From a virus, in the IMG/VR virus record IMGVR_UViG_3300007516_000005: DNA of 31,880 bases; one strand, given 5' to 3'. A program made the position numbers and the translations under genes. The notes under the pieces are model-generated. The model was not told where the DNA came from. It did not search any database and was given only the letters and a program-made list of their open reading frames with translations. Positions 1 to 31,880 of this stretch are shown one piece after another (the first letter of the stretch is position 1; every line of letters starts with the position of its first letter).

Positions 1-123
1 AAAAGATAAAATGGAAAAGCCTTTATCTTCTAATATTCATAAAAAATTGCAAGAATTTATTAAATACGAAATGTATTTTTTTTGCTAATGAAAAAGTATA
101 ATCCCCCACACTGTCGGGTAGGT
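1..123. repeat. Terminal overlap copy 1, identical to 31758-31880
   Basis: Base-by-base identity. Positions 2-88 repeat the last 28 codons plus the stop of the ORF 31654..31845 (KDKMEKPLSSNIHKKLQEFIKYEMYFFC*). Confidence 0.95.
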
Positions 124-184
124 AAAACTTATAAAAAGTGGCAGTGTAATTTTGATAAAACTGGAAAAGCTTGCGGTAACACAG

Positions 185-415
185 ATGCAGAAAGCTTTGT
201 TGATAAATGTAGCATCTGTAATAAAATTGTATGATATGCTTTTAATTTATGATGTTTTATGCACACTCGTCTTAGTATTTGGCTTTTGTGTTTCTGTAGG
301 TGTAGGCGTTGCTTTTGTATTTCATTTAAACGTTAAAAAACTGGATAAAGTAAGAGATATTCTGGTAAATGGTGAATATTTTAATTATGAAACCAATGAA
401 TGGGAAAAACTATAG
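185..415 (+). CDS. Hypothetical small protein, possibly membrane-associated
   Basis: The track ORF 152..415 starts at TTG; the first ATG is at 185. The hydrophobic stretch LCTLVLVFGFCVSVGVGVAFVF suggests a TM helix. No family recognised. Confidence 0.35.
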   Translation: MQKALLINVASVIKLYDMLLIYDVLCTLVLVFGFCVSVGVGVAFVFHLNVKKLDKVRDILVNGEYFNYETNEWEKL

Positions 416-737
416 TAAAAATTTTTTACAAATGGAGCAAATTACTTGTTTAGTTGCTTACACATTTGCGTTTCCTTATACTGAAATAAGAAGTTTTCAG
501 TATGACTGTAAAGAAAAGTTGATTTGTGCTTATATGGCATTTAAAACGGGCATTGATATCGATGAAATTGCGCAATATTATCATTCTTATCCTGATTTTC
601 TGAAAAATAAAATAGAAGACATAGCCATAAAAGTAATGGTAGATGAAGATGTTGCTGCAATTATTGATGTTTTTAAAGAAGATCTAAACCACGCTGTCAA
701 ATGGGCAGAAAAATTAAGAAATGGGCTTGAAATTTGA
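369..737 (+). CDS. Hypothetical early protein
   Basis: ATG-initiated 122-aa ORF. It overlaps the previous ORF by 47 nt, and in-frame ATGs at 387 and 432 are alternative starts. No motif recognised. Confidence 0.45.
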   Translation: MVNILIMKPMNGKNYSKNFLQMEQITCLVAYTFAFPYTEIRSFQYDCKEKLICAYMAFKTGIDIDEIAQYYHSYPDFLKNKIEDIAIKVMVDEDVAAIIDVFKEDLNHAVKWAEKLRNGLEI

Positions 738-750
738 AAATTATTAAACA

Positions 751-1425
751 ATGAATGAAAATAAAAAATCTTTTTTTGCTATAATACCTGCAAATGTAAG
801 GTATCACAAAAAATTATGCGCTAATGCAAAACTGCTATATGGTGAAATTACTGCCCTTTGCAATGAACAAGGATATTGCTGGGCGAATAACCATTATTTT
901 GCTGAGTTGTATCAAGTATCAAAAGTAAGTATTTCAAAGTGGGTAAGTGAGCTAGAAAAAGCCGGCTTTTTGATTTTAGAAATAGATCAGTCTTCAGGTA
1001 ATCAAAGAAAAATATTCCTACAAAATACCCACCTACCCTCGCAAACAAAAGTTAATGGGGTCATAAAGAAAAGTTTAAGACCCTCGCAAAGAAAAGTTAA
1101 CGACCCTCATAAAGAAAAGTTTATACATAATAATACAATTAATAATACAATGAATAGAGAGAGTAGCGCACTCGATTTTCTTAAAATTAACTTTCCTACA
1201 CAGTTTGAAACTTTTTTAATACAACACAAAAGTCAAATTAAAGACTTTGAAAAATTCTGTTTAGATTTTAACGACACTTGTGACCAGGAGAAAATTGAAT
1301 ATGATAATCGGGTTTTGTTTGGAAGAATTAGAAAGTATGCTCGCAATTGGATCCAAAACCAAAACAAATATAACAAACCAGAAGAAAAGGAAGTCATACC
1401 GCCTTATCTCAGAAAAATAAGTTAA
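751..1425 (+). CDS. HTH replication initiator / replisome-organiser-like protein
   Basis: The N-terminus (FFAIIPANVRYHKKLCANAKLLYGEITALCNEQGYCWANNHYFAELYQVSKVSISKWVSELEKAGFL) fits the winged-helix pattern of phage DnaD-like replication proteins. Its stop overlaps the dnaB start (TAATG). The gene contains iteron-like repeats. Confidence 0.6.
   Translation: MNENKKSFFAIIPANVRYHKKLCANAKLLYGEITALCNEQGYCWANNHYFAELYQVSKVSISKWVSELEKAGFLILEIDQSSGNQRKIFLQNTHLPSQTKVNGVIKKSLRPSQRKVNDPHKEKFIHNNTINNTMNRESSALDFLKINFPTQFETFLIQHKSQIKDFEKFCLDFNDTCDQEKIEYDNRVLFGRIRKYARNWIQNQNKYNKPEEKEVIPPYLRKIS
1036..1123. repeat. Two tandem ~45-bp repeats containing four RAAAAGTTWA boxes; candidate iterons
   Basis: ccctcgcaaaCaaaagttaa...cataaagaaaagttta at 1036-1077 is repeated at 1081-1123. 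The boxes start at 1046, 1068, 1091 and 1114, a spacing of 22-23 nt. An AT-rich tract with aataatacaat x2 (1129, 1141) follows. Confidence 0.55.
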
Positions 1426-2816
1426 TGGAAGCTAAAAATATACAAACTTTGAACAAAGGTAAAATCCCGCCTCAGGCTATTGATATCGAAGAAGCTGTTT
1501 TAAGTGCTTTGTTGATAGACGACAAAGGACCTATTGAAGCAATGGGACTTTTGAAATCTGTCTCTATTTTTTATAAAGAGCATCATCAACATATTTTTAG
1601 CGCAATGCAAAAATTATATAATGCTGGAGAAAGCATTGATATCCTTACCGTTTCACATAAATTAAAAGCTGCCGGAAAGCTGGAATTAATAGGTGGTAAC
1701 ATTCACCTTGTGCAACTATCTCAAATGGCGGTATCCAGTGCTCACATAGAGTACCATTGCCATATTTTATTGCAGCAATGGGTGCGAAGGGAAATAATTA
1801 AAAAAGCTAATAGCTTAATAGAAATGGCTTATAATGATCGCGTGGATGTTTTTGATCTTGTGGAATGTGATAGTAGTACCGGTATAAGCATTCAAGAGAT
1901 ATTACACACTGGTTCAAAAGAAATATATTATCCAGAAATGCTGGACCAGGTTGTGAAGCGTGTAGAAATGCTTACCAATAAAAAAGATAACGATATTACT
2001 GGGGTTCCTACAGGCTTTGATAAGATAGATGCTTTCACTGGTGGTTGGCAGCCAAGCGATCTAGTAATTCTAGCTGCACGTCCTGGGATGGGAAAAACTT
2101 CTTTGATATTAAAAAATATTGTAGAGTGTGGTTTAAAAGGCCATAGTGTCGGCATTATCTCTCTTGAAATGAGCGCACAACAGCTTACGGCTAGAACCGT
2201 GGCAATAAATAGTAACTTCCATTTAACACAATTACTTAGAGATGGTTTTGAGAAGAATACCTACTTCACGACATTGATAAATGTAGTTGATCAGATGAAA
2301 AGCTTTCAACTTCACATCAATGATACTGCGTCTATGGATATAAAAGATATAATTACTCAGGCACGTCTATGGCATAGAAAGAGTAAGATCGATATTCTAT
2401 TTGTAGATTATATACAACTGGCCACAGACAAGAGCAAAAGCAATAATCGTGAACAAGAGATAGCGTCTATAAGCAGAAACTTAAAAAAAGTGGCAAAAGA
2501 GTTGAATATACCGGTAATTGCATTGTCACAGCTTTCGCGAAAGGTTGAAGAACGTGGTGGTGAAAAACGTCCTAAACTTGCAGACATCCGAGAGAGTGGA
2601 GCAATAGAACAAGATGCAGACATTGTTACATTTATATACCGTCCTGAGTATTATGGGATGGAAGTATCTGAAGATTTACTACAAATGAATGCTAACACTG
2701 AATTGATTTTTGCAAAATACAGAAATGGAAGTTTAGAAACAAAGGGACTTTTCTTTGAAGCAAACAAGGCAAAGTTTATGGATCCGGTTGAAAGAGAAGA
2801 AGAACATTTTATTTGA
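1425..2816 (+). CDS. dnaB: Replicative DNA helicase DnaB
   Basis: 463 aa. Walker A AARPGMGKTS, SLEMS, Walker B ILFVDYIQL, ALSQLSR, and the N-terminal DnaB-type motif PPQAIDIEEAVLSALL. Confidence 0.95.
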   Translation: MEAKNIQTLNKGKIPPQAIDIEEAVLSALLIDDKGPIEAMGLLKSVSIFYKEHHQHIFSAMQKLYNAGESIDILTVSHKLKAAGKLELIGGNIHLVQLSQMAVSSAHIEYHCHILLQQWVRREIIKKANSLIEMAYNDRVDVFDLVECDSSTGISIQEILHTGSKEIYYPEMLDQVVKRVEMLTNKKDNDITGVPTGFDKIDAFTGGWQPSDLVILAARPGMGKTSLILKNIVECGLKGHSVGIISLEMSAQQLTARTVAINSNFHLTQLLRDGFEKNTYFTTLINVVDQMKSFQLHINDTASMDIKDIITQARLWHRKSKIDILFVDYIQLATDKSKSNNREQEIASISRNLKKVAKELNIPVIALSQLSRKVEERGGEKRPKLADIRESGAIEQDADIVTFIYRPEYYGMEVSEDLLQMNANTELIFAKYRNGSLETKGLFFEANKAKFMDPVEREEEHFI

Positions 2817-2817
2817 T

Positions 2818-3147
2818 ATGCCAAACGCACCAAAGAAAATAAATAGAAGTTGGGTGCCTGAGCGCAAAGCTTTTAGCCGTCCTGTAGATTTTAGTTGGTT
2901 TTATAATCAAACAAAATGGCGCAAATTTAGTAAAAAATACAGACAAAACAACCCTGTTTGTGTAGCCTGTGAAGTGCAGGGAATAGTATCGCCAGCAGAA
3001 GTCACAGATCACGTTGAAGGCATTGAAAATATATTAAAAGCTTGCCGCAACCCAATAGATGAAAAAGAGTGTCAAAGCCTTTGTCATTCCTGTCATAATA
3101 GCAAATCAGGTAAAGAATCCCATAGGAAAAAAATTAAAGGGGGATAG
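2818..3147 (+). CDS. HNH endonuclease (phage packaging-associated type)
   Basis: CVACE...TDHV...CQSLCHSCHNSKS matches the HNH/Cys-box pattern. The ATG at 2818 lies just after the dnaB stop; the track start at 2755 would overlap dnaB. The gene sits upstream of the terminase genes, as in HK97-like cos phages. Confidence 0.85.
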   Translation: MPNAPKKINRSWVPERKAFSRPVDFSWFYNQTKWRKFSKKYRQNNPVCVACEVQGIVSPAEVTDHVEGIENILKACRNPIDEKECQSLCHSCHNSKSGKESHRKKIKGG

Positions 3148-3248
3148 GGGGTCAATTCACTATGAATGGAGACGTGCTAAACATCGCCATATAGAAATGA
3201 TTTTACTCACAAAGAATATTGAAGGGGGGGTATAAAAAGAATAGAATT

Positions 3249-3845
3249 ATGTTTAAACAACAAAGTGAAAAATACAAGAAAAAACCTATTCTTTTGGAAG
3301 AAAAATTTCAAAAGGAAAGCACCTCTTTTAAAAGTGGTTCTATTGAGATGAGTAGTAAAGAAATTCTAATGCGCAAACTGAATAATGTACAAGAATTAAA
3401 AGGTTTGCCAAAGAAAGGAATTCAGATAAGAATTGTAACAAAAAAAGCGATTAACAGTTTTGATTTTGTTTTAGCGGTTTTGGCCACAGAAGAAATTGAA
3501 GAAATGATTATTGCATTTTATAGGATAGGAAAAAAGGTTATTCAAGAATTAAGCGAATTTATAAAAGATAGTAAAATAAAATCAATTTATTTTTTAGTTA
3601 ATGACGGATTGCCAAAACTAACTCCAGATGCTTATAATTTAATGAAGCAACTGGAATCTAATAATTGGAAAATTAGATTAGATAATAATCACACAAAAAT
3701 AATTTTACTAAAAACTGCAAAAAATCATTTTATAATTGAGGGATCAGGAAACCTGTCTATTAATGCCAGAATTGAACAATATGTGATAGACAATGACATA
3801 TCTCTTTTTAATTTTCATAAAAAATGGATAACTCATGAAAAATAA
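3249..3845 (+). CDS. Hypothetical protein with an HKD/PLD-like motif
   Basis: The first ATG is at 3249 (track start is a TTG at 3219). The C-terminal HTKIILLK-x9-GSGNLSINARIEQ resembles the PLD-superfamily HxK...GSxN signature, but the spacing and the Asp position are non-canonical. Confidence 0.4.
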   Translation: MFKQQSEKYKKKPILLEEKFQKESTSFKSGSIEMSSKEILMRKLNNVQELKGLPKKGIQIRIVTKKAINSFDFVLAVLATEEIEEMIIAFYRIGKKVIQELSEFIKDSKIKSIYFLVNDGLPKLTPDAYNLMKQLESNNWKIRLDNNHTKIILLKTAKNHFIIEGSGNLSINARIEQYVIDNDISLFNFHKKWITHEK

Positions 3846-4146
3846 TAAAAAATTCAAAGCAATTAAAAGTTACTCACATCAAGAAGCTATAAAAATAGCA
3901 AACGAGTTAATAGAATGGCTTTTAGAAAAAGAAGAGAATATTCATATTGATGAATTTTTATATGTAATAAAAAGAATTTTTAAAAATGATGTGGATTTCT
4001 TAATTTCAAATAATGAAGAATTTAAACAATTTATAGAACAAGCAGAAGCTATTGAATTATCAAAATTAAAAAAATTTGCAGCTGGAGACCGGCTAAATGC
4101 TACTATAGTAAAACAAATTTTAATCAATAAATATAACTGGCTATGA
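3835..4146 (+). CDS. Hypothetical protein
   Basis: 103-aa ATG ORF with overlapping junctions on both sides. The C-terminal AAGDRLNATIVKQILINKYNW is vaguely like small-terminase C-termini; this is not decisive. Confidence 0.55.
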   Translation: MKNNKKFKAIKSYSHQEAIKIANELIEWLLEKEENIHIDEFLYVIKRIFKNDVDFLISNNEEFKQFIEQAEAIELSKLKKFAAGDRLNATIVKQILINKYNWL

Positions 4147-4589
4147 TTAAGAAATCAAATATTGTGCACATTGGAAACGGGAAAAGTACACTTACTAAAA
4201 TACCTAAGCCTCCAGCATATCTAAATAATTCCGCTAAAAAACATTACAAAGAAATGGCCTCAAAATTAATAAAACTTGAAAGGCTAAAAGACATATTTCT
4301 AAATGCATTAGAAATATATGCTGAAGCTATGGCAACTTGGGAATGGGCCTCTCGACAAAGAAAACAAAAAAACAGTGAAGACCCTGGTACAGGCTACATT
4401 CAAACTTATCGTAGTGGTGCAACGAATATATCAACAGAATTAATTGTAATGCGTGATGCTGAAAAAACACTTTTCAAATGCTTCAAACAATTCGGTTTGG
4501 ACCCACGATCTGAAAAGGAATTAAAAACAGACACCAACCCTAATCAGTTAGAATTATTTGAAAATCTTAAAAAATCAATGAGCTCATAA
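4143..4589 (+). CDS. terS: Terminase small subunit (P27-family-like)
   Basis: 148 aa, immediately upstream of and overlapping terL. The PPAYLNNSAKKHYKEMASKLIKLERLKDIFLNALEIYAEAMATWEWA pattern resembles P27-type TerS. Confidence 0.7.
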   Translation: MIKKSNIVHIGNGKSTLTKIPKPPAYLNNSAKKHYKEMASKLIKLERLKDIFLNALEIYAEAMATWEWASRQRKQKNSEDPGTGYIQTYRSGATNISTELIVMRDAEKTLFKCFKQFGLDPRSEKELKTDTNPNQLELFENLKKSMSS

Positions 4590-6367
4590 TGATCCCTTCA
4601 AAAGAAATGCTTCAATCTGTTCCTTTTCAGTATGCGCAAGGTGTGCTGGATGGAACTATTATTACCGGTCGGTTTATCCGGTTGGAATGTGAGCGTTTCT
4701 TTTACTGGATTGAAAATGCAGAAACACAAGGTTATATTTTAGATCACGCGGCAGGTATGCAGGCGGTAAAATTCTTTCCTACCCTTTTAAACCACACAAA
4801 AGGAAAGCTCGCCGGGCAAAAATTTGAGCTAGCGCCCTTCCAGAAATTCACAATGTACAATGTATTTGGATGGAAGGATCTGAAAGGCAGCCGCCGCATT
4901 AATACAGTTTACGATAAGCGCGCAAAAAAAAACGGTAAATCTGCAGAAATGGCTGGTGTTGCTCTTTTTGGGATGAGTTTTGATGCTGAAGCTGAAGCAG
5001 AAATATACATTGGTGCCACTAAAGAAGAACAGGCAAAAATATGCTGGACCCAGGCCAAAAGCTTTATCGATGCTCCACAGGCAAATCCTATGCTTAGAAA
5101 ATTAGGTTTCCGAACAAAACAAAAAGAAATCTGGTGTGATATCACAAACTCTGTCCTTCGTCCGTTGGGAGGTGACAGTAAAACGCAGGATGGGATTAAC
5201 TCACACATTGCCATTATTGATGAATACCACGCCCACCGTGACGATACTGTAAAGGAAAATCTTGAAAGTTCTAGCGTGCAGCGCAGGCAACCCATAACCT
5301 GGCACATCACCACCGCCGGATCAGATAAAAACGGGGTTTGTAAATTGTACGAAGACGTGTGTAAAGATGTGCTTTTGGGTATAAAAGAAGATCACCATCT
5401 CTGGGTAATGATCCACGACCTGGACGAAGGTGATGACTGGGAAATTGAAGCCAACTGGATTAAAGCAAACCCGCTACTCCATAATGGACTGAGCATTGAC
5501 AACCTTCGTAAAGAATATAATAAATGTGTAAATCAGCCTAGCAAAGCCCCTAATTTTAAAACCAAACATCTAAATATGTGGGTAGATGTGATGCTGACCT
5601 GGATCCCAGATGAAATTTGGATGAAAAACAAAGACAAAGTAAGGATGGTAAACTTCATTAAATACGGTTGTGCCGGTGGTATTGACCTTTCAAGCACAAC
5701 AGATTTAAGCGCGTGGGGCCTTGTTTCAAATCCTGATGAAGATGGCTTTCGGGATATGTTTGTTTTGGTGTTTTGTCCCTCAGATACAATTGACCTTAGA
5801 AGCAAAGAAGATCGCGTGCCATATCGTTTTTGGAAAGACAAAAACTATGAAGACTATTTAGATCTAACAGATTTTCCTTTTGAATTACCTACCACAGATG
5901 TTTCCGGAAAATTAAAATTACTCATTGCCACACCGGGCAACGTGGTTGATTATGCTGTTATTGAAGACTATCTAGTTAAATACTCCTTCCTGCTTAAAAG
6001 CAAGTGGACAGACTTTGATCGCTATAATTCTACATATTTAGTAACAAATCTTCAGGAGCGAGGTGTGGAAATGCACCCTTTTGCGCAAACCATCACTCAC
6101 TTTTCAATGCCTACAAAAGAATTTGAAAAACTCGCTATGAGCGGAAAAATACGCCACGGCGGAAACCCAATAATGCAATGGTCCTTAACTGGTGCCGGAG
6201 TGATCCAGGACACAAATGAAAATATAAGAATTTCAAAAAAACATAGCACAAAAAGAATAGACCCACTCATTGCCACAATAATGGGTTTGGCAGCAACATT
6301 AACAGAAAAAGAAGAAACACAAAAGAAATCAAAATACAGCGACCCAAATGCGGAAGTTTATGTTTAA
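4589..6367 (+). CDS. terL: Terminase large subunit
   Basis: 592 aa. Walker A-like KRAKKNGKSAEMAG, Walker B AIIDEYH, and a C-terminal nuclease-sized domain. Position precedes the head genes. Confidence 0.93.
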   Translation: MIPSKEMLQSVPFQYAQGVLDGTIITGRFIRLECERFFYWIENAETQGYILDHAAGMQAVKFFPTLLNHTKGKLAGQKFELAPFQKFTMYNVFGWKDLKGSRRINTVYDKRAKKNGKSAEMAGVALFGMSFDAEAEAEIYIGATKEEQAKICWTQAKSFIDAPQANPMLRKLGFRTKQKEIWCDITNSVLRPLGGDSKTQDGINSHIAIIDEYHAHRDDTVKENLESSSVQRRQPITWHITTAGSDKNGVCKLYEDVCKDVLLGIKEDHHLWVMIHDLDEGDDWEIEANWIKANPLLHNGLSIDNLRKEYNKCVNQPSKAPNFKTKHLNMWVDVMLTWIPDEIWMKNKDKVRMVNFIKYGCAGGIDLSSTTDLSAWGLVSNPDEDGFRDMFVLVFCPSDTIDLRSKEDRVPYRFWKDKNYEDYLDLTDFPFELPTTDVSGKLKLLIATPGNVVDYAVIEDYLVKYSFLLKSKWTDFDRYNSTYLVTNLQERGVEMHPFAQTITHFSMPTKEFEKLAMSGKIRHGGNPIMQWSLTGAGVIQDTNENIRISKKHSTKRIDPLIATIMGLAATLTEKEETQKKSKYSDPNAEVYV

Positions 6368-6533
6368 GCATGACGTTTTGTGTATGGCACGTTGCGACTT
6401 TAAATAATTAATAAACTTAATAGATATGGAAAAAGATAGAGGAATAACAATTATAAATGTAGATAAGCAAAAGCAATGCATTATAGCACGTGTTACCTGC
6501 TGGTGCGGTATTGACAATACGAAATTATAAATT

Positions 6534-7697
6534 ATGAACGAAATGAGTTTTAACAGTTTTTTGAGCGAAGGCAAATGCCGCAGGCAAATTACACACGGCT
6601 CTTTATTTAGTGGCATAGGTGGCTTTGACCTTGCATCCGAGTGGATGGGATGGGAAAATGTTTTTCACTGCGAATGGAACGAATTTGGACAAAAAGTATT
6701 AAAACATTACTGGCCTAAAGCAATTAGTTATGATGACATCACAAAGACAGACTTCTCTATTCACAGAGGAAAAATCGATATTCTTACCGGAGGATTCCCC
6801 TGCCAGCCGTACTCTATGGCTGGCAAAAGAAAGGGCAAAGAAGACGAGAGACATCTCTGGCCGGAAATGCTTAGAGCAATACGAGAGATTAAACCAAGGT
6901 ACGTTTTGGGGGAAAACGTTTCTGGGTTACTTAATTGGAATGGAGGACTGGTTTTCAACGAGGTGCAAGCTGACTTGGAAAATGAAGGGTACGAAGTACA
7001 ACCGTGTGTACTTCCAGCTTGTGCCGTCAACGCTCCCCACCGCAGAGATAGAGTCTGGTTTGTGGCCTACGCCAACGAGTGTGCAACGGGACCATCCGGA
7101 ACGAGTGGAGAAACTGAAAGCAACGGGAGCGAAAACAATGATGAGCCGAAAAGCGGGAGACAACAGACCGAACAGTATACTGGATGCAGCAATGTTCACG
7201 GGATTGCTACCAAGACCAAGAGCAAACCAAGTGAACGGTTGCAACTTGAACAGCGAGAAATTAGCGAACAGAAACAAAGGGAATTTAGAAGAGACAGTAG
7301 CGAAGTGGAATCAAAAAGGAATGCTTCCGACACCGAACGCAAGCGACAACCGGAACAGGGGCAACCCGCAGGATCCGTGCATTCAAAAACGAATATCGAA
7401 TGGAAAGCAAGTTGGTCTTACAATGATGATAGATGGCCAACTCAATCCCCAATTTGTAGCGGAAATGATGGGCTTTCCAGAGAACTGGACGGAATTACCT
7501 TTCCTAAATGGAGACAAGAATCAGTAAAAGCCTATGGAAACGCAATAGTGCCACAAATTGCACATCAAATATTTAAAGCTTTAATGTTAGCAGAATCAAA
7601 AGTTAAAACACTAACAAAATCAACACTTCTACAAAATGAAACCACAACCATTCTGGCTCACCGGCACTCATCCCATCACCGGTTGGAAAGTCTCTAA
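6534..7697 (+). CDS. DNA (cytosine-5)-methyltransferase
   Basis: Motif I SLFSGIGGF, IV GGFPCQPYS, VI LGENV, VIII PHRRDRVWFVA, X YGNAIVPQ. The central ~130 aa are low-complexity and hydrophilic. Confidence 0.9.
   Translation: MNEMSFNSFLSEGKCRRQITHGSLFSGIGGFDLASEWMGWENVFHCEWNEFGQKVLKHYWPKAISYDDITKTDFSIHRGKIDILTGGFPCQPYSMAGKRKGKEDERHLWPEMLRAIREIKPRYVLGENVSGLLNWNGGLVFNEVQADLENEGYEVQPCVLPACAVNAPHRRDRVWFVAYANECATGPSGTSGETESNGSENNDEPKSGRQQTEQYTGCSNVHGIATKTKSKPSERLQLEQREISEQKQREFRRDSSEVESKRNASDTERKRQPEQGQPAGSVHSKTNIEWKASWSYNDDRWPTQSPICSGNDGLSRELDGITFPKWRQESVKAYGNAIVPQIAHQIFKALMLAESKVKTLTKSTLLQNETTTILAHRHSSHHRLESL
6730..7527 (+). CDS. Alternative-frame (+1) ORF nested in the methyltransferase gene; coding status unresolved
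   Basis: 265-aa ATG ORF with LWPTPTS, MLPTPNASD and LNPQFVAEMMGFPENWT, which are motifs typical of phage MTase target-recognition/motif-IX regions. It lies entirely inside 6534..7697. Confidence 0.35.
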   Translation: MMTSQRQTSLFTEEKSIFLPEDSPASRTLWLAKERAKKTRDISGRKCLEQYERLNQGTFWGKTFLGYLIGMEDWFSTRCKLTWKMKGTKYNRVYFQLVPSTLPTAEIESGLWPTPTSVQRDHPERVEKLKATGAKTMMSRKAGDNRPNSILDAAMFTGLLPRPRANQVNGCNLNSEKLANRNKGNLEETVAKWNQKGMLPTPNASDNRNRGNPQDPCIQKRISNGKQVGLTMMIDGQLNPQFVAEMMGFPENWTELPFLNGDKNQ

Positions 7698-7781
7698 CTT
7701 TGGCGTAGCCGGCCGTGAAAAAATCGCCAAAAGCAGAAAACCAAAACCACAGCCCGTTTGGTCTGATAAAGAAAATTGATT

Positions 7782-8045
7782 ATGAAACAACCTCACACTC
7801 ACATTACAAACATAGCGGGCCTTAGTGAAACAGAAAAATTAAAAATTTCTATCACTATTGGTGGGCGCAGCTCTTATGGCTTTTTTCAGTACTACTTTGC
7901 AGAGCTGCCTCATCACCTCACACAAACAGCTGCGTTTAACCACGTCAACACATTATATTATGAACTATTTGGCGAGTACCGTTATGAAAGCTACGATGCC
8001 TTTCGCCACGTCTATGCCAGGCATCTAAAAAATAAAAATAAATGA
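7782..8045 (+). CDS. Hypothetical protein
   Basis: ATG at 7782 (track start is a TTG at 7776). 87 aa. Its stop overlaps the next start (ATGA). No family recognised. Confidence 0.6.
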   Translation: MKQPHTHITNIAGLSETEKLKISITIGGRSSYGFFQYYFAELPHHLTQTAAFNHVNTLYYELFGEYRYESYDAFRHVYARHLKNKNK

Positions 8046-8224
8046 TTAAAATACTCCTTACTTTTATAATAGCCATCATAGTATTAATGGCCACCACACT
8101 GCTATTTGAGTGGCAATTCATAATAAAACACTGGACGCGGCAAACCCTCGTGCTTGTATTTATGATTATTCAAGTAGCTATTTACTATTTAATAATTAAA
8201 GAGCAAATTAAAGACTTGAAATAA
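8042..8224 (+). CDS. Small membrane protein (two predicted TM helices)
   Basis: 60 aa with two hydrophobic segments, ILLTFIIAIIVLMATTLLF and LVLVFMIIQVAIYYLII. Confidence 0.55.
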   Translation: MIKILLTFIIAIIVLMATTLLFEWQFIIKHWTRQTLVLVFMIIQVAIYYLIIKEQIKDLK

Positions 8225-8236
8225 AAAACCAAATAA

Positions 8237-8599
8237 ATGAAAAGATTAAATTTTAGATTTTGGGATGTAACATTAAAAAAAATGTGTTACAGAAAACCAT
8301 TAACGTATGATTTTTCGATAAAAGATATTATCCCATTGCAATCAATCGGACGTGAAGATAAAAACGGAATTGAAATATATGAAGGGGATTACCTTGTAGA
8401 TAGATACCCTATTGATGAAGAAAATTTAAGTTTAGGGTACAATGAAAGTCTTTTGCCTGTTGTTTGGTGCAAAGATACTTTAAGCTGGTGTGTTGATGCT
8501 TCATTTTTAAAAAACGGAACTTTCTTAACCTCACTCGTGGAATATTTTGGTGAGTTTTTAGAGGTCAAAGGGAATGTTTATGAAAATGCACTTCCGTAG
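8237..8599 (+). CDS. YopX-family protein
   Basis: FRFWD..., GREDKNGIEIYEGDYL and a C-terminal VKGNVYEN match the YopX pattern. Confidence 0.75.
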   Translation: MKRLNFRFWDVTLKKMCYRKPLTYDFSIKDIIPLQSIGREDKNGIEIYEGDYLVDRYPIDEENLSLGYNESLLPVVWCKDTLSWCVDASFLKNGTFLTSLVEYFGEFLEVKGNVYENALP

Positions 8600-8604
8600 T
8601 ATTT

Positions 8605-8890
8605 GCCCTAACGCTTGGGCTATGAATTGAAGCCCTTAACAGAAAGTTCAATTCGCATACTAATTTAACTTAGGCTTTTATTTATAGCCTGTGTTAGCGG
8701 TTCGGCTTTACGGACTTAACTTAAAAAGCAATGAAAACAAGAGGGTATTCGGCATTTTCAAGCGTAATTAATGGCAAACTTCGTAAAGGGCGAGTTGTTT
8801 GTCGGAATATCGCCTAACGCATGGGTATAAGAAACGGTTGCCTATCCGTCCAGAGAATTTGGCAACTGTTTTTTATACCGTGTTACCTGA
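8605..8890 (+). ncRNA. Candidate structured RNA region with two paralogous long hairpins and a central helix
   Basis: No ORF of 60 aa or more on either strand across 8600-8930. Hairpin A: 8608-8614/8691-8697 plus 8617-8623/8684-8690. Hairpin B: 8815-8820/8880-8885 plus a 19-bp stem 8824-8842/8861-8879. Central helix: 8706-8714/8780-8788. G-T pairs are tolerated only if the + strand is read as RNA. Confidence 0.3.
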
Positions 8891-8948
8891 CTGTTATTAT
8901 TAAAAGAAAAAAAACGATGGCAAATTATTTTTGCAAAAAATAAAACTT

Positions 8949-9650
8949 ATGAAACCACTAAATAGAAAAAATTACGGTTCAATACCGCATCTATCTAATA
9001 GTAAATTAGGAACTGGCGACCACTTTGTAAATCAAGGAGAAGAGAGTATATTAACCCAAAAAAAACGAGATAAGCACGATGAAATATTTGTGTTTGAAAA
9101 GTACGACGGTTCTAATGTTGGAATTGGCAAAATAGACAACAAAATAATTGCAGTAACTCGAAGTGGTTATGTAGCAAATACAAGCCCTTATAAACAGCAC
9201 CATTTATTTAGTGAATGGGTTTATAAAAATATAATGACTTGGATGTACTTATTGAAAAATGGCGAAAGAATTACTGGTGAATGGTTGGCACAAGCACACG
9301 GAATTAAATATGATATTCACGAAAAATTACAGCCAATAATTTTCTTTGATCACTTTAACGAAAATAACGAAAGAAGTGGCTTTGATGTATTAGACACTTT
9401 TTACAAAGAATACGAAATACAATTACCAAGACTTTTACATAGAGGCGATTCAAAAAGTGTTGAAGATTTAAAAACTGAACTCAATAAAAAAACCTACGGA
9501 ATAAATCCAGAAGGAAAACCCGAAGGAATGGTTTATAGAGTTGAACGAAAAGGAAAGGTAGATTTCCTCGCTAAATGGGTGAGAAGTGATTTTGAGCCAG
9601 GTAAATACATTATAGACAAACAAGAAAGCGAACTAATATGGAACGTATAG
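8949..9650 (+). CDS. ATP-dependent RNA-ligase-family nucleotidyltransferase (minimal ligase)
   Basis: N-terminal YGSIPHL, motif I EKYDGSN (KxDG), ITGEWL, motif IV PEGMVYRV, motif V KVDFLAKWVR. The first ATG is at 8949 (track start is a TTG at 8931). Confidence 0.8.
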   Translation: MKPLNRKNYGSIPHLSNSKLGTGDHFVNQGEESILTQKKRDKHDEIFVFEKYDGSNVGIGKIDNKIIAVTRSGYVANTSPYKQHHLFSEWVYKNIMTWMYLLKNGERITGEWLAQAHGIKYDIHEKLQPIIFFDHFNENNERSGFDVLDTFYKEYEIQLPRLLHRGDSKSVEDLKTELNKKTYGINPEGKPEGMVYRVERKGKVDFLAKWVRSDFEPGKYIIDKQESELIWNV

Positions 9651-9705
9651 ATATGCTCTACTTGCAGGGGGCTTTTTATTTTAATAATAATTGCAGGTAA
9701 CATGA

Positions 9706-9773
9706 GTATATACGACATGTAACCACAAATCATGTCGTATATACGCCCATATACCATATATCACGACATGTAA
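9706..9773. promoter_or_regulatory. 14-bp perfect inverted repeat plus a third copy of the ACGACATGTAA box
   Basis: GTATATACGACATG (9706-9719) pairs with CATGTCGTATATAC (9731-9744). ACGACATGTAA occurs at 9712-9722 and again at 9763-9773. Located in the intergenic region between the ligase and PolX-like genes. Confidence 0.4.
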
Positions 9774-9848
9774 ATTAATAATTAAAAAAAAGTAATTCTT
9801 TATAACTGAAATCACATATTAAGTAACACTTAAAAACTGAAAATTATT

Positions 9849-10340
9849 ATGGAATATCAAAAAGCTCTTAATATTGCCTTAAATGTGGTCGAATTATTAA
9901 AACCTCATTGTGAAAGAATTGAAATTGCTGGAAGTATTAGAAGGCAAAAACCAGAAGTTAAGGACATTGAAGTAGTTGTTATTCCAAAACCTTATGAAAC
10001 AGGATTGTTTGAATCTGGAATAGCAACAGTTGTAAGCAGATGGGAGAAAGTGAAAGGTGAATTGCCTTGCAAATACACCCAAAGAATATTACCAGAAGGG
10101 ATAAAACTCGATTTGTTTTTTGCTGAACGTGGAAACTGGGGATTAATTTACGCTATTAGAACTGGGAGTGCTGAATATTCTCATAAGGTTTTGGCTACTG
10201 AATGGGTAAGGCGTGGTTATAAATCTGAAGATGGCTACTTGACTTCTAACGGTAAACAAATAATGGTTTTAGAAGAACAGGATTTATTTAATAGAATTGG
10301 ATTACCATTTAAAAATCCAACTGAAAGATTTTATGAATAA
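9849..10340 (+). CDS. Minimal Pol X-like (Pol beta superfamily) nucleotidyltransferase
   Basis: 163 aa. AGSIRRQKPEVKDIEVVVIP (GS-x10-DxE), third carboxylate in KLDLFF, and a C-terminal EEQDLFNRIGLPFKNPTER like the Pol X thumb. The palm-plus-thumb-only layout and size resemble the 174-aa ASFV Pol X. Confidence 0.7.
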   Translation: MEYQKALNIALNVVELLKPHCERIEIAGSIRRQKPEVKDIEVVVIPKPYETGLFESGIATVVSRWEKVKGELPCKYTQRILPEGIKLDLFFAERGNWGLIYAIRTGSAEYSHKVLATEWVRRGYKSEDGYLTSNGKQIMVLEEQDLFNRIGLPFKNPTERFYE

Positions 10341-10445
10341 TATTAAAAAAGATTAAAAAATAAATTTAATCAAGCGCAACAAAGTTCCATAATACAACCG
10401 CAAACCCATTATATATTAGCCTAACTTAAAATTGGTTAGTAGAAA

Positions 10446-11660
10446 ATGGCAAACATCGTTCAAAGAGCACTAACGTCTCTAGTAACATCCCCAGGAAACC
10501 CCGGCGAGCGACGCTCTATGGGGTTTCCTTTTTTGCCATTTAACCCTCTCAAAGGTGAGTTTGGTGCGGTCATTAGCACAAATGCCGCCCTTACCCTACC
10601 CGCTTATTACAATGCCGTGGACCAAATTACAAACGACATTGCAAAACTACCTAAACACGTCTACAAAAAAAACGGGACTAATCGTGAAAAACTAAGTCAA
10701 CACCCTATTTCTTACCTAATAAACCGCGAGCCAAACAAACTAATGACCGCCTTTATCTTTCATAAAATGATGGCCCAGGCGGCAATAAATCGTGGCAACG
10801 GTATCGCTATTATTAACCGGGGTCAAAATACAGCGATTATTCAATCCCTCGAGTTTGTCCATCCTGACGACATAAAAGATATCAAACTAGTTTCAAACGA
10901 GCTATACTATTTTATAAAAGAGAAAGTATATACCTCAGATGAAGTTATTCATATCACAGGCTATACAGACAATGGTCTTGTAGGCGTTTCCGTAATAAAA
11001 TATGCGGCAAACGTGTTGGGGATATCACTCGCTGCACAAAAATTCTCACAAGAAACCTTTGAAAACCGCGGCGTTGGGTATGCAGTTATTGAAGCAGATG
11101 GCGACATTCCAAAAGAGAAAAAAGCCGAAATAGAAAATGCGGTCAATTCAAAACTTCAAGGCGATGGAAAAATAAAATCGGTGATGCTTGATGACGGGCA
11201 TAAATACAAAGCAATACAAATAAATAACCAGGAAGCACAACTTGTAGAGCAGGGTAAGCTATCTATTGCAGATATCTGCCGGTTTTTAAATATTTCACTA
11301 CACAAAGTAAAAATGCTTGATAACGCAAATTACAATGCGCTTAATATGTTAAATATTGAGCACGCCAGCGACAGCATACAGCCGTGGAGTATTAAATTTT
11401 CACAAGAATACGATAAAAAGCTTTTTACAGACAATGAAAAAATAGATCATTACATCAAGATGAATGACAATATCCTTTTGCGTGCAGATCTACAAACTAA
11501 AGGCGAGTGGTATTCTAAAGCAGTACAGGCGGGCATTTACACTCGCAATGAGATAAGAGCAATGGAAGAATTAAACGAAATCGATGGATTAAGCGAACCT
11601 CTCACGCCCGTAAATACACAAACCCAGGCACAAATTAAAAACAATCTGGAAAATGAATAA
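10446..11660 (+). CDS. Portal protein (HK97 family)
   Basis: 404 aa, directly followed by the prohead protease and major capsid genes. The sequence has an HK97-type portal character (NAVDQITNDIAKLPKHVY...). Confidence 0.88.
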   Translation: MANIVQRALTSLVTSPGNPGERRSMGFPFLPFNPLKGEFGAVISTNAALTLPAYYNAVDQITNDIAKLPKHVYKKNGTNREKLSQHPISYLINREPNKLMTAFIFHKMMAQAAINRGNGIAIINRGQNTAIIQSLEFVHPDDIKDIKLVSNELYYFIKEKVYTSDEVIHITGYTDNGLVGVSVIKYAANVLGISLAAQKFSQETFENRGVGYAVIEADGDIPKEKKAEIENAVNSKLQGDGKIKSVMLDDGHKYKAIQINNQEAQLVEQGKLSIADICRFLNISLHKVKMLDNANYNALNMLNIEHASDSIQPWSIKFSQEYDKKLFTDNEKIDHYIKMNDNILLRADLQTKGEWYSKAVQAGIYTRNEIRAMEELNEIDGLSEPLTPVNTQTQAQIKNNLENE

Positions 11661-12309
11661 AGGAAAAGATTACATCAAAAATATTGAAGGAGCAGAGCGC
11701 CGCTATTTTATGCAGACTGTCACCGCAGAAGTGCGCACAGCAGGCGATGAAAAAACCGCTATAATTGAAGGCTATGGTGCCGTTTATAATTCCCGTGCAG
11801 ATCTTGGGTGGTTTGAAGAAGAAATACTTCCGGGCGCATTTGACGAAGTGTTGAATGACGATGTGCGATGTCTTATTAACCACGACCCTAATTTAATACT
11901 AGCGCGATCAGTAAATGGTAAAGGAACTCTTTCACTTTCGCTAGATAGTAAAGGCCTAAAATACAGCTTTGAAACCCCTGATATATCTTATGCCCGTGAC
12001 TTGCAAAAGTCTATCGAATTGGGAAATATAGATAAATCTTCTTTCAGCTTTCGCATAAAAGAAGATAAATGGATCAAACGGGATAATAAGCCAGAACTAC
12101 GTCAAATTGTAAAATTCAAATCACTAATGGATGTGTCGCCGGTAACATACCCTGCATACATCGATAGTAGTGTAGCTAAAAGAAGTTTTGATGCTTTTAA
12201 AGATGACACTGAAGAAACAAACGACACCGTCACCGGTGCAAGTGAAGATAATTGTATTAGCGGGTATGAAGCTCGTTACAAGTTTAACCTTAATAAATGT
12301 AAGCAATGA
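11653..12309 (+). CDS. Prohead maturation protease (HK97 family)
   Basis: GYGAVYNSRADLGWFEEEILPGAF, LINHD and KSSFSF motifs. Overlaps both the portal and capsid genes. Confidence 0.9.
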   Translation: MNKGKDYIKNIEGAERRYFMQTVTAEVRTAGDEKTAIIEGYGAVYNSRADLGWFEEEILPGAFDEVLNDDVRCLINHDPNLILARSVNGKGTLSLSLDSKGLKYSFETPDISYARDLQKSIELGNIDKSSFSFRIKEDKWIKRDNKPELRQIVKFKSLMDVSPVTYPAYIDSSVAKRSFDAFKDDTEETNDTVTGASEDNCISGYEARYKFNLNKCKQ

Positions 12310-13619
12310 AAAAGTCTGATGCTTTAAAACAAGAACGAGCTTCCAAAATCGAAGCCCAGGGCAACCTGATTACACAAACAGAAACCGAAAAGAGAGCCTT
12401 TTCAGAAACTGAAACCGCAGAGTTTAATAACCTCGATGAAGAAATTCGCGCACTCGATATCGAGATCGAGCAAGCCTTAAAAATAGAAGCTGCGCAAAAA
12501 CGTGCGGCAGAACAAGCTGCGCCGAGTTCAGGAGTATCTGGCACAACAATCCAAGGACCACAAAAAAAAGAAGGTAATGAGGCTGCGGAAAAACGTAAAA
12601 TATTAGCCAGGGCTTCTATTTCACGTGCAATTTCTAGGGTGAGTTCAGGACTTTCACTGGAAGGTGCTGAAAAAGAAATGAGCGAAATCGCAGTGGAAGA
12701 ATCCCGCTTGGCAGGAGTGCCGATAAATGAGAAGGCATTACTGCATATACCTATGTCTATGCTTAGAGCAACTGCACATACAGTTACTGAAGACAGTGGA
12801 AATTTTGGTGGGCAGTTAGTTCATAACGATGCTCCAAAAGTGTTTATGCCTTTTGCTCCTAAAACTTTTCTTGAAAAACTGGGTGCAACACGATGGACAA
12901 GTCTTAAAGGCAACGTCCCTTTAGTGACAGGAAATAATTATGATTTCCAGTGGCTCGCAGAAACGGCCGCTATTACGGTACAAAAACAACAATTTGATGG
13001 TGGATCACTTTCGCCTAAAAGATTAGGAGCAGCTGTAGAAATTTCAAACCAATTGCTGATACAGTCATCTGTAGATGTTGAAGCTACCGTGCGAGGTCTT
13101 CTCTTTGCAGGATATGACCGCGCTATAAATGCTGCTGCTATAAATGGTGCCGGCGGTTTAGAGCCAACCGGTTTATTAAACACAGTAGGAATTCAAGAAT
13201 CTACTACTGTTGTAGCAACACCGGCTACCCGCGCAATGATTATCGAGTTGCAGTCTCTTATTGAAATTGCAAATGCAACTGAGGATTCTCTGGGCTATTT
13301 AATGTCGCCAGGGCTAAAAGCTTCGCTTCAAAATACAAAAGTAGACGCAGGCAGTGGTCTGTTTTTATTAGATGCAGGTCCTTTATTAGGATATAAAGTA
13401 GTCACGTCAACTTTAGTGCCTGAATTAGCCAGTAATCAAGTAATGATATTTGGTGACTGGAGCAAACTGTATATTGGTGAATGGGGATCAATGAGTGTTC
13501 TTTCAGATCCTTATTCAGCATCTTTAAGCAACTCAGTAAGGCTTGTAGTAAATGCACACGCAGATGTCGCTATTGCACAGCCTGAAGCATTTGCTGTAAA
13601 TAAATTTCTAGAAATTTAA
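12306..13619 (+). CDS. Major capsid protein (HK97 fold) with N-terminal coiled-coil delta/scaffold domain
   Basis: 437 aa. Charged coiled-coil N-terminus (about the first 100 aa), then a typical HK97 MCP body. No separate scaffold gene is present. Confidence 0.9.
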   Translation: MKKSDALKQERASKIEAQGNLITQTETEKRAFSETETAEFNNLDEEIRALDIEIEQALKIEAAQKRAAEQAAPSSGVSGTTIQGPQKKEGNEAAEKRKILARASISRAISRVSSGLSLEGAEKEMSEIAVEESRLAGVPINEKALLHIPMSMLRATAHTVTEDSGNFGGQLVHNDAPKVFMPFAPKTFLEKLGATRWTSLKGNVPLVTGNNYDFQWLAETAAITVQKQQFDGGSLSPKRLGAAVEISNQLLIQSSVDVEATVRGLLFAGYDRAINAAAINGAGGLEPTGLLNTVGIQESTTVVATPATRAMIIELQSLIEIANATEDSLGYLMSPGLKASLQNTKVDAGSGLFLLDAGPLLGYKVVTSTLVPELASNQVMIFGDWSKLYIGEWGSMSVLSDPYSASLSNSVRLVVNAHADVAIAQPEAFAVNKFLEI

Positions 13620-13647
13620 TAATAATAATGCTTTTTTCATAAATGTA

Positions 13648-13686
13648 AACCGCCTGTTATGATCGCTCAGGCAGGCGGTTTTTTTA
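13648..13686 (+). terminator. Rho-independent terminator after the capsid gene
   Basis: AACCGCCTG (13648-13656) pairs with CAGGCGGTT (13672-13680) and is followed by a T-run. Confidence 0.75.
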
Positions 13687-13691
13687 AAAAT

Positions 13692-13764
13692 AGTGAGGTA
13701 GAGCAGTTGGTAGCTCGCCGGGTTCATATCCCGGAGGTCGTGGGTTCAAATCCCGCCCTCGCTT
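13692..13764 (+). tRNA. tRNA with CAT anticodon (Met; an Ile-lysidine reading cannot be excluded)
   Basis: 73-nt cloverleaf. Acceptor AGTGAGG/CCTCGCT, D arm GAGC/GCTC, anticodon arm CCGGG-TTCATAT-CCCGG, T arm GTGGG-TTCAAAT-CCCGC. No encoded CCA. Confidence 0.85.
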
Positions 13765-13779
13765 CTAAATGTATTCACA

Positions 13780-14028
13780 ATGGCAACAAATAAAAATAAT
13801 TCGAGAAAAAAAGGCAGTGCAGAACAAGCCACAGCACCACAACAAGGTAAGGAAACCGCAGAAAAAGCCCCTTTTAAAGAAGAGCGCAAAGGAATGAAGC
13901 GCATTACCATCACAGCTCCCGTTGCCGGCAAATACTTATTGCCCTGGAATGTGGGTCAAACCGTTTTTATTGAAATCAAACAAGCAAATGAAATGATCGC
14001 TAATGGCGATGCAAAAGAAGTAAAATAA
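13780..14028 (+). CDS. Hypothetical head-module protein
   Basis: 82-aa ATG ORF with a Lys/Ala/Gln-rich N-terminus. Lies between the capsid and connector genes. Confidence 0.55.
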   Translation: MATNKNNSRKKGSAEQATAPQQGKETAEKAPFKEERKGMKRITITAPVAGKYLLPWNVGQTVFIEIKQANEMIANGDAKEVK

Positions 14029-14592
14029 ATGGAATACGCCATCACATACAAACCACGCACAGCAGGTCAAGAGATTATTACTTTGACTGAAGCTAAAGCT
14101 AATGCGCGCATCGATTATAATGACGAAGACGCATTACTGCAAGTGTATATTGATGCCGTGACAGATGAAATTGAGAAAATAATATCTGCTATTGTCCTGG
14201 AGCGAAATATAGTTGTTTCCTTCCAGCATTTTAAAAACCGCATTAATTTACTGGTAGCGCCGGTGCAAGAAGTGGTAAGTGTGAAATATATAGATGCATC
14301 TGGCGCAGAACAAACTGTGCCTGCTGCAAAATACATTTTTATGAGCGGTTACAGTTACAGGGGCAACGATTATTTAAGTTTTAAAAACTTTGATTTTCCT
14401 AATCTGGAAGAAGACAATCCTTTCCCTGTAAAAATTGAAGTCAAATGTGGCTATTTAACTGACGATGTACCTAAAGATATAAAACGCGCTGCGCTACTAA
14501 TGTTTGGTGCAGCAGAAACATACCGGGAAGATATGCCTATTAAGTTTAACACTAGCGCATACAGCATTTTGAAAAATTACAAACGATACTAA
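14029..14592 (+). CDS. Head-tail connector (gp6-like)
   Basis: LTEAKANARIDYNDEDALLQVYIDAVTDEIEK is the characteristic N-terminal motif of gp6-like connector proteins. Position follows the MCP. Confidence 0.7.
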   Translation: MEYAITYKPRTAGQEIITLTEAKANARIDYNDEDALLQVYIDAVTDEIEKIISAIVLERNIVVSFQHFKNRINLLVAPVQEVVSVKYIDASGAEQTVPAAKYIFMSGYSYRGNDYLSFKNFDFPNLEEDNPFPVKIEVKCGYLTDDVPKDIKRAALLMFGAAETYREDMPIKFNTSAYSILKNYKRY

Positions 14593-14936
14593 TGGCAAAC
14601 GCTACCATACATCCCGGCCAATTGAAAACACAGGTAGAACTGTTTAAGTACAGTACTGTGAAAAACGCCACCGGCGAGGCAGTAAAAACCGCCGTTAGTC
14701 TTGGTAAAAAGTTTGTAATGAGAAAAGACGCTGCCGGCGGTGAAGATGAAGAAGGTAAGCTTGTGTCTCTTAGCGTTGCAAAATATATAATGAGATATGA
14801 TAGAGATATTCTTGCAAAAGGCACAGAGTATTTTGTGCGGGACCAGGATGGGGATTATGAAATAAATAGTGTCATCCTAATAGGACCACTTCGCAATAAG
14901 TTCATTGAATTAAAATGCAGTAAACGTGGCAACTAG
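14592..14936 (+). CDS. Head closure / head-tail adaptor protein
   Basis: 114 aa. Synteny and the pattern GQLKTQVELFKYSTVKNATGE... are typical of the SPP1 gp16 / HK97 gp9 class. Confidence 0.6.
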   Translation: MANATIHPGQLKTQVELFKYSTVKNATGEAVKTAVSLGKKFVMRKDAAGGEDEEGKLVSLSVAKYIMRYDRDILAKGTEYFVRDQDGDYEINSVILIGPLRNKFIELKCSKRGN

Positions 14937-15438
14937 TGATTTGATTTTTGACATAGAAGGTTTTGAAGAGCTTAATAAAAAGCTAAAGCAACTGCCTGAC
15001 CGTGTAAAACGGCTTGAAGTGCTAAAAATTTTCAGAAAGCTTTCAAAGCCTGTCCAAGAGGCATATCGTCAAAATTTGCCAAAGGGCAATAAGCCACACA
15101 CCCGCTATGTCAAAAGTGGTATAAAAACCACTTACCAACCGGGAAATTTAGCTGCGAGTGTAAGTGCACAAACGGTTTCTTTAAAATACAGCGGGGGCAA
15201 TCCCAGTATTGCTGTGAGACCTTCAAAAAGAGGCAGTGCAGACGGCTATTACAGATTTATGGTAGTGGAAAAAGGTTTTAAAGGTAGCGGCCGTGGCAGT
15301 AGAAAAGGCGCAAATGATGTAGTGGCTAAAGCAAAAACCGCCGCCTTACAACAAACGGGCGGTATAACCACCGCAGAAGCCAGACAAAAAACAGCAGCAT
15401 ACATTCAAAAACAAATTGACAGATTAAACACAATATAA
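14926..15438 (+). CDS. HK97 gp10-like tail component
   Basis: GTG start overlapping the upstream stop. FDIEGFEELNKKLKQLPDRVK... is typical of the gp10 family; synteny agrees. Confidence 0.6.
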   Translation: MATSDLIFDIEGFEELNKKLKQLPDRVKRLEVLKIFRKLSKPVQEAYRQNLPKGNKPHTRYVKSGIKTTYQPGNLAASVSAQTVSLKYSGGNPSIAVRPSKRGSADGYYRFMVVEKGFKGSGRGSRKGANDVVAKAKTAALQQTGGITTAEARQKTAAYIQKQIDRLNTI

Positions 15439-15440
15439 AA

Positions 15441-15794
15441 ATGACAGCAGCAGCCACATACATACAAACAACCATTGCAGGCAATGCAACTATAGCAACA
15501 TTGCTCACGCAGGGCTTGTTTTGGGAACTTGCGCCAGAAGATGTTTTGTATCCTTTTGCAGATTTTAGCATTAACCAGGCACCGGGAAGAACAAAAGATG
15601 AAGGATATGGCTACACGGTAGACTTACGGGTCTTTGGTGAAAATATCACCGCCTCTGCTTTTATTGCAGATACAATTATGCTTGAAATGAAAACAATAAA
15701 ACCCACGTGGAAATTTATAAATGCCACTAGTGGCTATACAGATACGGATGCCAAGGTGGGCTTTGTACAAATAACATATCAATTTAATCTTTAA
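15441..15794 (+). CDS. Tail completion/terminator-like protein
   Basis: 117 aa. Assigned from its position before the major tail protein and weak DUF3168-like character. Confidence 0.45.
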   Translation: MTAAATYIQTTIAGNATIATLLTQGLFWELAPEDVLYPFADFSINQAPGRTKDEGYGYTVDLRVFGENITASAFIADTIMLEMKTIKPTWKFINATSGYTDTDAKVGFVQITYQFNL

Positions 15795-15806
15795 AACTAA
15801 AAAAAA

Positions 15807-16232
15807 ATGGCAGGAGAAAAAGTAATTTCAGGGAATATGAGGTTCACGTTTGGGGACAAAACCATATATCACAGCACAAGCTGCTCACTTTCGTTGAGCC
15901 GCGAATTTAATGAGCGTGCTACAAAAGACACTAATGGCACTGAACGAGCTAAGGGTACAAAAAACTGGAGCGCCACAGTAGAAGGTCTCGCTGTTTATAA
16001 TAGTGATGGTGTCAGTACGATGGACTTCTTTGCGTTATTTGACGCTTATGATGACGATACAGATGCGCCAATTGATGTCGAGTTTTCTCCTGATGAAGCA
16101 GATGCAGGTTTTAAATTGACCGGCGCGGGGTTTATTGAAAATCTGGAAAAAACAATGCCAAATGATGAAGACGCAACAATTTCGTTTTCTGTACTTGGTA
16201 ATGGTTCAATGACTAAGGTTGTAATACCTTAA
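15807..16232 (+). CDS. Major tail (tube) protein
   Basis: 141 aa, immediately upstream of the chaperone pair and the tape measure gene. Confidence 0.65.
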   Translation: MAGEKVISGNMRFTFGDKTIYHSTSCSLSLSREFNERATKDTNGTERAKGTKNWSATVEGLAVYNSDGVSTMDFFALFDAYDDDTDAPIDVEFSPDEADAGFKLTGAGFIENLEKTMPNDEDATISFSVLGNGSMTKVVIP

Positions 16233-16235
16233 GTT

Positions 16236-16613
16236 ATGGATAAGGCACAAAAAATAAACCTAGCCGGAAAGGACTATGAGATAATTTTCTCTTATGGTTC
16301 TTTCCGGTGGCTAGGTAGAAAGTGGGGTTTGAACAAACCAATGATGGTGATGAACCATATAGGAAAGGTTTTGAAAAAAGTAGATAAAGACGGATTGACC
16401 TTTGAGGAAGAAGACATTATCATTGATCTAATAAGAAGTGGTATGGGTCGGGACGATATAGATAGTGATACTCTTATTGAAAGTAATATTTTACTGGATA
16501 TTGAAAAACTTGAATTAGTATTTAATCTATTTCAAGAAAGCTTTACAGATATTATGAATGTGGGAAAGAAGCCGGCGACACCTCCAATAAAACACAAGAC
16601 CAAGACAAATTAA
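16236..16613 (+). CDS. Tail assembly chaperone (G-like, zero-frame product)
   Basis: 125 aa, between the tail tube and tape measure genes. Contains the slippery heptamer near its 3' end. Confidence 0.7.
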   Translation: MDKAQKINLAGKDYEIIFSYGSFRWLGRKWGLNKPMMVMNHIGKVLKKVDKDGLTFEEEDIIIDLIRSGMGRDDIDSDTLIESNILLDIEKLELVFNLFQESFTDIMNVGKKPATPPIKHKTKTN

Positions 16614-16951
16614 CCTTTGATGATCTTGAACAAATTGCCTGTGGTGAGATGGAGATAACCGTGCCTTATTTCTACTCTTTAACGCCCAGGCAATTTTATA
16701 ATATACAGGCTGGTCGTCGCCGAAAAGAAGAAAGAGATTTTAAAGAGCAATGGGAACGCACCCGGGCAATTATAGCAGTTTCTTTAATACCACATTTAAA
16801 AAAAACGGCAAGCCGCGACATCACAAAAATATATCCGTTGCCGTGGGATTCTCAAAAAGGCGAAAGTTTTATAAAAGAAGATCCAAAAATACTAACACAA
16901 AAAGCGCTTGATTTTTGGGCAAAAATTGATAAAAAACAAAAAAATAACTAA
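16236..16951 (+). CDS. Tail assembly chaperone frameshift fusion (GT-like), joined at 16568 by a -1 slip
   Basis: The downstream ORF 16649..16951 is in the -1 frame relative to 16236..16613, and that frame is stop-free back to 16526. The predicted junction reads ...NVGK/EAGDTSNKTQDQDKLTFDD... Confidence 0.6.
16562..16568 (+). promoter_or_regulatory. -1 programmed ribosomal frameshift site, G GGA AAG
   Basis: X XXY YYZ heptamer in the zero frame (V-G-K codons gtg gga aag). The -1 frame is open from 16526 through 16951. Confidence 0.7.
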
Positions 16952-17667
16952 TGGATGTACTGTATATAGTAAGTAAAGGAAGTCCTTATAATAACGAGGC
17001 GCTGCGATATTCATTACGCACTTTAGAAGCCCACGGGCAAAACATTGGGCGTGTGATCATTGTTGGTGAAAACCCAGGCTTTTTAAGTGAACACGCAGAA
17101 TTTTTTGCAAAGCCAGAAGTAAAGGGTCATAGGCCACATAGAATTACTACAAAAATACTCTATGCTATTGAAAAAGCAAACCTTACCGGCGACTTCCTGC
17201 TTATTGCAGAAAATGTTTTTTTTATTAACGACACAGATCTTAATACCATTCCTTATGAGTACAAGAGCGACTTAAAAACGCATCTAACGCATCCTGATAA
17301 ACGTTATTTTCATACCAAGCAGGAAGCAGCACAATGGCTTGAAAAAAATGACCGCGAGATACTGGACTATGAAATGCATAAACCATTTCTGTTTAACGGT
17401 AACAAATTCTTAAACCTTAAAAAAGCCTGGGTACATAGCAAAGCTTCCGCTTTTGGAATGGTGATACAAAGTGTGTATGCCAACTTTTTTGAAGTTCCCG
17501 GCGGTAAATCTACTGATGTGGTGATGAAACACATCCTGTATGCAGCAGATTATGAGATGCTGCTGAATAATTACTGCTTTAGTTGTGGCGATGGTGGCTG
17601 GGAAAGAGGTATTGAAACTTGGTTACAAACAAAATATTCTAATCCTTCTAAATATGAAGTAAGCTAA
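16951..17667 (+). CDS. Stealth-like (CR2-type) putative sugar/sugar-phosphate transferase
   Basis: NNEALRYSLRTLEAHGQNIGRVIIVGENPGFL...LTGDFLLIAENVFFIND parallels the Stealth CR2 pattern NEELRYSLRS...V.dg..P.WL...lse.Fly.NDD. The assignment is from memory of the family. Confidence 0.45.
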   Translation: MDVLYIVSKGSPYNNEALRYSLRTLEAHGQNIGRVIIVGENPGFLSEHAEFFAKPEVKGHRPHRITTKILYAIEKANLTGDFLLIAENVFFINDTDLNTIPYEYKSDLKTHLTHPDKRYFHTKQEAAQWLEKNDREILDYEMHKPFLFNGNKFLNLKKAWVHSKASAFGMVIQSVYANFFEVPGGKSTDVVMKHILYAADYEMLLNNYCFSCGDGGWERGIETWLQTKYSNPSKYEVS

Positions 17668-20108
17668 TGGCAAACTTTGCAGACATATCCATTCGCTTTT
17701 CAGCAGATTTAAAGCAGTTTTCCAGTCAAATGGAAAACGCTCAAAGATCTATGAAGAAATTTGGGAGCCAATTAACCAGTGTGGGCACCGGTTTAAGCGT
17801 CGGTCTTACACTTCCATTAATTGCTTTAGGAGTTAAGAGTGTGCAAGCTTTTGATAAGCAGGAAAAAGCCTTGGCACAAGTAAGGCAGGGATTAATAAGT
17901 ACTGGTAATCAGGCAAAAAAGACGCTTTCAGAATTAGAGACAGAAGCTTTAAAATTACAAAATACATCACTTTTTGGAGATGAAGAAATACTATCAGGGG
18001 TCACTTCGCAATTACTTACGTTTACTAACATTGCCGGTAAAGAATTTTCTCGCACACAACAAGCTGCCTTAGATCTTGCTACACGTCTTGATGGGGACCT
18101 AAAAAGTGCTTCCATACAATTGGGGAAAGCCCTTAATGACCCGATCGCTAATTTAAGCGCATTATCACGTAGTGGGATCCAATTTTCAGTAGAACAAAAA
18201 ACACTTATCAATAGCCTAGCGTCTACAGGTAGAATGGCAGAAGCACAAACGGTTATACTTGACGAGCTTGAAAAACAATATGGTGGTAGTGCAAAAGCAG
18301 CTGCTAAAGCAGGCACTGGTGCCTTAAAACAACTGGGTAATCAAATAAGTGATCTTACAGAAGATTATGGCAAGCTAATATCTGAAGCAATATTGCCTTT
18401 TGTCGATAAAGTAAAAAATGTGGTCAAGGGCTTGCAGGGTATGAGTGATGCAAAAAAGAAAACGGTCGCAGTTGTTGTTGCGTTGGCAGCCGCTTTAGGG
18501 CCATTATTAATAACTATAGGTTTTCTTGCTACTAATATTATACCGGGATTAATCACGGCTTTTGCATTAGCTAAAACAGCATTTACAGCGCTTTCTATTG
18601 CAATTGCGGCAAATCCTTTAGGGGCATTAGCTTTAGCTGTAGCTGCTGTTGCCGCTGCGTTTTTGATTTTTAGGGATAATTCTAATGCTGCTTTTGATGC
18701 TACAAAGGGATTGAATGATGCGCGTAAACAAGCTGCAAAATCTGTCGCTGCTGAAAAATCACAACTGGAGAGATTGATCCAAGTAGCAAAAGACGAAACT
18801 CGCGAAAAACAAGCGCGCTTAAAAGCGATTGAGGCAATCAATAAAATATCGCCAGAGTACCTAGGCAATATCACGCTAGAAAGCATTAATACAGATAAAA
18901 CCACCGCTTCTATAGAGAATTACATTAGCACGTTAAATAAAAAAGCCTTGGCGCAGGCCATAGAAGCAAAACAGCAGGAAGCATACAATGCCTTAATAGA
19001 TGAAAACCTGAAAGCCCAGGATCGTTTAGAAAAACGGCTTGACGATGTGACAAACCGCATCGAGCGCCGCCGTGCAGGACAGCAGGGCGTGTTACAAGGT
19101 GGCGGGCAGCCTGCGCCTTTTGATGCTACAGTGGACAGAAAATTACTGGAAGACCAGGCAAAAGCAGAGTTTGATGCTGCGCTTGCTGTCAACACAAAGG
19201 AGTATGATAATTACATTGAAAAATTAAAAGCAGCAATCGGTAATGGTCCCAGTCTTCAACAATTAATTAACGACATTACTAATAATGATACAGGTGGCGG
19301 GGTTGTGGGTGAAGGATTACGCATAAAAGTAAAAGCAGCTCTAGAATTAGATCCCCAAGGCGCTGTAGGGATTAATGAAACTGTCGATGCTCTTGAAAAG
19401 CAATTACAGGTTTTACAGCTTACCCGGGAAAGCTATGCCGCCACCAGTGAAGAATATCTAAACCTTTCTAATGCTATTGTATTTACAAAACAATCTATTG
19501 ACGATGTGACGGCAGGACTTCCGGGAACGTTGATACCTGAAAGTTTTTATGATACCACCGCAATAGATTTGCTGACCGCAAAGCTAGAACGTCTAAAAGA
19601 AGTTGGGCAATCTGTGGGAGAGGCTGTGGGAGATGCTTTTGAAACTTTTTCTAACAGGTTCATAAATAGTATGAACTTGGCTAAAGATGGCTTTCAGGGT
19701 TTTATGGGTCAAATAGTACAGACGGTTACAAGATTAATTTCTGCAATGCTAGCGCAGTCTATTGCTCAGGCAATAGCAGGGGCAACTGCTGCGGGTACAG
19801 CTACAGGCCCTGCGGCAATATTAACAACACCCGCTTTTATAGCGCAGGCGATATCAGGCGTTTTAGGTGCCTTTGCGTCTATACCAAAGTTTGCTTCCGG
19901 TGGTATAGTTTCTGGACCAACTTTGGGAATTATGGGGGAATACAGCGGTGCAAGATCAAACCCTGAAGTAATCGCGCCGCTTTCAAAATTAAAAGCTTTA
20001 CTAGGCGATACCGGTGCTCAGGTATTTATACCGCAAACGGTTTTAAGGGGTCAGGATATCGTGATCAGTTATGAGCGCACACAAAATAGAAATAACAGGT
20101 TAAAATAA
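17667..20108 (+). CDS. Tape measure protein
   Basis: 813 aa, with coiled-coil regions and a central cluster of Ala/Leu-rich TM-like segments. Position follows the chaperone genes. Confidence 0.9.
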   Translation: MANFADISIRFSADLKQFSSQMENAQRSMKKFGSQLTSVGTGLSVGLTLPLIALGVKSVQAFDKQEKALAQVRQGLISTGNQAKKTLSELETEALKLQNTSLFGDEEILSGVTSQLLTFTNIAGKEFSRTQQAALDLATRLDGDLKSASIQLGKALNDPIANLSALSRSGIQFSVEQKTLINSLASTGRMAEAQTVILDELEKQYGGSAKAAAKAGTGALKQLGNQISDLTEDYGKLISEAILPFVDKVKNVVKGLQGMSDAKKKTVAVVVALAAALGPLLITIGFLATNIIPGLITAFALAKTAFTALSIAIAANPLGALALAVAAVAAAFLIFRDNSNAAFDATKGLNDARKQAAKSVAAEKSQLERLIQVAKDETREKQARLKAIEAINKISPEYLGNITLESINTDKTTASIENYISTLNKKALAQAIEAKQQEAYNALIDENLKAQDRLEKRLDDVTNRIERRRAGQQGVLQGGGQPAPFDATVDRKLLEDQAKAEFDAALAVNTKEYDNYIEKLKAAIGNGPSLQQLINDITNNDTGGGVVGEGLRIKVKAALELDPQGAVGINETVDALEKQLQVLQLTRESYAATSEEYLNLSNAIVFTKQSIDDVTAGLPGTLIPESFYDTTAIDLLTAKLERLKEVGQSVGEAVGDAFETFSNRFINSMNLAKDGFQGFMGQIVQTVTRLISAMLAQSIAQAIAGATAAGTATGPAAILTTPAFIAQAISGVLGAFASIPKFASGGIVSGPTLGIMGEYSGARSNPEVIAPLSKLKALLGDTGAQVFIPQTVLRGQDIVISYERTQNRNNRLK

Positions 20109-22285
20109 TGTTACAAAATTTAAGCATAGAAATTTATGACACTACTCTCCCCACTTGGGAGAAGGTCCCTCTTGAATTTGCAAAAGCAACTACGCTTAAA
20201 CTGGAATATAATGGGGAAGATGCTAAAACAAACGTGATGCTACCTTCTGTTCTAAACCTTTCTATGGAAGTATATATAGCGCCACCGGCAGGCGTGGATG
20301 TAGCAAATTATGATACAGATGCAACTTTCAAACACCTTTTTACCGGCAATGAAACTAGATACCAGGTACATTTAAGGGATGAAGATACAGATAAAATACT
20401 ATGGCGTGGGCACTTGCTGCCTGAACAATATTCAGAACCATATACCCAAAATACATTTTATGTTTCTTTTACCGCTAGTGATGGCCTTGCTAGGCTAAAG
20501 GAAAAAAAACTTCCTGAAGGAATGTACCGCGGCCGTAGTAGTATAGCACATATTATTGCAAACTGCTTATTGCTGACAGGTTTAAATCTTCAGTTTTGGG
20601 TATCGCAAGCTATAAAAAACACTGGTGAAAGCGGAAAGTTTGAAAAAATTGAAACGTGGTTTTACAATTTATCTACCGCTTCTGATGAAGAAAATAAAGA
20701 TGCGTACACCATTCTTGAAGAAGTACTGCAATTGATGGGGTGTGTTTTGTTTCAACAAAATGATACCTGGTATATTGTGGGATGGAACCAGTTTTATAAA
20801 AGCGGAATTTTCTTTGATGTATATAGCCCTGCCGGTATTAGATTTCCGGAATTAGGTCTTGTAAGCCGAAATAATATTTACTTGAAATTTCTAGCAGGTG
20901 TGAATGCAAATATCACAGCACCTTTTAAGCGGGTATTAGTCGAGAGCCCGTTTAAAGAAGATATACAGATTTTCCCTGAAAATATAGCCGGGCAAAACTG
21001 GCGGTTGTTTCAGTGGCAACAATTTCCTTCCCTGCCTGAATACTGGCGGGCAGTTGGTATTTCTTATCCTTATCAAATAGATCTTATTCAAGAAGTTTTT
21101 AATATTTGGACAGACATAAACACCAGTGATGAGCCTATTACAACTGTGGGTTATGTGGGTATATTTAAGCGTGCAACTAATACCGTCAACAATTATTCGG
21201 CGTGGATAGAGCAGGCAAACTTACAATATGTTCTTCCGGGGATGAAGTTTAAAATTACGATAGAATTAATGTTGCAAGGCAATACCGTAGATCAACTCAC
21301 TAATAATAATGTAAAGTTTTCTTTAAATGTAAACGATAGTGTTTTATACAGCAACCGCGGCCAAGGCGTGAATGTAAATCTTACGTTTAGCGATGCCCAG
21401 GCCATCGCAGAAAGCTTTAAGTCGCGCACCGCAAAACTAGAGATAACAGAGTTTACTAATATTTATGAAGGCTTTATGGCTTTGCGCATTTACCGCATCC
21501 AAGGATTTAACGCCATCGCACATATCGCTGTAAAGGATTTAAAAATAGAGCTTTTAGATGCTGAAACAGTTTCAGTAGTAAAAGAAAGAGATATTGATTT
21601 TGCCACCGAATTTAAAATAGCACCTGTCGTTAAGGACTCTTTGTTTTGGAAAAGTGCCAGTATAGTTGTAGATGAACGTCGCACGGGTTACCAGGAAGTA
21701 CCTTTTATAATTACCGATAACCCGCCACTTATTGCTGACACTGATGGTATTTTAAGAGAGTATTCTATACCTGTAGCCATTTCGCCACAAAATGTAAGCT
21801 TAGTAACGGCTAATATATTCAAGCTATACATACGCCGGAAGGACACTGATTTTTACGAAAACATCACAGGCGCTCGCATTGTGCGACCGCAGCCTACTAG
21901 TTTGGGTTTTTTATATATAAATAGTAGGGATGAAAGAAGATTGAGCGCCGGGGATAAGCTGTACATAAACAGCGCGCATTCTAATGTCTTCACCCCTACC
22001 CGCATTGCAGCGCGACAACTTTGGCAAAAAACAGAATTAGCAACAGAGAGTACTAGGTTACACGATTCTCTGGCCCAAGTTGTGCACGACATACATCCTG
22101 AAGCGCTTATAAAATTAGAAGGTGAGACAGAACATCTTGTTTTTCCTTTGGATAAATTGAGATTTAGATTTGACGGTGTTTTGCGTGGTTTTATGCCTTT
22201 ACGCATAGAAAACACTTTAGACAAAGGGCGTTCGCGCATAACAGTAATAGAAGATAAAATACTAAATGTAACAAATTATGTCTAG
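20108..22285 (+). CDS. Tail tip / distal tail structural protein
   Basis: 725 aa, immediately after the tape measure gene and translationally coupled to it (ATG overlaps the upstream stop). No specific motif recognised. Confidence 0.55.
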   Translation: MLQNLSIEIYDTTLPTWEKVPLEFAKATTLKLEYNGEDAKTNVMLPSVLNLSMEVYIAPPAGVDVANYDTDATFKHLFTGNETRYQVHLRDEDTDKILWRGHLLPEQYSEPYTQNTFYVSFTASDGLARLKEKKLPEGMYRGRSSIAHIIANCLLLTGLNLQFWVSQAIKNTGESGKFEKIETWFYNLSTASDEENKDAYTILEEVLQLMGCVLFQQNDTWYIVGWNQFYKSGIFFDVYSPAGIRFPELGLVSRNNIYLKFLAGVNANITAPFKRVLVESPFKEDIQIFPENIAGQNWRLFQWQQFPSLPEYWRAVGISYPYQIDLIQEVFNIWTDINTSDEPITTVGYVGIFKRATNTVNNYSAWIEQANLQYVLPGMKFKITIELMLQGNTVDQLTNNNVKFSLNVNDSVLYSNRGQGVNVNLTFSDAQAIAESFKSRTAKLEITEFTNIYEGFMALRIYRIQGFNAIAHIAVKDLKIELLDAETVSVVKERDIDFATEFKIAPVVKDSLFWKSASIVVDERRTGYQEVPFIITDNPPLIADTDGILREYSIPVAISPQNVSLVTANIFKLYIRRKDTDFYENITGARIVRPQPTSLGFLYINSRDERRLSAGDKLYINSAHSNVFTPTRIAARQLWQKTELATESTRLHDSLAQVVHDIHPEALIKLEGETEHLVFPLDKLRFRFDGVLRGFMPLRIENTLDKGRSRITVIEDKILNVTNYV

Positions 22286-22427
22286 GCTTATACATAAAAT
22301 ATTTTTTCAAGTTGGGGTGATATTGACAGAACCGCCTGTGCCTGGGGATCCTGAATTTACATTTGACAGCCTGGAAGTCACCTTTGATGACAACACTGGC
22401 AACCACACATTTGATTATAACGAATAG
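22278..22427 (+). CDS. Small hypothetical protein (49 aa), below the ORF-track cutoff
   Basis: The ATG at 22278 overlaps the upstream stop. The product MSRLIHKIFFQVGVILTEPPVPGDPEFTFDSLEVTFDDNTGNHTFDYNE fills an otherwise empty 155-nt gap. Confidence 0.4.
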   Translation: MSRLIHKIFFQVGVILTEPPVPGDPEFTFDSLEVTFDDNTGNHTFDYNE

Positions 22428-22439
22428 AAATAAAATATT

Positions 22440-24866
22440 ATGGGATTTTGGAGCGAAGTGCTAGAAGCATTAAAAATTGTAACCACACCGGTAAACAGCG
22501 GTAATGGCGATACCGCTTATGTGGGTGGTAATAAAATTAACCAAAGCTTTCTGGAAGTGGGTAATAAGATAGACACTATACAAACAGCTGCAACCGCTTT
22601 AAATGCCCACGCTTACCGAAACATCTTTTTAAACCCGGCTTTTACTGAAGAAGCGCCTTACTGGCTGTATGTTCTGAATGCTATTAATTACAGTATCACT
22701 AATTTTTATGGTGGTACCGTAACCTGCACGGTAAATCAAAAAATAGTATTTGTACTTATAAAAAACGTGCCAGATCCAAACGGCTCGCCTGTAGGATTAA
22801 TGACACGTGAGTATTATGCATTAAGAAGTGGTGCTTTAAGCGTCTCTCTAGTAGATACTGTAGAAGATATCACGCCATACGGCAGTTTTACAGATGCTAT
22901 AGTAACAGACGGTGATGTAGATGGTTTTTTAATTTATTTAGACGATATAGACGATGCTACTATAGAAGGAGGTTTTAATGCTTCAGCTGCCGGCCCTTTT
23001 GATATGGTGCCGGGAATGTTTGTATCTGCTTTACAATTGGGAGATGTCAATTTGTATTACTGGCAAGGACCAGCGGGCAACTTTGGCACGACCGGTACAG
23101 ATGGACCCGCTATAGCAGATTACTTTTTTTATATAGAAAAATCTGGCCCGCCCCGGGAAAATATATATTTGAATATGGCTGCGATGTATGCAAATCAGAT
23201 AAACCAGACGACAGGCTTTTTTCAATTTGTGCGTGATGCCTCAGCACATAGTGGTGTTATTGCTGGATCTTCTTATTTTGAAAAACTAGCAACAAATACC
23301 GAAGCAGAAATAGATTACCGGTTATTAATTGCTCAGGAAATTATAGGCGGTTCTGCCGCGTCTCCTTTTTTAAGCGCAATAAAATATGCAGGTAGTGCAC
23401 ATACACTAAACAAGCAGCAGCTAAACCGTTTTGTGCAATTTACCGCAGCCAGTGTGACACTTACTATTAGTGATACTATTGTAGAATTAGCGGCAGACGT
23501 GGGTATATTTTCTTTACGCACAGTTGTTGTTTTTGAAGGCACCGGCGCGCATAAAATTATAACTCCAGATGCGGTAGAGCATAATTTTATACAAGGGGAT
23601 ATTGTAAATATTGAACGCGGTAAAGAGGACAGTGATAAATGGTATGTTTATAAGAATAATACAGCTGGCGGCGGCAATATTTTCTTTGATTATCTTACCC
23701 CTGCTGCAATGATCGCGGCACAAGCATCACAATCAGAACAAACTATTTATGTAGTTGAAGATGCTTCTACAGATGTAAATATTACATTTCCACCAGCAGA
23801 AACAAAGTTATGGGCACAGTATCGTTATTTAGGAACTATAAATGGGGATATTACAGATTATCAATTAATTAGTGCGCCTTATTCTAGTGACAGTCGCTTC
23901 GATGAAAAAGAAAACACTTCCAACAAATCAACAAGTATAGAAACGGACAAAACGAGCAACGTTAAATATCCAAGCGTTAAAGCCGTTTATGATTGGGCGG
24001 TTGGGTTGTTTGCTACTATTGCTAATTTGGCTTTAAAAGCACCTTTAGCATCACCAACCTTTACGGGAGTTGTGACCGCTCCTACATTTATAGGACAATT
24101 AACAGGAACTGCGTCAAACAGTTCAAACTTAAATAATCTAAATAGCACTCAATTTTTAAGAAGTGACGTTAATGCTTCCTTTTCAGGAAATTTAAACAGT
24201 AATACCGGATTAGGGAGAACAATTACACTTTATGATAATAATTCCTCAAGAAATAATAGAATTATACTAGGCGCTGATGTCAACGGAGGATTTATCAGAG
24301 GTTCTTTTTCTTCGGGAGGTACTAGTAATTTAATCTTAAATCAAACAATTGGAAACGTAGGAATACGAACAAACACACCTGCTGAAAGCCTTGACGTTAC
24401 GGGAAACATTAAACTTTCAGGAATCCATATCTTAGGTCAATACACCACAGCCACAGAACCCGCATACGTAAAAGGAGCGCAGTATTTCAATACCACATTG
24501 AATAAAATGAAGGTTGGCGGTGAAACTGAATGGGAGATTTTAGCTTATGCTGGAGATTTTATAAAAGAAATTAAAACCATATCAGCAGATACATATACTC
24601 TCTTAGCAGAAGATTTTGATAAAAAACTACATTTCACAAGCGCTACTGATACTACTGTTACTCTTCCAACAGGATTACCTTTGGGAAACCCCTATGAGGG
24701 AAAACAAATGGGCGCAGGTCAAGTAAGGTTCACAAATGCAGTAGGAGTTACACTAAACAAAAGTGCAACAGATACGCTAAAGACAGCAGACCAATACAGT
24801 GTTTTTGGACTTGATTGCACAGCTACTGATGAATATGTATTATTTGGAAAACTAGAACTTGAATAA
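22440..24866 (+). CDS. Tail fibre / receptor-binding protein
   Basis: 808 aa. Contains KYPSVKAVYDW followed by APLASPTFTGVVTAPTFIG and an Asn/Ser-rich repeat region, as in phage tail fibres. Confidence 0.8.
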   Translation: MGFWSEVLEALKIVTTPVNSGNGDTAYVGGNKINQSFLEVGNKIDTIQTAATALNAHAYRNIFLNPAFTEEAPYWLYVLNAINYSITNFYGGTVTCTVNQKIVFVLIKNVPDPNGSPVGLMTREYYALRSGALSVSLVDTVEDITPYGSFTDAIVTDGDVDGFLIYLDDIDDATIEGGFNASAAGPFDMVPGMFVSALQLGDVNLYYWQGPAGNFGTTGTDGPAIADYFFYIEKSGPPRENIYLNMAAMYANQINQTTGFFQFVRDASAHSGVIAGSSYFEKLATNTEAEIDYRLLIAQEIIGGSAASPFLSAIKYAGSAHTLNKQQLNRFVQFTAASVTLTISDTIVELAADVGIFSLRTVVVFEGTGAHKIITPDAVEHNFIQGDIVNIERGKEDSDKWYVYKNNTAGGGNIFFDYLTPAAMIAAQASQSEQTIYVVEDASTDVNITFPPAETKLWAQYRYLGTINGDITDYQLISAPYSSDSRFDEKENTSNKSTSIETDKTSNVKYPSVKAVYDWAVGLFATIANLALKAPLASPTFTGVVTAPTFIGQLTGTASNSSNLNNLNSTQFLRSDVNASFSGNLNSNTGLGRTITLYDNNSSRNNRIILGADVNGGFIRGSFSSGGTSNLILNQTIGNVGIRTNTPAESLDVTGNIKLSGIHILGQYTTATEPAYVKGAQYFNTTLNKMKVGGETEWEILAYAGDFIKEIKTISADTYTLLAEDFDKKLHFTSATDTTVTLPTGLPLGNPYEGKQMGAGQVRFTNAVGVTLNKSATDTLKTADQYSVFGLDCTATDEYVLFGKLELE

Positions 24867-25189
24867 TGAGTAACGTAGGCATCATAGCATCGAGCAGATT
24901 AATGGCAGGGGCAGCTATAGTAGTGGCAATATCAGACCTCGCAGCAACCGATAAAGAAGAAACAACAATAACTTTGGGATGGACAACGCCTGTGGGTAGC
25001 ACAAACCCGATAGACTACTACAAAGTATATTTAGACGGTGTATTCCACGAAAACACAACAGACGATACGCCAAGTTGGATAACCACAGGATTGACATCAG
25101 GCACAAGCTATGATATTACGTTGATTACTGTTGATACTTTGGGGAATGAAAGTGTGGCGAGTAATTTGGTGGTGGAGACTACAAAATAA
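24866..25189 (+). CDS. Fibronectin type III domain protein
   Basis: TITLGWTTP...YYKVYLDG...TGLTSGTSYDITLITVDTLGNES matches the FN3 pattern. Confidence 0.65.
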   Translation: MSNVGIIASSRLMAGAAIVVAISDLAATDKEETTITLGWTTPVGSTNPIDYYKVYLDGVFHENTTDDTPSWITTGLTSGTSYDITLITVDTLGNESVASNLVVETTK

Positions 25190-25220
25190 CTAGAATAATT
25201 AACAATTAAATAACAATAAT

Positions 25221-25514
25221 ATGTCAGTATTTACAGAAAATCGAACTCCTTATGAGTTCTTAATCCGTTGGGATAACAATGGGGTAATTCAAGGGGCACA
25301 TATCGCCTTTCTTGATACCGTATTAAAAGACGGTGAAATTATCAACCAAACGCAAACGAGCGTTGAAAGTGTTGCAATAGCGGAACAAGTTGGGTTTCCT
25401 TTGGCAGATGTTTTAAGTCAATTGCAAATCGATGCGCTAAAACAAGTTGACGTTCTCAACGCTGAAATAGTTGTTTTGAAAGCGGAGAATGAAAGTTTGA
25501 AAAACTCAGATTAA
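25221..25514 (+). CDS. Hypothetical protein with a C-terminal coiled coil
   Basis: 97-aa ATG ORF between the tail fibre and the lysis genes. Confidence 0.5.
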   Translation: MSVFTENRTPYEFLIRWDNNGVIQGAHIAFLDTVLKDGEIINQTQTSVESVAIAEQVGFPLADVLSQLQIDALKQVDVLNAEIVVLKAENESLKNSD

Positions 25515-25580
25515 AAAATATGAGACTTCAACAATTAAAAGATTTCTTGTTAAATAATTTTAATATAATTTGGGATAACG

Positions 25581-25790
25581 ATGAGAATATTTAAGAAGTT
25601 TGGTAGGCTACAAAAAGTAGAAAACAAAGATAGGAAGTTTGGTGCTGGCACTAAATATATAGCGGTGTGGGTTGACCAAGAAAAAGGTAAACACGCTAGG
25701 TGTTTAATGTTCACAGAACTTGAAATTAATGATGCTCTTGCACGGGCACAAAAAAATATTGAAGATGTGCCTAAAAATAATTGGTTATGA
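25581..25790 (+). CDS. Hypothetical protein
   Basis: 69-aa ATG ORF whose stop overlaps the next start. Confidence 0.5.
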   Translation: MRIFKKFGRLQKVENKDRKFGAGTKYIAVWVDQEKGKHARCLMFTELEINDALARAQKNIEDVPKNNWL

Positions 25791-26008
25791 AAACAAAACT
25801 AATTTATGCAGCAATTATAGCAGCTATCTTTATAGCAGCTATGGTAATTTTTAACAAGACCACTACACTAGGGGAGATAATACTCGCCTTTGTTAGTTCA
25901 GGTTTTGCAATTGGATATGTGTGGGAGTGGATAACCGCCATAGAAATTAAAAAAGAATTTAAAGAATATACTGGAATTTCTTTCAAAAATTTTAAAAACA
26001 ACAAATAA
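25787..26008 (+). CDS. Small two-TM membrane protein (holin/antiholin candidate)
   Basis: ATG at 25787 (ATGA overlap with the upstream stop). TM segments LIYAAIIAAIFIAAMVIF and IILAFVSSGFAIGYVW, with a charged C-terminus. Confidence 0.45.
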   Translation: MKTKLIYAAIIAAIFIAAMVIFNKTTTLGEIILAFVSSGFAIGYVWEWITAIEIKKEFKEYTGISFKNFKNNK

Positions 26009-26032
26009 CATAAACCTACAAATTGCCTCAAA

Positions 26033-26620
26033 ATGATTAGTAAAATCTCCGAAATACATATTGTGATATTTAAAACCGTTAGAAAATCATTTGCATACAA
26101 TGAAGGATCGCTGCTCGCAATAGCAGCTCCATTAGGCTATGGTTTTGATAAATTTTTAAATTTGGTTTTTGAAGGTATCGCTAATAAAACGCTGGTAATG
26201 CCAGTGCTGTTATTTGCAATATGTTTGTTTACCTATGGAATAGTTTCTATGTATGATTTTTTCACGGGCATTTCAGCTTCTAAAAAAGAACATATAATTA
26301 GCACCGGTAGTCCAAGAGGATATATAAAAAGTGACAAGCTATGGAGTAGTATTTGGAAATTTCAGGCGGTAATTATGGTGGCGAGTTTATTAGTGGTTTT
26401 CAATTATGTATTTCTTTTAATCAATTTTCCTACTATAGCTGGATTTTTCCAAATTGGAATACCTATTTTTTTTATGGTAGTTATTCTTTTTGATATACAT
26501 AGTATTGGCGAAAATCATTTTAGGAGATATGGCTCTAAGCCGAAATTTTACACTTTTATGGACGAGATTAATGAAGCTGTTAGAACAGGAATAATAGAAA
26601 AAATTAAAAAATTATTTTAA
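26033..26620 (+). CDS. Multi-TM membrane protein, holin-family-like
   Basis: 195 aa with about four hydrophobic segments. MYDFFTGISASKKEH resembles the phage holin-4 type D..TG motif. Immediately upstream of the endolysin. Confidence 0.5.
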   Translation: MISKISEIHIVIFKTVRKSFAYNEGSLLAIAAPLGYGFDKFLNLVFEGIANKTLVMPVLLFAICLFTYGIVSMYDFFTGISASKKEHIISTGSPRGYIKSDKLWSSIWKFQAVIMVASLLVVFNYVFLLINFPTIAGFFQIGIPIFFMVVILFDIHSIGENHFRRYGSKPKFYTFMDEINEAVRTGIIEKIKKLF

Positions 26621-26636
26621 CATAAAATAATTAATT

Positions 26637-27206
26637 ATGCCAGTAGCAGCTAAAGTAAAAAACATTGTGCATCATTGTACAGCAGGATTTGGAAATGTGG
26701 AGTCCATAGTACGTTTTTGGAGAGATACATTAGGATGGAAAAATCTTTTTGGGTATTTAACTATTACAGAAGTTGACGGCACTATCTGGTGGTTGAACAA
26801 AGAAGGTAAATACGTAAAAGACGAATCCCAAGCGGACTTCTCAAAAATTACAAACGGTGTGTTAAATCACAATTCAACAACAATGAGCAATGGGTATATA
26901 GGTGGTGTTGAAAATTTGGGCACTCCAAAGGAACCTATGTGGAAAGCTAAAGATACTAGAACAATTCATCAAATATCTTCAAATCACTACATTGTACAAA
27001 AGCAAATCCAATGGCTGAAAGACAATGGGAAAGATATCACTAAAGATTTAGGATACGTTGGCCACAGAGATTTTTCCCCTGATAAAAACGGAAATGGGGT
27101 CATAGAAAGTTGGGAGAGAATAAAAGAGTGTCCTTCTTATGATGTCATAGGTAGTACAGATCATTTTTTTTATTCTAGTGCCGACAGATATAAGAAATTA
27201 CCTTAA
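26637..27206 (+). CDS. Endolysin, N-acetylmuramoyl-L-alanine amidase (amidase_2/PGRP type)
   Basis: IVHHCTAG near the N-terminus and YVGHRDF...CPSYDV fit the zinc-amidase pattern. Located in the lysis cassette. Confidence 0.78.
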   Translation: MPVAAKVKNIVHHCTAGFGNVESIVRFWRDTLGWKNLFGYLTITEVDGTIWWLNKEGKYVKDESQADFSKITNGVLNHNSTTMSNGYIGGVENLGTPKEPMWKAKDTRTIHQISSNHYIVQKQIQWLKDNGKDITKDLGYVGHRDFSPDKNGNGVIESWERIKECPSYDVIGSTDHFFYSSADRYKKLP

Positions 27207-27218
27207 AAAATAGAAATA

Positions 27219-27770
27219 ATGAAAACAAGTTCCAACCTCCCTGAAAAAATATTGACATTTTTAATGTTCCTTATTTTCATTATTACGATTGCTTGTACTT
27301 TTACTTCTTGTAAAAGCAAGCAAAAAATTGTTGAGAAAGAATCAATTGTTCAAAAAGATACTGTTGAAGTTTTTATTTATATTAACGATACTGTAATTAA
27401 AGAAATAATTAAAACCATCACCCTGCCAGCAAATAGCGATAATGTAATTGAAAATCCCTGTGACGAAAAAGGAAACATCAGGCCAATTAATCAAACTATA
27501 AAAAGCGGAAATGCTTCTATTAGCGTTTATAGTAAGGATGGTAAATTATATATCTCTCAAAAGATAGATAGTGTCTCCAGTACTTTTGATCGTGAATACA
27601 GAAGTCGGTTTGAAAAGGACAGCATAAGAATTAAGCAGCAATTTGAAAGAGACTTTTCAAAAGTAGATAAAAAAGTAGTTTTTGTCTGGCCCTGGTGGTT
27701 GTATGCTTTAATTTTATACGGTATTTTATCTACAGCTTTAAATTTGTATCAAAGGTTCAAACTTTTTTAA
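27219..27770 (+). CDS. Unimolecular spanin candidate (N-terminal lipoprotein signal plus C-terminal TM)
   Basis: The N-terminus LMFLIFIITIACTFTSC ends in a lipobox-like Cys, and the C-terminus has VFVWPWWLYALILYGILSTALNLY. It is the last gene of the lysis cassette. Confidence 0.45.
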   Translation: MKTSSNLPEKILTFLMFLIFIITIACTFTSCKSKQKIVEKESIVQKDTVEVFIYINDTVIKEIIKTITLPANSDNVIENPCDEKGNIRPINQTIKSGNASISVYSKDGKLYISQKIDSVSSTFDREYRSRFEKDSIRIKQQFERDFSKVDKKVVFVWPWWLYALILYGILSTALNLYQRFKLF

Positions 27771-27790
27771 ATTGCAATAATATTGCAATA
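27771..27790. repeat. Direct repeat ATTGCAATA x2 (11-bp phase); candidate integrase arm-type sites (P arm)
   Basis: Copies at 27771-27779 and 27782-27790, about 60 nt upstream of the tRNA-derived core. Confidence 0.4.
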
Positions 27791-27848
27791 TAATTCTTTA
27801 AATTATGTTTTAATTGTTTGATATATAGCATTTTATATTTTTAAAAAG

Positions 27849-27895
27849 TCTGCCTTCTAAGCAGACGGTCAGAGGTTCGAATCCTCTCGCGATCA
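27849..27895 (+). other. attP core: the 3' 47 nt of a tRNA-Arg(TCT) gene (anticodon arm through discriminator)
   Basis: TCTGC-CTTCTAA-GCAGA anticodon arm, CGGTC variable loop, AGAGG-TTCGAAT-CCTCT T arm, CGCGATC acceptor 3' strand, then A. There is no D arm or 5' acceptor strand upstream. The integrase gene lies 140 nt downstream. Confidence 0.8.
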
Positions 27896-27900
27896 CACTT

Positions 27901-27940
27901 AAAACCCTTTGTAATCAAGAGATTTACAGAGGGTTTTTCT
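27901..27940 (+). terminator. Rho-independent terminator-like hairpin
   Basis: AAAACCCTTTGTAATC (27901-27916) pairs with GATTTACAGAGGGTTTT (27921-27937), with one bulge and an AAGA loop, followed by a T-rich tail. Confidence 0.6.
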
Positions 27941-27972
27941 TTTTATGTAATTTTTATTTTATACATTTATCA

Positions 27973-28020
27973 CGCAAATTGTGCGCAAATTTGGTAAAAA
28001 TTGCAACATTTTTGCAACAT
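27973..28020. repeat. Phased 11-bp direct repeats (CGCAAATT x2, TTGCAACAT x2); candidate arm-type sites (P' arm)
   Basis: CGCAAATT at 27973 and 27984; TTGCAACAT at 28001 and 28012. Immediately upstream of the integrase ATG. Confidence 0.4.
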
Positions 28021-28033
28021 CAAACAGTCTCGT

Positions 28034-29251
28034 ATGAAAATAACCATTACTTTAAATCGCGATAGGGTAACTGATCTTGGTCATCCTCTTGAATTGAAAA
28101 TTTCTCATCAAGGGAAACGAAAACAATTAATTATTTCGCACGCTAAGCTTCAGCAGTGGAATTTAAAAACAAACCTTCCTTTACAAAATCACCCGGCTTT
28201 TATGGAATTATATGAGCAAATTTTGCTTATTAAAGAAAGGGCTCTTTCTTTGCGATTTAAAGGTTTAAATGATTTAGATGATGCTATGGGGTTACTTCTT
28301 AATGATGGTGTAGCAAAACAGGATAATGTTGATTTTTACAACTATGTTTCAAGATATTTTACCAGTTTTAATGGTGCCGGTCTTGGTAAAGATAGTGTTA
28401 GTAGGCGAGGTAATATTGCTGTTTATAAAAATGCAGTCAAACAGATGGTAAAATATTACCCCGATTTTAGTTATAGTGATTTTGATTATAAAAAGATGTA
28501 TGCCTGGAAGATGTATTTATTGGAGCGTGGATTAAGCCTAGCAACGGTTAGTAATTATTTACGTACTATTAGAGCTTTGTATAATGAAATGTGCCGGGCC
28601 ACTGGTTTAGAAAACAGGCGGCCGTTTGAAAATGTGTTTACTGGGTTAAAGCGTAAAAGTTACAGATCAAAAAAGAAACATTTGTCGCGCATTGGTATTT
28701 TACGCCTGATATTGAAAAAAAATATCACGGAAACTTCTAAAAAGTATGTCGATATGTGGATGTTGCAGTTTTATTTTGGTGGTGCGGATTTAATGGATAT
28801 TTATTATTTAAAAAATGAAGATGTGCAGGGTGGGCGTGTTAGTTTTTGGCGCGGAAAAATGGAAAACAGCCCTTTAATTGATTTAAAAATACATTCCCAA
28901 GCTTTGGAAATTATTGACCGATACCGGCAGGATGGGGAATATGTTTTTCCCTGGCGAAAAGATGTAGATGGATATCGCTCTTTTCGTGGAAATATGTACC
29001 GGGATTTGATAAAATTTCAAGTAAAAAACAATGTGCAGGTGCATCCCGGTGGTGGTAAATTGGGGTTAAAAGTTGCGCGGCATAGTTTTGCTACTTTGGC
29101 AAAAAATTCAGGTGTTCCCGGGGATATTAGGCGTGAAATTATGGGACATACTGAAGATAATGTAGCAAATTTTTACGAAGATCTGCATAAGGTTGAAAAA
29201 AGAGATGCAGGATTATTTAAGGTCATTGATTTTATTTTTCTTGGTCCGTAA
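28034..29251 (+). CDS. int: Tyrosine-type site-specific integrase
   Basis: ARHSFATLAKNSGV and IMGHTEDNVANFY fit the catalytic R-H-R-Y region. The first ATG is at 28034; the track TTG at 28001 lies in the repeat region. Adjacent to the tRNA-derived attP. Confidence 0.9.
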   Translation: MKITITLNRDRVTDLGHPLELKISHQGKRKQLIISHAKLQQWNLKTNLPLQNHPAFMELYEQILLIKERALSLRFKGLNDLDDAMGLLLNDGVAKQDNVDFYNYVSRYFTSFNGAGLGKDSVSRRGNIAVYKNAVKQMVKYYPDFSYSDFDYKKMYAWKMYLLERGLSLATVSNYLRTIRALYNEMCRATGLENRRPFENVFTGLKRKSYRSKKKHLSRIGILRLILKKNITETSKKYVDMWMLQFYFGGADLMDIYYLKNEDVQGGRVSFWRGKMENSPLIDLKIHSQALEIIDRYRQDGEYVFPWRKDVDGYRSFRGNMYRDLIKFQVKNNVQVHPGGGKLGLKVARHSFATLAKNSGVPGDIRREIMGHTEDNVANFYEDLHKVEKRDAGLFKVIDFIFLGP

Positions 29252-29252
29252 T

Positions 29253-29480
29253 CTACTCAATAATAAATCTTGAAAGGCTGTTTCTTATGCTATCATATTC
29301 TTTCCTGGTGATAAGTTCTAGGTCTAAAAATTGTTTTGCTTCTTTAAGTGTTTTTAAAGATTCTTCTTTACTTTGGTGCTTTGCGAGGTTGTGAACTTCG
29401 TGACTACAATTTTTCAACTTAAAATAAATTACAATGCGAAACGAAAATATGAACTTAAAACAAAACTCACAATCTTGCAA
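29253..29480 (-). CDS. Small protein with a hydrophobic N-terminus and a SHOCT-like C-terminus
   Basis: LKEAKQFLDLELITRKEYDSIR resembles the SHOCT motif. It has only a TTG start, and its end lies 1 nt from the convergent int stop. Confidence 0.3.
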   Translation of the reverse strand: MQDCEFCFKFIFSFRIVIYFKLKNCSHEVHNLAKHQSKEESLKTLKEAKQFLDLELITRKEYDSIRNSLSRFIIE

Positions 29481-29550
29481 AACACGTGTTAGTGGCTGTT
29501 TTTGTGTGCAAAATGTTAAATTTTACAAAATAATTAAAATATTTTGCTTT

Positions 29551-29585
29551 TTTGTTTGGTAGTTACAAAATATGTTATATATTTG
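29551..29585 (+). promoter_or_regulatory. Bacteroidota-type promoter candidate (-33 TTTG, -7 TAnnTTTG)
   Basis: TTTG at 29555-29558 and TATATTTG at 29578-29585, with a 19-nt spacer. Lies about 47 nt upstream of the ATG at 29632. Confidence 0.4.
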
Positions 29586-29631
29586 TATTCAGATAACAAC
29601 AACGAAGTTATTATCACTAAAAATAAATATT

Positions 29632-29829
29632 ATGAAAACTATCTTCACTATCACAAACAGAAACTTTACTACTTTAAAATTTGCTCAAAAATTTGCTGAC
29701 AAAAATAATTTAGATTATTCTTTAATTTCAGAAAGACAAATAGAAGAATATGTTGCGCCAGAAAATGTTTTTATAGGTAAAGAAAGTCAAGAAAAATATA
29801 ATGAAAGAAAAGCAAATAACGCAAAATAA
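29632..29829 (+). CDS. Hypothetical protein
   Basis: The ATG at 29632 is preferred because the track start at 29572 overlaps the -7 box of the predicted promoter. 65 aa. Confidence 0.5.
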   Translation: MKTIFTITNRNFTTLKFAQKFADKNNLDYSLISERQIEEYVAPENVFIGKESQEKYNERKANNAK

Positions 29830-30023
29830 TGCCATACTTCATTATTGACAAAGAATCGAAAGAATTTGGTTTCTTCGGTTCTTTGCCTGTAATGGTTGAA
29901 AAATTTGATTTAGATAAGTCGAGTTTAGAATACCATTTCAGCAGAAAAAAAGAAACGACTTTTGAAAACGAAAAGCATCAGATTTTTAAAGCCGACTTAG
30001 AACGAGGTGGTTCTTTAAAATAG
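29829..30023 (+). CDS. Hypothetical protein
   Basis: 64-aa ATG ORF coupled to the upstream stop (TAATG). Confidence 0.5.
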   Translation: MPYFIIDKESKEFGFFGSLPVMVEKFDLDKSSLEYHFSRKKETTFENEKHQIFKADLERGGSLK

Positions 30024-30026
30024 CCA

Positions 30027-30389
30027 CTATCTGGTATTTATAAATGGGTCCTGAAGTTCGCCTGTGGTGATGGCGTTTTCATAATCTATTAGAACCGGCA
30101 AAAGACCATATCCCTTAAATAGAATATAAGGTTTTTCATATACTCTCACACCGTGCACTGTTACTGTTTGATTTGATAATCTAAAAGCTACTCGCTCGCC
30201 ACCTTGTGAAATATAAACAAAACCAAGATTTGTTGAGGCGGTGCCCAGGCGCAATTGCATACCCGTTTTGATGGTATCACCAGTAGCTGTAATATATGAG
30301 GTATATTTTCCTTTTTTTGTGGTGTTATAATTAGCTATTTGAGCCCCACAAATTTGAGTTAAAAAAAGTAAGAGTACTATTAGACGCAT
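30027..30389 (-). CDS. Secreted hypothetical protein (moron / lysogenic-conversion candidate)
   Basis: Signal-peptide-like N-terminus MRLIVLLLFLTQICGAQ. Same strand as the repressor and directly downstream of it. Confidence 0.55.
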   Translation of the reverse strand: MRLIVLLLFLTQICGAQIANYNTTKKGKYTSYITATGDTIKTGMQLRLGTASTNLGFVYISQGGERVAFRLSNQTVTVHGVRVYEKPYILFKGYGLLPVLIDYENAITTGELQDPFINTR

Positions 30390-30391
30390 AG

Positions 30392-30868
30392 TTATTTTTT
30401 TAGAGCTAGTTCTAGGCTTTGAATTGATTTATTTGTAATTCTACCTTCAGTTAAAATTTTATTTGTGTTAAGATAGGTTTTTTTTACACCATCTGCAATA
30501 ACAGAAATATCATTATCAAAAGATTGTTCTATTTTTTCAAGTTTTAAATATATCTTTAAAAATAGCTCATTTTTTTCTTTTTCTAAATCATATTTTTGTT
30601 TTTCTTCTTCAATTAAATTGTGAACAATTTTGTTTTTTAAGTAGTTTTTTGTACCCGGTATTTTAGATCCTATGATCCTTTCATCAAAGAAATTTAAAAT
30701 TTCATCGATGGTACTTTCGTGTGGTCTTTTTGACTTTCCGGTGATAATATTTAGAACTCCGGCTTCTGACAAATTAGTATTTTTAGCAATTTCGTAAGCA
30801 GTAATTTGATGTTTTTTGCTTAAATCTTTTACTAAAATATACTTCTCTTCTTTGGTTAAATGATTCAT
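30392..30868 (-). CDS. XRE/CI-like HTH transcriptional repressor
   Basis: ITAYEIAKNTNLSEAGVLNIITGKSKRP fits an HTH pattern. Divergently oriented from the early + strand genes across a repeat-bearing intergenic region. Confidence 0.65.
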   Translation of the reverse strand: MNHLTKEEKYILVKDLSKKHQITAYEIAKNTNLSEAGVLNIITGKSKRPHESTIDEILNFFDERIIGSKIPGTKNYLKNKIVHNLIEEEKQKYDLEKEKNELFLKIYLKLEKIEQSFDNDISVIADGVKKTYLNTNKILTEGRITNKSIQSLELALKK

Positions 30869-30903
30869 AGCTAGTTATTTATAAAATGTTAATAAAATAA
30901 AAC

Positions 30904-30939
30904 CCCAAATATTATGGTATTACCCAAATATTTTAGTAT
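30904..30939. promoter_or_regulatory. Two 17-nt direct repeats in the divergent switch region (operator candidates)
   Basis: CCCAAATATTATGGTAT (30904-30920) and CCCAAATATTTTAGTAT (30923-30939). TATGTTTG (30937-30944) fits a -7 box. Confidence 0.4.
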
Positions 30940-30979
30940 GTTTGTTACTGTATTTGTCAAATGTAAAAGTACTAAAACT

Positions 30980-31255
30980 ATGCCACAAAATAATAAAGGT
31001 ATGAAATCAATTATTGTTCAGCCAGTAAATAAATCGATTAAAATTTCTATAGAATCCATACTTGTTAAAAATGAATTTATAAAAATGGGTTTTAAAAGTG
31101 GCGGAATTTTATTTCTCATTTTAAAACACTCTTTTCCTGATATTTCTAAAAAATATACAAATGATCAAATAGTGTCTTATTGGAATTTACGCTTAAAAAG
31201 CGAGGAAATGAACAATGATTTTTTAAAAGTAATTGAAGTATTAAAAGCTGAATAA
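30980..31255 (+). CDS. Hypothetical early protein in the Cro position
   Basis: The track ORF starts at 30914, inside the operator repeats; in-frame ATGs at 30980 and 31001 are more plausible. No HTH recognised. Confidence 0.45.
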   Translation: MPQNNKGMKSIIVQPVNKSIKISIESILVKNEFIKMGFKSGGILFLILKHSFPDISKKYTNDQIVSYWNLRLKSEEMNNDFLKVIEVLKAE

Positions 31256-31256
31256 T

Positions 31257-31589
31257 ATGGAAGGTTTTATAAACGCAGATGAATTTATTGATGCTTTGTC
31301 CAGGCGAGGTCTTGTTATTGTTTCTGTAAGTAATTTTGAAACTTTTGTTGTTAAGAAAAAAGCCACTATTAAAGAAAAGCAGGCTATTTTTTTGAAAAAA
31401 AAGGCTTTAACATTTAAGGAAATTATTGATGCCGAGTTTTTTGATGTAACGAGTAAAAATACCTTCAGATACTGGATAAAAACAGGCCGTATTATGGAAG
31501 ATGAACATTTTATAAGTGAAAAAAATGGTAAGCATTATGTGCTTACCATTGCTGTTTTAAGGCTTTTGAGGTATGATAATTTTGTTTAA
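31257..31589 (+). CDS. HTH (excisionase/MerR-like) DNA-binding protein candidate
   Basis: LTFKEIIDAEFFDVTSKNTFRYWIKTGRI resembles an HTH_17-type motif. Confidence 0.4.
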   Translation: MEGFINADEFIDALSRRGLVIVSVSNFETFVVKKKATIKEKQAIFLKKKALTFKEIIDAEFFDVTSKNTFRYWIKTGRIMEDEHFISEKNGKHYVLTIAVLRLLRYDNFV

Positions 31590-31653
31590 TGTTTTGGCTC
31601 TCAATCGCTTTATAGTGTATAGGTGATGTTAACAAATTTAAAAAATCAAGATA

Positions 31654-31845
31654 ATGACAATATATCATCACGAACATAAAAACAGGATAGTTTTAGAGTT
31701 AGAACAAAATGAACTAATTCTAATAGCTCATTTAATAGAACAATGCCACGATAGATTAAAAGATAAAATGGAAAAGCCTTTATCTTCTAATATTCATAAA
31801 AAATTGCAAGAATTTATTAAATACGAAATGTATTTTTTTTGCTAA
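31654..31845 (+). CDS. Hypothetical protein
   Basis: 63-aa ATG ORF; its 3' end lies in the 123-bp terminal overlap. Confidence 0.5.
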   Translation: MTIYHHEHKNRIVLELEQNELILIAHLIEQCHDRLKDKMEKPLSSNIHKKLQEFIKYEMYFFC

Positions 31846-31880
31846 TGAAAAAGTATAATCCCCCACACTGTCGGGTAGGT
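31758..31880. repeat. Terminal overlap copy 2, identical to 1-123
   Basis: Same 123 nt as the window start; the offset is 31,757 bp. Confidence 0.95.

Follow-up and report, generated by a model that had tools for sequence, protein, structure and literature searches.

The gap between a YopX gene and an RNA-ligase-family gene in a phage genome contains two long hairpins. Do they form an RNA which serves the ligase, or do they belong to a more general class of elements? We call window the whole stretch of DNA which we have analyzed, 31,880 nt. As indicated in a preliminary description of this locus, the gap has no ORF of 60 or more amino acids, the largest ones having 34 and 40 amino acids. The features discussed below are the following:

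8597–8605, + strand: 5' box of element A, TAGTATTTG, with the YopX stop codon TAG (8597–8599) inside it.
8606–8699, + strand: element A, with a clamp, a 2 nt bulge, an upper stem and a 38 nt loop.
8608–8614 (CTAACGC) and 8691–8697 (GTGTTAG), + strand: clamp helix of element A.
8617–8634 and 8673–8690, + strand: upper stem of element A, with two G-U pairs and one U-U mismatch.
8731–8817, + strand: a 28-codon ORF between A and B, MKTRGYSAFSSVINGKLRKGRVVCRNIA.
8812–8888, + strand: element B, a short-loop member of the family (18 nt loop).
8815–8820 (TAACGC) and 8880–8885 (GTGTTA), + strand: clamp of element B.
8824–8842 and 8861–8879, + strand: stem of element B, 19 bp, 89% Watson-Crick pairs, the rest G-T.
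8886–8948, + strand: conserved A-rich leader or promoter-like module, which ends at the ligase ATG.
8949–9650, + strand: RNA-ligase-family gene (Pfam RNA_ligase, 3.4e-22; phrog_38169, 8e-131).
9690–9744, + strand: element C, a degenerate third copy, with ATTG at 9690–9693 and TAAC at 9698–9701.

The paired segments previously assigned to both units all agree with the sequence. The upper stem of element A begins with GGGCTAT (8617–8623) opposite ATAGCCT (8684–8690). The flanks of A and B are direct repeats, CCTAACGC(T/A)TGGG (92%), and their 3' arms match at 78%. Both hairpins are real: They fold far better than shuffled sequences, and better on the + strand than on the − strand. Hairpin A has −29.9 kcal/mol (z −4.43 against shuffles) on the + strand and −24.0 (z −2.74) on the − strand; the corresponding values for hairpin B are −31.9 (z −5.61) and −21.8 (z −2.38). 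For the whole 340 nt, z is −4.35 on the + strand versus −2.54 on the − strand. No other TAACG...TGTTA hairpins with strong energies are found in the 31.9-kb window. The sequences CCGTA and TACGG pair around element A of the window, a feature which is not general in the family described below.

The spacer between A and B had been described as organized by a further helix (8706–8714/8780–8788). The inverted repeat is present (12 nt, 83%), but it is absent from the minimum-energy fold, and the fold of the segment 8698–8815 does not stand out from those of shuffled sequences (z −1.04). The stop codon of the 28-codon ORF is the TAA within the TAACG of element B. No relatives of the spacer or of this ORF appear in any of the loci we fetched, and the ORF may be either a remnant cassette or a micro-ORF.

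A scan for intrinsic terminators, defined by a short G+C-rich stem, a 3–8 nt loop and a U run directly 3' of the stem, found none at A or B, whose loops have 38 and 18 nt. Neither hairpin is followed by a U run in the sequence, as already pointed out for hairpin B. When the window was compared with Rfam 15 at gathering thresholds, only tRNAs passed. A permissive search of 8400–9100 gave a microRNA model as its best match (E 0.36, 20.5 of 90 bits), and nine element-rich loci gave zero matches. The Rfam check proposed in the preliminary description thus finds nothing for either hairpin, and the family is absent from Rfam. ARAGORN and Rfam show no tRNA-like signal in the gap.

Both hairpins have many relatives. 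Nearly unchanged copies of hairpin A are present in 41 IMG/VR contigs; further ones come from Cellulophaga phage phi17:1 and from 8 Bacteroidota/Balneolaceae genome records. These copies were fetched with an exact 17-mer of its 5' arm, which was required to lie in a hairpin context; the 41 IMG/VR stretches with the full hairpin context correspond to 28 distinct sequences. When genome collections were scanned with the 17-mer, 44 of the 52 matches were due to chance, in unrelated and mostly G+C-rich genomes, and were discarded. A covariance model (R1), built from A-type copies only, gives element A 88.8 bits on the + strand and 28.8 bits on the − strand. It also matches element B (26.7 bits, E 0.0015, filters off) and detects diverged same-strand copies in the same contigs: about 11 in L047, 6 in L001 and 6 in L002. 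The nearest structural relatives of element B are found in L006, L055, L056 and L057. A and B are therefore members of a widespread, multi-copy family of intergenic hairpin cassettes. The phages which carry them have marine Bacteroidota as hosts, and the cassettes lie between accessory genes, every copy with neighbours of the same orientation. In phi17:1 and in Polaribacter phage P12002S they occupy the leftward early arm; the array of the window is an accessory or early block, here between the large terminase and the portal genes. A match to a repeat family scattered in host genomes had been mentioned as evidence against a structured RNA. A repeat family does exist, but it belongs to phage genomes and is always sense-oriented, it is not a host-scattered MITE. 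A literature search for a prior description of the cassettes only returned general papers or papers on the promoter-early stem-loops (PeSLs) known from T4-like phages (Arbiol et al. 2010, PMC2839356; Comeau et al. 2014, PMC4122927).

The members of the family share a common order: an ATTG box, 4 nt, TAACG, a 2–6 nt spacer, the stem, the loop, a 0–3 nt spacer and TGTTA. By pairing with each other, TAACG and TGTTA close the base of the hairpin as a conserved clamp helix. The invariance of TAAC...GTTA follows from the design of the search, and these pairs are kept in the family alignment (A3); past 4–5 bp, the clamp is paired in merely 40–60% of the elements. The stem has 15–25 bp of free sequence with complementary arms, and the loop 4–90 nt. 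Among 48 distinct upstream flanks, the 5' box has T at −7 in 46, A at −8 in 30, T at −6 in 33 and G at −5 in 28, and resembles the host −7 promoter box only loosely. Neither an outer helix nor base pairing between the 5' box and the 3' flank rises above background. Some elements are in tandem with little or nothing between them (A and B in the window, also L027), and half-elements exist which retain the 3' arm, the leader and the ATG. Beside the arrays we have found no conserved partner protein beyond an SNF2-like helicase, the commonest neighbour. In L027, L010 and L113 a textbook terminator (GGGAGG..CCTCCC, then a T run) lies directly upstream of an element. Such a terminator is not a rule of the family, as only a few loci have it; a host-type promoter was also rejected as a rule, since it is limited to the B subclass.

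The preliminary description had deduced compensatory changes from the comparison of A with B; the argument now extends to the whole family. In alignment A3, which is model-fitted and hence favours the structure, 89.8% of the cells are paired, versus 80.5% in shuffles. Changes on both sides are found at 17 of the 25 pairs (83 cells, versus 32 ± 4; none of 500 shuffles reaches this value), while slid controls pair at 47% or less. The 39 distinct upper stems show 88.9% pairing, compared with 44% (maximum 55%) when the 3' arms are swapped among elements. With the 3' arm fixed, pairing is kept in 3/4 single 5'-arm variants. The A-type copies alone are uninformative, because both arms are invariant among sequences fetched with the 17-mer. 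A register-naive comparison mis-registered a third of the stems and was replaced by arm-to-arm and model-based alignments. With MAFFT on trimmed stems, registers were shifted and no single structure line was possible.

The non-Watson-Crick pairs of A and B had been read as G-T on the + strand. This holds for the family, where wobble pairs are overwhelmingly on the gene-sense strand: 82 G-T versus 17 A-C or C-A with strand-neutral detection, 166 versus 10 in RNAfold structures. The hairpins fold on the gene-sense strand, and the view of a conserved, strand-specific structured element which is not a plain terminator is supported. It follows that they most likely act as RNA inside multi-gene phage transcripts. 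We should note that the strand asymmetry would fit folded sense-strand DNA as well.

The position of the elements relative to genes is also characteristic. In 44 of 48 distinct elements, a same-strand upstream ORF of at least 35 codons ends at TAACG or at most 53 nt before it, and in 16 of these 44 (36%) its stop codon is the TAA of TAACG. Short elements are followed by an ATG 13–40 nt downstream. The conservation of A-type copies spans a 15 nt leader and ends exactly at the ATG of unrelated proteins. A different arrangement is found in long-loop elements (116–130 nt): Of the 19 listed, 10 carry in their loop the ATG with which a long downstream ORF begins, and their 3' arm and TGTTA are coding, in different reading frames. 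An element-encoded leader peptide, MSKENE..NGNDFIADV, is joined to unrelated protein bodies. Several gene starts in databases run into hairpins, for example those of phi17:1 gp6 and gp8. A run of at least four T after TGTTA is found in 54% of the elements, versus 16% at random positions; it mostly begins 5–9 nt past TGTTA, even where this stretch is coding.

Comparison of related phages shows that cassettes coincide with the gain, loss or replacement of genes, although few pairs are available: L001/L002, L029/L052, element B versus P12002S and the leader peptide. L029 and L052 have the hairpin and the gene in common but not the upstream sequence, while L001 and L002 agree in the upstream gene as far as TAACG and diverge beyond it. 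Homology breaks at variable points (TAACG, inside the 3' arm, TGTTA or the ATG). There is no target-site duplication, since no direct repeat is specific to the elements (4.5 versus 4.29 matches of 7). The presence of the same hairpins between accessory genes of different phages identifies them as general gene-boundary signals, not specific to the ligase.

The surroundings of the ligase gene follow this pattern. The module after element B is 96–98% identical, over about 60 nt, to sequences in L055, L056, L057 and P12002S, where it precedes methyltransferase-like or other genes. Within it, TATTTTTG (8926–8933) fits TAnnTTTG, which we take to be the Bacteroidota −7 promoter consensus. TAnnTTTG at +40 or +49 past the hairpin is found in the B subclass only, 5 of 48 cassettes; the other 43 have no host-type promoter box nearby. 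The ligase probably starts at ATG 8949 and not at TTG 8931, as its relatives align from residue 5–7 on. The next gap holds a third, decayed cassette copy, element C, so that the ligase cassette is flanked by elements B and C. Element C has a perfect 14 bp stem (9706–9719/9731–9744; −19.2 kcal/mol, z −6.3) and lacks the 3' TGTTA clamp; its 5' box region (TTTTAATAATAATTGCAGG and TAAC) matches the flank of an L056 element.

What is the role of these cassettes? On balance we favour, with some reservation, a portable RNA leader and gene-boundary cassette, the counterpart in Bacteroidota phages of the PeSLs of T4, by which the start of the downstream gene would be framed. A cis-regulatory role of the hairpins, one of the possibilities raised before, is plausible. 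The more specific proposal that the cassette works as a portable leader for the downstream gene is tentative. The clamp and the stem would lock the flanking sequence away, leaving an A/U-rich translation start single-stranded, either just 3' of the hairpin or in its loop. In Bacteroidota, ribosomes make no use of Shine-Dalgarno sequences, and the structure of the mRNA tunes initiation; a single-stranded start region would matter for this reason. The hairpin might also be a protective structured end of the message. In the window, A would head the 28-codon ORF and B would close that unit; the promoter-like leader after B would drive the ligase, whose cassette would be closed by C. A ligase mRNA which begins at the promoter-like module would not include B, so the leader role cannot hold for the B subclass. 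Two other observations do not favour this role: the T run past TGTTA in about half of the elements, which is terminator-like, and the tandem elements. The elements are closely bound to the upstream gene as well, since the clamp provides its stop codon in 36% of cases. A second role may be that of linkers for the swapping of accessory genes among phages, as T4 PeSLs do, since many unrelated genes have the same clamp, box and leader between them. Finally, both arms and parts of the loop of hairpin A are nearly invariant across distant hosts. This exceeds the needs of a structural clamp and hints at a putative specific binding partner.

Other explanations must be weighed against the portable leader and boundary cassette. 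The T runs, found in coding stretches as well, would be expected of a composite terminator or attenuator, whether or not a promoter is included, a PeSL in the strict sense: The hairpin would stop or damp upstream transcription, and a promoter in or after the cassette would restart it. The frequent stop codons of upstream genes within the clamp and the perfect TAnnTTTG 40 nt past element B, in its highly conserved module, also agree with this. PeSLs of the T4 type have this composite nature, and in reporter tests transcription is terminated by their stem-loops (PMC2839356). Nevertheless, we consider this explanation rather unlikely. Loops of 40–90 nt and AU-rich stems of 17–25 bp are unlike intrinsic terminators, the T run is apart from the stem and both window copies lack it. 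A terminator would be redundant beside the textbook ones of L027, L010 and L113, it would abort genes with the ATG in the loop about 60 nt past their start, and a nearby promoter box is missing from most elements. Cleavage is another candidate: By analogy with T7 early transcripts, the hairpins may be intercistronic processing sites, where host RNase III or a phage nuclease would cut to give separate stable mRNAs. Judged by structure only, the anatomy fits: a lower helix of 5–7 bp, an asymmetric internal loop (2–6/0–3 nt) and an upper stem of 15–25 bp, about two helical turns in total. The sense orientation between co-transcribed genes and the existence of a paralogous family in one genome, as in T7, are consistent with it, and the conserved clamp and box could serve as a recognition element. 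It is quite unlikely, however: A double-strand cut would sever the coding region when the ATG is in the loop, and the arrays have no conserved nuclease gene, the helicase being the commonest neighbour.

The elements could also be structure-specific recombination sites on single-stranded DNA, or mobile foldback elements, similar to integron attC sites, in which case units of hairpin and gene would be moved by a recombinase. TAAC...GTTA contains the AAC/GTT core of attC R boxes, with G after AAC as on most attC bottom strands (PMC2727003). A size of 46–155 nt, a stem of free sequence, a spacer which stays unpaired and a terminal loop which varies point in the same direction, together with unidirectional arrays, stop codons in the clamp, half-elements and phage-phage homology which often stops at the hairpin foot. 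We nevertheless regard this idea as very improbable. The integrase of the window only matches generic Xer models, far below cut-off, and no integron-integrase model exceeds 25 bits with it; no such recombinase is annotated in phi17:1 and P12002S, two complete genomes with elements. The gene-sense strand folds better, whereas attC uses the bottom strand; the extra bases are in the spacer, not extrahelical in the stem; break-points vary and target sites are not duplicated; the 5' box and the leader have no attC counterpart. As to the initial question, a free-standing sRNA, or a substrate, guide or dedicated leader RNA of the ligase or of a nucleotidyltransferase, was suggested by the strong structure and by hairpins adjoining RNA_ligase-family and pol-beta-like genes. 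This is hardly credible now, being largely refuted by the distribution of the family: Dozens of unrelated genes are preceded by hairpin A, only 5 of the 61 loci examined have the ligase, and its relatives in L001 and L002 have other family hairpins upstream. Neither a tRNA-like signal nor an Rfam match is found, and the hairpins, wedged between stop and start codons, are not framed by the promoter and terminator of an sRNA. Two further candidates were dropped: translational bypass between clamp codons (in L002), as there is no matching take-off and landing codon, and single-stranded DNA promoters of the Frpo or N4 type, as their two promoter boxes would not fit in such short stems and the DNA injected by tailed phages is double-stranded.

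These results would provide a name and a search model for a recurrent signal in phages of marine Flavobacteriia and other Bacteroidota, a group in which little is known about gene-expression signals. The start codon in a clamped loop and the portable leader peptide suggest a route to translatability without Shine-Dalgarno sequences. The cassettes mark exchange sites of methyltransferase, ligase and other accessory genes, and could thus be landmarks for islands of anti-defence genes. If they were recombination sites after all, the accessory arrays of Bacteroidota phages would be an integron-like cassette system with its own novel recombinase, which would paste a hairpin, a ready start codon and a leader peptide before new genes.

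Several known systems are comparable. The 5' stem-loop stabilizers of the ompA-leader type are also stable hairpins which head a message shortly before the start codon; our elements are a repeated, exchangeable family with conserved flanking boxes. Correia elements and transcribed foldbacks of the MITE type are repeats of about 100–150 nt which form long co-transcribed hairpins and influence expression. Our elements differ in their constant sense orientation (44 of 48 have a same-strand upstream ORF), in the lack of target-site duplication, in stems which differ between copies instead of one terminal repeat, and in their location in phage genomes, not scattered in host chromosomes. The early RNase III hairpins of T7 are paralogous, long and intercistronic, with an internal loop, in sense orientation and just upstream of starts. 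The likeness is structural only, with no sequence similarity, and in some of our copies the start codon lies inside the hairpin, which extends into the coding region. Integron attC sites are imperfect palindromes of 50–150 nt with an AAC...GTT foot, a free stem, an unpaired spacer and a variable terminal loop, placed in one orientation between cassettes and often with a stop codon in the foot (PMC2727003). Their folded substrate is the bottom strand, with extrahelical bases on the R''-L'' arm (PMC2727003), whereas in our family the sense strand folds better, the stem has no extrahelical bases, break-points vary, a 5' box and a leader are added and no integron integrase is found in the window, phi17:1 or P12002S. 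The PeSLs have a strong sigma-70 early promoter and short, G/C-rich stems; in our case a host-type box is present in the B subclass only, not in every cassette, the stems are 15–25 bp, AU-rich and clamped by TAACG/TGTTA, and a cassette may carry a 90 nt loop holding the start codon. The phage and host groups are also different, and mini-circles, formed by recombination, are a feature of PeSLs. In both cases, short conserved cassettes with a stem-loop containing G-T pairs occur in many copies, placed between small accessory genes of the same orientation in plastic parts of the genome, where they mark the differences in gene content between related phages.

The gap between the YopX-family gene and the RNA ligase-family gene of the window contains two hairpins, A and B, each with a TAACG/TGTTA helix (the clamp) at its foot. 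Every helix which the preliminary description assigned to them is found in the sequence exactly where it was placed. A decayed third copy, C, directly follows the ligase gene, which is therefore bounded by two elements. These features are the following (+ strand coordinates):

8237-8599: YopX-family gene
8600-8948: gap between this gene and the RNA_ligase-family gene
8608-8614 / 8691-8697: clamp of hairpin A, CTAACGC/GTGTTAG
8617-8634 / 8673-8690: upper stem of hairpin A, reached past a 2-nt bulge
8731-8817: 28-codon ORF inside the gap, its stop is the TAA of the hairpin B TAACG
8815-8820 / 8880-8885: clamp of hairpin B, TAACGC/GTGTTA
8824-8842 / 8861-8879: 19-bp stem of hairpin B
8949: ATG, most likely the start of the ligase gene
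9690-9744: hairpin C, decayed third copy

Hairpin A has a fold energy of -29.9 kcal/mol on the + strand (z -4.43 with respect to shuffled sequence) and -24.0 on the - strand (z -2.74), the values for hairpin B are -31.9 (z -5.61) and -21.8 (z -2.38). A further helix had been proposed in the spacer between them: Its 12-nt inverted repeat exists, but the spacer folds at the level of shuffled sequence (z -1.04). This spacer has no relatives among the fetched loci.

Both hairpins belong to a conserved family with many copies. Among isolated phages, a BLAST search matches hairpin A to an intergenic site in Cellulophaga phage phi17:1, and the 3' foot of hairpin B with the next 60 nt to an intergenic site in Polaribacter phage P12002S. 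An exact 17-mer from the 5' arm of A is found in 48 IMG/VR stretches: 41 contain the whole hairpin, two are half-elements and five are chance matches in G+C-rich coding DNA. In the collection of species genomes, 8 of the 52 matches are true (Lacinutrix, Lutibacter, two Kordia, Maribacter, and Cyclobacteriaceae, Saprospiraceae and Balneolaceae MAGs), the remainder are due to chance. The 28 distinct A-type sequences have 5' and 3' arms which do not vary, even at two G-U pairs and one U-U mismatch, and a loop conserved in parts. A covariance model built from their alignment detects, elsewhere in these contigs, many copies that have diverged much further, each of them on the strand of the strong copy, and it matches hairpin B with 26.7 bits (E 0.0015, filters off). 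Dense arrays are found: About 11 copies lie within 5 kb of locus L047, and six in each of L001 and L002, the phages with the closest ligase relatives. Half-elements of both kinds also occur. No Rfam family corresponds to these hairpins in the window or in nine element-rich loci, and our literature searches found no earlier description of them.

From 5' to 3', an element consists of an A-T-T-G box, 4 nt, TAACG, 2–6 nt, a stem, a loop, 0–3 nt and TGTTA. The stem has 15–25 bp and usually starts with G(G/T)(C/A)TAT, the loop has 4–90 nt. The T at -7, part of the box, is present in 46 of 48 upstream flanks. About 14 of the 48 elements (for example in L013, L049, L056, L001 and L002) have a recurrent 3' box 8–15 nt past TGTTA: CTGG(T/C)(G/A)CGG, TACGG or GGGCGG, followed by a sequence similar to ATTTTAAA. 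The window copy is at 8709-8713, where a pairing of TACGGA (8709-8714) with TCCGTA (8592-8597) is possible. Such outer pairing is not general in the family. In most A-type copies the 5'-arm sequence GAATTGAA can pair perfectly with TTCAATTC in the loop (8624-8631 and 8647-8654 in the window), as an alternative to the 3' arm. The loop variants TTCGATTC, TTTAATTC and TTGATTC preserve this pairing by wobble, phi17:1-type loops do not present it. It could form a two-state switch.

The pairing is under selection. In a model-based alignment of 39 distinct copies, which favours structure as it is fitted to the model, 89.8% of the cells pair, as compared with 80.5% after shuffling. Changes on both sides are found in 17 of the 25 pairs: The number of such cells is 83, that in shuffled alignments 32 +/- 4. 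None of 500 shuffles came up to these values, and pairing falls to 36–47% when the partner is slid. An independent arm-to-arm alignment of 39 distinct upper stems gives 88.9% pairing, while swapping 3' arms among elements gives 44% (maximum 55% in 2000 trials). When the A-type 3' arm is held fixed, four single changes are seen in the 5' arm. Three of them keep the pair (G-U to A-U twice, C-G to U-G once), the fourth produces A-C.

The polarity of the hairpins is that of the sense strand. A strand-neutral detector finds 82 G-T against 17 A-C or C-A transition mismatches between arms on the gene-sense strand. Of 69 wobble pairs family-wide, 65 have their G in the 5' arm and their U in the 3' arm, as in the upper stem of hairpin A, and RNAfold structures give 144 of 166. 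The 5' arms are G-rich and the 3' arms U-rich.

Elements are placed strictly at gene boundaries. In 44 of 48 distinct elements, a same-strand ORF of at least 35 codons stops at TAACG or no more than 53 nt before it: The stop is the TAA of TAACG in 16 of these 44, otherwise it lies 6–53 nt upstream. Short elements have the next ATG 13–40 nt downstream, and in the A type the conserved part includes a 15-nt leader (GCAACTTTTAAAATT and variants) and extends precisely to the ATG, from which unrelated proteins start. Among the 19 long-loop elements listed (116–130 nt), 10 carry in the loop the ATG that opens a long downstream ORF, near the middle of an A-rich single strand of about 65 nt. The coding sequence then extends across the 3' arm and TGTTA, in a frame which varies among elements, so a nucleic-acid constraint overlies low-complexity N-termini. 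The leader peptide MSKENE..NGNDFIADV is encoded by one of these elements, and in L019 it is fused to a protein body unrelated to those of L042 and phi17:1 gp8. Mosaic boundaries coincide with the cassette: L029 and L052 have the hairpin and the following gene in common, with different DNA before TAACG. In L001 and L002 the common part comprises the ligase and ends at TAACG, beyond which they differ.

Some annotated gene starts reach into elements, in phi17:1 (1474-1758, 2432-2734) and in P12002S (about 38000-38125). The start of phi17:1 gp6 is a TTG within the clamp, that of gp8 an ATG in the 5' arm, and an element overlaps with P12002S gp53, a methyltransferase. Translation of these genes probably begins further downstream or in the loop. 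In L027 (minus strand, offsets 808 and about 950), L010 (7368) and L113, only a few nt separate an element from a textbook terminator (GGGAGG..CCTCCC and a T run) on its 5' side. The interval between the two tandem elements of L027 is only 21 nt and has no ORF.

Elements are located in accessory or early blocks, in phi17:1 and P12002S in the leftward early arm. All three window elements are inside an accessory block (6534-10340), between the large terminase (4589-6367) and the portal (10446-11660), an unusual location for a moron island. Genes of this block code for a C5 DNA methylase, YopX, the RNA ligase and a pol-beta-like protein, alongside small ORFs. A 265-aa ORF (6730-7527), wholly within the methylase gene in another frame, is probably spurious. 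A complete tRNA-Met (CAT) at 13692-13765, within the structural module, directly follows a 437-aa ORF (12306-13619). A partial tRNA (27830-27887, Rfam model positions 9–63 of 71, 36.9 bits) lies just before a tyrosine integrase gene (28001-29251). This arrangement resembles the attachment site of a prophage in a tRNA gene, and one end of a prophage is therefore probably included in the window.

Hairpin B is followed by an A-rich module of about 60 nt ending in TTATTTTTGCAAAAAATAAAA (8886-8948), also found in L055, L056, L057 and P12002S (31568-31623). It is 96–98% conserved and has a perfect TAnnTTTG box at 8926-8933, which we take to be a promoter consensus. The module precedes the window ligase and two genes which are DNA methyltransferases by annotation or motif (P12002S gp38, L055). 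In L056 the ORF after it is C5-methylase-like, in L057 it is uncharacterised. Genes of the anti-restriction type may have this module in common as a strong signal for early expression. Since hairpin B lies ahead of this promoter-like module, it rather seems to close the upstream unit, as a terminator or attenuator would. A T run starting 5–9 nt past the clamp, in 54% of elements against 16% at random, also agrees with this. On the other hand, loops of 40–90 nt, textbook terminators directly 5' of some elements and the class with an ATG in the loop speak against this reading, which we consider unlikely.

We are inclined to consider the family as a cis-acting boundary cassette of sense-strand RNA, which would also be a unit or linker of gene exchange. 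That the element itself acts, as RNA, in the role of a portable leader is a more tentative suggestion. The clamp and stem would sequester flanking sequence and keep an A/U-rich start region open, beside the hairpin or inside its loop, which would matter in Bacteroidota, where mRNA structure adjusts initiation and Shine-Dalgarno pairing does not (PMC6847099). The structured end might protect the message, and the repeated clamp, box and leader could also serve as recombination linkers. The anatomy matches a T7-style RNase III site as well, a putative cleavage role which we find rather improbable. An attC-like recombination site has very little probability: The AAC...GTT foot with a G after AAC (compare PMC2727003), the cassette-like arrays and the half-elements suggest it, but no integron integrase is found in the window, phi17:1 or P12002S, the wrong strand folds, break-points are variable and target duplication is absent. 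The ligase-specific roles suggested in the preliminary description are contradicted by the family distribution, and we give them almost no credence.

Of the kinds of element already known, the PeSL regulatory cassette of T4-like phages comes closest, and for it a role as recombination linker has been shown experimentally (PMC2839356). Both share their placement, repetition, a stem-loop and a link to gene shuffling. Unlike PeSLs, the hairpin family has no universal host promoter. It has instead a conserved TAACG/TGTTA clamp with an ATTG box and long AU-rich stems with one-sided G-U polarity, and some of its forms enclose the start codon and provide a leader peptide.
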